Source: a virus
Lineage: Duplodnaviria > Caudoviricetes
Length of the DNA stretch: 64,000 nt
Reading direction: 5' to 3' (one strand)
Virus record (IMG/VR): IMGVR_UViG_3300026549_000043
Location: 32,001-96,000 of that record
Shown here: piece by piece, positions 1-64,000 of the stretch
Numbering within the stretch: position 1 is the first letter of the stretch
How the letters are laid out: each line of letters starts with the position of its first letter
The notes under the pieces: generated by a model
The model's input: only the letters and a program-made list of their open reading frames with translations
Database searches by the model: none
What the model was told of the DNA's origin: nothing
Position numbers and translations under genes: made by a program

Positions 1-498
1 GATATGGTTCCAGATAATAAAGTAACAGTAAATACCTTAAGAAGCTTTGTTGAGAAGTATGATTTAGATATGTTATTTGTTGACCAGTTAAGTTTATTAG
101 ATACTGATAGCCATTATAGACAATCATTTGAACAAATGGCTGAAATTAGTAAAGCTTTGAAAAATTTACAGGTTCAAAAAAGAATCCCAATCGTAGTAGC
201 CTCACAACAGAATAGATCGTCCTTAGAAAATAACGAGTTAGCTGGGACTCAGAACTTAAGTTTATCAGATAGAATTGGGCAGGATGCTACTGAAGTTATT
301 TTCCTATCCAAAAATGATAATCTAATGAAAATTAACATTGCTAAAGCTAGAGATGGTTATACAAAGAATCTTTTATCCTATGTAGTAAATTTTGATACCG
401 GTACATTTGAATATGCTCCAGAGGAAGATGAAGAAGAAAGTGAAGCTGAATCAAATAAACAAGATAATAATAAAAATTTAGGTGAAAGAGTATTCTAA
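1..498 (+). CDS. dnaB: Replicative DNA helicase, C-terminal part (5'-truncated by window)
   Basis: LFVDQLSL, IPIVVASQQNR, SDRIGQDA and KARDG match DnaB/SF4 motifs; overlaps primase start (TAATG). Confidence 0.9.
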   Translation, partial: DMVPDNKVTVNTLRSFVEKYDLDMLFVDQLSLLDTDSHYRQSFEQMAEISKALKNLQVQKRIPIVVASQQNRSSLENNELAGTQNLSLSDRIGQDATEVIFLSKNDNLMKINIAKARDGYTKNLLSYVVNFDTGTFEYAPEEDEEESEAESNKQDNNKNLGERVF

Positions 499-1457
499 TG
501 TCAGAAATTATAATAAGAGATAAAGTTTTAGAAGTTGATATATTTGAAGCTTTACAAAAAGTTAAATCCCAAATATATAATGGTAAATTAAATAATATTA
601 GATTAATCGGTGATAGTATTTCTGTCCCATGTCCATTTCATAAAGATGGACTTGAAAGACACAACTCATGCACTATTAATTGTGGAGATAGTTCTGAAAT
701 ACCACCTGGTACATTTCATTGCTTTACTTGCTCAGAGTCAGGTGGGTTAGATAAATTTATTGGAGCATGCTTTGATAAAGATAAATACTTTGGAGAACAG
801 TGGTTATTAGAAAATTATTCTTATAATTTACTTAAAAAGAGTTTAGATCTACCGCCAATAGATTTAACTCAACAAACCAAAGAAAAAAAGTATTTAGATG
901 AATCTATCTTAGATGGATTTTCAGATTACCATCCTTATATGAGTAAACGAAAACTATCTGACGAAGTTATAAAAAAGTTCGATATTAAATATGACCCTTT
1001 AAGTAAATGTTTAGTATTCCCAGTTAGAGATCTTAATGGTAAAATTTCATTTTTAACCCGAAGGTCTACCGAAGGAAAAAAATTCATCATTGGCAAGGGT
1101 GCAGATAAATCTGTAATATATCTTCTGTATAATATTATTAAAGAAAATATTTCAGAAGTTATTGTTTGTGAGAGTCAAATCAATGCCTTGACTTGTTGGT
1201 CTTATGGTTACCCAGCTATAGCTTTGTTAGGAGCCGGTACAACTGAAGACCAAATTAAATCATTAAATAATACCAATATAAAAAGATATATTCTTTGTTA
1301 CGATGGTGATTACGCTGGAAGAAAAGGGGCCTATAGATTTAAAAAATTAATTAGAAAAGATGTATTCGTTGATGAAATAAAACTTCCTGAAGGGAAGGAT
1401 ATAAATGATTTAACCAAAGAAGAATTTGATAATTTAGTTTACGAATTACCTTTATAG
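498..1457 (+). CDS. dnaG: DNA primase (CHC2 zinc finger + TOPRIM)
   Basis: CPFH...CFTC zinc finger; VCES and YDGD..G TOPRIM motifs; KDIND. Confidence 0.9.
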   Translation: MSEIIIRDKVLEVDIFEALQKVKSQIYNGKLNNIRLIGDSISVPCPFHKDGLERHNSCTINCGDSSEIPPGTFHCFTCSESGGLDKFIGACFDKDKYFGEQWLLENYSYNLLKKSLDLPPIDLTQQTKEKKYLDESILDGFSDYHPYMSKRKLSDEVIKKFDIKYDPLSKCLVFPVRDLNGKISFLTRRSTEGKKFIIGKGADKSVIYLLYNIIKENISEVIVCESQINALTCWSYGYPAIALLGAGTTEDQIKSLNNTNIKRYILCYDGDYAGRKGAYRFKKLIRKDVFVDEIKLPEGKDINDLTKEEFDNLVYELPL

Positions 1458-1532
1458 GTGATATAGTATTAATATAGAAAAAGGTTAGAGCCGCCTGAAA
1501 AGTTAGGCTCACATTGAAAGGAAGGTATTATA

Positions 1533-2222
1533 ATGCCGTATATTAGTAGAGAAGAATTTTTAAAAAGACAGAAGGAAAGACAGGAAAGATCTAATAATTT
1601 TCAGAATTCAGGCCCAAGAGTTAGTTATTTTTCATTAAAAAATGATGGAGATGAAGCCGTTGTAAGATTTGCTTACACTTCACCTGAAGAACTTTATAAT
1701 GATATTTTCCCAACACATCAGACTACCATTGATGGAAAGTTCAGAAGAGTAAAATGCTTAAGAGAAAGTTATAACTCTCCAATTAAGGACTGCCCAATGT
1801 GTGCTGCAGGAATTCCAGTAAGTGAAAGATTTTATATTAGATTAGTAGAATATACTATGAATGATGCTGGAGATATTGAATTAACACCTAAGGTTTGGGA
1901 AAGACCAACTAGTTATGTATCAACCTTAAATGATTTCTTTGATGAATATGGAGATATCTCTGAAATGGTATTCAAGGTTAAGAGATCAGGTGAGAAGGGA
2001 TCTTTACAGACTACATATTCAATTTTACCAGCAAATCAGAAGATCTATAATGAAAGTTTATACCCAGTAGATTTCTCTGCATTTAAAGAATATTCTGTAG
2101 TAGGTAATGCTTTAACAGAAAAAGATGCTGATGGCATGTTAGAATTATTAGGAAACACTAAGGATTCTAAAGAAGAACCAGCTGAAGTAATTACTGCTAC
2201 ACCAAGAAGAGTAACTTATTAA
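1533..2222 (+). CDS. Single-stranded DNA-binding protein, T4 gp32-like
   Basis: VRF...H...C...CPMC zinc ligands, acidic tail, located between primase and polymerase. Confidence 0.75.
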   Translation: MPYISREEFLKRQKERQERSNNFQNSGPRVSYFSLKNDGDEAVVRFAYTSPEELYNDIFPTHQTTIDGKFRRVKCLRESYNSPIKDCPMCAAGIPVSERFYIRLVEYTMNDAGDIELTPKVWERPTSYVSTLNDFFDEYGDISEMVFKVKRSGEKGSLQTTYSILPANQKIYNESLYPVDFSAFKEYSVVGNALTEKDADGMLELLGNTKDSKEEPAEVITATPRRVTY

Positions 2223-2248
2223 AAAAGACCTAACGGTCTTTTTTTTTT
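2222..2248 (+). terminator. Intrinsic terminator
   Basis: AAAAAGACC-TAAC-GGTCTTTTT hairpin followed by a T run. Confidence 0.8.
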
Positions 2249-2305
2249 AGTTTACATAAACTGTATAAATATGTTAGTATTAATATACTAAAAGAGGGTA
2301 TTTAA

Positions 2306-5047
2306 ATGGAAAAAATTATTCAACAAAGTCTTTTTGGTGCAAATTTTGACATTATTTTAAATAATGATAAAACTGATAAGATAATAAAAAAATTAAAGAA
2401 ACCAAAAGATCTATCTGAAGTTAGTACAGATAAATTCTTGAAGTCTAAAAATATTTCTATTGGGGAGAAGATAAAAAGAGTTACTGAAGACGTCAACCGT
2501 ATCTTGGGTAATTATAAAAATGATACTATAGTAATTAAGTCTGAAGATGAATTAAAAAATTATATCGATAAGGCTATTTCTAATGGAGTTATTTCAGTCG
2601 ATACAGAAACAAATAATTCTTTAGACCCTTTAACATGTAAGATTATGGGTTTATGTATATATACTCCAGGTGAAAAGAACGCTTATGTACCAGTTAATCA
2701 TATTAATTTAAATACTAAAGAGAAATTACCAAATCAGGTAACTGAAGAAGAAATCAATCACCAGTTAACTAGATTATTAGAAAATAAAACAAAATGTATA
2801 TTTCATAATGGTAAATTTGATTACATGGTAATTTATTATACTTGTGGGGTTAAACTACCAATTGATTGGGATACGATGATAGGCTCACAGATCTTAAATG
2901 AAAATGAACCAGCCGGATTGAAATATCAATATAAGAATAAAATTAACCCGGATCAAGATAAATATTCAATCGAACACCTATTCCAGGGTATGGAATATGC
3001 AATTTTTGATCCAGAATTATTTGCATTATATGCAGCCACTGATGCCTATATGACTTATAAATTATATGAATATCAAAAGAAAGAATTTGAAAAGAATGGC
3101 AATGAAAGACTATATAATCTATTTCTTAATATTGAGATGCCTGTAGTAACGGTTACTGCAGAAATGGAATCTAGAGGAATCGCCGTAGATAAAGAATTTG
3201 CTAAAAGACTTAGTACAAAATTCCATAAAAAACTAGATAATTTAAATGAGGTTATTAGTAAAGAAATGGAAAAATATCAAGATACTATTAATGAATGGAG
3301 ATTGTCAGTCGAAGCCAATAGGCATGAAGTTAAAAATGGTAAAACTCAAAAATCTTTAAGTGAAAAATTATCAGACCCGGTAGAACTTACATCGGCCACT
3401 CAATTAGGTATTCTATTATATGATGTTTTAAGAGTATTAAAAGTTGGAAGCGATGGCAAGAAAACTACCGATGAAGCTACATTATTATCTATAAAAGATA
3501 CTTTGCCATTAGCTTCTCTAATCTTAAAAAAGAGGGAATACGAAAAATATTTAGGAACTTATATTGATGTGTTGCCTACATATTGTAACCCTAGAGATGG
3601 CCGAGTACATGCTCACTTTAATCAATTAGGTAGAGAAGATAGAAACGTAGTAACAGGTAGAATGTCAAGCTCTGATCCATCATTACAGGTTATCCCTGCT
3701 AGAGGTGATATTGTAACGGTTAGAATGATGTTTGTAGCTACAACTGAGTATCCCGAAATTAAACCAATTAATGACCATTATGAAGTACCAATAGAAAATG
3801 AAGTCCTATTAAAAAGCAATGAATATAAATGGTCTTCATACCTAGAACCAGGAGATATTTTAGAAAATGGTAATAAGGTGTCTAGAATTAATGTTAAAGA
3901 AAAATTAGTAGAAATTTATTATACTGGTAATAGCGAGGTACTTAAAACTCGTAGACGTTATAAACTGTGTGGTAATGACTACTCAGCTCAGGAAGTTAGA
4001 ATGTTTGCTCAGAACACACAAGATCCTTCAATGATTAATGTTTTTAAAGAAGGTAGAGACTTATATTCTGAGGTAGCTTCAATGGTTTACCATCTTCCTT
4101 ATTATGAATGTACTGAATTTAATGATAAGGGTGAATTTAATCTTGAAGGTAAACAAAGAAGAACGAAGTGTAAAAGTTTAATTCTTGGTCTTCAATATGG
4201 ACGTGGTATTAAATCAATCGCTGAACAAATTAAAGCTCATGATGGACCAGTTAATAAAGAAGATATTGCTGAAGCAAAGAAATTATCTGATGACTTCTTT
4301 ACTCACTACCCAAAGGCCAAGGAATGGATGGATAATAATAAGAAGAAGGCTCGTGAGGTTGGGTATGTAGAGGATTTATGGGGCAGACGTAGAAGATTAC
4401 CTGATGCTTCATTACCAAAATATGAATTTTCTCTATTAAATGAAAAAGAGTTATTTAATCCATTATTAAATACTCCAGTCAGAAAATTAGAAGTTGATAA
4501 AAAATTAATTAATAGATATACCGAATTGTTGGATAAAACTAAAAGTTTATCTGAAAGAGAATCTGTCATTAAATCAGCTAAAAAGGATAATCTTTCAATT
4601 AAAAGCAATTCAGGTTATATAGCTCAGGCTGAAAGGCAGGCCATCAATGCTCCAATTCAGGGTGGATCTGCCACAATGACAAAATTGGCTATGAGGAATA
4701 TGTATTATGACCAAGAATTAAAAGATTTAGATTTTCATTTATTAATTCCAGTTCATGATGAAATTATTGCTGAAGCTCCATTATGGAATATTGATAAAGC
4801 AGTTGATAGGATGGCTTACATTATGATTCACGCAGGTGAGCCTGAATGCGAAGTACAGATGAAATGTGATGGAGATTCATTCTATCGTTGGTATGAGGAT
4901 GTCTTTAAGGCCCATGTAAAGGAAGAGTTTGAAGAACATATAAAAAATGGCTTCAGCAAGGAAGAGGCAATTAAAATGGTTCAGGAAGTAAATTCTGAGT
5001 GTACCATCGAAGAAATAGAAGGGTATATCTCAGAATTAAACCTTTAG
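2306..5047 (+). CDS. polA: Family A DNA polymerase (3'-5' exonuclease + polymerase) with ~70-aa insert
   Basis: DTET (ExoI), HNGKFD, YAATD, TGRMSS, DYSAQE (motif A), K..ILGLQYG (motif B), VHDE (motif C); N-terminal QQSLF. Confidence 0.95.
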   Translation: MEKIIQQSLFGANFDIILNNDKTDKIIKKLKKPKDLSEVSTDKFLKSKNISIGEKIKRVTEDVNRILGNYKNDTIVIKSEDELKNYIDKAISNGVISVDTETNNSLDPLTCKIMGLCIYTPGEKNAYVPVNHINLNTKEKLPNQVTEEEINHQLTRLLENKTKCIFHNGKFDYMVIYYTCGVKLPIDWDTMIGSQILNENEPAGLKYQYKNKINPDQDKYSIEHLFQGMEYAIFDPELFALYAATDAYMTYKLYEYQKKEFEKNGNERLYNLFLNIEMPVVTVTAEMESRGIAVDKEFAKRLSTKFHKKLDNLNEVISKEMEKYQDTINEWRLSVEANRHEVKNGKTQKSLSEKLSDPVELTSATQLGILLYDVLRVLKVGSDGKKTTDEATLLSIKDTLPLASLILKKREYEKYLGTYIDVLPTYCNPRDGRVHAHFNQLGREDRNVVTGRMSSSDPSLQVIPARGDIVTVRMMFVATTEYPEIKPINDHYEVPIENEVLLKSNEYKWSSYLEPGDILENGNKVSRINVKEKLVEIYYTGNSEVLKTRRRYKLCGNDYSAQEVRMFAQNTQDPSMINVFKEGRDLYSEVASMVYHLPYYECTEFNDKGEFNLEGKQRRTKCKSLILGLQYGRGIKSIAEQIKAHDGPVNKEDIAEAKKLSDDFFTHYPKAKEWMDNNKKKAREVGYVEDLWGRRRRLPDASLPKYEFSLLNEKELFNPLLNTPVRKLEVDKKLINRYTELLDKTKSLSERESVIKSAKKDNLSIKSNSGYIAQAERQAINAPIQGGSATMTKLAMRNMYYDQELKDLDFHLLIPVHDEIIAEAPLWNIDKAVDRMAYIMIHAGEPECEVQMKCDGDSFYRWYEDVFKAHVKEEFEEHIKNGFSKEEAIKMVQEVNSECTIEEIEGYISELNL

Positions 5048-5124
5048 TTTACAGAGTGATTTAATTCTATTAATATATAATTATAAAAATATTTAAGTGT
5101 CCAAGGAGGTGAGTTTTTACAGTT

Positions 5125-5626
5125 ATGAACATCGTAGTATTTGGATGTGATAACTGTGGTTAGCAAAACCACGTTATGTAATCAGTTAGCTAACTTATTA
5201 AATGAAGATGTAGATTTTACTGCAGAAGTAGTTCATAGCTTAGGCCCTAATAAATCTGTTAAGGAAATGGTTGAATTCATGGAAGGTAATCTTACTCCAG
5301 TAAATTCAACTCATACAAAAATTTTTGATAGGTTCCCAGTTATAGAAGAAAGTATTTATGGTCCCTTACTAAGAGGTGAAAATAAATTTGCTGGAGTAAT
5401 AGTAAAGAATCTTTTAGATAGAGTAGATTTATTTGTTTATTGCTATCCAGGTTTATTTACTATCCTTAATTGGGGTGATAGAGAACAGATGCCTGGGGTT
5501 AAGGATAATGTTTTTGAAATTATTGATTCATATAATAGACTGGCTGTAAAATTAAAATCTAATGGATATAATGTTAAAGAATATAATTATAGATGTGATA
5601 ATTATAAGGAGTTATTAAATGATTAA
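5125..5626 (+). pseudogene. dNMP kinase-like P-loop protein interrupted by 4 extra nt in the Walker A motif
   Basis: ATG 5125 gives MNIVVFGCDNCG, then TAG C, then KTTL... in the +1 frame; IFDRFP kinase motif downstream. Confidence 0.7.
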
Positions 5627-5810
5627 AAAAATATCAAATGAAAATTCTATTATTTATTACTCTTTAAATAGATATAGAGATTATTTAAAGAATTTATTAG
5701 TTACTGGGAATGATGCTTTAGAATATACAGAAATATTAGATCTTTTAAAATCAACTGAAGAAGTTTTAGAAAAGTATAGAAAGTTAATCCAGGAAAAGGG
5801 TGAATATTAA
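5619..5810 (+). CDS. Hypothetical protein
   Basis: Overlaps kinase stop, RBS-like AGGAG upstream. Confidence 0.6.
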   Translation: MIKKISNENSIIYYSLNRYRDYLKNLLVTGNDALEYTEILDLLKSTEEVLEKYRKLIQEKGEY

Positions 5811-5811
5811 A

Positions 5812-6441
5812 ATGAATACTTCGGATATTAAGTTTAATGGTGAAATTAAATCATTTGACGAACTCTTTAAAGCTGCTAGAGAACAATTTTTATTATATGA
5901 AAAATTAGAAGGAATAGATGACTGGGAAAAATATGATTTCTCAATTGACTGTTCAGCAGACCAGATGAAGTTTAAAGATATGATCCAGATTAGATTCATT
6001 GAAGAATTAACTGAAGCGTCTATGGCCTTAGAAGATCCACCAGAACATTTCTGGGAAGAAATAGGCGATGCTTTAAATTTCTTCTTATCAGCCTATGTTA
6101 TGTTAGGTGTAGATTTTAAAAAATTACCTGATCCACAAAAGATTCTTACTAGACATGAATATGCTATACATAAAATAAGAATTATTCATCGTGACGAATA
6201 TTCTCTGAAGGTGTATCCTATTATTGAAGATGTGGGAAGCTTATGTAATTTATTAAAAAATAGGCCTTGGTCACAAAGTAATTTTTTAGTATCGATGACT
6301 GATTTTAATCAAAGACTTGAAAAATTATGGGTTGATTTCTGGGAATTATTTAATTATATGAGAGTTAGTCCAGAGGAAGTATTTGAAATGTTTTGGAAAA
6401 AATATCAAGTAAACATTCATAGAATAGAAACGGGGTATTAA
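5812..6441 (+). CDS. All-alpha NTP pyrophosphatase (dimeric dUTPase/dCTPase, MazG-like)
   Basis: FIEELTEA...EEIGDALNFF metal motifs; C-terminal K..VN..R..GY. Confidence 0.75.
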   Translation: MNTSDIKFNGEIKSFDELFKAAREQFLLYEKLEGIDDWEKYDFSIDCSADQMKFKDMIQIRFIEELTEASMALEDPPEHFWEEIGDALNFFLSAYVMLGVDFKKLPDPQKILTRHEYAIHKIRIIHRDEYSLKVYPIIEDVGSLCNLLKNRPWSQSNFLVSMTDFNQRLEKLWVDFWELFNYMRVSPEEVFEMFWKKYQVNIHRIETGY

Positions 6442-6442
6442 A

Positions 6443-7192
6443 ATGGCTAGAATATTTAAAACAATTTATGATGCGTTAGATGAAACAGCTAGAGACTTGA
6501 AGGTTAGAAGTATTACTACTGAATGTCAAAGCTATCAGGATAAAAAGCTTGAAGGTAAGGATAGATTTGTAAAAGAATTAATTGGTGTAAATTTTGTAAT
6601 TAACAAACCTACCTTGGATAGAGAAAAAGCCATTGAATATATGTTTAAAGACCCTGAAGAATCTAAAAAGATTATTAGGTATTGTGAACAGGAAATTAAG
6701 GATAGATGTTCAGGAGAGCCATTAAATCCAGGAAATTCTTATAAAATTAGAGCTGACCTTTGGTCAAAGTTTATTGAAGGTACAGGAAAGTTTAGTTATC
6801 AGTACGCTGAAAGGCTATGGACAAATAATCAGTTTAGAAATGTCATTGAATGTTTAAGAAATGATGCTGGTACAAGACAGGCAGTATTATCAATTTGGGA
6901 TCCCGAAAAAGATATGGATTTAAAGAAATTAGGTGGTGGAAATAGAATTCCATGTAGTCTTAATTATCAATTCTTAATAAGAAATGATAGATTACATTGT
7001 ATTTATTCACTTAGATCAAATGATTTCTTTGGACATCATGCCATAGATTTGTATTGTGCTTCAGGATTAATGGAATATGTAGTAAATGAATTAAAGGATA
7101 CATATCCAGATTTAAAGGTTGGTTCATTAACTTATTTATGTGGAAGTCTTCATTCATTTGCTTGGGATATCAACCGTTGGGTTTTGTTTTAG
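6443..7192 (+). CDS. Thymidylate-synthase-fold enzyme, candidate dCMP (hydroxy)methylase
   Basis: TRQA, RIPC, YQFLIR, RSND, SLH; Asp (AIDLY) at the position of the ThyA specificity Asn. Confidence 0.8.
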   Translation: MARIFKTIYDALDETARDLKVRSITTECQSYQDKKLEGKDRFVKELIGVNFVINKPTLDREKAIEYMFKDPEESKKIIRYCEQEIKDRCSGEPLNPGNSYKIRADLWSKFIEGTGKFSYQYAERLWTNNQFRNVIECLRNDAGTRQAVLSIWDPEKDMDLKKLGGGNRIPCSLNYQFLIRNDRLHCIYSLRSNDFFGHHAIDLYCASGLMEYVVNELKDTYPDLKVGSLTYLCGSLHSFAWDINRWVLF

Positions 7193-7981
7193 ATGATTTA
7201 TTTAGAGTATAAAGATTTTGATAATTTATACCATGATTTTTCTAGATTGTTAATTAATGATTTAGAAAAATATAAAGATGATTCCTTTATCATTGGGGCT
7301 ACAGTTTATTTGAACAATGTAGTAATTAGTACACCTTCATGTGATTGCCATCTTGACATGGCAGACTTTAATTATACTAAAGTAAAGTGGACTACATTAG
7401 TAAATAAATATATTAACAAAGAAAGTTATTTTGATTTAAAAGATAGACTAGTAACTTCTACGGCTAAAACATTAACCTTCAACTTTAATATTCATATCGG
7501 AAGATCTACCGATAAAGATAAAACTAAAAACCGAGACTCATGCTTAGTAGCTTTAGTTTTTAGTAGACATGGTAATTCTGGGCCTTGGACTAATGTTAGT
7601 ATTTATTACCGAGTAACAGAAATTTTTAAAAAATTTGCTATAGATTTAATTCTATTCAATAGAATGTTCAATGACTTACCAAATCTAGAAATAAAAGAAT
7701 ATTTATTTTATATCCCGCAACCATTTTATAGTACTTTTATTTTATCTGAACTAATGGATAAATTATTTGATATTAAGGAATTTGATCAACCTGATAATTT
7801 TATTTGTTATAAGATTAATAAATTTTATGATAAATATTATGGCGAAAATGCCGTAGAATCAAATTATCATGCTATAGCTAGAAAACAAAAAATGAAGAAA
7901 GAAAACATTGTCAGAGATCCTATCCCAATAGAAAGTCTAAAGATCTTTGATGATAAATATTTAGAAGATACCTTGTGGTAA
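7193..7981 (+). CDS. Divergent second TS-fold protein
   Basis: SCL..LVF...YYRVTE..KKFAIDL parallels PC..YQF...RSND...AIDL of the upstream gene. Confidence 0.5.
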   Translation: MIYLEYKDFDNLYHDFSRLLINDLEKYKDDSFIIGATVYLNNVVISTPSCDCHLDMADFNYTKVKWTTLVNKYINKESYFDLKDRLVTSTAKTLTFNFNIHIGRSTDKDKTKNRDSCLVALVFSRHGNSGPWTNVSIYYRVTEIFKKFAIDLILFNRMFNDLPNLEIKEYLFYIPQPFYSTFILSELMDKLFDIKEFDQPDNFICYKINKFYDKYYGENAVESNYHAIARKQKMKKENIVRDPIPIESLKIFDDKYLEDTLW

Positions 7982-8034
7982 AGTTTACAATAGAGTTAAA
8001 ATAATTTATAATATTGTGTATAAGGAGAAAGAAA

Positions 8035-8478
8035 ATGAATAAAGAATACCCAACCTTAAAAGTTAAATTATTATCTAATAATGCAAAATTACCGACTCGT
8101 GGAACTCCAGGTTCATCAGGTCTTGATGTATATTCACCTATTGATTTTAGTATTCCACCAAGAGGTGATTATTTAGTAGCTTTAGATTTAGCCTTTGATA
8201 TTCCCTTCGGATGGGATTTATCAGTAATGAACAAATCAGGTATATCAACAAAAAAACATTTGGATAAGGGTGCTGAACTTATCGATAGTGATTATACTGG
8301 TAATTGCCATATCCACCTATTTAATCATTCTGATAATGAAATTCACTTTAATAAAGGTGATAAACTAGCTCAATTAGTAATGAGAGAAGTTTGGATGGGT
8401 GAGATTGAAGAGGTTAAAGAAATTAGAAAAGATACTCTTAGAGGGTCGTTAGGGTTCGGGAGCACCGGTGATAAGTAA
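8035..8478 (+). CDS. dut: Trimeric dUTPase
   Basis: SSGLD, KSG, IDSDYTG, AQLV, RG..GFGSTG motifs. Confidence 0.95.
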   Translation: MNKEYPTLKVKLLSNNAKLPTRGTPGSSGLDVYSPIDFSIPPRGDYLVALDLAFDIPFGWDLSVMNKSGISTKKHLDKGAELIDSDYTGNCHIHLFNHSDNEIHFNKGDKLAQLVMREVWMGEIEEVKEIRKDTLRGSLGFGSTGDK

Positions 8479-8927
8479 TGGATAAGAAGCAATCTTATTA
8501 TATCGAATTAGCTAAGATAGCTTCTAAACAAAGTAAGGATCCACGTACTAAGGTTGGTTCTTGTATAACCAAGGATGGAAAGATTTTATCTCTAGGCTGG
8601 AATGGGCCTCCTAGGAAATTAAATGACTCTCTAGTACCATTTGATTGCAGAGATAAGACTAAACCATTAAAAGAACAAAAATATCCATATATTCTTCACT
8701 CAGAGGTCAATTCAATCTTAAACTATGCGGGTCAATTGAATGATCTGGTGGGTTCATCTTTGTATGTTACCGTATTCCCTTGTCATAATTGTGCTTTACA
8801 AATTATTCAGGCTGGAATTAAAGAGGTTTATTATCTAGAAGATTATGGTGGAGATTCTGAGAGTGACAAGATGTCTAAGTTCTTATTTGATCAATGTGGT
8901 GTAAGTTATAAAAAATTGGAGAATTAA
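8478..8927 (+). CDS. dCMP deaminase
   Basis: HSE and PCHNC zinc motifs; SKDP.TKVG. Confidence 0.92.
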   Translation: MDKKQSYYIELAKIASKQSKDPRTKVGSCITKDGKILSLGWNGPPRKLNDSLVPFDCRDKTKPLKEQKYPYILHSEVNSILNYAGQLNDLVGSSLYVTVFPCHNCALQIIQAGIKEVYYLEDYGGDSESDKMSKFLFDQCGVSYKKLEN

Positions 8928-8930
8928 TAT

Positions 8931-10058
8931 ATGATTGTAAAAACTGAAGAATTTAAAGAAGCGTGTCAGACAATTTTATTGGCATTAGATACAAAAGAAG
9001 TGTCTTTATATAATGAGGCCTTAGAATTAATCTCTAGTGGTAGTACCTTAAATTTAAATGTTACTAATAGGCAATATTATGTAACAGTAAAATTTAATCT
9101 CACTTCTCCAGTTAATTTCAAAGCAGTAGTTAAGGCTAAAACTTTCTTATCATTGGTAAGTAAAATTACTACTGAGTATATTGAATTATTAGTAGATGAT
9201 AGAGTCTTAAAGGTTAAGGCTAATGGAGAATATACTTTCCCATTAGTATTTAATAATTCCACTATGTTAGAATTACCTAAGATTAACACTGGAGTAGTAA
9301 CTAATTCTTTTTCAATTAATAGTAATATCCTTTTAAGTATACTTAATAATAATAGTAAAGAATTAATTCGTGGGGCTGAGGTATTAAAAAGTAGTAACAG
9401 TAAACAGGTACAGTCCTATTATTATGTAGATGAATTAGGGGCTATTACTTATACTACTGGAGCCTGTGTAAATTCATTCACCTTACCTTCTAGTTTAAAA
9501 ATTTTATTAGATGAAAAATCTGTTAGATTATTTAGGTTATTTAAAAATAATACTACAGTAGATTTTGAAATGAGTCAGGTAGCTTTAAATGATACTCTTA
9601 CCCAGACTGTCTTGAAGTTTAGTAATTCAATGATAGAATTAATTACTTTAATGCCAGATTCATCTATGATATCTTCTGTCCCAGCCTTAACTATTAGAGA
9701 GATGGCTAATAAGAATTACCCTTATGAAGTAGTATTAAGTAAGGATAGTTTGTTAGAGATTTTAAATAGACTAAATATCTTTAATACTGACTCTAGGTTA
9801 TTAGTCCAGGTTAGTATTTCTAATGATACTTTGACTATTTCGGGGTTAAATGGTGAATTTACTGAAACTCTTAAAACTTCAAGTGGAACATCGGTTGAGG
9901 AACCATACTCATTCTATTTAATTTTAAAGAATTTAAAATTAATTCTTGATGGATATGTAGAACAATATATTACAATGTGTTTTGGTGATAATAAGGCTAT
10001 AGCTTTTAAAAAGAATGGTGTAGTAGATATTATTCCTGAGCCTAGGGTAGTTAATTAA
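8931..10058 (+). CDS. dnaN: Sliding clamp, DNA polymerase III beta-like
   Basis: 375 aa with DnaN-like pattern; loader subunits present elsewhere in window. Confidence 0.65.
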   Translation: MIVKTEEFKEACQTILLALDTKEVSLYNEALELISSGSTLNLNVTNRQYYVTVKFNLTSPVNFKAVVKAKTFLSLVSKITTEYIELLVDDRVLKVKANGEYTFPLVFNNSTMLELPKINTGVVTNSFSINSNILLSILNNNSKELIRGAEVLKSSNSKQVQSYYYVDELGAITYTTGACVNSFTLPSSLKILLDEKSVRLFRLFKNNTTVDFEMSQVALNDTLTQTVLKFSNSMIELITLMPDSSMISSVPALTIREMANKNYPYEVVLSKDSLLEILNRLNIFNTDSRLLVQVSISNDTLTISGLNGEFTETLKTSSGTSVEEPYSFYLILKNLKLILDGYVEQYITMCFGDNKAIAFKKNGVVDIIPEPRVVN

Positions 10059-10222
10059 TGGAAAAGAATGATAAAGAAAAAGTGATACCATCTAAGCCTG
10101 ATAAAAATGGATGGTTCAGGTGTCAGGTTTGTAATCAGATGGTAGGGAATGATAATTATTGTAAGAATTGTGGTCAGAGGTTAAAAGATGGATCTTGGAA
10201 AAAAATTCGAAGCTTTTTTTAA
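10058..10222 (+). CDS. Small zinc-ribbon protein (54 aa; not in ORF track)
   Basis: CQVC...CKNCGQ; TAATG coupling to upstream gene. Confidence 0.65.
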   Translation: MEKNDKEKVIPSKPDKNGWFRCQVCNQMVGNDNYCKNCGQRLKDGSWKKIRSFF

Positions 10223-10655
10223 AAAAAATTGGATAGATACTGTACCAGAATCATTTATTTATAGATTAAATGACCAGATGTCTGGTTATATGGGTTCAAG
10301 CAATATTAGTGATTTTATTTGTTATAAAAAGCCTGAGTTATTTTTAATTGAGTGTAAGGCCCACGCCGGGAATACATTCCCCTTCTCAGCTTTTAGGCAA
10401 TATGAGGATCTTTCTCACTGATCTGACTTAGAAGGAGTTCATCCTGGAGTAATATTATGGCTATATGACCATGATGTTATCCTTTGAATACCAATAAAAA
10501 CTTTTATGAAATTAAAATCAGAAGATAAAAAATCTTTTAATATAAAATATTTAGGTAACCCAGATTATGAAAATGTTATAATTCCAACAAAGAAATTAAG
10601 GACTTTCTTGGATGGTGATTATTCAGTTTTAATAGATTATTATAAGGAGAAGTAA
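10188..10655 (+). CDS. recU: RecU-like Holliday junction resolvase (2 in-frame TGA)
   Basis: GKKFE, SDF, IECK motifs; reading TGA at 10419 and 10485 as Trp extends the frame to TAA 10655, abutting the next ATG at 10656. Confidence 0.8.
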
Positions 10656-11213
10656 ATGATAAATATAGATAGGTCAAAATTAAAAGTCGAATATGATAAG
10701 ATTAAATCTTATCTTAAATATTACGATGAATATGGAGCTCCTTTAGTAGAAGAGTACTCTAAAGATTTAGATGAAAAAGTAGATGGTATAAATAATTACT
10801 TAAACCAATGTAGACAATATAATTTAGAATTTGATGTAGTATCTTTACAAAGAATAGTCATTGACCTATCTTCTACCATTTATTATACTTCTTCCAGATT
10901 GGAACAGGTTGAAATTCTGGCTGATATGGCCAAGCTATCTTATAAGGATAAATACAACGAGGCATATACTTCTAGACAGGGTGCTAGTAGGCAAGAAGAT
11001 AGAAAATATACCTCAGATCAATTAAGAGCCTTAGCCGACCAAGAAGCTGTTGAAGAAGAGTTAGTACATTTTATTTATGATCATTGTGCATCTATTTTAA
11101 AAGCTAAGATAGATGCTGCAAATGAGCTACTTAAATCATGTAGTAAATCATTGTCAGCTGAAATCACTTCAATGCAGGCAATGAATTATGTATCAAATAA
11201 GGCAGGTATGTAA
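10656..11213 (+). CDS. Helical protein, possibly UvsY-like recombination mediator
   Basis: Coiled-coil-like sequence between resolvase and nuclease; function is a guess. Confidence 0.4.
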   Translation: MINIDRSKLKVEYDKIKSYLKYYDEYGAPLVEEYSKDLDEKVDGINNYLNQCRQYNLEFDVVSLQRIVIDLSSTIYYTSSRLEQVEILADMAKLSYKDKYNEAYTSRQGASRQEDRKYTSDQLRALADQEAVEEELVHFIYDHCASILKAKIDAANELLKSCSKSLSAEITSMQAMNYVSNKAGM

Positions 11214-11950
11214 TGAAAGTATCTTATAGTCTACTAAACGCCTTTAATGCCTGTCCATTTCAATATAAATTAAAATACATTGATAAATTACAACCAAAAG
11301 ATGATTTAAGGCCAGATAATCCCTTATTTGTTGGCACTGCTTGCCATGAAGGCATTGAAAGTAGAGATATTAATCAAGCCTTGGAAAGTTATAAATCACA
11401 TTACCCTGAATTAAATTCTGAAAATGAATTTGAAATAGAAAAATTAAAAATAGTATTACCCAAGGCTATTTCTGAAATCCCCGAGTGTGAATTATATGAA
11501 TATAAACTAGAAGCTCCAGATGAATTTGTAGGGTATATAGATGGATTAGTTAAAGTTGATGATAATACTTATGACTTATTAGATTTTAAAACTAGTAATA
11601 ACGTCTCAAGTTATAAAAATAGTGGCCAAGTTCATATTTATAAATATTATTTTGAAAGATTAACTAATAATAAAGTTAGAGACTTATATTATGTATTTAT
11701 TCCTAAAGCTGATGAAAAATTAAATGAGAGTCTATCTAATAAAGAAAAGATATTAGAAGATTTAAAAAAGAAAGAAATTCATTTTGAAAAAATACCTTTT
11801 GATAAACAACAGGTAAATTATTTCTTTGCTAGAAAATCAATACTTGAGAAATCTAAAACCTTTAATAAAAGATATTCTTCTAAATGCAATTGGTGCCCTT
11901 TTAAAAAGTTTTGCAAATCAAATGGTTTAGATAAAAGCGAGCTGAAATAG
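11213..11950 (+). CDS. PD-(D/E)xK exonuclease, Cas4/AddB-like with Fe-S cysteines
   Basis: SYS...CP, GTACH, GYIDG...DFKT, Q...Y, CNWCPFKKFC. Confidence 0.85.
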   Translation: MKVSYSLLNAFNACPFQYKLKYIDKLQPKDDLRPDNPLFVGTACHEGIESRDINQALESYKSHYPELNSENEFEIEKLKIVLPKAISEIPECELYEYKLEAPDEFVGYIDGLVKVDDNTYDLLDFKTSNNVSSYKNSGQVHIYKYYFERLTNNKVRDLYYVFIPKADEKLNESLSNKEKILEDLKKKEIHFEKIPFDKQQVNYFFARKSILEKSKTFNKRYSSKCNWCPFKKFCKSNGLDKSELK

Positions 11951-12015
11951 TTTATTTCAGCTTTTATTTATTTTATAATAATAATGTAAATAAATAAAAG
12001 AGAGGTAAAGAAAAT

Positions 12016-12267
12016 ATGGTAAATCATGAATATTGGTTAGAAATATTTCCAAACGAAATAGCAAGCCACCCTTGGAAGGTATTAGTAACTGAGACTAGAA
12101 ATTATACCACAGTTGAAAATGTACTTTTAAGAACTGACCAAGAAGTTATAGATAAGGTAAGATCTTATCTTAGAAGATATGGTAAAGAGAATATAAAAAT
12201 TGGTGAACATGTATATTATGTAGGACCAAGATTTAAAAAAGAAATGTTATTAAATTTTGAGGAGTAA
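12016..12267 (+). CDS. Hypothetical protein
   Basis: Follows promoter and GAGGT RBS. Confidence 0.6.
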   Translation: MVNHEYWLEIFPNEIASHPWKVLVTETRNYTTVENVLLRTDQEVIDKVRSYLRRYGKENIKIGEHVYYVGPRFKKEMLLNFEE

Positions 12268-12271
12268 TGTA

Positions 12272-12916
12272 ATGGATGAAAAAGAATTAACTCTTAAGGC
12301 CAATGAAAATAAGAAATTATTTATTGAAGCTTTATCAAAGGTCAATCGTAGTGGTATACCTGAATTATTAGACTACCTTGAATCAACTGACTTTTACATC
12401 GCTCCAGCTAGTACAAAATATCATTGTAATTTTTACGGAGGTTTATGTGAACATTCTTTGAATGTATACCGAAACATTTTAAAATTAAATAATGAATTTA
12501 ATTTAAATATTAATAATGACTCTTTAGTATTAGTGTCTCTTCTGCATGATATTTCAAAGGTAAATTTTTATGAAAAATATTTTCAGAATAAGAAGTTATA
12601 TTCACCATCAGGAAGTAAATATGACGATGGCGGTAGATACGATTGGGTTAGTGTAGAATCCTATAGAATTAAAGAACCTGAATTACGTTTTGTATCTGGT
12701 GAGCATGGATTTAATTCTTATATGATTATTAAGGATTTTATTGAATTAAACAATGAAGAAATATCAGCTATAGTTAATCATCATCTAGGCATGGACAATG
12801 GGTTCTGCTTTAAAGATATGAATGAAGTATGTGATAGATATCCTATAGTTACACTTCTTCATTTGGCTGACATGTGTAGTGTATACTTTACTGAGAATAA
12901 AACCTATCATGAATAA
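12272..12916 (+). CDS. HD-domain phosphohydrolase
   Basis: APAS.KYH...GGLCEHS...LHDISK...HG...HH...AD. Confidence 0.85.
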   Translation: MDEKELTLKANENKKLFIEALSKVNRSGIPELLDYLESTDFYIAPASTKYHCNFYGGLCEHSLNVYRNILKLNNEFNLNINNDSLVLVSLLHDISKVNFYEKYFQNKKLYSPSGSKYDDGGRYDWVSVESYRIKEPELRFVSGEHGFNSYMIIKDFIELNNEEISAIVNHHLGMDNGFCFKDMNEVCDRYPIVTLLHLADMCSVYFTENKTYHE

Positions 12917-13265
12917 AATTTTATATAATGAATTAAATAAAGTTACGGCTACTAAAATAGATTTTAAACCAGGAGATACTAAGATCTTTATACCAAGAAG
13001 TATAAAGATCTTAAATACTTCTTTGAAAAAAGGCGAAGTATATAGGATAAAATTAAAAAGTTTTATTCTAAATCCATCATCAGGTTCTACCTTAGCTTCT
13101 AATTGGAATAATGGTATCATTCCTAAGTATTCTGAATATTTAGTAGAAATTCTAGATGGGATGGCCAATATGATTAAAGTTAAGGGCGTAGCAGTTGATG
13201 ATGAGACCAGTTTATTTATAGGGTGGTTACCTATGGATGGATTTGAAACTTTATCTAAAGAATAG
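12909..13265 (+). CDS. Hypothetical protein
   Basis: Overlapping ATG, open frame. Confidence 0.6.
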   Translation: MNKILYNELNKVTATKIDFKPGDTKIFIPRSIKILNTSLKKGEVYRIKLKSFILNPSSGSTLASNWNNGIIPKYSEYLVEILDGMANMIKVKGVAVDDETSLFIGWLPMDGFETLSKE

Positions 13266-13313
13266 TTTAAATTTATTAAAAGTTATCCTATTATAATTAA
13301 GTGAGGTAAATAA

Positions 13314-13496
13314 ATGAGATTCTATGTTTTATTTAATAAAAACAAAATGTTATTTTTTAATTCTGTTTTTGAATCTGAGAGAAAAGCTTTAGAATTAGAA
13401 AAAAATCCAAAGATTTATTATTTAGAATATGGAATTGTTAATTACGATGGTTGGATAAATTCCATTATAGCAGTACTTAAATGTGAGGAGAATTAA
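13314..13496 (+). CDS. Hypothetical protein
   Basis: GAGGT RBS; coupled to dnaX. Confidence 0.55.
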   Translation: MRFYVLFNKNKMLFFNSVFESERKALELEKNPKIYYLEYGIVNYDGWINSIIAVLKCEEN

Positions 13497-14506
13497 TGAG
13501 CATTTCTTTATCAATTAAATATAGGCCAACTGATTTTGATCAAGTTGTTTTCCAAGAGCCTGTGATTAAAATTTTAAATCAACAGATACAAACAAATTCC
13601 TTTGTAAATTGTTATATGTTTGTGGGACCATCTGGTTGTGGGAAGACTACTATGGCTAGAATTATGGCAAATAAAATAAATAAAGGACTAGGGAGTCCAA
13701 TTGAAATCGACGCTGCTAGTAATAATGGTGTTGATAATGTAAGATTGATTATAGAACAAGCCGATCAAAGATCTCTTGATTCTGAATATAAAATCTACAT
13801 TATCGATGAATGTCATATGCTTACTACTCAGGCCTGGAGTGCTTTATTAAAGTTAATTGAAGAGCCTCCAAAGTATACTATTTTTATGTTCTGTACTACT
13901 GAAATCCAAAAGGTACCTGAAACTATAAAAAATAGATGCCAGCAGTTTAAGCTAAAGAGAATACCTCTTAATCTGATAAAAGATAGACTAGAACATATTT
14001 GTAAAATAGAGAAAATAAATTATTCAGATGAAGGACTAGACCAGATATCTAAATTATCTCTGGGAAGTATGAGGCAAGCTATTTCTTATTTAGATAAGTG
14101 CAAGGATTATTCTGATAAAGTAGACCTTGAAAATACTTTGCAGGTCTTAGGTAATTTCAGTTACGATATTTATTTTAGATTAATAAATGCTATTATTGAT
14201 AAGAATAAGAATGAGATTATTACAGTAATTGAAACTTTATATAATAATGGTGATGATTTAAAATTATTTATAGATTTATTATTAGATTTTACATTAGATT
14301 TAACTAAGTTTATTATTTTTAAATCATATGATATTATTAAAATACCTCAAACGTATAAGAAAGAAATAGAATATACAATCAACGTAGAAAATCCAGGAAA
14401 ATATTATAATCATTTGATTGATAAAATTCTAGAATTAAAACAATTAATTAAAAATGATACCCTGGATAAAACTTCAATTGAAGTATTTCTATTATCAAGA
14501 ATTTAA
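13496..14506 (+). CDS. dnaX: Clamp loader ATPase, DNA polymerase III gamma/tau-like
   Basis: KYRP, GPSGCGKT, EIDAASN, IIDECH, LLKLIEEPP, NRC. Confidence 0.93.
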   Translation: MSISLSIKYRPTDFDQVVFQEPVIKILNQQIQTNSFVNCYMFVGPSGCGKTTMARIMANKINKGLGSPIEIDAASNNGVDNVRLIIEQADQRSLDSEYKIYIIDECHMLTTQAWSALLKLIEEPPKYTIFMFCTTEIQKVPETIKNRCQQFKLKRIPLNLIKDRLEHICKIEKINYSDEGLDQISKLSLGSMRQAISYLDKCKDYSDKVDLENTLQVLGNFSYDIYFRLINAIIDKNKNEIITVIETLYNNGDDLKLFIDLLLDFTLDLTKFIIFKSYDIIKIPQTYKKEIEYTINVENPGKYYNHLIDKILELKQLIKNDTLDKTSIEVFLLSRI

Positions 14507-14520
14507 AGGAGTTGATTTAA

Positions 14521-14802
14521 ATGGCTGAATTTCGTAATTGTGAAGAATATGTATTAAATTTATTAAATGAATCTCAGAATGAAGTAGCCCACCAGGAAGA
14601 AGTTATTAGAGAACTTAATCAGAGGCTTGGTGAAATAATGGAATCTTTCCAGAAATTAAAAGATTTAATAGTTAGAAATAGTTCTTATCACGAAGGAATA
14701 AATTTTAACAGTTATATTTCATTTAACTCTTTAATTGAAGGATGGGATCCAGATTTCGATGAAATAATTAGGCTGGTACCTAAAATTCCTCAACCAAAAT
14801 AA
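14521..14802 (+). CDS. Hypothetical protein
   Basis: AAGGAG RBS, open frame. Confidence 0.6.
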   Translation: MAEFRNCEEYVLNLLNESQNEVAHQEEVIRELNQRLGEIMESFQKLKDLIVRNSSYHEGINFNSYISFNSLIEGWDPDFDEIIRLVPKIPQPK

Positions 14803-14829
14803 TAGGTATTTTCGTTAATCTCCAGTTGT

Positions 14830-14844
14830 TGCTAAATTTAAAAT
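14830..14844 (+). promoter_or_regulatory. Putative late promoter TGCTAAATT
   Basis: Same motif upstream of gene starts at 28846, 43148, 46027, 47768, 51998 and 59177. Confidence 0.6.
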
Positions 14845-14858
14845 AAGGAGATTATACT

Positions 14859-15053
14859 ATGAAAATTAAAGATTTATTCGAGTTGGTAGATGGTCTACCT
14901 AATTACATAAACGTTATCACTGATAAAGAAGATCATTTATATATTGGAGCTTATTCTAAAGCCCCAGAAGAAATAAAAGAATTAAAATTTACAAAAGCTA
15001 TATTAAATTATGATTCATGGGTAATTGTGGATCAAATATTATTCTATATTTAG
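14859..15053 (+). CDS. Hypothetical protein
   Basis: AAGGAG RBS after TGCTAAATT motif. Confidence 0.6.
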   Translation: MKIKDLFELVDGLPNYINVITDKEDHLYIGAYSKAPEEIKELKFTKAILNYDSWVIVDQILFYI

Positions 15054-15085
15054 TTTATATTTTACATTCCATAATGTATAATAAT
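15051..15085 (+). promoter_or_regulatory. Early/sigma-A-type promoter (TAGTTTA...TATAAT) upstream of the RNA island
   Basis: Member of a motif family seen more than 12 times in the window. Confidence 0.65.
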
Positions 15086-15104
15086 AATGTAATCAAAAAA
15101 AAGA

Positions 15105-15362
15105 TGGGTCAAACTCTTCGGAGTCATTTATGAGGTAATCATATATCACATAACTGTAAGGTAATGCAGAAAACAAAGGTTTTAGAGGTGTGTCAAAATC
15201 TGGGGATAACAGTTTGTAATATGATTACATTTACAGGTACGAGTCTTCCTTGTCTAAACATTAGGCCGTGACCTTAAAGGAAATGCTACCCTGAGTTGCA
15301 ATATGGAAACTCTAAAGCTAGTGTGGCCACACGATCAGTTAGATCTCTGAATAAAAGATCAA
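15105..15362 (+). ncRNA. Unassigned structured RNA
   Basis: GTAATCATAT...AACTGT pairs with ACAGTT...ATATGATTAC; ACTC-TTCG-GAGT tetraloop; no credible ORF. Confidence 0.45.
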
Positions 15363-15365
15363 CAT

Positions 15366-15463
15366 ACCTCGGTCTTACTGTCCGGTGACAGGAACGGTCT
15401 TCAAAATCGTAGGACACGGGTCCAACCGTGTTTATGAGGGCTCGACACCTTCCCGAGGTGCCA
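15366..15463 (+). tRNA. tRNA with UCA anticodon, Sec-like architecture (opal decoder)
   Basis: Acceptor ACCTCGG/CCGAGGT + G + CCA; D arm CTGTC-CGGT-GACAG; anticodon arm ACGGT-CTTCAAA-ATCGT; long variable arm ACACGG/CCGTGT; T arm GAGGG-CTCGACA-CCTTC; 98 nt. Confidence 0.85.
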
Positions 15464-15466
15464 TTT

Positions 15467-15541
15467 AGATCTTTGGTGTAATGGTAGCACAGCAGTCTCC
15501 AAAACTGTTAGGTGTGGGTTCAAGTCCTACAGGGTCTGCCA
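15467..15541 (+). tRNA. tRNA-Trp(CCA)
   Basis: Cloverleaf; anticodon loop CTCCAAA; GGTTCAAGTCC; ends GCCA. Confidence 0.93.
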
Positions 15542-15544
15542 GTT

Positions 15545-16200
15545 TACTCTCACCATACACTGAACGTATGCGTAATAAAGGTTCTACACCGTTCCTAACG
15601 GGTAAATCCTAGCGAAAGCTAAAAACGGTGTTTTCTTTGACAATAAATCTGCAATATGGACTATGACAGGTACCACTTAAAAGTCATAGAGAGACTCACT
15701 GGACAGAAAACCAGTCTGACGACAGAACGTCAGAGACAAATACCACCAAAATAGGAATAGTAAATGGTTTGCAAGTATAGAGTCTAAGCAGATTTAGAAT
15801 AAACCGCAGGAAGTGTGTAGCGGTATAGTAAGTGTCAAACATCTTCTGGTAGGGTGCAGACTCATAACAAAGAATCAGCCACTATCGTCGAATCCTATAG
15901 CCCATGGCTCTAATGGACTATGCGTGAAAGCCTGAAAAGGATAAAAAGAGCCTGAAACGCTAGGTAAAAATGAAGGTATAGGCATCGAGCCAACATTCAA
16001 TTAGTTGCCAAGACCTTAAGAAATGTTAGAGGTCTGAAATCTCAAGATAAAACTGGTGGTGCAGCCTTGAGTAAGTAATGCGAAACGTGCCTTCTGGGGC
16101 TTGCATTGTGCAAGCGACCACCAATAGGGCGGGTGGTAAAACATAGGCCGACTTCCTTGCTTAGAACGCTGAACGTAGGCGTGGATGAAGAAAGACTAAG
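15545..16200 (+). ncRNA. Large unassigned structured RNA region
   Basis: Richer in GC than flanks; many hairpins (TAGC-GAAA-GCTA, CTATGAC/GTCATAG, TCTGACG/CGTCAGA, TAAATCTGC/GCAGATTTA); lies between tRNAs; no credible CDS. Confidence 0.5.
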
Positions 16201-16203
16201 TAA

Positions 16204-16288
16204 CTTAACAGTGGTGGAATAGGTAGACACTGGGCAATGGTCGACTTGTCGAAGGAAATTATAAGGTGCAAATCCTTATCTGTTAAGA
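16204..16288 (+). ncRNA. tRNA-like RNA (Leu-type D arm, T arm, no canonical anticodon arm)
   Basis: CTTAACAG/CTGTTAAG stem; TGGTGGAATAGGTAGACAC; ATAAGG-TGCAAAT-CCTTAT. Confidence 0.55.
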
Positions 16289-16378
16289 TAGCTTACGAGT
16301 AACAAATAAACAAACTAGCCGTGGCGAGCTAGGTCGGTGAATATCGACTACAAGTGGTTCGACCCCACCGTAAGCTAT
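16288..16378 (+). ncRNA. tRNA-like RNA lacking a D arm
   Basis: ATAGCTTACG/CGTAAGCTAT 10-bp closing stem, two internal hairpins, GTGG-TTCGACC-CCAC T arm. Confidence 0.55.
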
Positions 16379-16385
16379 ATCATAC

Positions 16386-16876
16386 GTCAGGAGATGTTGA
16401 TTTAAGTCCAACCACTCAGACTGGTTAGAGCCTGAACGAGTGTAGTTTAAGAAAAATCCTGACAAAGTGTTGGTAGACAAGCATTAAAAGTCACTAAGAC
16501 AATAGGAGCTGCGTACATGGTTAAATTGGTGGGTAAGACACCCATACCACAGCAGATGCGTGTGATTGAAACTGCACACCCAACACTATTTCGTTTGGCA
16601 GTGTTCGAGAATAACTGCACACAAAGGGTTCACGATGGTACCTTACTTCACAACCTAGAGCAGTAAAGAAATGCCACAATAGGGCAAAGTAAAGAGACTA
16701 AAGGTAAATCGTTGTAAAAATGGTGATGAAATTGTTGCTCGTCTACGCGCGTAGAAAGAGTATCAGGAGCGTTTAGGCGTTCCTTGCAGTAGCAAATGGC
16801 CTCACGTACAGTACAGTTGGTCAACAGGTAGTAATGGTGCTGCCTGACCAGTGTTGGTTAGCAAAGCTGTACTTTA
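16386..16876 (+). ncRNA. Tandem stem-closed small RNA modules
   Basis: Closing stems GTCAGGA/TCCTGAC, AGTGTTGG/CCAACACT and AGTACAG/CTGTACT with internal hairpins. Confidence 0.4.
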
Positions 16877-16880
16877 ACAT

Positions 16881-16951
16881 TTCTCCGTCGTCTAATGGCA
16901 GGACATCTCACTTTGACTGAGACAATAGTTGTTCAACTCAACTCGGAGAAG
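16881..16951 (+). tRNA. tRNA-Gln(TTG), no encoded CCA
   Basis: TTCTCCG/CGGAGAA; TCTCA-CTTTGAC-TGAGA; GTTCAAC T loop. Confidence 0.88.
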
Positions 16952-16952
16952 C

Positions 16953-17026
16953 GCCGGATTAGTATAAAAGTATTACACCTGTCTTGTAAACAGGATAAAG
17001 CGGGGCAGTACCGTTATCCGGCCCCA
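16953..17026 (+). tRNA. tRNA-Thr(TGT)
   Basis: GCCGGAT/ATCCGGC + C + CCA; CCTGT-CTTGTAA-ACAGG; atypical T loop GGCAGTA. Confidence 0.85.
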
Positions 17027-17045
17027 CTAGAAAAGGAGATTCACT

Positions 17046-17255
17046 ATTAAAGACAAGATTAGAGTATCTGGCACAATCATAGATGTCTTGCCAGGAGATA
17101 AGTTCAAGATTCTTTTATCTAATGAGAGTGAAGTCATTGGGTATTTGTCTGGTAAGATAAGAAAGAATAGGATTAAAATTGTTGAAGGAGATTCTGTAGA
17201 CATAGAATTGTCTATTTATGACTTGTCTAAAGGTAGAATAGTATATAGGAATTAA
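17046..17255 (+). CDS. infA: Translation initiation factor IF-1 with ATT start (not in ORF track)
   Basis: KDKIRVSGTIIDVLPGDKFKILLSNESEVIGYLSGKIRKNRIKIVEGDSVDIELSIYDLSKGRIVYR is a clear IF-1; AAGGAG 7 nt before ATT. Confidence 0.88.
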   Translation: MKDKIRVSGTIIDVLPGDKFKILLSNESEVIGYLSGKIRKNRIKIVEGDSVDIELSIYDLSKGRIVYRN

Positions 17256-17257
17256 AT

Positions 17258-17500
17258 ATGGAAAAATTAGGGATAGATTTAATTAATAAGGTTACGGAGT
17301 TTATAGATGATTCAGATGATGACGAAGCCGTTGAATTAGTTTCTACTTTATATATGATGTTGGTAGAAGTATCTAGTTCAGCTACGATTCTTACTGTTGA
17401 AAATAGACTTTTAAACCGAGAACTCGAAGATTATTATGATGAAGAAGAAATTAATGAATTAAATGAAAAGATTAAATCCGATAGTAACTTAGTTTCATAA
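17258..17500 (+). CDS. Acidic hypothetical protein
   Basis: Open frame coupled to neighbours. Confidence 0.6.
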   Translation: MEKLGIDLINKVTEFIDDSDDDEAVELVSTLYMMLVEVSSSATILTVENRLLNRELEDYYDEEEINELNEKIKSDSNLVS

Positions 17501-17781
17501 TGGAAAATGATATTAAAGAATTTATTTTAAGAAGGTTCAACAACGATAGTAATTGGTTAAACGGTAATTGCTTATGGTTTTCATTAATTTTAAGTCTTCG
17601 TTTTCCAGGTGGGAATATATATTACCTCCCAGTAGATGGTCACTTTGTTTATGAATATAATTCAAAATACTATGATTGGTCAGGTGAAATATCTTGCCCA
17701 GAAAACAAATTAAAACTTAATGATCTGAAAGAATTAGATCCAACTTGATATAACAGATTAATCCGAGACTGTTTTTTATAA
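17500..17781 (+). CDS. Hypothetical protein (1 in-frame TGA)
   Basis: GNC...GH...YYD pattern; DPT(TGA)YNRLIRDCFL ends just before a terminator. Confidence 0.6.
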
Positions 17782-17826
17782 ATAGGGTAATAGTTTACTC
17801 TATTTTTATTTTAAGGTATAATATTT

Positions 17827-18015
17827 ATGATGGATGGATCAATAGTTAAATTTAAAGGAAAATATGGAATTATAAGAATTAAATCTAAGATTATTAATCA
17901 ATATGGTTATAAAAGTTTAAATAATGTTTATTTAGAAGATGGTAGTACTAGAATGTGTAGAGATGATGAATTAGAGGTATTAAATAATGATAGGACAAAA
18001 GAAGTTGAAGAATAA
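17827..18015 (+). CDS. Hypothetical protein
   Basis: Follows promoter at 17791. Confidence 0.5.
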   Translation: MMDGSIVKFKGKYGIIRIKSKIINQYGYKSLNNVYLEDGSTRMCRDDELEVLNNDRTKEVEE

Positions 18016-18766
18016 GATTGATACTTTTACTATTAACAATTTTCCTCACTCAGTTTTATTATTAGGCGAATATGGCTCTGAAAAAGAAGAAATCTGTGAA
18101 TATATCTCATTGAAGTTAGATATACCTACTTATGATATTACTAATCTAATCTCAGAGGAATATATTCATGATATATACTCAATGTTAAATTATGGGATTT
18201 ATATAATAAACTCTAATGAGATATCTGAGAGAGAGCAGAATATTTTATTAAAATTTTTTGAAGAGCCTAATCAATATATTTATATTATTTTATCGGCTGA
18301 AAGTAAAGCTAATTTATTAGATACTATTATCACTCGAAGTTATGAGATGAAGTTAGATAAATATTCTAAAGAAGAATTAATTCCTTTATGTAAAAATGAA
18401 TTAATCGATTTAGAACTAGAGCTAGCTAGTACTCCAGGGATGGTAGAGGAATTAAACCATTTAGATTTAAAGGCTTTAAATACTCTATGTGAAAACATAG
18501 TTAATAAATTATCGGTAGCTAACTATCAAAATACTCTTACTATAACAAATAAGATTAACTTTAAGGATGAATATGATAAATTCCCTCTGTGGGCCTTTGT
18601 TAAAGAATTAAGTAATGTTATTCTTAGATACATTTTAATCAATAACGAAATTAACCCGAACCTCTATTGGTTAATCAGTGATTTTAGAAAAAATTATATT
18701 TTCATGAATGACAAAAAAAGATATTTTGAAAATTTACTAACTAGAATGTGGTTGGAGGTTAGATAG
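17987..18766 (+). CDS. holB: Clamp loader subunit, delta-prime-like
   Basis: MIGQ, PHSVLLLG..G, QNILLKFFEEP, LLDTIITR; degenerate P-loop. Confidence 0.75.
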   Translation: MIGQKKLKNKIDTFTINNFPHSVLLLGEYGSEKEEICEYISLKLDIPTYDITNLISEEYIHDIYSMLNYGIYIINSNEISEREQNILLKFFEEPNQYIYIILSAESKANLLDTIITRSYEMKLDKYSKEELIPLCKNELIDLELELASTPGMVEELNHLDLKALNTLCENIVNKLSVANYQNTLTITNKINFKDEYDKFPLWAFVKELSNVILRYILINNEINPNLYWLISDFRKNYIFMNDKKRYFENLLTRMWLEVR

Positions 18767-18770
18767 TATA

Positions 18771-19670
18771 GTGGAAATTAGAGAATTGAAAGAAATTATA
18801 TCCAATAATTCTATTAATTTAAATCCAACGATGGTATGGCTGTTAGAAGATTATTCTAGTTGGTTTATAGCTAAGCAGTATATTAATGAGATATCAAAGA
18901 ATAAAAACTTATTAATAAGATATGTTTCTTCATTGGAAGAAATCCCTGAAGATAGTTTATTACCTGATAATCATTTATATATTTATAAAATTGAAGAATT
19001 AAAAACTTATGAATCAAAAAATAATTTAATTATTGTTTGCGAGAAAAGTAATTATAAAGAATCTATTAAGATCCCACATCTAGAGGGGTGGCAGTTTATA
19101 GATTATATAAAGACTTTAGTACCTGGAGTTAACTATAATGATCTAGAATGGTTATTAACTCAGTACGAATATACCTATGATAGAGTTACTACGGTAAGAT
19201 ATTTTAGATTTTTAAATGACATTAAAAAAATTTCAATTTTCCCTGAAGATCAGCAAGAAAAAATATTTAATGAATTATATCTTTCTGGAGAATACGATGA
19301 TGTATCAAATTTAACAATCTTTGATTTATCAAATTCTATTATGAAAAGAGACCCTAAGGTAGCTTTAGAAGTTTTAAAAGTATTCCCCTATATTGATTCA
19401 AAGCCCGACGTATGGTTATTGAGTATATTACTAAATAATTTTAAAAAAGTGATTGATATTCAATTTAATCCAGGATTCAATGCTGATGATCTAGGGCTTT
19501 CAGATAAACAGTACTATGCTGTAAAGAAAAATAATGTTGGTGTATATTCTAATGATAGGTTAATATCAATATATGAGATGTTAACCAATTGTGAATTTTT
19601 ATATAAATTTGGTGGACTATCTACTAACCAATTAGTAGATTATATGATTTGTAAAATCTTTGGTGAATAG
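18771..19670 (+). CDS. holA: Clamp loader subunit, delta-like
   Basis: TIFDLSNSIMKRD..ALE helical collar pattern; adjacent to holB-like gene. Confidence 0.55.
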   Translation: MEIRELKEIISNNSINLNPTMVWLLEDYSSWFIAKQYINEISKNKNLLIRYVSSLEEIPEDSLLPDNHLYIYKIEELKTYESKNNLIIVCEKSNYKESIKIPHLEGWQFIDYIKTLVPGVNYNDLEWLLTQYEYTYDRVTTVRYFRFLNDIKKISIFPEDQQEKIFNELYLSGEYDDVSNLTIFDLSNSIMKRDPKVALEVLKVFPYIDSKPDVWLLSILLNNFKKVIDIQFNPGFNADDLGLSDKQYYAVKKNNVGVYSNDRLISIYEMLTNCEFLYKFGGLSTNQLVDYMICKIFGE

Positions 19671-19673
19671 GCT

Positions 19674-20711
19674 ATGAAAAAGTTTCTTATATATTCTGAT
19701 TGTCATTTTTCACAATATTCTAGTATTGTAAGGTCTATGGGTAATAAATATTCTAAAAGGCTACACAACTTAATAAATTCTATCTCTTGGGCTGAACATC
19801 TAGCTGATGAATTAAATTGTGATGGAGTAATTAACCTGGGTGATTTTTTTGATAGGCCGGAATTGAACTCAATGGAAATTACAGCTTTACAAGATGTTTA
19901 TTTCAGTGATAAACCGCATATTATTCTAACCGGAAACCATGATGCAAATATATCTAATTTAGAATTTTCATCTGTTCAGATATTTAAATCCATGAGGGCT
20001 GAAATTATTACTGATATAACTAAAAAACCTATTAATGATAAAGTAGACTTTTATTTTATTCCATATTTAACTGAGGATAAAAAGATATCATTAAATGATT
20101 TAGCTTCAGGAAACAAAAAGAAAGTAATATTAACTCATAATGAAATATCTGGTATCAGGTATGGAAAATTTATTTCTCAATCAGGATTTAATATTAATGA
20201 CATATTAGATAATTGTACATTATTTTTGAATGGTCATTTACATAACGGGGGTATCATTGAAAATAAAATCATTTTGGTGGGTAATTTAACCGGGCAGAAT
20301 TTTAATGAAGACGCTACTAGGTATGATCATTATGCTTATGTTATGACCATTGGTGATGATGGATCTATTACTTTAGACCCATATATAAATCCACATGCTT
20401 TTAATTTTTATAAAATTTATATAAATAAAAAAGAAGATTTAAACATCTTGAATAATCTAAAAAATAATTCAGTATTATCAATCTCATGTAATAATAGATT
20501 AGTTACCGATGTCAACAAATTGTTAAATAACAATCCAAAGGTAGTAGAATATAGGTTAGTTACAATCTACAGTACTTTAAATCCAGAAAAAGAAGAATTG
20601 GTAGATTTTAAAGTAAGCGACCATTTACAACAATTTATTGATTATGTTCAAACAAAGATTTCTCCTTCAGATATTTTATCAGAAGAATTAGCCAAACTTA
20701 GCAGTATGTAA
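19674..20711 (+). CDS. sbcD: SbcD/Mre11 nuclease
   Basis: SDCH, GDFFD, GNHD, TH, GHLH. Confidence 0.9.
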   Translation: MKKFLIYSDCHFSQYSSIVRSMGNKYSKRLHNLINSISWAEHLADELNCDGVINLGDFFDRPELNSMEITALQDVYFSDKPHIILTGNHDANISNLEFSSVQIFKSMRAEIITDITKKPINDKVDFYFIPYLTEDKKISLNDLASGNKKKVILTHNEISGIRYGKFISQSGFNINDILDNCTLFLNGHLHNGGIIENKIILVGNLTGQNFNEDATRYDHYAYVMTIGDDGSITLDPYINPHAFNFYKIYINKKEDLNILNNLKNNSVLSISCNNRLVTDVNKLLNNNPKVVEYRLVTIYSTLNPEKEELVDFKVSDHLQQFIDYVQTKISPSDILSEELAKLSSM

Positions 20712-20716
20712 GGTAG

Positions 20717-22597
20717 GTGATACTTATTAATTTAATTTTTTCAAAAGTAAAATTACATAATTTCTTTTCTTTCTCAGATGTAGAATTAAATTTAAATGAT
20801 ATGGGATTTACTTTAGTAGAAGGTAGAAATTATTGTAAATTAGATAACGCCTACTCAAATGGGTCTGGGAAATCTAGTCTATTTAACGCTATATGTTTTG
20901 CTCTAACAGGTGAGACTTCTCAGGGAATATCATCAGGAGTAGAGAATATTTTTACAGACCCAGATGATTGCTGGGTAGAACTGACCTTTATGGTAGATGA
21001 TAATGAATACATTTTAAAAAGATATAAGACCCCAAAACCTGATTTAAAAATTACTATTAATGGTGAGGATAAATCTGGGAAGGGGATTAGAGAATCATCT
21101 AATTTACTTTCAACTTATTTACCTGATTTAAATTCTACTCTAGTTAATAGCATCATAATTTTAGGGCAGGGATTACCTAGTAGATTTACAAACAACAAAC
21201 CTTCACATCGAAAAGAGATTTTAGAGAATTTAACTAAGTCTGACTTTATGATTCAATCAATTAAGGATAAATTAGAGAAAAGACAGGAAGAATTAAAATC
21301 AAGCCTAAGGTCAAGAGAAGATAGATCTTTAATGATTAATTCTCAAAAAGAAGTATATAAAAACCAATTAACTAAATATCGTGATGAATTAGAAGAATAT
21401 GATTGTTTTGATAGTTCAGAGGGTGGAATCCAGTATCAGGTTAAGTTATTAGAAAAAGAGATAGAATATTACAATAAAAGTATTTCAGATAACGACCTAG
21501 AATATAAAGATTTATCTGAACAACTGGAAGAATTAAATTCAAAGTATAGAAGTATTTTATTAGAAAGCAATGGTCAGTTAGATATTAAACTAGGCCCAAT
21601 AGAAAATATCGAAGAGAAGAAAACTCAAGAAATAAATAACTTAAAAACAGAAATAAAGATTCTAGAAAAAGAAATTAAAAAACTAGATAGTATCAAGGAT
21701 GTATGTCCGACTTGTGGCCAAAAAATACCTAACATTAATAAGCCTGATACAACTGAGTTAAAAAATAATTTAAATAAATTAAAGGGTGATTTAGATCTCT
21801 ATGATCAAGAATATAACCGAATAAAAGATGAAAAAGAAAAAATTATAGCTGACCACAACCATTTAATCGAGGTAAATTTAGAAGAATTAAAATCTAAAAT
21901 AGATTCATATACGCTAAGATTAAAAGAATTATCTAAGGATAAAATTTCTCTCTCAAGTAAGATATCATCTACTGAATCTAAAATCCAGAAATTAGAAGAC
22001 TTAAAAAATCGATATAATAAATTACTTACTGATATTTCTGGAGTTGAAGATGTTATTAAGAAATTAAATGAAGAATCTGTAAATATTTCAGGTGAAATAT
22101 TTGATATAAATGCCCATTTAAATATTGTTCAACAAATGATAACTTTAGCTAAAAGAGAGTTTAGAGGAATATTATTATTAAATGTAATTGAATATCTAAA
22201 TAAATTAATTAAAAAATATTCTTTACAAGTTTTTAATACTGAAGAATTAAATTTTACTTTAAATGAAAATGCCGTAGATATTACTTACTGTAATAAACCT
22301 TACGAAAATCTATCTGGTGGAGAAAAACAAAAAATTGATATAATAATCCAATTAGCCTTAAGAGATGTTTTAAGTAAACAACTGGATATTAGAAGTAATT
22401 TATTAGTTTGTGATGAAATCTTTGATAATATGGATTTGATAGGATGTAATAAAATTATTGATCTTATTTCAAGTTTATCTGATATTGATAGTATATTTAT
22501 TATTTCACATCATACCCAGGATTTAGAGCTTACTAGGGATAATTCATTGGTAGTAGAAAAGTCTGAAAATGGAATTAGCCATTTAAAGTTTGTATAG
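20717..22597 (+). CDS. sbcC: SbcC/Rad50 ATPase
   Basis: NGSGKS, Q-loop, CPTC hook, LSGGE, CDE..D, ISH. Confidence 0.92.
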   Translation: MILINLIFSKVKLHNFFSFSDVELNLNDMGFTLVEGRNYCKLDNAYSNGSGKSSLFNAICFALTGETSQGISSGVENIFTDPDDCWVELTFMVDDNEYILKRYKTPKPDLKITINGEDKSGKGIRESSNLLSTYLPDLNSTLVNSIIILGQGLPSRFTNNKPSHRKEILENLTKSDFMIQSIKDKLEKRQEELKSSLRSREDRSLMINSQKEVYKNQLTKYRDELEEYDCFDSSEGGIQYQVKLLEKEIEYYNKSISDNDLEYKDLSEQLEELNSKYRSILLESNGQLDIKLGPIENIEEKKTQEINNLKTEIKILEKEIKKLDSIKDVCPTCGQKIPNINKPDTTELKNNLNKLKGDLDLYDQEYNRIKDEKEKIIADHNHLIEVNLEELKSKIDSYTLRLKELSKDKISLSSKISSTESKIQKLEDLKNRYNKLLTDISGVEDVIKKLNEESVNISGEIFDINAHLNIVQQMITLAKREFRGILLLNVIEYLNKLIKKYSLQVFNTEELNFTLNENAVDITYCNKPYENLSGGEKQKIDIIIQLALRDVLSKQLDIRSNLLVCDEIFDNMDLIGCNKIIDLISSLSDIDSIFIISHHTQDLELTRDNSLVVEKSENGISHLKFV

Positions 22598-22603
22598 TAT
22601 ATT

Positions 22604-23428
22604 ATGAACCCATTATTTAAAAAGCCTAAAGACGTCCGATTTGTAGATATGGCTATATGAATTGATAACAATATTTATAAAGAAGATTGTGATATGGATA
22701 AGGCATTTACTTACATGTATTTATTGGCCTATATGTTAGCTAGTAAAGCTAAGTATTTTAATACTATTGCTGACTATGATGGCTTTGCCTATTTCTTGGC
22801 CTACTCAACTTATAGTAGGTATAAGGATCAAAGTAAGAAGCCGGTAAAATCGGTATTAAATTATATGAAATCAATTATGTATTTCAGAAAGTTAACTTAT
22901 GACCGGGAAACATTCTGTGAAGTAATAAACCCAGAATATAATACTAATTGGGATGAAAATAAATATAAAAATAGTAGAATTAATTCCTTAGAATCTCAGA
23001 ATAGAACAAATTTAATTCAATTAAGTATTCAAGACATTTTTAGTGATATACCAAAAATAATTTTTAAAAATATACCAAAGATATATTTTAGTGATAATTT
23101 AATTAAAAATAATATTTATAAATCTACCCTATTATCACTATTAAGCAGCTATACATTACCACAAGAATTTCAAATAAAATTACAGAAAAAGTTAGAAGAA
23201 AAATCAACTTTTGATGAAGCTTCTTTCTATAAAAAACATTTAACCAAGGATATAATTTTATGACATTTACCAGATTCAATGGAATCAGTAGTCAGGCTGG
23301 TTATAAATAAAACGAACCAAGACTTAATTGAATTAATTCGAGGATTATCTGATGAAATAAAGGTTACTGAATATGATTTAGATCTAATGTTTAAATCGGC
23401 TTATGAGAATTGAAATGAAGAGTCCTAA
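22604..23428 (+). CDS. Helical protein, possibly a phage sigma-like factor (3 in-frame TGA)
   Basis: Continuous frame through TGA at 22658, 23261 and 23411; weak similarity to the gp55-type pattern. Confidence 0.45.
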
Positions 23429-23777
23429 TATATTAAAAGAAGAAGATTTATATAATTTAATATTGTATTCTATTTTTAAGATCAGAGAAGATCCTGAGTA
23501 TTCTGTTATTTCTGAATTAATATACATTCTAGGTAAAGATGGGTTATTAAATTTATGTTCTTCTTTGGGTGGCTGTACTATTAAAATACCTACTATTTTA
23601 GAATTAAAGGTTTTTACTAATGCATTACTAATTTATTATTATTCAATTACTGAAAATAAGTCATTTAATGAATCATTTAAAAAATTAGAAATAGATCCTA
23701 ACCTAAGAAAAGATATTATCGAAGTATATAAAAAAGTAGTTGATATAGCAAATGGATACAATAAAAAATTTAATTAA
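23415..23777 (+). CDS. Mor/C-like transcription regulator candidate
   Basis: LNLCSSLGGCTIKIPT resembles the Mor-family L..FGG..IYIP motif. Confidence 0.4.
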   Translation: MKSPNILKEEDLYNLILYSIFKIREDPEYSVISELIYILGKDGLLNLCSSLGGCTIKIPTILELKVFTNALLIYYYSITENKSFNESFKKLEIDPNLRKDIIEVYKKVVDIANGYNKKFN

Positions 23778-23943
23778 GATAAGAGAAGATCTCAATTCTG
23801 TACCAGAGAAAAAGGAGTATTATTCGAATGTTTCTGAACGTTTAGATAAAATACTTAAATGATATATAAGTCAGTTAGAAATACAATATAATCAAATGTT
23901 AAATAAAAACACTAAGGATATTATGAAGGAGTTGATAAAGTAG
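23752..23943 (+). CDS. Hypothetical protein (1 in-frame TGA; not in ORF track)
   Basis: Fills the gap only if TGA=Trp; TAG overlaps the next GTG. Confidence 0.55.
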
Positions 23944-24272
23944 TGATAGGAAATATTAAAGAAGATTTAAGTAAATTAACTACCATTGATACTCTTTATA
24001 TTGGGAGACTTTTTGAAAAAATAAATTGATGTATTTCTGACTATGTGGAAGAAGCCTCTTTAAAAGGAGATAATCTAGTAGAAGTAGATTTTGGGTTTGG
24101 GAAGTTGTTTATTTGTATTGGAGAAGATTCAGTTAAATATAGTTTTAAACCTAGTAAAGAGTTAGATGAATCGGTAATTAATACCATAGTAGATGGAAGA
24201 AATAGTCTAACTTTAAACTTAGAAAAAAATCTTTCATCAAAAATTACAAACATATATAAGGACATGTTCTAA
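23943..24272 (+). CDS. Hypothetical protein (1 in-frame TGA)
   Basis: GTG 23943 with AAGGAG RBS, in frame with ORF 24045-24272. Confidence 0.6.
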
Positions 24273-24769
24273 TGGAAAATAAAGAAGAATTAATACAATC
24301 TCCAGAAGATACGGCCGGTATAGTTTCTAAGAATAATAATTTATTTACTGAATCAAATGATCTAGTTGAGAAGATAATAAATGAATCAAACCCAGATAAA
24401 TTAGAAGAATTAACAAATCTATTTAATTTAAATCAACGTAAAAAAGACATAGCTAGAATTAATAAATTATCTCAGTTATTAAATATCGTTGATACTGAGG
24501 TAGAATCCAGGTTAATTGATACTCCAGAAGGATTTAACAACGATCAGTTAATTAAGTATATGAGTACTACTCAACAAACAATTAACTCCCTTGAAGATAA
24601 TTTAAATCATAAACCATTAATTCAAATAAATAACCAGACAAATGAAATACATCTTGGTGAAGATGGACTAAACCAAGAATCTAGAAAAAAGGTCATAGAT
24701 ACTATTATGTCCATCCTTAGTAAAGATAACAAGGAAGTTATAGATATAGACTTAGATGAGGAAGAATAA
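24272..24769 (+). CDS. Hypothetical coiled-coil protein
   Basis: Open frame, coupled start. Confidence 0.6.
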   Translation: MENKEELIQSPEDTAGIVSKNNNLFTESNDLVEKIINESNPDKLEELTNLFNLNQRKKDIARINKLSQLLNIVDTEVESRLIDTPEGFNNDQLIKYMSTTQQTINSLEDNLNHKPLIQINNQTNEIHLGEDGLNQESRKKVIDTIMSILSKDNKEVIDIDLDEEE

Positions 24770-24773
24770 TTAG

Positions 24774-25118
24774 ATGTCAAAAAGAGATTTAGAAAAATAT
24801 TTAATTTCAGTACAAAAACAAAGAGATGAAATGTTAAAGGCAGTTAATGAAGCTAATGAATTACTAATTAAAGGGAATATTTCATCTGAACAAGCTAACT
24901 CAATACAATCTTATTTTAATCAATTAGAGGTTAACTATCAAAGAATATTATATTGTAGATATTTGTATAATCTTCCGCCTAAATTTATTCAGAAGCTTCA
25001 AAAGAAAAAGATTGAAAAAGAGTTAAAGAAATATGTAGATAATAAGGCCGATGAAGAATCAGTTAAGAAAGAAAACCAGGAATGCTTAGATAAAGTTAAG
25101 GAGGAAATTAATGGATAA
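24774..25118 (+). CDS. Hypothetical protein
   Basis: Open frame. Confidence 0.6.
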   Translation: MSKRDLEKYLISVQKQRDEMLKAVNEANELLIKGNISSEQANSIQSYFNQLEVNYQRILYCRYLYNLPPKFIQKLQKKKIEKELKKYVDNKADEESVKKENQECLDKVKEEING

Positions 25119-25377
25119 AGAAGAATTTATTAATTCATTAGATATACCATTTAAAGGTGAATGGAAAGGGAATGACTTCGTAATTAATCTAACAAACAGT
25201 GATGACTTTTCAACAGTATATAATATTATATCAAACAATCCAGAAATATCAATGGAAGATAATTCTATTACTACTACTAACAATTCACTATTTACATTCT
25301 TTAAAGATGAATTTGAGATTAGATTAACTGCCGATTTTAATAGAGATATTTATAAACTTACTGTGGGAGATAGATAA
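25111..25377 (+). CDS. Hypothetical protein
   Basis: AAGGAGG RBS. Confidence 0.6.
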   Translation: MDKEEFINSLDIPFKGEWKGNDFVINLTNSDDFSTVYNIISNNPEISMEDNSITTTNNSLFTFFKDEFEIRLTADFNRDIYKLTVGDR

Positions 25378-25379
25378 AT

Positions 25380-26093
25380 ATGGTAAAAGACATATTGGTT
25401 TCAGACCTTTTAAATGAAAGGGCTATGGAGTGGGATGTTAAGAAGGATTCAGAATTAACTAATACTATCCTTAGAGACTTGGTTGATACTCTAGAAGCTA
25501 ACCCAGATAGATTATATTTATGTGCTAATGAAATCGGATATACTGAGAGAGCTTTTATTTTAAAGTTTAGTGATGATTGAAAAGCTTTCATGAACCCAAT
25601 CTTCCAGGTAAAGGATAATCTAAAATTAGTTAGAGAATATAATCCTATAGATAAAAAACAATATATTATTCCTAGATATACCGATGTGACTATATGCTAT
25701 CAAAATTCCATGGGTAAAGTTGAAGCTGTAAAATTTAATGATTCAGCATCAGCTATAGTGTCTCATGCAATGGATGTTTTGGAAGGGTTACAAACTTCTG
25801 ATTATGGATTAGAAGTCGTTGAGGAATTTGATACCGCTTCGCCAGAAGAACAGGCCCAGGTATTGAATGAATATTTAAAATCTTTAAATAAATTTAAAGA
25901 AGATTTGGATTCTGATTTAAGTAATTCTGATGAGGAAACTAAAAAAGAATGGGATGGCTTTAAATTTATGAAAGCCGTTTCGGATGGAAAGGTAGAATTA
26001 TATAAGCCAGAAAATAAATCTCCAATAATAAATAGAAAACAAAGAAGATTTTTTGAAAAATTGGCTAAAAAATTTAGAAGGAGAAAAAGATAA
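25380..26093 (+). CDS. Peptide deformylase-fold protein with degenerate active site (1 in-frame TGA)
   Basis: DLVDTL...LCANEIG...FMNP...IPRY..VT..Y...G......F...A..VSHAMDVLEG follows the PDF pattern; ORFs 25380 and 25590 are in frame across TGA 25578. Confidence 0.7.
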
Positions 26094-26467
26094 TGAAATT
26101 AGTTAGAGCTACCAACGAGAGCTTAAGAAAAAGAGTTAAGATTAAAGAATTAGGAAGACTTGCTAAAGAAGGCGAAGAGTTTAAGGTTGAAGATGATAGA
26201 ATACCTACATTAACTGGAGATAATAGATTTCATGCTGCATTTGTAGTAGTAGTTAAGGATTTAGGGGCAGAAGAAGTTAAACCAGAAACAGTTGATATCC
26301 CATCAGTTGAAGAAAAAACATCAGATGATACAGAACCTGAAATTTTTGTTATCAATCCAGGTGAAGAGCCAATTAAGGTGGATGAAAATCTCCAGCCAAT
26401 TGAAACTCCATCTGAAGAAAAACCTAAAAAGCGTAGATCAAAGAAGAAAGATAAGGTGGAAGAATAA
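26093..26467 (+). CDS. Hypothetical protein with low-complexity tail
   Basis: Coupled start. Confidence 0.6.
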   Translation: MKLVRATNESLRKRVKIKELGRLAKEGEEFKVEDDRIPTLTGDNRFHAAFVVVVKDLGAEEVKPETVDIPSVEEKTSDDTEPEIFVINPGEEPIKVDENLQPIETPSEEKPKKRRSKKKDKVEE

Positions 26468-26470
26468 TTT

Positions 26471-26689
26471 ATGGATGAATTAAGAGCTTATTCTAAAGAA
26501 GATTTTGGTGATTTGGCAGGAATCTTAGCCAGAAGCGGTTATAGATTTCTTAGCTGGGCTGAATTAGACCGTTCAAATAATATTATCTATGTGGTTAAGC
26601 TTAACCCAGTTTTAGAACAGCCTAAGCCTGAAACTCCTAAGCAAGTATTAAATGAAGAATTAGAAAATGAGAACGGAAGTCAGGAATAG
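26471..26689 (+). CDS. Hypothetical protein
   Basis: Open frame. Confidence 0.5.
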   Translation: MDELRAYSKEDFGDLAGILARSGYRFLSWAELDRSNNIIYVVKLNPVLEQPKPETPKQVLNEELENENGSQE

Positions 26690-26867
26690 CAAAAATATGT
26701 TAATCGGGTGGACCACCGATTACTCAGATTCCGTACAAGCTAGTCATATAAACAAGGGTTATGTTGGAAAATATGTAAAAAGTTCCAACATAACTTTTGA
26801 TAAACAGGGTAAAATATTTTGCTATGGAGACGGGACTCAATGTTTAGTTCGACTGGCAGATAAATAA
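26667..26867 (+). CDS. Hypothetical protein
   Basis: Open frame. Confidence 0.5.
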   Translation: MRTEVRNSKNMLIGWTTDYSDSVQASHINKGYVGKYVKSSNITFDKQGKIFCYGDGTQCLVRLADK

Positions 26868-26881
26868 ACGAAGGAGTTTTT

Positions 26882-27097
26882 ATGTTAAAAGTATATAGTA
26901 CTAATTGTCCTAAATGTAAAATTTTAGAGAAAAAATTAAATTCAATGGACAAAGAATATGAATTAATAAATGACCCAGATGCGGTCTATGAGGCTTCAGA
27001 AAAATATGATATTAAGGAAGCTCCCTTTGTAGTAAATGGAGATCACTTATATAATTTTTCTGCTGCTATCAAAGCATTATCTTCAGGAGAAATTTAA
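26882..27097 (+). CDS. Glutaredoxin-like protein
   Basis: CPKC and AP motifs; directly upstream of nrdD. Confidence 0.85.
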   Translation: MLKVYSTNCPKCKILEKKLNSMDKEYELINDPDAVYEASEKYDIKEAPFVVNGDHLYNFSAAIKALSSGEI

Positions 27098-27099
27098 TT

Positions 27100-28851
27100 A
27101 TGGAAATAACACTTTGTTTGAATAAAGATTTCGAAAGAACGCTTGAAATGCTTAGAGATAAGTATGGTGAAGATTTTGAATACTTCAGTGGTATACATCC
27201 AACTCAGTTAGATTATTCAGAATTTTTATCAAATTTCGTAAAGAATGATACATTGGCCGATACAACCGTAGACCCTAACGCTAATGCTTCTCATAAAGAT
27301 ATTAGATCATATATGACTGAAAAAGGTAAAGCATCAGATAAGTTATTTGGATTAAATAAAATCTTTTTAGAGATTAAAAAGAGGTGGGGTTTAAAGACTG
27401 CACGTCAATGGCTTGAACAAGAGTATTCAAAAGGATTCTATTTGAATGATTCTACCTCTGCTAGCTATATCCCTTACTGCTGGGCTAATGATTTAACTAG
27501 ATTAGCTACAGAAGGACTATTCTTCTTATCTAATTATAATCATCAGCCACCTAAGCATTTAACTACATATTTTGATGATGTAATTGAATTTACTTCATTC
27601 CTCAGTAATAGACAATCAGGAGCTGTAGGTCTCCCTAATGTTATAATTTGGGCTTATTATTTTTGGAAGCATGACTGTGAAAATGGATATTTCTTAAAGG
27701 ATCCAGATACATATTTAAGACAGAATTTCCAAAAATTTATTTATAGATTAAATCAACCATTTATGAGAATAGATCAGTGTGCTTTTACAAACGTATCTAT
27801 TTTCGATAGACCTTACTTAGAAGAATTATTCGGCGGAGTAGAATTCCCAGACGGTAGCTTTGCCATTGACCAGATTGAAGAATTAGTTAAAGCACAAAAG
27901 GTCTTTATGGAAGTTGTAGCAGATATCCGTAAAGAAAATATGTTTACCTTTCCTATTATAACATTTTCCATTTTGTACAAGGATGGAGAATTTAAAGACC
28001 AAGAATTCGCAAGATGGGCATGTGCTCATAATATGCAATGGAGTGATAGCAATTTCTTCTGCTCAGATAATGTGGGGGTATTAAGTAATTGCTGTAGATT
28101 ATTAAGTGATACATCAAAATTGGACGCATTTATTAATTCTATTGGTGGTACAGCTCTTTCAGTAGGATCATGTAGAGTAAGCACAATTAACTTGGTTAGA
28201 ATAGCTTATGAAGCATTTGAGTATAATAAACCAAATGAAGTTCCATTAAAGAGGGCTAGATCTAAGTATCTTAAAATTCTTCGTGACCGAGTAGAATTAG
28301 ATTGTAAGGCCTTATTATCAATGAGACATATCCTTAAGAGAAATATTGAAAAGGGATTGTTACCTAATTACCAAGATGGTGCATTAGAATTAGATAAGCA
28401 GTTCTGTACTATTGGTGGTATTGGAATGTATGAAGTAATGGATATGTTTGGGTTGATCAATACTGATGAATTTGGTAATAAATCTTATTCTGATGAAGCT
28501 GTTGAATTTGCTACAGAAATTTTGGATTTAATGAATGAGGTTAAGGATACATTCTTTGAAAGAAATAATATCGAAAAGAAAGACCAGTTCTCATTTAACA
28601 TTGAATTTATCCCAGCAGAAAATGCAGCAGGAATTTTATGTCAAGCTGATAATCTCTTATTTAGAGACGGAAGTTGTGATTACACAACATATGATTACAG
28701 GTTTAGTATTAATGGTAAGAATTATTTAATAAAATCAAGAGATACTGTAAAAGTAAATATATCAGGTAAGATAAAAGAAGTTAGTGCAAAAGAAGCATTT
28801 GACAATGACTACGATTTAGTTGAAGAATATTTAGATAAGTTTTGTTGCTAA
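27100..28851 (+). CDS. nrdD: Class III ribonucleotide reductase, N-terminal fragment (NrdD-a) plus 62-aa foreign tail
   Basis: PYC, QSGAVG, FTFP, NCCRL, TINL, IPAEN; lacks the glycyl-radical domain. Confidence 0.92.
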   Translation: MEITLCLNKDFERTLEMLRDKYGEDFEYFSGIHPTQLDYSEFLSNFVKNDTLADTTVDPNANASHKDIRSYMTEKGKASDKLFGLNKIFLEIKKRWGLKTARQWLEQEYSKGFYLNDSTSASYIPYCWANDLTRLATEGLFFLSNYNHQPPKHLTTYFDDVIEFTSFLSNRQSGAVGLPNVIIWAYYFWKHDCENGYFLKDPDTYLRQNFQKFIYRLNQPFMRIDQCAFTNVSIFDRPYLEELFGGVEFPDGSFAIDQIEELVKAQKVFMEVVADIRKENMFTFPIITFSILYKDGEFKDQEFARWACAHNMQWSDSNFFCSDNVGVLSNCCRLLSDTSKLDAFINSIGGTALSVGSCRVSTINLVRIAYEAFEYNKPNEVPLKRARSKYLKILRDRVELDCKALLSMRHILKRNIEKGLLPNYQDGALELDKQFCTIGGIGMYEVMDMFGLINTDEFGNKSYSDEAVEFATEILDLMNEVKDTFFERNNIEKKDQFSFNIEFIPAENAAGILCQADNLLFRDGSCDYTTYDYRFSINGKNYLIKSRDTVKVNISGKIKEVSAKEAFDNDYDLVEEYLDKFCC

Positions 28852-28920
28852 ATTTAATATATAAAATGTCAATACCTAGTCTGGTGCTGGCCGGCCCGCT
28901 GGGTATCAGACTAGGAGGAG
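28846..28920 (+). promoter_or_regulatory. TGCTAAATT promoter plus RBS-sequestering hairpin of the nuclease gene
   Basis: CCTAGTCTGGTGC (28875) pairs with GTATCAGACTAGG (to 28915), overlapping AGGAGG. Confidence 0.65.
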
Positions 28921-28927
28921 ACTTTTT

Positions 28928-29776
28928 ATGGGTAAAATTTATACTTATATTCATAAAGGTCAACAGAATAGTAAATGTAAAACAGTTGACCTTTGTTTAT
29001 TTCTTAATGATGGATGAGAACTTGGTTGACCAAATATTCATGATCACATGGTTAAAATGAGTAAGAAAGCCGCTGAAAAATTAAGTGATTTGAAAGAAAA
29101 TAATTATGAAGATTATGTAAAATTCCAAGAAAATAAAAGTAAAAATGTGTCTAAAGGTTTACTTAAATTTTGATCAGATGTTGCAGATAAAGAGTATATA
29201 AAAAATCGTGAGGAAAAGAAGCAAGAATCGAGAGATAATTGAACACCTGAAGAGCGTGAATTATATCATAATAGGATGTCTGAATCAGCCAAAAGGGATA
29301 GGGCAAATACATCCCAAGAAGAGTATCATAGAAGAAGTGTTTTAGCTACTGAAACGAAGAAGAGAAACGGTACTATGAACACATCATCCTATGAAAATAT
29401 TACATATGATTTATTAAGAACAATTTATGGTGATGATGATATCATCTATGATGATTATGTAGATGATAGATACTCAACAAAATGCGATTTCTATATCAAA
29501 TCATTAGATATATTTATTGAATTAAATATTCATCCATCTCATAATAATCACCCGTTTGATGAGAATAATGCGGATGATTTAAGTTTAGTAGAAGAATTAA
29601 AATCTAAAGGTGATAAATGATCGAACATGATTTTAGATGTTTGATGTAGACGTGATGTCGAGAAATTCAATCAAGCTAAAGATAATAAATTGAATTATAT
29701 CTTAGTGTATCCAAATAACTTTGATAATTTTATACTCGCAATAAAGGAGAATAGAATATGAGATTTAGTGAAATAA
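28928..29776 (+). mobile_element. Free-standing homing endonuclease, Vsr/PD-(D/E)xK-like (7 in-frame TGA)
   Basis: Continuous frame with TGA=Trp; S.YE...CDFYI....FIELN..H motif; NDGWELG motif; lies between the nrdD halves. Confidence 0.8.
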
Positions 29777-30216
29777 ATAGTTTATGTGTCAGAGAAGATA
29801 AGCATGAGTATTATATAGAGTCTAATCAATGGATCCCATTAATGGAAAAGTGTACTATCCAAGAAAAGTGTAGATTAGGTAATTTATTTGATAAAAAGTG
29901 TGGCGGTGGATGCATCGCTCATATTAATATCGAAGGAAGATTCCCTAATGAAGAAATGGCTTGGGATATGTTAAATTATGTAGCTAGTCAGGGTGTAATT
30001 TATTTTGCCTTTAATACCAAGATTAATGTCTGTGAAGATAAGCATGCTTCTATTGGTACTACTGTATGTCCACATTGTGGTAAACCAATTGTTGATAAAT
30101 ATACCAGAGTAGTGGGGTTCTATACACCACTATCATCATATCAGGCGATAAGGAAAAGAGAAGCTACTGCCAGGAAATGGTATAATGTTTTAGAAAAAGA
30201 ATCAATGTTCAGCTAA
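29758..30216 (+). CDS. nrdD: NrdD C-terminal fragment (NrdD-b; glycyl radical + Zn ribbon)
   Basis: SNQWIPL, GGG.IAH, C...H...CPHC, TRVVGFY; own AAGGAG RBS. Confidence 0.92.
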   Translation: MRFSEINSLCVREDKHEYYIESNQWIPLMEKCTIQEKCRLGNLFDKKCGGGCIAHINIEGRFPNEEMAWDMLNYVASQGVIYFAFNTKINVCEDKHASIGTTVCPHCGKPIVDKYTRVVGFYTPLSSYQAIRKREATARKWYNVLEKESMFS

Positions 30217-30253
30217 AGTAATTGTTATAAGTTAACAATGTATACTATAATTA

Positions 30254-30280
30254 TAAAGGCAGGTATATCTGCCTTTTTTA
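30254..30280 (+). terminator. Intrinsic terminator
   Basis: AAAGGCAG-GTATAT-CTGCCTTT followed by a T run. Confidence 0.75.
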
Positions 30281-30469
30281 GTATAAGCTAAAGTATAAAA
30301 TTACTACAACAAGAGGTAATTGAGCTATTTTTAGTGACTTTTTAATTTTATCTTACATAACTAGGAATAAAAAAGAAGAAACCGAAGAAAATGAAGACAG
30401 TAATTAGTTTACTGTCTTTTTTATTTTGAGATATAATAATAATGTAAAAAATCAATAAGGGTTAAGTAT

Positions 30470-33400
30470 ATGAGGAAAAAAAGCTTAAGTACTAATATTT
30501 ACAAGATAAAAGAATTATTATCAAAATATATCAAAGAGGGTGATTATATTATTGAAGACAATTCAAGGTATAATTCCATTAATGATTTATTATCTTCTTG
30601 GTATATTGAGTGTATAATAGATGAAGAATTAACTCCTAAGGGAGAAAAAGTAATATATGGATTACCAGCGGTAAAAGGCAATGAAGATAGTATTAAATAA
30701 AGATTATGGTGGATTTTCTGTTTCAGATTATGTGAGAGATGCTTTAGATCTTGAAGATAATTATTCTGTTGACCGTAAAGATCCAAGATTAATAAAATTA
30801 ATCGAAGATTTTCCTGATAGATGTGATGGTACTTTTGCTACTTTAAGAATAGTAGAAATACCAGACGAAGCTACCGATTATTATATTATGGATTATGATG
30901 GCATAGAAACTATTATCTATGTAATAAATGGTAAGCTTTATTTTAAATAAGGCTAGGTGATTAAAATATTTTTAACTAATTCATTAAAATGGTGTTTAAT
31001 AATTTTGATTAGTATTATTTTATGTTTTATCTCTATAGGGGTAATAATAACTTTATTCCACCCGGAGCCAATAAAGGATGAAATAGAAGAAGCATTAGAA
31101 GAAATTACTAGAAAGAAGAGGAAAAAGAAATGAGTTACTACAGCAAAAGATACTTAAAAGAAAAATGGGAACCTTTAAAGTGGGATATGGAAGAAATTCT
31201 TTTAAACAATGATGATGATGACCGCATTGATGAAGAAAAGGTTAAGAGAGTTAGAAATGCAATGAACTACTACATTGATGCTATTAAGAAGGAGATAAAT
31301 AAGTGAGACTAATTGATGGAGATAATTTAAAGGATGAAATTCTGGGGATAATCTTCGAAAGAGGGCAGGAATCTAGTAAATATGAAAATATGATAGAAAT
31401 TGGAGCCATGAGGTATTCTGATGTTGAATATGAAAATGGTATTGATGATGGCCTAGAAATCTGTTACAGTAAGATAGATTCAGAACCAACTATTAAGGCT
31501 ATATCTCTTAATTGGATAAATAATTATAAAAATACTTCAGGGCCAATAACTAAATATATTTTAAATCGAATGATTAAAGACTGGGATAGTATTCATGGTT
31601 AAATGCATTGAATGTCCATATTTAAAAACTAAAATTAATAAAATTGGCATAGTATATACAAATTGTGTTTATTCAAATGGAAAAAAGACTTTATATATTT
31701 ATAATATAGATACTAATAAAGAAGCTCTGCCTAAAAATTGTCCTTTATTAAAAAATATTAGTGATAGTGGGGTAATATAAATGAGGCTAATCGATTCTGA
31801 TAAACTAATAGTTGAAGTAGTTCACAGCGGTAATATTGTCTGTCTACCGCATATTTCATTAGAACAATTAAATACTGCACCAGTAATAAAGGCAATCCCT
31901 ATCGAGTGGATAAAAGATGTTTGGTTAAAAAGGCTTTAGAAGAAGTTACTTCTAAGAAGAAAAGGAAGGGGAAATAATTTCTCCTTCTTTTAGTTTATTT
32001 ACTGTTATTTATAGATTATAATAATAATGTAAATAAAGAGGTAAGAGAAAATGAAAAATAGACAGTGGGATGAATTAGATACAATAGAGACTATTTGTGA
32101 TGATGTGTATAATGCTTCTTTTATAAAGAAAATTGAAGAAGTGAGTAAGTGGTGTATAATTATTGGTTTAATTTTACTCTTCATATATTTGTATTTATAA
32201 GGTTTGGTTATTAGGAGAAAGAAAATGAGTAAATCTGTAATGATAATTGATACACCTAGAGATTGTTGTGATTGTCCTTTTGGTACTATGGCTTTTGGTA
32301 AAAGTGTTTGTTTACTAGATGAAGGTAATGGAATTGAATGTCCATTGAAACCATACAAAGATTTCGTTCCTATTGAGTGGATTAAATCAAAGATAGATGT
32401 AATACTTGGTAGCTACCCAGATGGAAATGAAGAAACTGAAATTCTTTGCAAACTGTTATATGACTGGGAGAAAGAAAATGAGGCTAATTGACGCAGATAG
32501 ATTACTAAAACCAAGCTTTACAGATATGTTTGATAAGCCAGTGAAAATGGATATGTTCAGTCGATATGCTATCGAAAGCCAACCAACAGTAAAAGCAATT
32601 CCTATTGAGTGGTTAATAAACAAGTGTAATGAAGCAGACAATATGGGAATGGGTATTGATGATTGGTCTGTGAAAGATTGCTATCAATTAGTGTTAGAAG
32701 CTTGGGAGGAAGAAAATGAGAAGTAGACAGTGGAATAAGTTAACAACTGAAAGATGTAAGCAGTTTTGTAATGAATGGTGTTGCCCTTGTAATGATGGTT
32801 CTACTGGTTGCTATGCTAATGACTTCTATGAGATGCTTTGTGATAGCTCTACTACTGCTCATATCTTTAGAGGTGAAGAAGATCTCTTTGATAGATTACA
32901 AGAAGAGAGTTATAACCGAATGGTTGAAAGTTATGATGATCCTGAGATCTATGAAAAGTTCTGTGAAAAGTTTGTAAAAGAATTGGGAGAGTAATGAATG
33001 GCTGCAATAGATTATGGAGTCCTAATAATTAAAGATGGCAAGGTAATAAATACTGATCTATTTCCGGTATTTACTATTGATAAATATACAATTGACTTTT
33101 ATAAGCATTCATTAACTATTTATAAAAATAATGAACTTGTAGAAAACTATTTCTTTAGTGATAAATACTCTTATTATTTAAATACAGTAGTGGGTAAAAT
33201 AAAAGTTCGAACTTTATCTCGTAAGAATCTCAGCAGATTTATTACTAGAATAAATGGGTATACTATTATATTCGGATATGGAATTGATCCCAATAAGAAC
33301 AAAGGATATCAAAAGCATATAATGAACGATTATGGGTTTGATAGGAGAGAGAAACGTATTATTTCTAAGTATTTATGGGAGAAAGAAAATGAGACTAATT

Positions 33401-36400
33401 GATGCTGATGTATTCAAAACAGAGTATGAAAATCTAATAACTTGGGTTTCTCATAGAGCAGAAAAGGCAAGATTAAGAGAATTTATCAAGGATATTCAGA
33501 ACCAACCAACAGTAAAAGCAATTCCAGTTGAATGGCTGAAAAGGTATGAAATTATCAAAGGACAAGAAGTACGTTTACAAGATGCTATAAACGAATGGGA
33601 GAAAGAAAATGAGACTAATTGATGCTGATGAATTAAAATATCGAACTGATAAAACTGGGTTTGGGTATATTATGGCATGAGAAGTCCATGGCACTCCCAC
33701 AGTTCCAGCAATCCCTGTTAAGTGGATAGAAAATTATATTAAACGGTATTATGGCACCGGTGACTTAGTATATCCTGAAGGATTTTTAAAAGAATTAGTG
33801 ACATGGTGGAGGTATGATGAAAATGAGTATAAAGAGAATACTTCTCAGACTGATTAAGAAAATCAAGCACAAAAGATTCTGCAGGTTAAATGGGTATAGA
33901 TGCCCAGATTGTATATATCACGAATGGGTGTGGGAAGGTGCAACATTTAGAGGAAATAAATGTAGATATGGGAGATAAAGAAAAATGGAAATTAATGAAT
34001 TATTAGAAAAAGGTTATAAAGAGTATTCTGTTGATGCTGAGTTTGATCCCAGTGTACATAGAATGTTCCAGAAGAGATTTGATGATGAATATGGTAAACA
34101 GTACTTTATTACAGTATATACTTTTAAGCCTTGGACACACCCATATACTCATGAAGAATTTATCAGTGAACCTGAGTTTAGAGTACAATTATATTCTTCT
34201 AATGACCATAAACCATTAAACTTAAACTTCTTCTCTGGTTGGTCTATTGATGAAGTAGAAGATTATGTTTGGAAAATCTTTATTATGTGCCAAAGTAACG
34301 GAAAGACATTGAGAATGTTTGACTATTATGAAAGGTGGGAAAAAGAAAATGAGACTAATAGATGCAGATAGAAAGCCTAATAAAATATATAAGGTGTATG
34401 CTGCACCTTATGCCTCTTATTATGAAGGCTATATAGTTAATGAATTTTGTATAAAGGAAGATGCAGAAAAATTAGCATTGGACTTAAATAATAATCTCCT
34501 GAGACAATATAATTATGAGGTTATCGAAGAAGATGAGCCTTATGAAAATTACCCAACAGTCGAAGCCATTCCTGTTTGGTATATAATTAGGTGGTATGAG
34601 AAAAGGTATAAATTGGGTTCAACAGTTGCAGATGATTGGGAGCGTGACTTTCTTAAAGAAAAAATAGTCAAGATGCATGATGACTTCAAGAATGAGAAAT
34701 ATCTTGACAATAAACAAGAATCAGAGAGATTTGCTCAAATGATAAAAGAAGTTATTGAGTTATATAACGATTGGGAGAAAGAAAATGAGACCAATGCTGA
34801 GTGTTAAAGTAATTGATAGTGATACTGGTATTGAGTTAGATAAAGTATATAAATTGATTGCACCAACAAAATTTGATTATGAGTTTGTCGGTGATGAAAT
34901 AATGTATAGAATATATAGATGGAATTTTGCTTACTCAATAGCAGATGATTATGCTTTAAAATTAGAAGAAAAGATGGAGAAAGAAAATGGATAATGAAAT
35001 GATTACCCACGAGCAGGTAATGGAGTACTGTAAAAACCGTAATTACGCATTGGTTGATAAAGAGTATTTACATATTATTCTTGGTGATAAGCCTATGAAA
35101 TTATTTGGGTTACCGATAGAAGATGTAATGAGAATTGTAGAGATATATAAGTATAAGGGAGTTGTACCAACCACTGACTATACAGAAGGCTTTGAAGATG
35201 GGATGAATTATATGAAAACCTATTATGAAAAGGTTATGGACGAATTAATAAAAAATGTTATGAGGTAATTAGATAATGAGACTGATCGATGCAGATGAAC
35301 TTGTAAAAATCTGTAGAAAAGGTTGGAGATTATTTGGCTTCAGTGATGAGAAAATATGCCATTGGGTTGATGAATATGACATAAATGCACAACCGACTAT
35401 CAAGGCGATTCCTATTGAATGGATTCTTAATCACCCTAAGTTTCCGCATAAAAATGAAGATAGAAAAAAGTGCATTTTAGATATGATAGAAGACTGGGAG
35501 AAAGAAAATGAAACTGATTAACTCCAATAAGTTTAAAGAAAAATTAAATTATCTTAACTATGAGTTATATAATTCTCACCCAATAGGTGAATTATCTAAA
35601 GAAGAAAAAGATACAGTTAGTTGGTATATTTATCACATCAATAAAATGGTTGATAATATGTCTATGGAAAGTGCTGTTCCTGTTGAGTGGATAAAGAAGT
35701 ATATAGATAATAGACTTATTAAATATGGTGATACTTGGACTTTTATAAACTGTATGATAAATGAATGGGAGAAAAAGAATGGATAAATTAGATGAACTAT
35801 TTGATGTATTACAGAAGATAAAAGATAAGTGTAACTTACACGGCAAGGCAACAAATTGGAAATGTGATACTTGTCCCTTTGGCCTTAATGACCATTTGTT
35901 CTATTGTCAATTCATTCAAATCGCTGATTTATTCTATAGAGAACCAGCATTATGGGACTTAAAGAAGTTAAGAGAGATATTAAATGAAGGTCATTTTTAG
36001 AATAAATGCTGACAATTTTAGAGATTATCTAGAAAGGGCTACTAGGTTAAAAGCAGCTTGGGAAGATTCTCAAGATCTTGATTGTATCATTGTCTCAAAA
36101 GATGTAGACGTATTTTTAGTTGACCCTGATAGTGAAATTGAAATTATGCCACAGCTTCCAGACTACATTTCTGAAGAAGAGCGCATTAAGGGTAATATAC
36201 CTATTGAATATTGTTTTGGTTGGAAAGATTGTTTAGATACAATAAAGGGGAATAAAGAATGAAAGTAGTAAATGCAGATAAGTTAAAGAGTTATGCCTTG
36301 AAATCAATTCATGATGAAAAGATTACGGATTCATTTAGAACTGGTGTCGAGTTTACCCTAGGTTTATTAGATGCCTTTGAAATTGATGATGCTATTCCTG

Positions 36401-38022
36401 TTTCTTGGCTTATAGATAAGGCTCAGGAAAAATTGATTGATAGAGAAATCACCGGTGCTGAAATGACTTTTATTAAGAGTCTAATTGAAGAATGGAGAAA
36501 TGAATAGTTTATAAACCTATATAAAGAATTATATAATATAAATATAATAAAAGAGGTAATAATTATGAACAGTATGTACTTTGGTAAAAAAGAATTAGAA
36601 GCTATGTATGAATTGATTCGTTTCTTAAATGAACAGTCATATAAGTCTGAGTATTATAATGATGTTCATATTTTCCCAGCTGATTTAGGAGCTTTTGTTG
36701 TAGAATGGGCTCAAGTACCCTGGGATCATACTTATGGTGGCAGCTTTAGGTATGTAGATGAGAATCAAACTGTATGTACTGAATTGAAATATCCAGATGA
36801 TACCTTCGGTTATGTCGAAGATCCTGGAGAAGCCTTAAATGAGTGGCTAGAAGAGAATCCGGGCTGGACCAAAGATGAATGGGGATATTGGCATCATGAA
36901 TAGAGAAGAACTCTTAAAAAGAGGCTATACTGAATTTGGTGGTAAAGATACAGGTAATGTACGTACTAGTATGTTCCAGAAGCGTATTGATGATCAAAAA
37001 GGTAAGAAGTATTTTATTACCGTAACGTATAGTATCTTTAACATTAATGGAAAATCATTTGAAAGCTTTGAATGTGAAACTCAATTCAATAATAGGGTCG
37101 GCACGAAGAATATTGTTTGGTTGTCTGTTGAAGATATAGATAAAGTAGAAGAAGAAGCCGAGCTACTCTGGAATGTTCTAAAAGGAGAATATTATGAAGA
37201 ATATTATGAAGATTTTTAATTCTAAAGACTATAGCTTAGAAATGTCGCCTTTAAAAGAAGGTATTGACTTTTACTACACTTTCCATTATGTCTTTAATGG
37301 AAATAAGTTATGTTTCGTATTAGCCGATACTTATGAAAAGGATTATACTAATAACCCTTGTAAGTCAAAGAAGTGGAATAGATATAATCGTTTAAGAAAG
37401 TCCCTAAGACCATTCTGGGACACTAATAAGCCGGAATCATTAGAAGAAAGAGTTGAAGAACTGATTAAAGACAAAGAAGAAATAGAAAAAGAGCTTAAGG
37501 AGGATTAATATGGGATTAGACTTTACAATTTATAAGAAGAAAGTAAATGAAACTTGTGAACAGGCTTGGAATGCTATAGTTAGTGAATGGCGTGAATCAG
37601 GTTATACTACTACCTCTGAAAGAGAGTTAGCCTATGGTCGTAAAAGCTGGGAATTAGTCTATGAATTAGTACCAGATTATGGAGACTATTTTGATTCTGA
37701 TGACCCAATCATTTCTAAAGAAAGATGGGATTCTTTAATGAATAAAATCTCGGAAATTGGCCCTAAGCTTGATAAGATCTGGGATGCTTTTAATAAAGAA
37801 GAAAAGGCCCCGGATGATTATCCTGAATTTATCTTTGGTGACGAAGAAAAGAAGCTTATTGCTGAGTATGAATACTGGTATGATAAGACTTTCGATGTAG
37901 CCCCAACTTTAGGATATTTCTTCTCTGTGGGTTATATTATGGATTTCTGGAATGCCAATGACCGTGTTCAGAAAGTTTTTGAAGACCCAGAGTGGGAAGT
38001 TAGAGCGAGCGTGAGCTATTAG
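30470..38022 (+). other. Array of ~30 short, translationally coupled accessory ORFs (e.g. 30470, 30681, 31303, 31595, 31781, 32225, 32478, 32716, 32998, 33389, 33609, 33985, 34349, 34785, 34987, 35276, 35508, 35984, 36259, 36565, 36896, 37510)
   Basis: Overlapping stop/start codons; promoters at 30405, 31991 and 36505; repeated MRLIDAD...PTVKAIPIEW...WEKENE family. Confidence 0.75.
32465..35520 (+). repeat. Dispersed junction repeat TGGGAGAAAGAAAATGAGACTAATTGA
   Basis: Copies at 32465, 33376, 33596, 34336, 34772 and 35495; 33375-33410 and 33595-33630 are identical over 36 nt. Confidence 0.85.
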
Positions 38023-38762
38023 TGAAGTATTTTATTGTAGCTGATGTTCATGGTTTCTATAATGAAATGATTGAAGCCCTTGAAAAAGAGGGCTTTGATA
38101 AGACTAACCCTAATCATACTTTTGTCTCCTTAGGTGACTTATTAGATAGAGGTGAACAACCCAAGGAATGCTTAAAGTTTGTTAACAGTCTTGAAAGAAA
38201 GATCTTAATCGTAGGGAATCATGAACTCTTAATGGATGAAATGGCCGAAAGAGGTTACCCCAGAGATTATGATTTTAAAAATGGTACTCTCAATACGGCC
38301 AGGATCCTAACCAATACTAAGCCAGATGAGATCTGCTCAAATATGAAAGATAATGAACTTTATCAGACATACCGTAAAGAATGCAAGTTTTATCATGAGG
38401 TTGGAGACCATATCTTTGTTCATGGTTGAATTCCTTGCATCTATGCTGGAAAGTACAGTATTACTCCTGTAGCTTATAAGAAAGATTGGAGAGATGCTCC
38501 TTTAGTAGAATGGATTGACTCAACCTGGATCAATGGTATGTTAGCCTGGGCTGCAAAAATAAGAGAACCTGGAAAGACAATCTGGTGTGGACATTGGCAT
38601 ACTTCTTATGGCCATGCTAATTTACATAACTATGGAGTTGAGTTTCCGCACGAAAAAGGTGAAGAGGCACATTTCTCCCCTTTCATAGATGAAGGGATTG
38701 TAGCTATGGATGCTTGTACTGCCTATTCAAAAAAAGTTAATTGTAAGGTCATAGAAATTTAG
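38022..38762 (+). CDS. Metallophosphoesterase, Ser/Thr phosphatase-like (1 in-frame TGA)
   Basis: DVHG, GDLLDRG, GNHE, FVHG(TGA)IP, GHWH, D.C.AYS. Confidence 0.88.
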
Positions 38763-39069
38763 TTTATAAATGGTATAGATCTATTTATAATTAAATTATA
38801 AAATAAAAGGTTAATAAAATATGTTGTGGGAAATATTTAAAATAATTATCAGTTTAATTTTTCTAATTATATTAATCAGTTTTTTATTAGCTATGATTCT
38901 TAGTATTTTCTGGGTAGATCTATTCCATGAATTACTCAGGGAAATATTTGATAAGGAGGAATAAGATGACCTTTCGTGATTTTTTAATTTATTTTGGAAT
39001 ATTTTTTGCTGGATGTTGCACTGGGATTATGTTATTAGCTATTTTATCAGTAAATAGAATTGATGATTA

Positions 39070-39630
39070 ATGGATTATAAAGAACGTATACTTAAACAGG
39101 TAATAGACTGGGAAAAGATTGATAAACCTAATATACCAGATGTTATTGAAGTATTTGATGTTAATGAAACTGATTTTATTAATTATAAAGAATCTACCTT
39201 TATGATTTATTCAGGAATATCTTGTACTTTTAAATGTGATAAAGAAAATGGGACTCAGATCTGTCAGAACTGGGGTATAAGAAATAATAAAAGAATAAAA
39301 ACTTCAATTGAAGGGTTGATTAATAAATATCTTAATCAAAATATTTCTAAATCAATTTCTTTTCAAGGCCTAGAACCTTTAGATAACTTATTTCAGCTTT
39401 TATGTTTTATTTATCGTTTCAGAGTTAAATGTGATGACCCAATTATAATTTGGACTGGATATACTGAAGAAGAATGTGATAGCTTAATACAATTAATAAA
39501 ATCAATGAATTTAAAAAATATTATCATAAAGTTTGGTAGGTATATTCCAGGACAGAAAAGTCATTATGATGAAATTTTAGGTATAGACCTAGCATCGGAT
39601 AATCAATATTCAAAAATGATTAATGAATAA
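39070..39630 (+). CDS. nrdG: Anaerobic RNR activase (radical SAM)
   Basis: CTFKC...CQN, GLEP, WTGY, K.GRY, ASDNQ. Confidence 0.85.
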   Translation: MDYKERILKQVIDWEKIDKPNIPDVIEVFDVNETDFINYKESTFMIYSGISCTFKCDKENGTQICQNWGIRNNKRIKTSIEGLINKYLNQNISKSISFQGLEPLDNLFQLLCFIYRFRVKCDDPIIIWTGYTEEECDSLIQLIKSMNLKNIIIKFGRYIPGQKSHYDEILGIDLASDNQYSKMINE

Positions 39631-39919
39631 TTATTTTGGAGGTTACTTAATGTTAACTAGAGAAGAATTTAAGAGAAGTGTAGAGGCATATGAAGATTTT
39701 GAGAATTATTTGGATAAACTGGCCGAGCTTCAAATAAATATATGGGAGAATGATTCGGTTGGTTGGTTTAGAGATCAGTATATGACTTTATTATGTAAAG
39801 CTATGGAACAGGAGTTAGATAATATATATTTAAATGATCTAGAAGAATTCGTATACAATAATTTTTCTTCAGAAAATATTGATACAGTATATGATAAATT
39901 GGTAGGAGAAAACAAATAA
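39623..39919 (+). CDS. Hypothetical protein
   Basis: Open frame. Confidence 0.55.
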   Translation: MNNYFGGYLMLTREEFKRSVEAYEDFENYLDKLAELQINIWENDSVGWFRDQYMTLLCKAMEQELDNIYLNDLEEFVYNNFSSENIDTVYDKLVGENK

Positions 39920-40578
39920 TGGCGGGATTATTTATTGTTTTGGAAGGTGGAGAGGGCTGTGGTAAATCAACCATAGCTGATTATCTCTTTAAAAGATTAT
40001 CTTCTAATGGTTATAGAGTATTATTAACTAGAGAACCAGGTGGAGTAAAAATTTCAGAACAAATTCGTAATATTATTTTAGATAATAATAACAAAGAAAT
40101 GGATCCAATGACTGAGGCTTTATTATATGCTGCTTCAAGGAGGCAACATTTAATTGAAAAGGTTATTCCAGAATTAGAATCTAATGGCATTGTCATTTGT
40201 GACCGTTTCATTGACTCTTCATTAGCCTATCAAGGTTATGCTCGTGGCTTAGGTATTAATAATATTATGAAACTAAATTCTTTTGCTATACAGGACCCAA
40301 AATCATCAAATAAATATTTCCCTGATTTAAGTATATTTTTAGATATAGACCCAATAAAAGGACTAGATCGAGTTAAATCTCGTGGAGAAAAATTAAACCG
40401 CTTAGATAAAGAAAAATTAGGTTTTCATTATTTAGTTAGAGAAGGTTATAATAAAATTATTCAGACTAATAACTATATAATAAAAATAGATGCATCAGAA
40501 GAATTATCTGTTGTAGAAGAAAAGGTTTATAATAAAGTTTTAGAATTAATTACTAGTAAAGGATTACAAATAAATTAA
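39919..40578 (+). CDS. tmk: Thymidylate kinase
   Basis: EGGEGCGKST, TREPGG, CDRFIDSSLAYQG. Confidence 0.95.
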   Translation: MAGLFIVLEGGEGCGKSTIADYLFKRLSSNGYRVLLTREPGGVKISEQIRNIILDNNNKEMDPMTEALLYAASRRQHLIEKVIPELESNGIVICDRFIDSSLAYQGYARGLGINNIMKLNSFAIQDPKSSNKYFPDLSIFLDIDPIKGLDRVKSRGEKLNRLDKEKLGFHYLVREGYNKIIQTNNYIIKIDASEELSVVEEKVYNKVLELITSKGLQIN

Positions 40579-40593
40579 AGGAGGATTATATAA

Positions 40594-40884
40594 ATGTTAG
40601 AAGTTAATTACTTAGGAAAAGACTTATATGACAAGGTTAATCAATTAGTGGAAAAGTCTTTCTACAAGATCTATCGAAGAGACCCTGAAAATAGTTATGA
40701 GATTAATAATATTTCATTAGACTTTACGACCTGTGAGGATGAGACTGACAAGCCTCTTATCACCGTAAGTATAACTTGTTTCACTAAAGCTGAAGGAGTT
40801 TTCTCAGTAGAACTTGATTATTTCTTAGATGAGTCAGATGATTTCAATGTTGGATCATTCTATACGAGTATTACAAACGCATAA
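40594..40884 (+). CDS. Hypothetical protein
   Basis: AAGGAGG RBS. Confidence 0.6.
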   Translation: MLEVNYLGKDLYDKVNQLVEKSFYKIYRRDPENSYEINNISLDFTTCEDETDKPLITVSITCFTKAEGVFSVELDYFLDESDDFNVGSFYTSITNA

Positions 40885-41250
40885 GCTATGAAGCATACAT
40901 CAACATTCTTATTATGACTCTTATTAGGTTTAATCATAGGACCATTAGGAGTAGCATACTTATTAGTTAAAACATTAGATGAGGGTTAATTATGAAGAAG
41001 ATTACAGAAGATGAAGCCTATGGAATGTATTTAAGTTGGGGATACGATGAAGTTCTCCCATTTAAAGATGAATTTACTGGTATAGATTTTATTAATTATT
41101 TAATATTTTTAGGTTATAGTATTGAATAAAATAAATGGATCTTAAGTCCATATTAGGTATATATCTTAAAAAATAGGAATACTCCTATTTTTTATTTAGT
41201 TTAATTTATAGCGAAATTATTATACAATATATATGTCTCAGGAGGTATGT

Positions 41251-43143
41251 ATGGCAAAAAAGGATAAAACTTTATATACTGAAAATTCTATTAAAACTCT
41301 TAAGCCACGAGAACATGTAAGACTTAGGGCAGGTTTATATCTTGGTTCTAATGAATATTCTACTCAATTGGTCAAAGAAATCTTTTATAATTCATTGGAT
41401 GAGCATTTAATTAATCACGGGAATTTAATTACTGTTATTATTAATACAGCAACCAACGAATATAGAGTTGATGATAATGGCCAGGGATTTCCAATTAATG
41501 TATTTAAAGAAAATAAAACTATTTTACAACGAGCTTTTGATACTATTAATACCTCGGGAAAATATGACGATGATGGAGTTTATTCTGGTACCTCCTTGGG
41601 GTTAAACGGAATCGGTTCAAAATTAACTAATTTCTTATCTAATTATTTAGAAGTAGTTTCCTGGAATAATGGTGAATTTGAACATATTAGGTTTGAAGAT
41701 GGAATATTCAAGTGGAGGCAACAAGGTAAATCAAGCCACCCAAATGGCACTACCGTATGTTGGCAACCTGACCCACAATTCTTCCAAGACCCTAAATCTA
41801 ATATTAACGAGTTGAAAAAGTTATTTGAAGATATAGCTGGTCTTTGTCCATCTTTAACTATTAAATTAATTATAGATGGACAAATAGAACAATTCCATTA
41901 CTCAAATGGCTTAGATGATTTGTTGACTTCTAAGGTCAAGAATAAAGAAATAACTCAAAATAGGTTTAGACTACATAAAGAAGATAAAAATAAATTATTT
42001 GATATGGTTTTAACTTATACTTCAGACTATTCTGAAAATATTACTGCCTATGTTAATTATGGCCTGACTGAATCAGGAGTTCATATTAGTAGTTTAAAAT
42101 CAGCCTTAACTAAAATGATTAATAAATATGCTACTGATATTGGAATTATTAAAAAAGAAACAGATGAATTTTCTTCATCAGAATTATCTGAAGGCTTAAA
42201 TATTATATTCAATGTAAAATGTACTGGAGTAAGTTATGATAGCCAAACTAAATCTAGAGTAGTAGACTTGGATAAATCACTAATGATTTCATCCATTAAA
42301 AAAGAATTTCCAGCCTGGTTATTAAACAATGAAAGAGATGCAAAGTTAATTATTGATAGAGCCTCAAAGGCTAGAAAAGCAAAAGAAGCTGCTCAGAATG
42401 CTAAAGAAAGAATTAGAAATGCTACAAATAAAGGGAAGAAGTTTATTTCACTTCCTACTAAATTAGTAGATGCTTATTCTAAAGATAGAACTGAATGTGA
42501 ACTATTTATCACTGAGGGAGATAGTGCGGCTAATGGGTTAATAGCTAAACGTAGCGGTAAAACACAGGCTATTTTCCCTATTAGAGGTAAAATTCTTTCT
42601 TGCAGAAAAGCTTCAATGGATAAGATTTATGCTAATCAAGAGATTTCAAATATTGTAAAGGCGTTAGGCCTAGATATTGAAAAAGAGACTGGTAAGTTAG
42701 TTTATAATGTCAAGAAACTTAGGTATGGAAAAATAATCTTAGCAGCAGATGGTGATGAAGATGGTGCTAATATTAAATCGTTATTAATTAATGCCTTGTG
42801 GTGGTTATGCCCTGAATTAATTGAGAATGGCCATGTGTGGGTTGCTGTTCCCCCACTTTATAGAATAACTTTAAAAGATAATAGTTATATATTTATAAGG
42901 GACCAAAGTTCTTTAGATGACTATAAAAAGAAACATAAGGGAAATTATAAAATAAACAGGAATAAAGGTTTAGGTGAACAATCTCCAGATGAATTGGCCT
43001 CATGCATATTATCACCTAATTCAAGAAATATATTACAACTTACTTCACCTGGGTATAAACCAGTAGATGATTTCCTTGAATGTTTATTTGGAAATGAAGT
43101 AAAACCTAGAAGAGAATATTTATTAGAGCATTATAATGATTAA
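41251..43143 (+). CDS. gyrB: Type IIA topoisomerase B subunit (GyrB/ParE-like)
   Basis: GHKL motifs (NSLDE, DNGQG, GLNGIG), EGDSA, PIRGK, ADGDEDG, KGLGE. Confidence 0.92.
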   Translation: MAKKDKTLYTENSIKTLKPREHVRLRAGLYLGSNEYSTQLVKEIFYNSLDEHLINHGNLITVIINTATNEYRVDDNGQGFPINVFKENKTILQRAFDTINTSGKYDDDGVYSGTSLGLNGIGSKLTNFLSNYLEVVSWNNGEFEHIRFEDGIFKWRQQGKSSHPNGTTVCWQPDPQFFQDPKSNINELKKLFEDIAGLCPSLTIKLIIDGQIEQFHYSNGLDDLLTSKVKNKEITQNRFRLHKEDKNKLFDMVLTYTSDYSENITAYVNYGLTESGVHISSLKSALTKMINKYATDIGIIKKETDEFSSSELSEGLNIIFNVKCTGVSYDSQTKSRVVDLDKSLMISSIKKEFPAWLLNNERDAKLIIDRASKARKAKEAAQNAKERIRNATNKGKKFISLPTKLVDAYSKDRTECELFITEGDSAANGLIAKRSGKTQAIFPIRGKILSCRKASMDKIYANQEISNIVKALGLDIEKETGKLVYNVKKLRYGKIILAADGDEDGANIKSLLINALWWLCPELIENGHVWVAVPPLYRITLKDNSYIFIRDQSSLDDYKKKHKGNYKINRNKGLGEQSPDELASCILSPNSRNILQLTSPGYKPVDDFLECLFGNEVKPRREYLLEHYND

Positions 43144-43147
43144 CTAT

Positions 43148-43259
43148 TGCTAAATTAAATATAATAGTGTATATTATATTAAGCGTCTTCTAGTTGACTT
43201 TATTGGCACTGACAGGCCTGTCAATTTAGTTGGTGCTGACAAGGTTTACTAGGAGATGT
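43148..43259 (+). promoter_or_regulatory. TGCTAAATT promoter plus long RBS-sequestering hairpin
   Basis: GCGTCTTCTAGT (43183) pairs with ACTAGGAGATGT (43248-43259), which contains AGGAG; inner G:U-rich stem. Confidence 0.65.
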
Positions 43260-43266
43260 TTTATTT

Positions 43267-43962
43267 ATGACCAAAAATGAATTATTAAAACTTGATTGTT
43301 TTTATGACAACGAATATTTACAACAATATGTAGATTTAGTTAATTCTAATATCAACACTGAGTATCAAAGTGGAATTACTGAATGCCATCATATTATCCC
43401 TAAGGTTTATTTTAAATATAAAAAGTTAGAAGTTGATAATAGTAATAGTAATTTAGTTAATCTAATTTATTGTGACCATGTATTAGCTCATTGTTTGTTA
43501 GCCTTGTCCTATAAAGATAAATATCTAATTTCAGCTAGTATAGATGGAGTATATGGAGTTTTAAATAGTTTTAATATTTATAAAACTTTAGAAGAATTCG
43601 TGAAAGATTTTCCTGAAGTTAAAGATATTTTAAAATGTAATCATTTTGTATCAGACGAGCAAAAGAAAAAATTATCTAAAATAAGCTCTAATTCAAATTG
43701 ATATAATAATGGGATAAAAGAAACTTTTACTATATATAAACCTATTGGTGACGAATGAATACCTGGTCGATTACCCTTTTCTGAGAAACAAAAAGAAAAA
43801 TTCAGAAATAACAGTTTAAAATGTCATTGGTATAATGATGGTAATAAAAGTGTTTTCGCTAAAGAATGCCCACCTGGTTTTATTCCTGGAAGAATAGTTA
43901 CTGATAAATTATTGGCTTCTAATAAAAGAAATGCTCAAAAAAGAAGAAAAAAGATAAAATAA
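43267..43962 (+). mobile_element. Free-standing HNH homing endonuclease (2 in-frame TGA)
   Basis: ECHHIIPK...NLVNL...HVLAH; C-terminal repeats (TGA)YNNG...(TGA)IPGR and WYNDG...FIPGR. Confidence 0.85.
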
Positions 43963-44024
43963 ACTACTGAGTAGTTTATTTTTTGTAAGTTTAATTATAT
44001 AATATAAGTAGGAGATAATCTTAT

Positions 44025-46037
44025 ATGGTTGACATTTTAAAAGAATTACACGAAGATTTTATAACCTATGCTAAAGAAGTAAATGAAAACAGGGCTTTCC
44101 CTGATGCTAGAGATGGACTGAAGCCATCAGCTAGAGCTTGTTTATGGGAAATGTTTATTCGTGGCTATACCTCAAATAAACCACACGTTAAATCAGCTAA
44201 AGTAGATGGTGGTGTTATAGCTAATTGGCATCCACACGGAAGCGAATATTCTACTTTTGTAAGGATGTCTCAGCCTTGGATAAATAATATTCCAGAAGTA
44301 GACTGGCACGGAGCAAATGGGTCTCAACTGGGTGGCCCAGAGCCAGCAGCAGCAAGATACACAGAATGTAGATTATCTACGGCGAGTGAGGATGGGTTCT
44401 TTACTAATATTAAGAAAAATACTATTGACATGATACCTAACTTTTCAGAGGATGATGAGTGGCCAATAGTATTCCCAGCCATTTTTCCAAGATTATTCGT
44501 AAACGGTTCACAAGGAATTGGCTATACAATTGCTCAGGAGTGGGAACTTGGAAATTTAAAAGAATTCACTGAAAAAGTTAAACAGTATTTAAAGAAAAAG
44601 AAAATAACTTGTGATGACATCTATCCAGATTACCCTACTGCTGGAATCATTATAAATAAGAAAGACATCCATACAATTTATGAGACTGGTAAAGGTTCTG
44701 TCGTTCTACGAGGTAAATCTGAAATAGATGGAAATCTTATTAAGATTACTTCATTACCTTATCAAGTATATGTAGAACCTTTCATAGCGAGTATTAAGGA
44801 CTTAGTTAATGAAGGCAAGCTTACAGGCATTGAAGACATCTATAATAAGTCTGACGACAATGGAATGTTAATTGAAATTGAATGTAGTGAAGATCCTAAC
44901 TTAGTTCTTAATTCACTGTTTAAGTTAACCGATTTACAATATACGTTTAGTGCTAACCAGATGGCATTAGTTAATGGGAAACCAGAACTTCTCACTTTGG
45001 AAGATTACATTAGAATCTATATAGAACATAATATAGAATGTATTAAAAGAGAGTATCAATTTGATTTAGATAAAGCCAACAGTAGAAAAGAAATAGTTGA
45101 TGGTCTGGTTAAAGCTTTAGGAATGATTGACTCAATTATTAGTACTATAAAGAAGTCTAAGAGTTCTGAAGAGGCTAAGAAATCATTAGTCTCTCAAGGT
45201 TTTACTTCTAATCAAGCCCAGGCAATTGTTGATATGCGGCTTGGAAAGTTAGCTAACTTAGAACAGGACGAACTTAATAAAGAACAAAAAGAACTTATTA
45301 AGAAAGTATCCGATCTTACAAAGGTCATCAATTCAAGTAAAACCCAGGAAAAAGAATTCTTAAAACGATTAGAAGACTTTACTTCTAGGTATGGCTGGGA
45401 AAGAAGAACAGAAGTTACTGATATTGATTTTAAGACTGAAACCAAGAAGGTAAAAACTACCATTAAAAACACTGAACAAGTAATGGTTTTATTGAACAGC
45501 GATTCTGAATTAAAGAAAGTTTCTTTAACTGATTATCGAGAATTAAAAAATTCTAATATTGTAAAATCTATAAAGGTTGGCCTCAAAGATAAAATTATTT
45601 TAATTTCTAATCTAGGGAAGATGTATAAAATAGAAGTTAATAAAATTCCAAAAGGTAGCATGAAATCTTCAGGAAAATTAGTTAGTGAATTAATTACGTT
45701 AGAGCCAAATGAATTCATTATTGATATCTTTTCTGGGAAAGAAGAAGACCCATATTTATTCTTTATAACAGATAAGGCTAATGTAAAGAAAGTTAATTCA
45801 GAAGAGATTTTTGGTATTAGTAAAAAATCTGGTACTCCAGTTTTCAAATTAAAGGAAGAATCATTATTAGAAGTATTCTTAGTTAACGATAATTCAGTTA
45901 TTAATTTAATAACTTCAAAGCCAAAAGAGTATCAAATTAAAGTTAGTGATTTTAATACTAAATCTAGAAAGGCTTCAGGAGTTAGAAGTATAAAATTAAA
46001 ATCCTATACTCTCATGGAAACTTCTTTGCTAAATTAA
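44025..46037 (+). CDS. gyrA: Type IIA topoisomerase A subunit (GyrA/ParC-like)
   Basis: RAFPDARDGLKP, HPHG, AAARYTE, PDYPT. Confidence 0.92.
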   Translation: MVDILKELHEDFITYAKEVNENRAFPDARDGLKPSARACLWEMFIRGYTSNKPHVKSAKVDGGVIANWHPHGSEYSTFVRMSQPWINNIPEVDWHGANGSQLGGPEPAAARYTECRLSTASEDGFFTNIKKNTIDMIPNFSEDDEWPIVFPAIFPRLFVNGSQGIGYTIAQEWELGNLKEFTEKVKQYLKKKKITCDDIYPDYPTAGIIINKKDIHTIYETGKGSVVLRGKSEIDGNLIKITSLPYQVYVEPFIASIKDLVNEGKLTGIEDIYNKSDDNGMLIEIECSEDPNLVLNSLFKLTDLQYTFSANQMALVNGKPELLTLEDYIRIYIEHNIECIKREYQFDLDKANSRKEIVDGLVKALGMIDSIISTIKKSKSSEEAKKSLVSQGFTSNQAQAIVDMRLGKLANLEQDELNKEQKELIKKVSDLTKVINSSKTQEKEFLKRLEDFTSRYGWERRTEVTDIDFKTETKKVKTTIKNTEQVMVLLNSDSELKKVSLTDYRELKNSNIVKSIKVGLKDKIILISNLGKMYKIEVNKIPKGSMKSSGKLVSELITLEPNEFIIDIFSGKEEDPYLFFITDKANVKKVNSEEIFGISKKSGTPVFKLKEESLLEVFLVNDNSVINLITSKPKEYQIKVSDFNTKSRKASGVRSIKLKSYTLMETSLLN

Positions 46038-46062
46038 ATATAGAGAAAGGTTAGAAGAAAAA

Positions 46063-47163
46063 ATGAATAATTATTATAAAGTTTATTCTGAATTAAAGAA
46101 GTTGTCTTTATTAGAAGACCTTAAAAATAAGCTAACTGAGGAAATTATTTTACCTAATGTTATTAGTTCACCTTATGAAAAAAGAGCTAGAGTCCTTTCA
46201 AATGGGCATAAATATACTTTAGGTCCTTTAAATTCTGGTGATATTAATAAACTAGTAACTAGATTTAAAAATAAAATTAGAGAGTTTTCCAGAGACCCAG
46301 AAAAAACAACTGAAGAAAAGATTGCTGAATTTCGTAGAATAATTAATTCTCCATTAGATTCTAATTCTCCAGGTAGTACTCCAGCAGGGAAATTCTACCA
46401 TAATGCATTAAATAGTTTTGGTGGATATCCTGGAGGAGTAAATAGTCATTTATTCATCTCACCTGGAGATTATCCTGAATTTGATAAGTATTTTTTAAGT
46501 TTAATTAGAGACGCTATTGAAAAATTAGAAAATAATCAAATTAATCCAGCTACTGCTAAATTTACATTAACTCCAGAAGAAGAAGCTACTTCAAACAGAC
46601 TTATTTCCTATTTTGATAATAATGGATTTACTAATGTTTTAGGACCTATTAAATCAAAAAAGCATCCTGGTTTCTATATTTATACGGCCAGGAAAGATAT
46701 TGATAAAGATATCTTAGACTATGGAAATGAAGATTATTTTGAAATTGGTGATAATTTTGAAAGAATTAGTTCAGGTGATAAACTAAATTATAGGAGTTTA
46801 GTTTACATAAAAGAAATAGCTGATATTTTAGGGGTTAAGCCATTTGCTATGACTGATGACTGGCAACCATTAATTTCAACTGATGCTGACTCATTGGACA
46901 TTGATAAACCTGATAGAAGTTATTTTACCATTAGAGTTGAAGCTCCTTTAACAGCTGAGGGTGTTTCAAAAATTACCAAATCTTTAAAGAAAAATATTGA
47001 AGATTACGAAGAACCATTAGGTGATTTTAAAATTAAAAAGACAGACTATTATGATTACCTAAAGTATAAGGATAATCTTGGTAAAGAAAATAATGGCCAG
47101 TACATTTCTTCTTCAGATTTTACTCCAATGGAATATATGAGAGAAAAAGAAAACAATAAATAA
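46063..47163 (+). CDS. Putative late/virion-associated protein
   Basis: TGCTAAATT upstream (46027); N-terminal LLED/LTEE motifs. Confidence 0.5.
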   Translation: MNNYYKVYSELKKLSLLEDLKNKLTEEIILPNVISSPYEKRARVLSNGHKYTLGPLNSGDINKLVTRFKNKIREFSRDPEKTTEEKIAEFRRIINSPLDSNSPGSTPAGKFYHNALNSFGGYPGGVNSHLFISPGDYPEFDKYFLSLIRDAIEKLENNQINPATAKFTLTPEEEATSNRLISYFDNNGFTNVLGPIKSKKHPGFYIYTARKDIDKDILDYGNEDYFEIGDNFERISSGDKLNYRSLVYIKEIADILGVKPFAMTDDWQPLISTDADSLDIDKPDRSYFTIRVEAPLTAEGVSKITKSLKKNIEDYEEPLGDFKIKKTDYYDYLKYKDNLGKENNGQYISSSDFTPMEYMREKENNK

Positions 47164-47287
47164 TAGAATAAAGGATATAGGTGATATAAATGAAAACAAC
47201 TAGAGAAGAATACAATAAGGCTCTAGCTGAATTTAATGCCAAGTATGTTAATACTGACAAAGATTTATTAGAGGATTAATTAGAATT

Positions 47288-47758
47288 ATGCCATTTATTA
47301 AAAGATTAAACAAACACCAACTACATTTTGAAGACCTAGTTCTATTAGGGCCAGAAGGGTTAGAAGAATTAAATGATAAAATAGAGGGTACTATCGAAAC
47401 TTTAGAAAATAATTCAGAAAGGATTAATCTTACTACTAAGATTGATGGTTGTTTAGCTCCTGAAACACTAGTAGCTACAACAGAGGGTGATACTGCTTTT
47501 AGTAAGATAATATCTGACTATAATAAAGGTAAGGTATATTATGGTTATGGAGTTAATGATTCAACTGGAGAAATTATACCAGTTGAACTTAAAATGCCAA
47601 GAGTTAAAAACGGTAATAAAAATTGGTGCACAATAGAATTTAATAATGGTGGTTATTTAACTGCTACAGTAGACCACCCAATAAAAGTTGATGATGATTA
47701 TGTTGAAGCCGGTAAGCTGGAAGTGACTACAAAAATAGAGGGTATCGATCATTTTTAG
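47288..47758 (+). CDS. N-extein (54 aa, ending TTKIDG) fused to N-terminal split intein (102 aa)
   Basis: Intein block A CLAPETLV at 47450; block B LTATVDHP. Confidence 0.9.
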   Translation: MPFIKRLNKHQLHFEDLVLLGPEGLEELNDKIEGTIETLENNSERINLTTKIDGCLAPETLVATTEGDTAFSKIISDYNKGKVYYGYGVNDSTGEIIPVELKMPRVKNGNKNWCTIEFNNGGYLTATVDHPIKVDDDYVEAGKLEVTTKIEGIDHF

Positions 47759-47800
47759 TTTTATTGTTGCTAAATTAATTATAAAATTAAGGAGGCAAAT

Positions 47801-48661
47801 ATGGCTAATAATAATAAATCTTTAACCACCCGTAAATTAGAATATGATAAAATTGTTGAATTTAGAAAATTACATAGTATCGACTATCTAAATAATATAG
47901 CTAAGTTAATGGGTTATACAACAATATCAGAGGTATTTGATGATGGTTGGCCTATAACAGAACTAAAAAAATATAGTGATGAAGCCAGTAAATTAACTTG
48001 AGGGGCTGATATTCCAAATAGATATTGAAAATTTATGTGTAGAGAAGTTTGTAATGAATATTTAACTGAAAAATATGGGTCACCTAAAGATTACTTCAAT
48101 ACAGAAGTTTTTATTAAACGGAGAGTAACAAATATAGGTAACACTATGGAAACTAGGTATGGGTATAGAAATCCTGGCCAATCACCTGAACACCGTGAAC
48201 TTATGAAAAAGGGAAGTAATTGTAAAAATCCCTTTTCATCTGACTCTTTTAAATATAATTCATATATTCGTGGTAAAACGGTATTGCCAGAAGATAAAAT
48301 AGCATATGATGAATATAGAAAAAAGGTTGATAAGCTCACAGATATAAATAAACAAAATTTACCTTTTACAGGTATATGCTATTATACAGAATTACCTATT
48401 TTTAAATATGATGGTAATAAAACAATTAATAGAAATGATTGGAATATGGCTACAATAGATCATAAAATTTCTGTTATAGCTGGTTTTTTAAGAGGTATTT
48501 CTCCTGAAATTATTTCTAGTGTAGATAATTTATGTTGATGCTCAAAGTATTTTAATAGTTTCAAGGGTTCCAAATGTGAAGATGAAATTAGGCTGTCAGG
48601 TCTGATCGAACGATTTAAGGAGGTTATTAAAAAATACTATGCAAGTAGTGAAGGTGACTAA
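47801..48661 (+). mobile_element. Free-standing HNH endonuclease between the split-intein halves (3 in-frame TGA)
   Basis: CYYT...TIDHKIS...NLC(TGA)CS..FNS.KG; ORFs 47801 and 48035 share a frame. Confidence 0.85.
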
Positions 48662-51600
48662 ATTAAAGACAAAATTTCCCCAGTGTGATCTCACAACTGA
48701 TACAGAAAACTTTTATGTAAAAGTTGGTGACAAATACATTTTAGTACATAATTCCCCAGCTTTAATAGTATGGCATGAATATCCAGGCTACCCAAATGAT
48801 TCAGTAGCTCTAAAGGGTTTTCTTTCTGGACCACAAAATGCTATTTCTACTCCAGAACAAGTAGATGCTAAGTATGGTGATAGACCAGGAATGTCTCAGA
48901 TGTTGAAGTATGGATTACAAATAGCCAAAGAGATTCCTTCTGGTGAAGCTTGGCAGGGTGATTGCTTGTTTGTAAAAGATACCAAGAGGGAAGAAGAAAT
49001 TAATGGTAAAGATTACATTACATTCCAGCCTAATAAGATTATCTATGCTTTTTCTGAAGATAATCCTGGGTATGAAAAAGTAAAGAATGCAGATTTTGGA
49101 ATTGCTTTCCATACTATTTATACAGGTGAAGATAAGCATCAATCTTTTAAAGTAGATCCTTCAAAATTAAATGTTCCAGATAATATTTATATTATGTCTC
49201 CAACCTTAAATAGACCAAAAGATGTAAAGGTATTTAATTTGGATGGGGTTAAATCTCAATTTGATAAACTTCAGAATTTAGAACAAAAATTATTATCCAG
49301 TTTTGAATACGAAGATTTAGTTAATAATCAGGTATTCATGAAATACTGGAATACTTTTGAAAATGCTAATTTAGCTGATAAAAAATCTGTTACTATTAAT
49401 GAAAATACTTTTATTAATGATTTAAAAGAATACATCAAAGATAAGAGAACAAAAGAATTTGAAACCCAGGTTGGTAAATTAAAGACTGATGCTGGGAAAG
49501 AAAAAGCTAAAACTAAGTATGAACAAGATTTAGAAGACTTACGAGAATTAATTGATCACAATAAAGATTTACTTACTACACTAGTACAGACTCTTAATTG
49601 TGCTGCTACAATTAAAATGTTATTATGGCAAGGATTTAAACAAACACAATTTGACTATAATACTTTCTATCGTTCTAGAACTAAAGGTTATATTCCAGGT
49701 GAAATGGAAGGTGTAGCCATGAGTGACCAAGACGGTAATATTGTTAAGATCGTAGACCGTAGTACTTTTAGTTCTTATAATCGTGATCCCGATATCCTAG
49801 CGGGGTTCGATCACCCTGAAAATCTTACCGAAGAACAATCTTGTTTTATTGAAAAATATAATAAAGAATTAAGTGAATGTGAGACTAAACAACTTTGGGA
49901 AAGATTTGGTAGATTATTAGAAGATGACCAAAGAACTGTTGTATTAGCTTTCGGGAGACTTAATCCCCCTACCTGGGGTCATCGTAAATTAGTAGATAAG
50001 ATGGCATCACTAGCTCAGAGTGAAAAGGCAAAGTTATTCTTAAGTCATACACAGGATAAGAAAAAGAACCCTTTAAGCTATGAAGATAAAATTCATTTTG
50101 CCAAAGAAGCTTTTGAACCTCAGATAGATGTCGTTAAGTCAGATGCAAGGACAATCATTGAAGTCTTAACCGATCTTTATAAAGAAGGGGTAAAGAACAT
50201 CATCTATGTTGGTGGAGAAGATCGTATTGGTGGAAAAGAAGATGTCTCTGACTTGATCCTAAGATATAATGGCCAACCAGATAAGCAAGGTAACATTCTA
50301 TACGATTTTGATTCAATTCAATTTAAGAACGCTGGATCTAGATCAGATGACTCAGATGACTTTGTAGAAAGAGCTTCAGCAAGCTTAGCAAGAAAGTATG
50401 CCCAGGAGGGTGACTTTAAACACTTTAGTGAAATAGTCCCATTCAGTGATGCTGATGCCAAAGAACTTTATAAAAAGGTTAGATCTGGATTGGGTCTTAG
50501 TGATGAAATATTAACCGAAGCCAATTTTAGTTACCCAGATATCCTTAAAACAAACCATAGCTATTATCTTGATGTAGTCGATGATTTTTTAAGTGATGGT
50601 GTTGTTGGTGCTGATAATAATATATATAAGATAAAACCTACTCAAGATGCAGAAGAAGTTAAAAACGAATTAATTTCTATTAAAGAATTAGTTGGTAAAA
50701 ATAACCAAGAATTTAATAAAAAGTTTAAGGATATAACTGGTGTTGAATGGACTAAAATTTATAAGGGTAAATATTCTGGTCATACAAATGGACAATCATC
50801 AGGTGAAGCAGCCGAGGCAGTAGTATCTTATTTATATAATAATCCGGGAAAGGATCTCCCAGATGGAGTAGAGATCTCTGATAAATGGATTACCTCTTCT
50901 AAAAATATTGCTAATTTTTTAGAAAATATTTGGCCACATGAAAATTATTTTGCTATCCATGTTAATGGTAATGATTTAGAACCTATTGGAGAATATAAGA
51001 ATATTGGTAAATTATTTAAATCTAAAAAAGAAGCTGCCTCTGTTTTAGGATTAAAAAATGAACTAGATGATTTATATGTAGGTGGAAAAGATACCTGGAA
51101 TAAAGCTGATATTTTATTAGTTAAAAAAGGTGCTCCTATATTAAAGTACTTTGAAAATATTAAAAATAGCTCTGATTATAATGAAAGGATAAATCAACTA
51201 GCTTCAGGGGATTCACCTTTATTAATCCCAGTGTCATTAAAGGGTGTTTCAAATAGAACAAACTTAACTGTTGTCCCAGAAGGATTTGATGCTGGTGAAG
51301 TCTTACATGCTAAAGATATAAAAGTAGTATTCCCAATAAAACCATTAGAGCCTGAAACTAATAATTGTAGTTGTTGGTTAATAGATAATCTGGGTAGAAG
51401 AATACAATTTAGAAGACAAACAGATACTGAAGATAATCTTAGTGTTGAAGTGTCATTGAATAAAGATTCTCGTGGAGGTAAGGGTATTACCAGATTGAAG
51501 AAAGAACTAGGATTGTCTAATAATGAATGGTATAAAACTCCTATAACTTCTGAGAATGAATTATATAGCAAACTTAGAAACCTAGGTGAATTATCAAAAC

Positions 51601-51788
51601 CTAGTGATAATTTTATAAACGGTAATACTTCAGGTGAATACGCTTGGTATAATAGAACTTGTTTTAGAGGAATTACTTCTTTATTTGAAGAATATCAAAA
51701 TAAATTTGGTGGCAGTAATTTAGAATTTTTTGATTGGATATATGAAAATAGTACCATTGGTACCAGTGGATTTTATTTAGTTTATTAA
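48639..51788 (+). CDS. C-terminal split intein (38 aa) fused to a multidomain protein: KxDG ligase-like (DUF6267-like) domain, HxGH cytidylyltransferase-like domain and putative nuclease-like C-terminus
   Basis: DLTT..ENFYV...LVHN/S; WQGD, FQPN, EGVA..IVKIVDR; FGRLNPPTWGH, SAS; WNKADI...VSLK. Confidence 0.8.
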   Translation: MQVVKVTKLKTKFPQCDLTTDTENFYVKVGDKYILVHNSPALIVWHEYPGYPNDSVALKGFLSGPQNAISTPEQVDAKYGDRPGMSQMLKYGLQIAKEIPSGEAWQGDCLFVKDTKREEEINGKDYITFQPNKIIYAFSEDNPGYEKVKNADFGIAFHTIYTGEDKHQSFKVDPSKLNVPDNIYIMSPTLNRPKDVKVFNLDGVKSQFDKLQNLEQKLLSSFEYEDLVNNQVFMKYWNTFENANLADKKSVTINENTFINDLKEYIKDKRTKEFETQVGKLKTDAGKEKAKTKYEQDLEDLRELIDHNKDLLTTLVQTLNCAATIKMLLWQGFKQTQFDYNTFYRSRTKGYIPGEMEGVAMSDQDGNIVKIVDRSTFSSYNRDPDILAGFDHPENLTEEQSCFIEKYNKELSECETKQLWERFGRLLEDDQRTVVLAFGRLNPPTWGHRKLVDKMASLAQSEKAKLFLSHTQDKKKNPLSYEDKIHFAKEAFEPQIDVVKSDARTIIEVLTDLYKEGVKNIIYVGGEDRIGGKEDVSDLILRYNGQPDKQGNILYDFDSIQFKNAGSRSDDSDDFVERASASLARKYAQEGDFKHFSEIVPFSDADAKELYKKVRSGLGLSDEILTEANFSYPDILKTNHSYYLDVVDDFLSDGVVGADNNIYKIKPTQDAEEVKNELISIKELVGKNNQEFNKKFKDITGVEWTKIYKGKYSGHTNGQSSGEAAEAVVSYLYNNPGKDLPDGVEISDKWITSSKNIANFLENIWPHENYFAIHVNGNDLEPIGEYKNIGKLFKSKKEAASVLGLKNELDDLYVGGKDTWNKADILLVKKGAPILKYFENIKNSSDYNERINQLASGDSPLLIPVSLKGVSNRTNLTVVPEGFDAGEVLHAKDIKVVFPIKPLEPETNNCSCWLIDNLGRRIQFRRQTDTEDNLSVEVSLNKDSRGGKGITRLKKELGLSNNEWYKTPITSENELYSKLRNLGELSKPSDNFINGNTSGEYAWYNRTCFRGITSLFEEYQNKFGGSNLEFFDWIYENSTIGTSGFYLVY

Positions 51789-51991
51789 TGAAAAAAGATT
51801 ATTATATTATTCATAGGATTTTATCTAATAATTGGGGATCCAATACTTTAAAAATCATAGGTTATTTTTATTCTACTGAAGATTTAATTAAAAAGAAGGT
51901 TTCTCAATTAAATCAAAAAATTCCAAAAAGACAATCAAATTATTATAAATATGGTTATATAAAAATTTCTGAAATAGCTGAAGAATTATAA
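51788..51991 (+). CDS. Hypothetical protein
   Basis: TAATG coupling. Confidence 0.5.
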   Translation: MKKDYYIIHRILSNNWGSNTLKIIGYFYSTEDLIKKKVSQLNQKIPKRQSNYYKYGYIKISEIAEEL

Positions 51992-52089
51992 GCTTTTTGC
52001 TAAATTAATTGTATATTATATTACAGGTATATAAATATAGAGTTAGAGAGGACTAACTAAAAATTTAAATCATTAGGAGGGTTTAAAAA

Positions 52090-52368
52090 ATGAAGAAATT
52101 ATTTTATAGTGAAATTTTAAAGAAGTATTATAATACCGAAGAAGAATGTCTTGAAGCTGAAAAGGAATATAACGAAAAGCATAAGGCTGAGTTATTGGCT
52201 AAAGAAGAAAAGACTGCTGCAGCAAAGGAAATTGAAGAAGCCTATAAAAAGTATATCAATTTAAGGTCTGACTTCATTAAGCGGTATGGGAGCTATCACC
52301 TGACCTTAACTGACAAGGATCTTCCAACTAGTTCACTATTTGATCTTTTTGATAGATTCTGGTTCTAA
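52090..52368 (+). CDS. Hypothetical protein
   Basis: AGGAGG RBS; TGCTAAATT upstream at 51998. Confidence 0.65.
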   Translation: MKKLFYSEILKKYYNTEEECLEAEKEYNEKHKAELLAKEEKTAAAKEIEEAYKKYINLRSDFIKRYGSYHLTLTDKDLPTSSLFDLFDRFWF

Positions 52369-52488
52369 AAAAAAAATACCTGTAACTTTAATTAGAAGTT
52401 TATTTCTGTATATATTAAATCACACAGTATTTACTAATAACTTCTAAGTAAACAAGTTCTCCTCATTTCTATATGTTTACTTGTTAAT

Positions 52489-52517
52489 GAGCTACTGCTA
52501 GGTAGCTCTTTTTTTTT
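52489..52517 (+). terminator. Intrinsic terminator
   Basis: GAGCTAC-TGCTAG-GTAGCTC followed by a T run. Confidence 0.8.
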
Positions 52518-52701
52518 AGTTTATTATTATTCTATCTAGTAATATAATAATAATGTAAATAAAAAGGTGATACTATGAAAAAGAAAAAATCTTCTGTTAG
52601 AGATATTTGGATACCAGAAACTTGGAGATATAATGGTTCTGGTTACCAGAAGAATAAAAAGAAAGTCATAGATCGTAAAAAGAAATATAGAGGAGGAAAT
52701 T

Positions 52702-53175
52702 ATGAATAAAACCCATGCTCAGATCAGAGAAGAATCAAGAAAGATAGAAGATAAATGGTTTGATGAATGGAATGCATTAGGTGGGCCAGAAAGTGGTAAA
52801 AGACCTGACTGGTATTATGAGGATAAAATCCATGACCTTTATACTGAATGGCGTCAGTCATTAGAAGTAGGTGACAGAGTTCACATCTGTTGTTACTCTG
52901 ATATTGAACCAGCTACTGTCATTAAGAGAACGAAGTCTTCTGTTACTGTTAGATATGATGATGCCGACTTAGATCCTAATTGGAAGCCTGAATTTATTCC
53001 TGGTGGATTTAGTGCAATCTGTACAAATGACTCTGACCAGAAGTGGATTATTAAAGAAGATTTAAATGGTAGAACTGAAACCTTTAGATGGTCTAAGAGA
53101 TATGGCCGTTTTAAGAATACTTCAAATGAATTCTGTGAACCAGAATGGTATAAATATTATGACTATAATTTCTAA
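52702..53175 (+). CDS. Hypothetical protein
   Basis: GAGGAGG RBS; ends YYDYNF. Confidence 0.65.
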   Translation: MNKTHAQIREESRKIEDKWFDEWNALGGPESGKRPDWYYEDKIHDLYTEWRQSLEVGDRVHICCYSDIEPATVIKRTKSSVTVRYDDADLDPNWKPEFIPGGFSAICTNDSDQKWIIKEDLNGRTETFRWSKRYGRFKNTSNEFCEPEWYKYYDYNF

Positions 53176-53185
53176 GGAGTAAAAC

Positions 53186-53368
53186 ATGGAAAAAGTTAAA
53201 AGAATATGTCCTAGATGTGAAGAAGAATATGATGATTTTCCATCAATTTCTAGAAGAGATAATAAAACAAAAATATGTCCTATGTGTGGTATGGTTGAAG
53301 CCTTTGAAGATTATTTTAAAGTAAGATATATTGATAAAATTTATTGGGAGGAAAATAATGAAAGCTAA
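53186..53368 (+). CDS. Small zinc-finger protein
   Basis: CPRC...SRRDN...CPMC. Confidence 0.65.
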   Translation: MEKVKRICPRCEEEYDDFPSISRRDNKTKICPMCGMVEAFEDYFKVRYIDKIYWEENNES

Positions 53369-53600
53369 CCTTGAAAACTATACTGGAAAAATTATAGAAA
53401 AGCCATTAGAAGCCATAAAAGAAAAATGTTTAGATTGTTCAGTATATGATGAAGTTGAAGTTAAGTTATGTTCATGTACTGGATGTTCTTTGTGGCCTTT
53501 TAGATTTGGTACTAACCCATATCATAAGAAAAGAAATTTAACCGATGATCAAAGAAAAGCTGCTGCGGAAAGGATAAATAATGTCAGGAAAAAGAGATAA
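53358..53600 (+). CDS. Small Cys-rich protein
   Basis: AIKEKCLDC...C...C.LWPFR. Confidence 0.6.
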   Translation: MKANLENYTGKIIEKPLEAIKEKCLDCSVYDEVEVKLCSCTGCSLWPFRFGTNPYHKKRNLTDDQRKAAAERINNVRKKR

Positions 53601-53940
53601 GGTAAAAGATTCTGAAAGAGAGTCTATTATTGTACCTAATTTAAATAGATGCTTCGTGTGTGGAACTGATAAGGATATACATCTACATGAGGTATTTTTT
53701 GGCAGTTCGAACCGTAAAAAATCCAAGGAAGATAAAATGCTAATTCCATTATGTGGAATTCATCATAACCTATCTTCACAAGGAATTCATTATAATAAAG
53801 TTTTAGATAATAAGGTAAAGAAGCAGGCTGAAAAAATTTGGATAAAAACTTATTGTGATGAAAATCTTTCTAAAGATGAAAAGATTGGTTTATTTATTAG
53901 CCGTTATGGAGTGAATTATCTGGATGAGGATGAAATATGA
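53581..53940 (+). CDS. HNH-fold (Ref-like) nuclease
   Basis: CFVC...HLHEVF...IPLC..HH. Confidence 0.65.
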   Translation: MSGKRDKVKDSERESIIVPNLNRCFVCGTDKDIHLHEVFFGSSNRKKSKEDKMLIPLCGIHHNLSSQGIHYNKVLDNKVKKQAEKIWIKTYCDENLSKDEKIGLFISRYGVNYLDEDEI

Positions 53941-54182
53941 TAAAAAGCAAAGAAAAAATAAAGGCTAAGAAAAAAGAACAAGCTAGGCGAAGAAGGAAAA
54001 ATTATAAATCTTCTCTTTATATAGGAGAATCTGTTGAATTAATTACTGGAGATCTAACTAGATATCCAGCCTGTTATTGTTCTCACTATAAAGGATTTTT
54101 AACTTTTAATATGATGAAATTACATCGATGTGAAGCTAGAAATTGTAGCCACATCCATAAGAATATTGAAGACTATTTATAA
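53937..54182 (+). CDS. Hypothetical basic Cys/His protein
   Basis: ATGA coupling. Confidence 0.55.
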   Translation: MIKSKEKIKAKKKEQARRRRKNYKSSLYIGESVELITGDLTRYPACYCSHYKGFLTFNMMKLHRCEARNCSHIHKNIEDYL

Positions 54183-54217
54183 TTTGTATATTATTTACAA
54201 AGAAAGGAAAAGATTAA

Positions 54218-54856
54218 ATGAAGGTTTATTTAGCTGGGTCTATTTTTTATTTTGGAGATGAACTTCGTAATAAAGAATGGGCTAAAAGAATTAGAGACCA
54301 ATTTCCTGGGATTGATCTTTATTCACCAATAGAAAATACTGATATTAATGGAGTCGAGGGTAAACTTAAATTCGCTGGATCTAGATTAATCGCTGATGGT
54401 GATAATCAAAGATTAGACCATACTGATGTATTAGTAGCATGTATTGATGGAGATGTTATTCCAGCAGGTACTAGTGCTGAAATTGGGGTTATGAGAGAAA
54501 AGATTAGACGTGGAGACCATAAGTATATTATTGGTATTTGTACGGATAATAGGGAATGTTCTAGAACTCATAGCTTAGAAAAAGATAATGGTGCGGCGTC
54601 AGAAATTTGTGAACAGCAATACTCATATCAAAATTTATATGTAGTTGGTTTAATTAAAGAAAGTGGAATCTTAGTAAATAATATTGAAGATGCCATTAAA
54701 TTTATGAAAAAAATAGCCCCAGAATATTCTCAGGAATTTGTTGATGATGTCTGGAATAATAAGGAAATCTTAAGATACTTGAGCGAGGATTCTTCTTTCT
54801 GGGAAGAAGATGAATTGGTTAAAGAATACTCAAACAGTCATAAAGGAGAGATCTAA
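54218..54856 (+). CDS. Nucleoside 2-deoxyribosyltransferase / NMP hydrolase family
   Basis: VYLAGS.F, YSP, D..RLD, GTSAEIG, NLYVVG. Confidence 0.85.
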   Translation: MKVYLAGSIFYFGDELRNKEWAKRIRDQFPGIDLYSPIENTDINGVEGKLKFAGSRLIADGDNQRLDHTDVLVACIDGDVIPAGTSAEIGVMREKIRRGDHKYIIGICTDNRECSRTHSLEKDNGAASEICEQQYSYQNLYVVGLIKESGILVNNIEDAIKFMKKIAPEYSQEFVDDVWNNKEILRYLSEDSSFWEEDELVKEYSNSHKGEI

Positions 54857-54859
54857 TTT

Positions 54860-56107
54860 ATGGATAAATTAATATATAGAATTGAGGACTCACCAAAAAG
54901 TATTAAAGAATATTTATTATATGGTGCTCAGCAATGTTTATCAATTCTTACTGCTACAATTTTAATTTCTACTATTTGTGGCACTAATGTTTCAGCTGGT
55001 TTTGTTGGTGCCGGCGTAGCTACTATTACTTTCTTAATTCTAACGGGATTCAAAGCCCCGTTATTCTTTAGTAATAGTGGATCTACTTGTGCAGCCGTTA
55101 TTACTGCCTTGGCAATTGGACATGACTATACAGGGGTTATTCTAGGCGGTATTACAGTATGTTTAATGAATACTGTAGCTGCTTTAATTACTAAAAGAGT
55201 CGGGTCTGATTGGGTAAATAAATTATTACCTCCTGTAGTATCGGGAAATATTGTAACCATTATTGGTTTAAATCTAGCTGGATTTTGTGCTACTTATGTT
55301 GGGATGGGTAATGAAGGAGAATTAATCAGAGTCTTTATTGCCTTCTGTACTATGTTAATTACTGTTTTAACTATGCATTATTCCAAGGGTATGCTAAAAA
55401 CTCTACCATTTTTAATTGGAGCTCTAGGCGGTTATTTGTTATCATTAATTTTTGGGTTAGTAGATTTTTCAGTCTTTAATAATTTAAAATTAATTACCTT
55501 GCCTGATTTTGCTTTTCTGCATGTAGATTTTAAGGAGTTTGACTGGTTAACTTTACCTACTATTATAATAACCTTTGGAGCAGTTAACCTAGCTAACCTA
55601 GGTGAACATATTTCTGATATATTAGCCGTTAGTAGTATTGTAGATGAAGATTTAACTAAATCCGTAGGGTTACATAAAACTTTCTTCGGTGATGGTGTGG
55701 CTGATTTAGTCGGTACCCTTATTGGTGGTCAGCCGACTACTACATATTCAGAATCTTTATCTACTATTGCTGTATCTAAAGTAGCATCCACTAAAGTTAT
55801 TTTAGTAGCAGCTTTAATGACTATCTTATTAGGATTCTTTGGTCCATTACAGGTATTTATTTTAAGTATTCCTAATTGTGTATTCGGTGGGATAGCTTTA
55901 GTAGCTTATGGAATGATTGCTGCTAGCGGAATTAAAATCTTAAATACAGTTAATTATAATCACCAAAAGAATGTCATAATTACAGCTGCTATGCTTACCA
56001 TTGGTGTTTCAGGTGTAGCGTTTAATATAGGACAATTTACTCTAGGTACTATTGCTTTATCAATGATATCTGGGTTAATTATAAATTTATTACTTAAAGA
56101 TGTATAG
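54860..56107 (+). CDS. NCS2 (UraA-like) nucleobase permease
   Basis: Many TM segments; PPVVSG, EHISD, GDG, TTYSE motifs. Confidence 0.9.
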   Translation: MDKLIYRIEDSPKSIKEYLLYGAQQCLSILTATILISTICGTNVSAGFVGAGVATITFLILTGFKAPLFFSNSGSTCAAVITALAIGHDYTGVILGGITVCLMNTVAALITKRVGSDWVNKLLPPVVSGNIVTIIGLNLAGFCATYVGMGNEGELIRVFIAFCTMLITVLTMHYSKGMLKTLPFLIGALGGYLLSLIFGLVDFSVFNNLKLITLPDFAFLHVDFKEFDWLTLPTIIITFGAVNLANLGEHISDILAVSSIVDEDLTKSVGLHKTFFGDGVADLVGTLIGGQPTTTYSESLSTIAVSKVASTKVILVAALMTILLGFFGPLQVFILSIPNCVFGGIALVAYGMIAASGIKILNTVNYNHQKNVIITAAMLTIGVSGVAFNIGQFTLGTIALSMISGLIINLLLKDV

Positions 56108-56130
56108 TATTTTTAAGAAAAGAGGTAAAC

Positions 56131-57360
56131 ATGAAGAAAATTATTTCTAAACTTTTGGTAGCCCTTTTATTGGTTACCTCATTTACTGGATGTAGTGGAG
56201 AAAAAACTCCTGAACCTGAGAACCAGCCTAAGAAGATTGGTATTATTTTAGTTGGTGATGAAAATGAGGGTTACACATATGCCCATATGGTTGGAATTAA
56301 GGAAGCCATGAAGGCTGCAAGTTTAGAAGATAGCCAGGTAATTTGGAAATATTCAGTTGGTGAAACTCAGGACTGTTACGACCAGGCAGTAGACCTTGTT
56401 GAACAGGGTTGTACAGCCGTATTCTCTAACTCTTACGGCCATCAGCAGTTCATGCAGCAGGCTGCTTCAGAGTATCCAGATGTACAGTTCGTAGCCGCAA
56501 CTGGTGATACAGCTGCTCTCAGCGGACTGAGCAATTTCTCAAACGCATTCACAAAAGTTTATGAATCACGTTACGTATCAGGCATCGTTGCCGGTATGAA
56601 GCTGGCTGAACTTGAAGCTGCCGGACAGATTCCTGCAGAAAGCTACAAGGATGGCAAGGTTCTTATTGGTTATATTGGTGCCTATCCTTATGCAGAAGTT
56701 GTTTCAGGCTTCACAGCATTCTTCTTAGGCGTTAAGTCAGTATTCGAAAACGTTACAATGGAAGTCATCTACACCAACTCATGGTTTGATATCGTAGCCG
56801 AGGGTGAAACAGCTAATACCATGATGGCTGACCACTGTGTTATCATTGGCCAGCACGCTGACTCAACAGGTGCTCCAGCTGCAATCGAAGTAGCACAGAA
56901 GAATGGAACAGTTGCTTATTCAGTTGGTTATAATGTTGATATGTTAGAAGTAGCACCAAACGCTGCCTTAACTTCAGCTACAAATAACTGGGGTGTTTAC
57001 TACACATATGCATTCAAGCAGGTTGTAGAAGGCAAGAAGATCGATACAAACTGGGCTCAGGGTTATGAATCTGACGCAGTTGCCATCACAAAGTTAGGTC
57101 CTAACTGTGCTCCTGGCACACAGGAAGCTGTTGACAAGGCAATCGCTGAAATCAAGGCTGGCACATTACATGTATTCGATACAAGCACATGGACAGTAAA
57201 CGGCGAACACTTATCAGAATTAAAGATCGACTTAACAGGCGACTTTGATACAGATGATGCAGAAGACAAGAACGCTATCTACAATGGCTACTTCCATGAA
57301 TCAGAATTCAGAAGCGCTCCATCATTCAGCGTAATCATCGACGGAATATTCGAAAAGTAA
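56131..57360 (+). CDS. BMP-family nucleoside-binding lipoprotein
   Basis: Lipobox FTGC; GYTYAH, YESRYVSG, SWFD, QHADS, NWG.YY. Confidence 0.9.
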   Translation: MKKIISKLLVALLLVTSFTGCSGEKTPEPENQPKKIGIILVGDENEGYTYAHMVGIKEAMKAASLEDSQVIWKYSVGETQDCYDQAVDLVEQGCTAVFSNSYGHQQFMQQAASEYPDVQFVAATGDTAALSGLSNFSNAFTKVYESRYVSGIVAGMKLAELEAAGQIPAESYKDGKVLIGYIGAYPYAEVVSGFTAFFLGVKSVFENVTMEVIYTNSWFDIVAEGETANTMMADHCVIIGQHADSTGAPAAIEVAQKNGTVAYSVGYNVDMLEVAPNAALTSATNNWGVYYTYAFKQVVEGKKIDTNWAQGYESDAVAITKLGPNCAPGTQEAVDKAIAEIKAGTLHVFDTSTWTVNGEHLSELKIDLTGDFDTDDAEDKNAIYNGYFHESEFRSAPSFSVIIDGIFEK

Positions 57361-57386
57361 TCAGTAATAAATTTTTATTTAATAAT

Positions 57387-57413
57387 AAAAGAAAGCTTAG
57401 GCTTTCTTTTTTT
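57387..57413 (+). terminator. Intrinsic terminator
   Basis: AAAAGAAAGC-TTAG-GCTTTCTTTT. Confidence 0.8.
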
Positions 57414-57480
57414 GAATTTAAGTTAGTTTACTATATAATATTTTTTGTATATAATAATTGTATATAAATAGGAGGAAACT

Positions 57481-57678
57481 ATGAATAAGGACACATTATT
57501 AGACTTTGGGATAGCCCTGCTTATGACAGTTATTCATATTGGATTAGTAGTATTTACCTTATGGTTAATAGCTAGACTTTTACATGAAGATTTTCCGCAT
57601 TATTTAGAAATAGCCGGTTTAGGAATGTGGGGATATTCAGTATTTAAGTCATATATGAGGAAGGATAATAGAATTTAA
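57481..57678 (+). CDS. Small membrane protein
   Basis: Two hydrophobic segments; AGGAGG RBS. Confidence 0.6.
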   Translation: MNKDTLLDFGIALLMTVIHIGLVVFTLWLIARLLHEDFPHYLEIAGLGMWGYSVFKSYMRKDNRI

Positions 57679-58700
57679 TGAGTAATTTAGAAAAGGCCTT
57701 AGCTGAAATAAATAAGAAGTTTGGGAAGAATTCAGTAATGGTATTAGGAGATAAGGATCCTAATAAAGTTAATTGTATTTCTACTGGCTCTTTACAGTTA
57801 GATAAAATCTTAGGTGGAGGCATTGCTATAGGAAGAGTAGCTGAAATCTATGGAGTAGAAGGTGCCGGTAAAACTTCATTATGTTTACAGTTAGTAGCTC
57901 AGTGCCAGGCTCGTGGAGATTCTGTCGCCTACGTAGATGTTGAAAACGCTGTGGATTTAAATTATGCTAAAACTTTAGGAGTTGATGTTTCTCATTTAAT
58001 TTTTTCTCAGCCATCATCTGCTGAACAGGCTTTAGATATTGTTGAAGCCTTAGTAAAATCTAATGAAGTAAAATTAGTAATTATTGATTCAGTTGCTGCT
58101 CTAGCCCCGCAGGCAGAATTAGATGGTGAAATGGGTGATGCAACAATAGGGCTCACGGCCAGACTCATGGGAAAAGCACTCAGAAAAATCACTGCTGCAG
58201 TTAATCAGGCTAACTGTGCTGTAGTATTTATTAACCAGTTAAGATCTAATATTGGTGGATATGGTAACCCTGATACTACTACTGGTGGCAGAGCTCTTAA
58301 ATATGCTGCTTCACAAAGAATTGAAATGCGTAAGACAACTGCTATTAAAGAGGGTGCTAATGTAGTTGGTAATATGGTAAAAATTAAAATTGTTAAAAAT
58401 AAAATTTGTCCTCCAATGCAGGTTGTAGAATTACCTTTAATTTTTGGTAAAGGTTTTAGCCCTGAAGATGAAGTTATTGATTTAGCCATTGAATTCGAAT
58501 TTATTCAGAGGTCGGGTGCTTGGTTTACTACCCATGATGGTGAACGATTACAAGGTAAATCCAATGTTAAGAGTTATTATGAACAGCATCCTGAATTAAC
58601 TGAAGAATTGACTAAGATGGTTAAAGATAAGCTAGCTGGAGTTGAAATAGAGCCTGAATATCAAATAGACCCAGATACTGGTGAAGTATTAGAATTCTAA
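57678..58700 (+). CDS. recA: Recombinase RecA
   Basis: STGS..LD, GVEGAGKT, DSVAAL, FINQLR, GGRALKYA, KNK. Confidence 0.97.
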   Translation: MSNLEKALAEINKKFGKNSVMVLGDKDPNKVNCISTGSLQLDKILGGGIAIGRVAEIYGVEGAGKTSLCLQLVAQCQARGDSVAYVDVENAVDLNYAKTLGVDVSHLIFSQPSSAEQALDIVEALVKSNEVKLVIIDSVAALAPQAELDGEMGDATIGLTARLMGKALRKITAAVNQANCAVVFINQLRSNIGGYGNPDTTTGGRALKYAASQRIEMRKTTAIKEGANVVGNMVKIKIVKNKICPPMQVVELPLIFGKGFSPEDEVIDLAIEFEFIQRSGAWFTTHDGERLQGKSNVKSYYEQHPELTEELTKMVKDKLAGVEIEPEYQIDPDTGEVLEF

Positions 58701-58809
58701 TTAAATTAATTAAAAATAATTAATAAAAATTTTACCTGATTAACACATCAAGTAAATAAAAAACTATACAAAATATTGATAAAATTAACAGAAATAATGA
58801 GGTAAAAAC

Positions 58810-59031
58810 ATGAATTTAACAGAAGTTAACAGTAGTAATATTAACAAGGTTGGATATGACGATAATAACTTATTAGTTGAATATAAATCCGGAGTACTAT
58901 ATAAATATTTAAATGTACCAAAAAAGTTATATGAAGAACTTTTAAATTCAGAATCCAAGGGCAGATTTATGAATTCTAATATTAAGGGGAACTTCGAATA
59001 TTCAAAAATTGAAAGGATCCCTAAAATCTAG
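58810..59031 (+). CDS. KTSC domain protein
   Basis: SSNI..VGYD...L.VEY..G..Y.Y.NVP...L..SKGRF.N..I. Confidence 0.88.
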   Translation: MNLTEVNSSNINKVGYDDNNLLVEYKSGVLYKYLNVPKKLYEELLNSESKGRFMNSNIKGNFEYSKIERIPKI

Positions 59032-59140
59032 GGATCCTGGATTTTGCACGATCCCCTCCTGGATTTTGCACGAGGGGGTCATGGATTTTGCACGACAATA
59101 ATATAGATATAATATAGATATATTAAAGATAGATATAGGG
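59014..59140. repeat. Inverted repeat + three 14-bp direct repeats + AT-rich repeats (origin-like)
   Basis: TGGATTTTGCACGA at 59038, 59060 and 59082 (22-bp period); AGGATCCCTA/TAGGGATCCT; AATATAGATAT repeats. Confidence 0.8.
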
Positions 59141-59209
59141 AAATTAAAAAATAGATCTTAACCCTTTTTAGATATCTGCTAAATTAAATATATTGTAGGA
59201 GACTTTTAA

Positions 59210-62200
59210 ATGAATAATATTTTAACTGAGGCCATCGGCGAAGATGGTTTAAACTTCAGAGATATTTATAATAATTTAATGGAATCAACACATAATTTTA
59301 CTGAAGAATCTGGTGATTTTAAATTTGATTCTAGTTTCGAAGCTAGCTTAGCTGAGAATATTTTAAAGGATAAATATTCAGAAGTTGAAATTAAACCATT
59401 AGACATGGATGACGAAAATGAATTATTTTATACAGTACTTTATAAAGATCCTATTATTAAAGAGGATTATAAAGATTTAGATTTTCAAGATAATAAAAAT
59501 CCTGAGGGTACTCCATTAGGTAGTTTTGGTGAATCATTACTTTCTGAAGGACAGAAACCAGCCCATTGGGCAGTTATTAAATCTTCAGGTGGTAGAGGTA
59601 AAAATGGTTGGATAACTAATATCTCTGTTGAGGCTATTCCAAGTGAAATTAAAGACATGAATAGCCTTAAAGGATTTAGTACTTGGGGACCTAATAATCA
59701 ACATGTATCAAATAGATATAAGGCTGATTCTCTAGGTATATTTTCAACCAAAAAAGAGGCTCTAGAAAAAGTAAAAGAATTATTACGTAAAGAGCCTAAC
59801 TATAGAGCCTTTGGAACCAACGCTGAAGAAGTAGAATTACTCGAAAAAATTATTAAGTTTGGCTCTAAATGGCAGGTGCAATCTGAGAAAGGTAAAAATA
59901 TGGGAACTTATAATACTAAAAAAGAAGCCGAAGACAGATTAAAACAGGTAGAATATTTTAAACATATAAATGAAGGTATTTTTAGTAATATTGGTAAAAC
60001 CGCAAAAATAGCTATGTTAGCTAAATGGGTTTCTAATCATGCTGATAAGGTTCAATATTGCTCTAAAAGGGATCAAGATCGCATATTAGAATTATTTAAT
60101 GATATTAAACAGTATTCTAAGAATATTGACATTTTTGATAATACTGAATTTGAAGATGGCGCTGTTGAAGATATTTTAGGCAAAATTGAAGACTGCTATG
60201 AAGATATAAAGGATATTATTAAAAATTCACAAATACATGAAAGTTTTGATTCTGATACTGTAGAAATTTCTTCAAAAATAAAAAATATTAATAATAAGAT
60301 TATTTCACTTTTAAATGGAAGTGATTTAATAAATGAAGACCGTAAGTCAGATATTGAATCTACCCTTTTAGATGGTGAACCTACTTTCGCTGAATATATG
60401 GAAGATAATTATGGCATTGATATCTATGATGATGAAATTGCCGAGAACCCTGATGTAGAAGATCATTACTTAAATGAGTATGAAAGCTATTTAGATCATT
60501 TATATGATTTAGATGATGAAAGTAATTATGATGCAGCCCACGCTGCTGAGTGGATGGAAAGATATCCTCATGGTTACTATAATAATGAGAATGACTATTG
60601 CGTTGATGATGAAGATGGTAGCCCAGATATTGATTTTGAAGAAGACGATGTTGACCCAGATCAATTCTTACAGGCTTACGAGTTAACTAAAGACATGGAC
60701 GAAGATGAAGCTTGGGAATCTATTTCTCAAAGATTCGATAAGGAAAAAGATCTTGGATTCTGGGGACCAGATGAAGCTGAAAGAGGTAAACATGAGGTAT
60801 TTGATTACTGGAAAGAAATTTCTTTAAAGGAAGACTTTGATCCAGAAGATCTTGTTATTGAATGTCCTCAATGTTTAAATGATTTAACTTTTGTTGGCTA
60901 TCAGGGTGATTTAATTGAATTTAAATGTGATAGCTGTGAAAATTATTTCTATATGGATCCTAATACTAAAGAATTACTTTCACCTACTGAACTAGATAAA
61001 AGATATTTAACCGAATCTACCAATGATCTTTATTATTTTAAGATTACAGGCCCAGTAAGAAAGCAGCGTGGGTGGTCTCCTGATGATGAACCTACAGTCT
61101 TTGTAACTGGAATCTGTGATGAATTAAAGGGTAGCAGAGGTTTTAGAGATGGTACTCACGAATTCCGTGAAAGTGATTTAGAACGTGTTGGAGCTAAGGT
61201 CGGTGATACCGTAGCCTGTCATGTTGATTGGGAAACAGATTATGATGGTCATCTAGAGTTAGAAGTAGACGTAGTCAAAAAAGTAGATGAAGTTTTAAAA
61301 GAAGCTAAGAATAAGAATTATAGAGTAGAGCTTTATTATTATGACAATAATAAACCTGACGATGTAATTTATTTCGAAAATACAAAAGCAGCTTATAATT
61401 TCTGTAATAATAAAATTTCAGATAATGCAGATTATGATGATGGCCTTACTGGTATTTTAGTATTTAATGAGGCTAAAGATAAATTATTAAATACCTGGCA
61501 AAATGGTAGCCGAGGATGGGAAAATAAATCTAAGGCATTAACTGAAGAAGTAAACTTACAGCCTGGAGACGTTAAGTGGTCTTGGTGGCTTCATAGATAT
61601 TTAATTTATAAGGGGTTTGATAAATTTTCAAATAAATATGAGTTTGAGGACTTTGGAGATGATTTATTTGACCTTACGGCAGAAGAAGTTTCAAAATTAA
61701 AGGATAAATATGTTAGTAAAAATGAATCTTTAGATGAAGCAAAGACTCAAGAGTATGAGTATACACTTTATAACACGTTTTCAAAGAATTCGTTCCATAA
61801 GAAAGTAAAGTGCTCTTCTAAAGAAGAAGCAAAGAAGATCGCTGATGATGAGTTAAAGAAACTCCAAAAGAATGGACACTTTAAAGACTTTGTTGTTAAA
61901 GGTGTAAAAGAGCTACAAGAGTCTTTAGATGAAGCCAAAAACGATACACTTAATGCTGACATCTGAGATGAAAATAATGAATTAAGACCTGAAGTTAGAG
62001 AAAAATTAAATTTAATTGTAGAAAAATTTAAAGATAATTTATCTGAAGATGGCGTAGATCTAGATATATCAGATATTATTATAGTAGGATCTAACGCTAA
62101 TTATAATTATACTGACAAATCAGATATTGATTTACATATTATAGCTAACTTAGATATTTATAAAGATAAAGAAGATTTAGCAAAAATTGTGTATAATGCT

Positions 62201-62329
62201 TATAGGCGTTTGTTTAATGATAAATTCGACCCTACCATAAGAGGGCATGAGGTTGAGTTGTTTGTAGAGTCGAATGAGGATGATAATGATAATAATATTC
62301 CTGATGAGGTAGAAAATAACGAAGAATAG
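59210..62329 (+). CDS. Large acidic late polyprotein ending in the N-half of a Pol-beta nucleotidyltransferase (1 in-frame TGA)
   Basis: Reading TGA 61964 as Trp adds GSNANYNYTDKSDIDLH...VELFVE; many (I/L)xE motifs; TGCTAAATT at 59177. Confidence 0.75.
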
Positions 62330-62345
62330 CAATAAGGAGAAGGAT

Positions 62346-63098
62346 ATGAAGGTTAATAAAATTACCAAAAATATTTCTGAATCAACATCTAATTCAAACG
62401 GAATTTATTCTTTAAATACTGGGTGGGTAAAGAAACCAGTAAAGGATGATATTCCAGAAGTAGATTTAGAACCTGATTTAACTGAGTGAAGAGACAGGGC
62501 CAAGAGCTGTAATTCTTTAGAAGATATAAATAGTTTTATAGATGATATTTATATCTTAAGACAGAATTCCATTATGAATGATGGAGAATATGGAAAAGGG
62601 AACTTGATTTTTAAAGAAATTAGAAATGAAGGCATATTACAAGAATTGAAAGATAAAAAGGTTAATTTAGAAAATAACGAAATGAGTATAAAAGAAGGAT
62701 TAAAAGATTTTTCTAATGATGTAATTGAAAAACTACTTACTAAATATTCAGATTGTTCAAAGGATGAATTAGATGATGTCTGGGATGAGATCGTAAGAGA
62801 TTATAACGATACTGATTTAGCTGATGAAGTATGTGAATTATTAGATATTAGACTTGATGATTTATATAGTGAATCATTAAAACCTATAAAAGAAGAACCA
62901 TTAGATTATAATGAAAGTGATATTTTTAAACAAAAAAATGAAGCCTGTATCAAAGAATATAGGCAGTGAGCTGGATTATCTGATGATGAATTAATCACTG
63001 AGGATAAAATAAATGAATGAGCTTTAAACCGTGTAAGCTGTAATAATAATTATGATTATAATGATTTAAAAGAAGTATTATGCGGTAATAATAAATAA
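62346..63098 (+). CDS. Probable C-half of the nucleotidyltransferase (3 in-frame TGA)
   Basis: AAGGAG RBS; SNGIYSL..GWVKKP...LRQNSI..DGEYGKGNLIFKEIRN. Confidence 0.6.
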
Positions 63099-63123
63099 GG
63101 AAAGATTGGGGAAATAGAATATT

Positions 63124-64000
63124 ATGAAATTAAAGGTTAAGAGACCAAAGAAATTGGTAGAATCAACTATTAATGAAGCTACCCTAGAAGATACTATTAA
63201 CGCTGCTGAAAAACAAATTGAAAACCCAGAAGTAGCTAGTTATAATTCTACTGGCCAGATTGAACAGGCTTTAGATAGAGCCCTCAAGGTTGCTGAGAGA
63301 ATGAAAAGAACTGGTGGTAATAACTATACTAATGTTTTACTTATTGGTGGTGCTGGTACTGGTAAAACTTCAGCAGTAAGAGACTGAGCTGCAGCTCATA
63401 ATATCAACTTAGTTATGCAAAACACTTCAACAATGGATGAAACAGACCTTACAGGTGTAGTAGCTAGAAGTGCTGAAGGAAACTCAACGGTTAAATTAAG
63501 ATCCGACGTTTTAAGAGGATTGAATGAACCTAGATCAGTATTATTTTTAGATGAATATAATAGAGGTAGAAGCTCAGTTAGAGGAACATTATTAACTTTA
63601 ATTAATGACCATTTAATTGATACTGGTACAGACCAGGAATCAAATATTAAGGGATTATCTGGTAAATTAGAATTAAAGAATATGTTATTTACCATTGCTG
63701 CTATTAACCCGGCTTCAGGTGAATATACTACAGATGAATTAGACCCTGCCGAAATTTCTCGTTTTAGAAGAATTGAAGTTAAGGCTGATAAAAAACATCT
63801 ATTAAATAATGTTTTAATTCCAAAGCTTACAAAACAGGCAGAAAATGGTACTGAAGAAGACCAGGAAATTATTGCCGGACAGATTAACCTAGCAACTAAG
63901 CTTTTATCTGATAAATCATTCCAGTTTGATAATGAAGAAGAAGAAAGACTTGGTTATCAGAAATTCGGAAGAGATTATACTCCATTAAGTCCAAGATCAT
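63124..64000 (+). CDS. MoxR-like AAA+ ATPase (1 in-frame TGA; 3'-truncated by window)
   Basis: GGAGTGKT, then after TGA 63385: LFLDEYNR, AAINP, LDPAEISRF. Confidence 0.85.

Follow-up and report, generated by a model that had tools for sequence, protein, structure and literature searches.

Relation to described systems

Homing endonucleases usually reside inside introns or inteins, which lets the invaded gene go on working. Fractured genes without an intein show that such shelter is not obligatory and, to our knowledge, how the pieces of these genes hold together has been little studied.

Dassa et al. (2009; PMC2677866) described an SbcD-like gene broken into two colinear ORFs. A Vsr-like homing endonuclease separates them, there is no intein, and 25 and 9 extra amino acids at the broken ends are missing from intact homologues. 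The same paper reports hairpins upstream of endonuclease genes. The locus considered here lies in a 64,000-nt stretch of DNA (the window) from a gut-type phage, where the class III ribonucleotide reductase gene nrdD is in two pieces, broken after the residues ADNLLF. It resembles the SbcD-like locus in ORF layout, nuclease family, lack of an intein, and extra residues at the ends. It differs in its host gene and in its upstream tail, which is 62 aa long, is predicted to fold, is conserved in at least nine diverged copies, and demonstrably moves together with the nuclease in a single cassette.

In Aeromonas phage Aeh1, the free-standing gene mobE splits nrdA, the two halves reassemble into an active enzyme, and an RNA hairpin sequesters the nuclease's ribosome-binding site (PMC2988022). 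The first-pass annotation of the window had named this system as its precedent, and the choice was sound: in both loci, the catalytic subunit of a ribonucleotide reductase is split by a free-standing nuclease gene with a hairpin at its ribosome-binding site. The Aeh1 enzyme belongs to class Ia, however, and its nuclease to the HNH family, and the PMC2988022 text consulted describes no conserved cassette-borne tail.

Three further comparisons are relevant. The split-intein fractured genes gp41-1, NrdJ-1, and IMPDH-1 (PMC2677866) have the same gene order, the same nuclease family, and element-borne peptides at the break, but their pieces are true trans-splicing Hint halves, whereas the nrdD pieces are half that size and lack splicing features. 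I-Bth0305I (EDxHD; PMC3239194, PDB 3r3p) combines an N-terminal DNA-binding region with a C-terminal Vsr-fold nuclease, as does the nuclease here; unlike the latter, it comes from a gene inside a recA group I intron, and no sequence match is detectable between the two. Lastly, the T4 nrdD group I intron with I-TevII is also a mobile nuclease element in a phage nrdD, though in T4 RNA splicing restores one polypeptide and here there is no intron.

The two halves of NrdD

All features of the split locus given below are on the plus strand, with coordinates counted from the start of the window. The upstream ORF, NrdD-a (27100-28851, 583 aa), matches positions 16-438 of the Pfam NRDD profile and the downstream ORF, NrdD-b (29758-30216, 152 aa), matches positions 427-562. 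The two ORFs are thus colinear with an intact homologue and have a free-standing homing endonuclease gene between them. The body of NrdD-a consists of its N-terminal 521 residues (27100..28662; Pfam NRDD, 2e-55) and is 93% identical to an unsplit relative, P0002, which itself aligns to Thermotoga NrdD (4COI) at 2e-146 with its motifs in register. In the alignment to 4COI, the cysteines of the SNCCRL loop fall on NrdD-a; the Zn cysteines fall on NrdD-b together with RVVGFY, the glycyl-radical motif, within the stretch (29839..30216; Pfam NRDD, 3.6e-25) that also holds the remaining barrel strands. The profile match, the cysteine loop, the Zn cysteines, and the glycyl-radical motif identify the protein as a class III NrdD.

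Unsplit relatives are 640-660 aa long and at most 93% identical, and their sequence ADNLL[YF]-EQ(N/D)K-YFIYSNQW runs uninterrupted over the break position. The split and its position, both proposed in the first-pass annotation, are therefore confirmed by the colinear ORFs and by these continuous relatives. The same continuity means that two peptides are additional pieces. One is a C-terminal tail of 62 codons plus TAA on NrdD-a (28663..28851), of which the 62 aa, RDGS...KFCC, are encoded at 28663-28848. The other is an N-terminal extension of NrdD-b, MRFSEINSLCVRE (29758..29796); the extra piece is MRFSEINSLCVR(E), 12-13 aa. Both are cassette-borne and missing from unsplit NrdD according to the junction alignment, which upholds the 62 residues first assigned to the tail and shortens the extension from the roughly 16 originally suggested.

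NrdD-b has its own ATG and, 8 nt ahead of it, a Shine-Dalgarno sequence, AAAGGAG (29743..29749), as read from the sequence. A terminator-like hairpin lies 3' of nrdD-b (30255..30276), and none was found between the two halves; the NrdD-a, nuclease, and NrdD-b genes would be transcribed together. The relative reading frame of the halves differs in three of five loci, so a read-through protein is impossible there.

A split essential gene might simply be a dead one on its way to being lost. We regard this as very improbable, since both halves are intact in all split loci examined and are under strong purifying selection (dN/dS between split loci of 0.06-0.16 for the NrdD-a body and 0.09-0.20 for NrdD-b). 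The catalytic motifs are also present, and an NrdG-like activase gene is retained at 39220-39504.

A mobile cassette in diverse phages

The tail with its stop codon, the hairpin, the nuclease gene, and the extension with its new Shine-Dalgarno sequence and ATG form a single mobile cassette of roughly 1.1 kb, inserted after the ADNLL(F) codon. The clearest evidence comes from a near-isogenic pair of loci, L003 (with cassette) and L088 (cassette-free), which are 95% identical in nucleotide sequence up to the LLF codon, after which 1135 nt are inserted in L003. This pair fixes the 5' boundary of the cassette after the LLF codon. With and without the cassette, the two alleles also make a clean natural comparison for mapping the target of a Vsr-like endonuclease.

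Directly 3' of the cassette is a substituted host tract, DKHEYYIESNQWIP (29797..29838), identified from the L003/L088 and split/unsplit comparisons. In this tract ten of 24 nt differ between L003 and L088, against about 5% elsewhere. Fixed differences are also found here between seven split and seventy-eight unsplit alleles (Tyr to L/A/E, with two residues added). The tract probably belongs to the site that the nuclease targets and has been changed in the alleles that carry the cassette. In the mechanism we propose, the nuclease would cut cassette-free nrdD near the stretch coding for YFIYSNQW, repair would copy the cassette in, and the substituted tract would protect the carrier allele from the nuclease.

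The same architecture occurs in seven more sequenced loci (L003, L005, L006, L007, L089, L090, and L091), and the cassette-bearing phages use three different genetic codes. Split alleles are scattered over the NrdD-a tree, with five state changes for six split rows. In L005 the tail and extension are retained, while the nuclease is reduced to an 84-aa open frame (a 76-aa called gene) without its catalytic core. The added peptides are clearly part of the mobile element, and they persist over wide divergence and across the three codes.

The nuclease gene and its hairpin

Between the halves lies a free-standing gene (28928..29776) that overlaps the start of nrdD-b by 19 nt. Its ORF is intact only when TGA is read as Trp, and all seven of its Trp codons are TGA. 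The AF2 model of the product has a pLDDT of 89.6, and the C-terminal part of this predicted model shows a Vsr-type nuclease fold. Residues 148-276 matched Vsr (1cw0_A: Z 8.8, 111 aligned residues, rmsd 4.3; 1vsr: Z 8.4) and I-Bth0305I (3r3p_A: Z 7.5, 89/97 residues aligned, rmsd 3.1), though by the structure-comparison tool's own caveat a Z around 8 may mean a shared arrangement only, and an unrelated chain, 9g6k_Li, scored alike (Z 8.7). Among 121 nuclease homologues, D187, E198, and H205 are invariant and D243 is nearly so. The D-11-E-7-H spacing equals that of Vsr D51/F62/H69 quoted in PMC2677866, a match in spacing and not of superposed residues. The motif around the conserved Glu is E-x-N-x-H-x-x-H, a point of difference from I-Bth0305I. 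Searches of Pfam, PHROGs, and PDB sequences with the single sequence and with profiles of five and 121 sequences returned no match. Because its C-terminal domain is predicted to fold like Vsr and I-Bth0305I, we identify the gene, by predicted fold only, as a Vsr-like homing endonuclease. The nuclease gene first annotated at this position is thus supported by structure prediction, given TGA as Trp, and received no confirmation from sequence searches.

Folding and covariation place an RNA hairpin over the Shine-Dalgarno sequence and start codon of the nuclease gene (28860..28930, core 28875-28915). Its folding energy is -31.4 kcal/mol (z -3.86; none of 200 shuffles folds as well), and seven pairs are preserved by two-sided changes across the window locus, L003, and L006. 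Nuclease expression may be restrained both by this hairpin and by Trp codons that are exclusively TGA and need a phage tRNA(UCA). More distant relatives of the nuclease (L093-L095) are intergenic and split no gene, so the tails are a property of the nrdD cassette and not of the nuclease family at large.

Tests for introns and inteins

A group I intron is expected to have at least about 200 nt of non-coding core. Between the nrdD halves, non-coding sequence amounts to only 76 nt, with flanks under codon-pattern constraint, and Rfam (E ≤ 1) gave no match in the window region or in the short spacer of L005. It is extremely unlikely that NrdD is made whole by a group I intron or by an active trans-splicing intein. 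The T4 nrdD gene does carry a group I intron with I-TevII (PMC2988022), and inteins are present in some related NrdDs, but here the codon-position pattern of the tail marks it as coding, NrdD-b starts from its own Shine-Dalgarno sequence and ATG, and the intein residues are missing. The tail begins with R in seven copies, with E in L089, and with G in L090, so there is no Cys/Ser/Thr nucleophile at position 1, and we found no block B TxxH, terminal HN, or conserved +1 Cys/Ser/Thr in the tails or extensions.

The first-pass annotation had reported that the break leaves no room for a group I intron and that the tails lack splicing residues, and both statements stand. It had also called the tails Hint-like and proposed that a dead split intein may act as a clasp. 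Such a remnant, having lost splicing and kept its affinity, would account for the order of host half, peptide, hairpin, Vsr-like nuclease, peptide, and host half, which is that of the split-intein fractured genes (PMC2677866), and for a tail predicted to be rich in beta strands. We nevertheless consider this origin improbable. No Hint family was matched by the tail in Pfam even at E ≤ 10, hhalign of the tail against an intein-bearing NrdD (P0011) gave a probability of 0.3%, and the splicing residues are absent from position 1 onward. Tail and extension together amount to about 74 aa, roughly half a Hint domain, and in related NrdDs the intein is located well upstream of the break (no more than 57% of the query falls within the best BLASTP stretch). 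The locus thus belongs with the intein-less fractured genes, alongside Aeh1 nrdA/mobE and the SbcD-like gene, and its conserved tail is unusually large.

The tail and extension peptides

Judged by its codon-level patterns, the tail is translated, and its conservation is moderate. None of the five loci compared has a stop within the tail frame, against five to ten in each of the other two frames, and a 62-codon open frame has a chance of about 0.02 at this composition. Variable sites are distributed 35/30/48 over the three codon positions. Nine tails can be aligned, at 20-87% identity, and the structure predicted in the AF2 read-through model is four strands and a helix (pLDDT 48-74). The extension has the motif M[RK]F[SN]x[ILV] in common among six loci.

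It is possible, although somewhat unlikely, that these peptides are tolerated baggage. All the cassette would have to do is close the upstream frame and open the downstream one again, the large barrel interface would drive reassembly, and the peptides would have to be no more than harmless and soluble. Several observations are consistent with this. The tail changes far more quickly than the enzyme does, its dN/dS (0.05-1.0) is near 1 in several pairs (0.8-1.0) and no lower than that of the nuclease, and the codons of the extension vary at all three positions (11/8/8 of 13), indicating weak constraint; much of the sequence of both peptides may therefore be dispensable. Aeh1 NrdA, moreover, is reported to reassemble and function (PMC2988022). 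Against baggage, the tail is 61-62 codons long in eight of nine copies, Y12, Y21, and D51 are invariant, and the strand/helix pattern is kept down to 20% identity. Between the window locus and L003, the dN/dS of the tail is 0.05 at pS 0.66, and L005 keeps its tail despite a decayed nuclease.

In the searches made, the tail has no relative outside split NrdD. A tail profile run against 1.84 billion representatives found only NrdD fragments (P0124, P0127, and P0129) and repeat-rich surface proteins, the latter taken as noise since their Pfam content is unrelated. A pattern scan of IMG/VR with the tail confirmed nothing, and a tblastn search of GenBank phages with the tail and the last 61 residues of the NrdD-a body gave no match. 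The best score in an ESM Atlas search, 0.81, was uninformative, and a word-based search returned close copies only. A similar module had been suggested to sit unsplit in PolA. That suggestion finds no support, since PolA scores below zero with the tail profile and a whole-genome tblastn returns the tail alone.

Proposed reassembly of the enzyme

By analogy with Aeh1 NrdA, NrdD-a and NrdD-b would probably be made separately and come together again, non-covalently, as an active glycyl-radical enzyme. One surface loop of the barrel (F514/G515 of Thermotoga NrdD) is the exit point of both the tail and the extension, so the two would be neighbours. There is a reasonable chance, somewhat short of even, that they form a small joint domain that steadies reassembly. 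Our AF2 single-chain read-through model (mean pLDDT 49, extension below 50) is too weak to judge docking. In its alignment, three rows (two distinct sequences) cover the tail and two cover the extension, because MAFFT put the diverged tails and extensions in the wrong place when aligning them together with unsplit NrdD.

We tentatively suggest that the tail and extension are a dedicated pairing module on the cassette, by which an essential gene could be broken at a conserved site without being killed. Such a module would supply a third, non-covalent way of meeting the cost that invasion brings, along with self-splicing introns and with inteins, and tails that do pair would constitute a small natural heterodimerising tag. 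The nuclease gene further illustrates a selfish gene with codons that track whichever stop codon its host phage has recoded.

A ribonucleotide reductase gene in two halves

At 30% G+C, the window (bases 32001-96000 of a 139.9 kb IMG/VR virus record) carries a replication module of PolA, an SbcC-like protein, a sliding clamp, GyrB, GyrA, and NrdD. The last of these, a class III ribonucleotide reductase, is spread over two ORFs that cover adjoining parts of the Pfam NRDD profile: NrdD-a (27100-28851, 583 aa; profile positions 16-438) and NrdD-b (29758-30216, 152 aa; positions 427-562). Thousands of relatives turned up among 5.8 billion proteins searched, and the majority of the best 120 are single chains of 640-676 aa. 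Among these 120, identity between unsplit relatives and the first 89% of NrdD-a reaches 93%, and the unsplit proteins run uninterrupted over the break position (ADNLL[YF]-EQ(N/D)K-YFIYSNQWIPL), confirming the split reported in the first-pass annotation. Because they are contiguous there, the 62 residues closing NrdD-a (the tail; RDGS...KFCC, 28663-28848) and the 12-13 residues opening NrdD-b (the extension; MRFSEINSLCVRE) are additions to the split halves. The extension is followed by a changed host stretch, DKHEYYIESNQW.

The unsplit relative P0002 aligns with Thermotoga NrdD (4COI) at E 2e-146. The break maps to loop F514/G515, with a helix before it and a barrel strand after; the cysteine loop lies upstream, and the Zn site and glycyl-radical motif lie downstream. 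Both halves are under selection (dN/dS 0.06-0.20), and an NrdG-like gene is retained (39220-39504). Split nrdD is common in phages: among 16 phage genomes with split RNR genes, 6 have a split nrdD (PMC3653736).

The gene between the halves

Under translation table 11 the spacer holds short ORFs only, while a single frame (28928-29776) is open when TGA encodes Trp. At five of its TGA codons, the orthologue from metagenomic locus L007 has an aligned TGG-Trp, and NrdD-b of locus L003 itself has TGA at the invariant Trp of SNQW, so TGA=Trp is real in this clade.

The protein matched nothing in Pfam, PHROGs or PDB sequences, profile searches included. Its AlphaFold model, built with 120 homologues, had a pLDDT of 89.6. 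In this predicted fold, residues 148-276 resemble Vsr (1cw0_A: Z 8.8, 111 residues, rmsd 4.3; 1vsr: Z 8.4) and the catalytic domain of I-Bth0305I (3r3p_A: Z 7.5, 89/97 residues, rmsd 3.1), level with an unrelated mitoribosome chain (9g6k_Li, Z 8.7); further PD-(D/E)XK nucleases rank below. Across 121 sequences, D187, E198, and H205 never vary, and D243 and K246 are almost invariant. The D-11-E-7-H spacing is that of Vsr D51, position 62, and H69, where position 62 is an invariant Glu in Vsr-like homing enzymes (Dassa et al., PMC2677866). Distant relatives share the C-terminal domain and vary in their N-terminal DNA-binding modules (DUF7487, DUF723, NUMOD3, HTH), as in the EDxHD family (PMC3239194). 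From the predicted fold, invariant residues, and EDxHD-type build, we accept the gene as a Vsr-like homing endonuclease with predicted cleavage activity, in keeping with the nuclease originally assigned here.

Three distant relatives (L093-L095) are intergenic and break no gene. Among GenBank phages (50,697 records), nuclease-domain relatives occur only in Prevotella Lak megaphages, at 5-8 places each (e.g. MK250029.1, 480980-481348).

Recoded codons and control elements

The nuclease gene specifies each of its seven Trp residues by TGA; the Trp codons of NrdD-a (7) and NrdD-b (3) are all TGG. Across the window, L003, L006, L007, L089, L090, and L091, nuclease codons track the recoded stop of their phage. 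Four loci whose frame needs TGA=Trp have 6-7 TGA and 0-1 TGG each, the standard-code loci L007 and L089 have 7 TGG, and the TAG=Gln phage L090 has 9 in-frame TAG and 7 TGG. Beside tRNA-Trp(CCA) (15467-15541) is a tRNA-like gene (15366-15459) that has UCA as its anticodon and a long extra arm. It scored 39.3 bits against Rfam tRNA-Sec, below the gathering score, was not detected by ARAGORN, and is the likely TGA suppressor. Recoded-codon use would make the selfish gene dependent on the suppressor tRNA for its expression.

A G+C-rich hairpin (core 28875-28915; -31.4 kcal/mol, z -3.86) includes the SD and start codon of the nuclease gene in its outer stem, and seven of its pairs are preserved via double changes among the window's locus, L003, and L006. 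NrdD-b has its own SD (AAAGGAG, 8 nt upstream of its ATG). A terminator-like hairpin lies 3' of nrdD-b, and none was found between the halves. The three genes may be co-transcribed with the nuclease restrained, and the two halves would be translated separately.

A mobile cassette

The order of NrdD-a with tail, nuclease, and NrdD-b with extension recurs in seven more loci, all from other metagenomes (L003/L004, L005, L006, L007, L089, L090, L091). The split protein of L003 (P0007) and the unsplit one of L088 (P0068) are 99% identical as far as ADNLLF. Their DNA is 95% identical as far as the LLF codon, after which L003 has 1135 extra bases. Homology restarts within the altered host stretch, where 10/24 bases differ (several synonymously), and the loci are nearly identical again past it. 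The two contigs are a natural minus/plus pair for the cassette.

Fixed differences between 7 split and 78 unsplit alleles are a Tyr replaced by Leu, Ala or Glu and two added residues. A phylogeny of the NrdD-a body requires five changes of state to account for its six split rows, each forced by well-supported branches. The window's NrdD is nearest to an unsplit protein (93%), and its tail to that of L003 (87%). The pattern is as homing predicts, with tail and extension travelling with the nuclease. The nuclease would cut the cassette-free allele, and the substituted tract is probably its protected target. The cassette, its parts and its spread are established, as is selection on both halves of NrdD.

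Evidence against an intron or an intein remnant

The first-pass annotation saw no room for a group I intron and took the tails for a dead, Hint-like split intein lacking TxxH or HN, which may act as a molecular clasp. The former point stands: non-coding sequence between the halves amounts to just 76 nt, and Rfam introns were absent from the window and from L005 (spacer 336 nt), so we rejected an intron. As claimed, neither TxxH nor a terminal HN is conserved in tails or extensions, nor is a +1 nucleophile; tail residue 1 is R, E or G. The Hint assignment itself drew no support, with no Hint family at E<=10 and a probability of 0.3% in hhalign against intein-bearing NrdD. Tail and extension total ~74 residues, about half the size of a Hint domain, and on these grounds an intein remnant was also rejected. 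The halves share a frame in just 2/5 loci, and many stops interrupt the spacer frame.

By contrast, P0011 and P0035, close NrdD relatives of ~1000 aa, do contain a true intein (Pfam Intein_splicing or LAGLIDADG_3). Their best BLASTP stretch spans just 57% of the query, which suggests an intein position well upstream of the split.

Constraint on the two peptides

The tail frame is open in 5/5 loci compared (other frames have 5-10 stops), and variable sites fall 35/30/48 by codon position. By rough Nei-Gojobori estimates over 62 A+T-rich codons, tail dN/dS is 0.05 between the window's copy and that of L003 (pS 0.66) and 0.3-1.0 in other pairs; the enzyme has 0.06-0.20 and the nuclease 0.26-0.49. 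Constraint on the tail is thus real but loose, and that looseness is what would be expected if both peptides were merely tolerated. We consider this main rival rather doubtful, however, since 8/9 aligned tails are 61-62 residues long, Y12, Y21, and D51 are invariant in nine copies (a pattern common down to 20% identity), and L005 retains both peptides though its nuclease, reduced to an 84-aa open frame (called gene 76 aa), lacks the catalytic core. In the extension, little is conserved besides M[RK]F[SN]x[ILV].

In an AF2 read-through model (mean pLDDT 49), the tail is predicted as four strands and a helix (pLDDT 48-74), and the extension scores <50, confidence too low to speak for or against a tail-extension contact. 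Both peptides emerge from the barrel at a single loop and so, from the alignment to 4COI, would have to be neighbours in the assembled enzyme. The halves may reassemble without a covalent bond, as modelled on Aeh1 NrdA (PMC2988022). That tail and extension form a joint small domain is plausible, if short of probable, and as such they may act as a clasp.

The nearest precedent is an SbcD-like locus that lacks an intein, holds a Vsr-like nuclease, and has 25 and 9 additional residues where it is broken (Dassa et al., PMC2677866). New here are a large, conserved, and apparently folded tail in nrdD, alignments that place it within a mobile unit, and its presence in standard-code, TGA=Trp, and TAG=Gln phages.

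An exhaustive search of 1.84 billion representatives with the tail profile returned NrdD fragments and repeat noise only, and IMG/VR, GenBank phages, and the ESM Atlas held no relatives; none of these or the genome searches placed the tail outside split NrdD. The similar module proposed in PolA (2306-5047) was rejected: the tail profile scored <0 there, and whole-genome tblastn found the tail itself only. PolA does have a beta-rich insert of ~75 residues (residues ~478-560) before its DYSxxE motif, unrelated to the tail by HMM, and Pfam DNA_pol_A matches the protein in three stretches.

Other recoded genes in the window

The large replication genes (PolA, SbcC-like, GyrA, GyrB, NrdD) have zero TGA. 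An HNH homing endonuclease gene (43183-43962; PHROG 655, 3e-12) lies between gyrB (41212-43143) and gyrA (44019-46037). It has two in-frame TGA at Trp-like positions of WYNNG/GR repeats, W or F in other copies, and three more upstream of the likely start. Three in-frame TGA also occur in a third nuclease-like ORF (47774-48661; PHROG endonuclease VII, 3e-05). Three ORFs (10185-10655, 22598-23428, 62313-63098) are open only with TGA=Trp, and one of them has, as judged by eye, a motif like that of PD-(D/E)XK resolvases.

Follow-up and report, generated by a model that had tools for sequence, protein, structure and literature searches.

Fractured genes, in which the two halves of a split intein are encoded with the free-standing gene for a homing endonuclease between them, have been described for gp41-1, gp41-8, NrdJ-1, IMPDH-1, and NrdA-2 (Dassa 2009, PMC2677866). 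In that work an HNH-type endonuclease was predicted to occur in such a gene but was not observed, and an acidic IntN paired with a basic IntC is reported for NrdJ-1, IMPDH-1, and NrdA-2. Here we describe a locus from a Caudoviricetes phage of the cattle rumen. The window analyzed is a 64,000-nt stretch (positions 32,001–96,000 of IMG/VR record IMGVR_UViG_3300026549_000043), and all coordinates refer to it. We read the locus as a class-1 mini-intein in a phage gene, split by a putative endonuclease gene; its anatomy, the exact insertion, the homology of the intein, and the spread of the arrangement are shown below. Such an arrangement lies far beyond chance.

Table 1. Features of the fractured gene (window coordinates).
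Feature	Position	Strand	Remarks
N-extein, 54 aa	47288..47449	+	DUF6267 N-terminus, ends in motif I TTKIDG
IntN, 102 aa + TAG stop	47450..47758	+	Cys1; block A CLAPETLV; block B TVDH
Spacer	47759..47800	+	Late-promoter-like element, SD, weak hairpin
Putative endonuclease gene of HNH type (His-Me finger), free-standing, 286 aa	47801..48661	+	TGA=Trp; from homologues and model
SD of C-fragment, TAAGGAGGT	48616..48624	+	Inside nuclease gene, 14 nt 5' of ATG
IntC, 38 aa	48639..48752	+	Block F QCDLTT, block G ILVHN
C-extein part 1, remainder of DUF6267 domain	48753..49781	+	Ser+1 (SPALIVW); motifs QGDCLF, EG, KIVDR
C-extein part 2, cytidylyltransferase-like HxGH nucleotidyltransferase	49863..50522	+	Motif TWGH
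C-extein part 3, C-terminal domain	50523..51788	+	DNA identity to L086 ~50%

The N-fragment ORF (47288–47758, 156 aa) joins the N-extein to IntN, and the C-fragment ORF (48639–51788, 1049 aa) joins IntC to a C-extein of 1011 aa. From these ORFs the predicted spliced product is 54 + 1011 = 1065 aa with the junction KIDG-SPAL. The lengths of both intein halves, the TTKIDG/SPALIV boundaries, and the 1065-aa total given in the first-pass annotation, a reading of the letters without database searches, all hold. Each of the three ORFs has its own SD and ATG, with the nuclease gene sitting between the intein halves. The spacer contains a T4-late-promoter-like element, TATAAAAT (47780–47787), followed by the SD of the nuclease gene, TAAGGAGG (47788–47795). 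A weak hairpin covers this SD (-11.2 kcal/mol, z -1.9, with an equally good fold in 8 of 200 shuffles) and is only suggestive as an element before the nuclease gene. The distance from SD to ATG in the C-fragment is long, and the start of the IntC ORF overlaps the end of the nuclease gene by 23 nt.

The insertion point can be read directly from L086, a rumen relative with flanks 93–97% identical, in which the gene is uninterrupted (KIDG-APALIVWHEYPGYP; empty-site reading KIDGAPALIVWHEYPGYP). Its DNA runs AAAATTGATGGA up to the insertion point and GCACCTGCTTTA after it, placing the 1303-bp insert of the window exactly between the Gly54 codon and the +1 codon. The N-extein is 96% identical to that of L086 in protein and 93–97% in DNA, and 84% identical to that of L004. 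Intein-less homologues were sought and found (L086 and eleven further relatives, L004 and L087–L096), and KxDG-[A/S]PA is contiguous in all of these as well as in P-HM2, C48C1, and cyanophage homologues. The first-pass refuting condition, homologues in which KxDG-[S/A]P is not contiguous, was thus checked and went in favor of the proposal. In the window, the Pfam DUF6267 profile is broken at position 48 by the insertion. Read mapping in the runs containing the window phage gave no joint skipping the cassette and no empty-site reads. With the exact empty site in L086 and contiguous alleles of the intein at the same position, the earlier proposal of a split intein at KxDG, its halves parted by a gene, is borne out.

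All class 1 residues are present: C1, TVDH (TxxH), the block-F Asp in QCDLTT, ILVHN, and Ser+1. That the canonical splicing residues are complete had been noticed at first pass, and they are conserved across 14 aligned split N-fragments and 6 contiguous alleles. These alleles diverge to ~30% identity yet keep Cys1, the TxxH His, the terminal HN, and the +1 Ser. The 13 other split N-fragments align with that of the window and end at the same place, and its database relatives number 269 (best E 5.6e-37). The contiguous mini-intein alleles, P0015 among them, are 135–137 aa long and occupy the same site. Their profile matches the N-fragment (E 4.4e-25, hhalign), a profile built from contiguous alleles only matches IntC (E 2.5e-19), and, from its first residue onward, IntC can be aligned to the C-terminal part of P0015's contiguous intein. 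Comparison with known split inteins, which had been suggested, gave a match of the contiguous-allele profile to the NrdJ-1 intein (E 7.9e-13), and also to the DnaE, DnaX, and gp41-1 inteins. The HINT structure was modeled for P0015, to which the two halves of the window are linked by homology; the AF2 model of its intein superposes on NrdJ-1 (8ubs) over 135 residues (VIA Z 19.6, rmsd 1.8 Å; Foldseek E 1e-5, TM 0.78). Pfam intein models match neither split half alone, Pfam Intein_splicing matches three of the six contiguous alleles (best E 2e-4), and phmmer of the N-fragment and IntC against the PDB gave nothing significant, the best being a BIL domain at E 0.5. Because Pfam and PDB searches miss the isolated halves, the HINT identity rests on the allelic contiguous inteins, whose sequences and model support the halves as a genuine HINT split intein. 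The net charges of IntN (-6) and IntC (+2) are complementary.

The N-extein corresponds to positions 1–48 of the Pfam DUF6267 profile and C-extein part 1 to positions 79–371 (E 3.9e-30). K51, D53, and G54 of KxDG are nearly invariant in the alignment. The extein model of P0015 resembles RNA ligases (5cot, Z 6.7; 1xdn, Z 5.6; T4 Rnl2 2hvq, Z 5.5), with middling Z values and matches covering 176–193 residues of a model that is 531 residues long, intein included. At the sequence level, no match of the DUF6267 extein to RNA ligases was found. The Z values and the motifs weakly suggest that DUF6267 is an RNA-ligase-like nucleotidyltransferase, with Lys51 as the putative catalytic lysine and the intein two residues after it. 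At first pass the protein had been called a ligase-like putative virion protein; the ligase-like part stands in moderate measure, while the virion part has no supporting match, and the neighbors of the gene are topoisomerase and nucleotide-metabolism genes. C-extein part 2 matches phrog_3041 (E 3.6e-43), phrog_395 (E 7.3e-36), and Pfam CTP_transf_like (E 3.3e-4). In cyanophages a neighboring gene of its own encodes this cytidylyltransferase, which in the window is fused to DUF6267. C-extein part 3 is not conserved among close relatives and has no Pfam match; an Atlas lead points to restriction-endonuclease families (score 0.89), and pairwise comparison with the upstream gene of L097, a distant standard-code phage, was non-significant (E 0.12).

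We consider it very probable that the locus is a fractured gene. A three-part enzyme gene, encoding a DUF6267 RNA-ligase-like nucleotidyltransferase, a cytidylyltransferase, and a variable C-terminal domain, would have been entered by a class-1 mini-intein directly after the Gly of KxDG, and a free-standing HNH homing-endonuclease gene would have split the intein itself at its canonical endonuclease-insertion site. The locus would yield three proteins, of 156, 286, and 1049 aa, the second needing TGA to be decoded as Trp. We infer from the sequence that the acidic IntN and basic IntC associate and trans-splice to give the 1065-aa KIDG-SPAL protein, and only this product would have a complete active site. 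The endonuclease would cut intein-less alleles of co-infecting relatives, such as that of L086, and repair after the cut would carry the entire 1.3-kb cassette over to these; its specificity and homing we also infer. In phage Aeh1, a split NrdA that has no intein is a working enzyme (cited in PMC2677866), raising the possibility that the intein halves merely dock, with the fragments forming an active enzyme non-covalently and the splicing chemistry lost or irrelevant. However, retention of every splicing residue across the split and contiguous alleles is unexpected for a docking module. The +1 residue is Ser, as splicing requires, against Ala in the nearest empty allele (L086), and the break falls inside active-site motif I, a position at which an extra 140 aa would probably be disruptive. 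We find simple docking improbable.

For the gene between the halves, the HNH nature given at first pass is supported by fold and motif, but its extent is the 286 codons of Table 1 and not the 167-aa ORF at 48035–48538. The need of this gene for TGA=Trp had been overlooked. Its in-frame TGA codons are at 47999–48001, 48026–48028, and 48536–48538, and five homologues (59–70% identity) have W at all three positions. The motif DHK...NLC...N..K is conserved, with D220-H221, N243, and N252 invariant in the homologues, and the catalytic domain spans about residues 163–277 (48287–48631). The protein matches phrog_1035, ‘endonuclease VII’ (E 3e-5), and one distant homologue carries DUF7487. Its AF2 model (pLDDT 78) aligns with Gme HNH (4h9d) over 90 of 97 residues with a middling VIA Z of 7.1 and an rmsd of 4.3 Å; the next structural matches are T5 SciA, Cas9 HNH, PacI, and McrA, and almost all of those listed are HNH nucleases. 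The Pfam search gave no HNH-model match for it, Foldseek of the model no match at E <= 0.001, and the nuclease-family profile no match to PDB sequences. Taken together, sequence and model point, with moderate confidence, to an HNH (His-Me finger) endonuclease. Of 80 IMG/VR loci encoding a member of the nuclease family, only that of the window had a convincing intein neighbor; elsewhere the family is mostly free-standing.

Among the 150 top-ranking representative clusters, at least 52 are split N-fragments, all of which end ~100 aa after Cys1. This large metagenomic family had also escaped the first-pass annotation. L097 shares the three-gene layout, the position of the IntC Met, and the 23-nt overlap of nuclease and IntC, and its nuclease belongs to the window nuclease family (E 2e-12). 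An identical allele was found in an independent bovine-gut DNA study. The locus is also present in RNA-library contigs, although such presence is not proof of transcription. A Megablast search of GenBank phages with the locus found no match, and neither did a tblastn search of 50,697 phage records with the N-fragment at E 0.1; from the latter, no sequenced isolate carries the window intein. A related-locus search with P0008 found none, and among the papers searched there was no mention of DUF6267 or of a split intein at KxDG. Elsewhere, the window phage carries a contiguous HNH-bearing intein.

Read with table 11, the middle gene has three stop codons, and its 167-aa ORF stops short of the final part of the HNH motif. 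This is what would be seen if the insertion had inactivated DUF6267 and the N-fragment, table-11 nuclease ORFs, and C-fragment were remnants of a decaying gene. However, this phage uses TGA as a sense codon: domains of the Metallophos, Pep_deformylase, AAA_5, and RecU-like types continue across TGA codons, and 15366–15459 encodes a tRNA whose anticodon is UCA. Trp is conserved at the three TGA positions in homologues, frameshifts are absent, the exteins share 93–97% identity with those of an intact relative, and the layout is retained in distant L097 and in at least 52 clusters. Decay is therefore very unlikely. Still less credible is a single long intein that carries an endonuclease domain inside it, made by read-through or frameshifting and splicing in cis: the N-fragment and nuclease gene do share a frame (both starts, 47288 and 47801, equal 2 mod 3) and a contiguous HNH-bearing intein does exist in this phage, but read-through is ruled out by the true stops (TAG at 47756, then an in-frame TAA at 47771–47773, because of which no read-through from IntN is possible) and by the different frames of the overlapping nuclease and IntC ORFs, and the spacer holds a strong SD and ATG and the N-fragments of at least 52 clusters stop at the same point.

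Returning to the fractured gene, TGA codons are absent from both intein-bearing halves, and one of the three in the nuclease lies within the HNH motif. A tentative extension, which we hold as possible but doubtful, is that the cassette is wired into the genetic-code switch of the phage, with full-length nuclease made only when the UGA-reading tRNA is active, and is an old composite mobile unit, since the nuclease/IntC overlap is the same in a standard-code phage and a recoded one. If true, DNA cutting would be confined to a defined infection stage and the host enzyme would be trans-spliced regardless.

The locus adds a new natural split-intein family of ~100 + 38 aa with Ser+1 and 24–26% identity to NrdJ-1. 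At least 52 diverged variants, together with contiguous and empty alleles at one site, provide a series for the study of intein splitting, and the variants may form a pool of orthogonal trans-splicing pairs of potential use in protein engineering. Inteins favor indispensable active-site motifs. Because this one is inserted right after KxDG, it may mark DUF6267 as a lysine-nucleotidyl enzyme, giving a pointer to the function of a family conserved across T4-like cyanophages, pelagiphages, and rumen phages. If the nuclease assignment is correct, a fractured gene can harbor a free-standing endonuclease of the HNH type, which would widen the nuclease repertoire.

Like the fractured genes of Dassa, the window has N-extein/IntN, endonuclease gene, and IntC/C-extein on one strand, a phage origin, insertion in a catalytic motif, a split at the canonical endonuclease-insertion site, and a weak hairpin and late-promoter-like element ahead of the nuclease gene. 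It differs in source, theirs being ocean or lake and ours rumen, and in host gene: DUF6267-cytidylyltransferase is absent from their eight listed hosts, one locus being listed only as ‘unknown function upstream of nrdB’. Identity with their Felix-O1-like ‘DNA ligase’ locus is unlikely, as DUF6267 had no Felix-like matches among 150 phage records. NrdJ-1 (8ubs) is the nearest solved structure to the allelic contiguous intein and is similar in size and in the charge polarity of its acidic IntN and basic IntC, but its identity to the family is low, its host is a ribonucleotide reductase, and it has no significant sequence match to the window halves alone. Another natural split intein in a phage gene, that of TerL (IMG/VR L005), likewise has its halves separated by an HNH endonuclease, and its IntN is 38% identical to P0006, one of the N-fragment alleles in the window family. 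There, however, the host is the terminase large subunit and the HNH gene is encoded on the other strand, with the classical HH...N...H motif. The extein shares the KxDG motif I and downstream ligase-like motifs with T4 Rnl2, Naegleria RNA ligase, and trypanosome REL1, whereas linkage to a cytidylyltransferase is found only in the extein. The locus is a new case within the known fractured-gene class, in a host family not previously known for inteins.

The insert in the window is genuinely a split intein of natural origin that fractures its host gene, and trans-splicing and homing are predicted for it. Positions 1-48 of the Pfam DUF6267 profile fall on the N-fragment (N-extein plus IntN) and positions 79-371 on the C-fragment (IntC plus C-extein); therefore they represent one domain, interrupted. 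The N-fragment stop is TAG, with an in-frame TAA 12 nt further on, and the C-fragment start overlaps the end of the middle gene by 23 nt. A hairpin overlying the SD of the nuclease gene (-11.2 kcal/mol, z -1.9) is a weak candidate for a regulatory element. Upstream of IntC no structure stands out, and no terminator was found within the locus.

Features of the fractured gene, its setting and related loci (window positions unless a locus is named)
Feature	Position	Details
N-fragment ORF	47288-47758	156 aa; first 54 aa end TTKIDG
IntN	last 102 aa of N-fragment	begins CLAPETLV; contains TVDH
Spacer	N-fragment to middle gene	42 nt; carries TATAAAAT and TAAGGAGG
Middle gene	47801-48661	follows the spacer
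C-fragment ORF	48639-51788	IntC of 38 aa ending ILVHN, then SPALIVW... (1011 aa)
Left of insertion	47436-47449	
Right of insertion	48753-48758	
Extein C-terminal third	50500-51788	
366-aa gene	46063-47163	
Genes bearing on TGA sense reading	38022-38762, 25380-26093, 63124-63999, 10188-10655, 43267-43962, 28928-29776, 22604-23428	
tRNA, anticodon UCA	15366-15459	Rfam; selenocysteine-tRNA-like; 39.3 bits, below gathering score 47
Third tRNA, anticodon UGU	16953-17023	Rfam
Second intein, same phage	L098:309-2459 (genome C1:2608-4758)	outside window
Fractured terminase large subunit	L005:997-3556 (IMGVR_UViG_3300032038_000802)	

The first-pass annotation asked for intein-less homologues and would have been refuted had homologues not read contiguously across KxDG-[S/A]P; they do, and it is not refuted. 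KWDGAPA is uninterrupted in cyanophage P-HM2 and phage C48C1, the related rumen contig L004 has a single 1170-aa ORF reading TTKIDGAPAVICW, and ten further rumen relatives have KIDG[A/S]PAV. The decisive control for the empty site is the rumen relative L086, whose flanks share 93-97% DNA identity with the window and which reads TTKIDGAPALIVWHEYPGYP; the only differences in the window are a 1303-bp insert and a +1 residue that is Ser where L086 has Ala. Several differences, mostly synonymous, adjoin the insertion point (window/L086: ACT/ACC, AAG/AAA and GGT/GGA on the left; TCC/GCA, Ser/Ala, and CCA/CCT on the right). Both co-conversion and loss of the nuclease target fit these changes, which are too few for a test. 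No empty-site joint was seen in the public runs with the locus, which are bovine-gut metagenomes and metatranscriptomes. An independent DNA study of the bovine gut and two RNA libraries have contigs with the identical allele, although a contig is no proof of transcription.

Pfam and PDB sequence searches recognised neither intein half on its own. An exhaustive representative search gave 269 relatives of the N-fragment, and the best 150 were classified: 52 are split N-fragment clusters, all of which stop roughly 100 aa past Cys1, 32 are intein-less proteins, and five are contiguous alleles, with an unsplit 135-137-aa insert at the same site ending HN/SPA. A sixth contiguous allele, P0076, which the motif script left unclassified, was also used. 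Comparison with known split inteins, as had been proposed, led to NrdJ-1, which the contiguous-allele profile matches at E 7.9e-13; further matches are an intein-C-terminal-domain protein, a BIL domain and the DnaE, DnaX and gp41-1 inteins. Pfam Intein_splicing is matched by three of the six alleles. In the AF2 model of the contiguous allele P0015 (pLDDT 79), residues 62-201 superpose on NrdJ-1 (Z 19.6, rmsd 1.8 A, 135 residues), after which about 30 other inteins rank. Against the contiguous-allele profile the window N-fragment scores E 4.4e-25. IntC can be aligned, from its Met1 onward, to the C-terminal region of the P0015 intein, and a profile of contiguous alleles alone recognises it at E 2.5e-19. 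All intein catalytic positions are conserved. The canonical splicing residues and the lengths of 102 and 38 aa first read for the two halves hold. The split intein is part of a large, previously unremarked metagenomic family, and a literature search found no mention of it. Some split N-fragments (P0030, P0032, P0061, P0062, P0080, P0096; 320-615 aa) have an extra domain fused before the DUF6267 N-terminus; module domain order therefore varies between phages.

Translated with table 11, the middle gene yields fragments of 66 and 167 aa; reading TGA as Trp gives a single 286-aa ORF. Each of the three TGA positions, of which one falls within the motif NLCWCSKYFNSFK, is Trp in five homologues (59-70% identity). 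TGA is a sense codon in the window phage, and in-frame TGA codons lie inside Metallophos, Pep_deformylase, AAA_5 and RecU-like Pfam domains. The two copies of a repeat in the HNH gene at 43267 differ, one having N-TGA-YNNG and the other H-TGG-YNDG. TGA is absent from most core genes, whose stop codons are TAA or TAG. The UCA tRNA gene lies just upstream of tRNA-Trp(CCA); ARAGORN reports neither it nor the UGU tRNA. In the AF2 model of the middle-gene product (pLDDT 78), the C-terminal domain (residues 163-277) matches the Gme HNH nicking endonuclease (Z 7.1, rmsd 4.3 A, 90/97 residues), followed by T5 SciA, Cas9 HNH domains, PacI, McrA and Cap5. This moderate but consistent structural support argues that the gene between the halves probably encodes an HNH-type nuclease, as originally annotated.

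The extein had been described as a ligase-like putative virion protein. DUF6267 has the conserved motifs KxDG, QGDxLF, EG and KxVDR, and the non-intein part of the P0015 model resembles RNA ligases (5cot, Z 6.7; 1xdn, Z 5.6; T4 Rnl2, Z 5.5; 176-193 residues), a moderate indication that the extein may be a covalent nucleotidyltransferase. The ligase likeness is retained at that strength; no pointer to a virion role was found, and the genes around it encode topoisomerase II subunits and nucleotide-salvage functions. An HxGH cytidylyltransferase follows DUF6267 in the extein and is a separate neighbouring gene in cyanophages. DUF6267 is uninterrupted, and annotated as "hypothetical", in every one of 150 cultured-phage records. 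The C-terminal third, which the searches made did not explain, differs among close relatives; it is swapped among the window, L086 and L004 (proteins of 1065, 968 and 1170 aa), and DNA identity to L086 falls from ~90% to ~50% after some 1.7 kb. The full IMG/VR contig is 139,874 bp, of which the window (30% G+C) covers bases 32001-96000, and T4-like phages are relatives. Because the topoisomerase subunit gene and the DUF6267 gene abut in L004, the 366-aa gene lying between them in the window looks inserted.

The same cassette occurs on L097, a 47-kb contig with the standard code, in the order N-fragment (26% identical to that of the window), 214-aa nuclease of the same family (E 2e-12) and 38-aa IntC from the equivalent Met, again with a 23-nt nuclease/IntC overlap. 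With this shared order and overlap, the composite of intein and nuclease is old and conserved. The second intein of the window phage, on L098, is contiguous and sits in a 716-aa protein (SCSCPDW/C..RFSYW; Pfam Intein_splicing, E 1.1e-19), where a IAIHHIDFNKKNN motif suggests an embedded classical HNH domain. Both states therefore coexist in one phage genome: an unsplit intein that encloses its nuclease, and a split one whose nuclease is free. On L005, a related split intein fractures a terminase large subunit (...DLTHS/CLVGDTTV... and ...VVSHN/CDSL), with an HNH endonuclease gene between the halves on the opposite strand.

The window locus is an addition to the class of fractured genes described in 2009; what is new is the host protein and the HNH-type, TGA-recoded nuclease. 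The view that this was an unusual host holds in that the DUF6267 extein is new to the class. The net charges of IntN (-6) and IntC (+2) resemble the acidic-IntN/basic-IntC polarity described for NrdJ-1, IMPDH-1 and NrdA-2 (Dassa et al. 2009, PMC2677866). The nucleases found in fractured genes by Dassa et al. were only GIY-YIG and Vsr-like (PMC2677866), whereas that of the window is predicted to be HNH-type, a kind those authors predicted to be capable of the same role.
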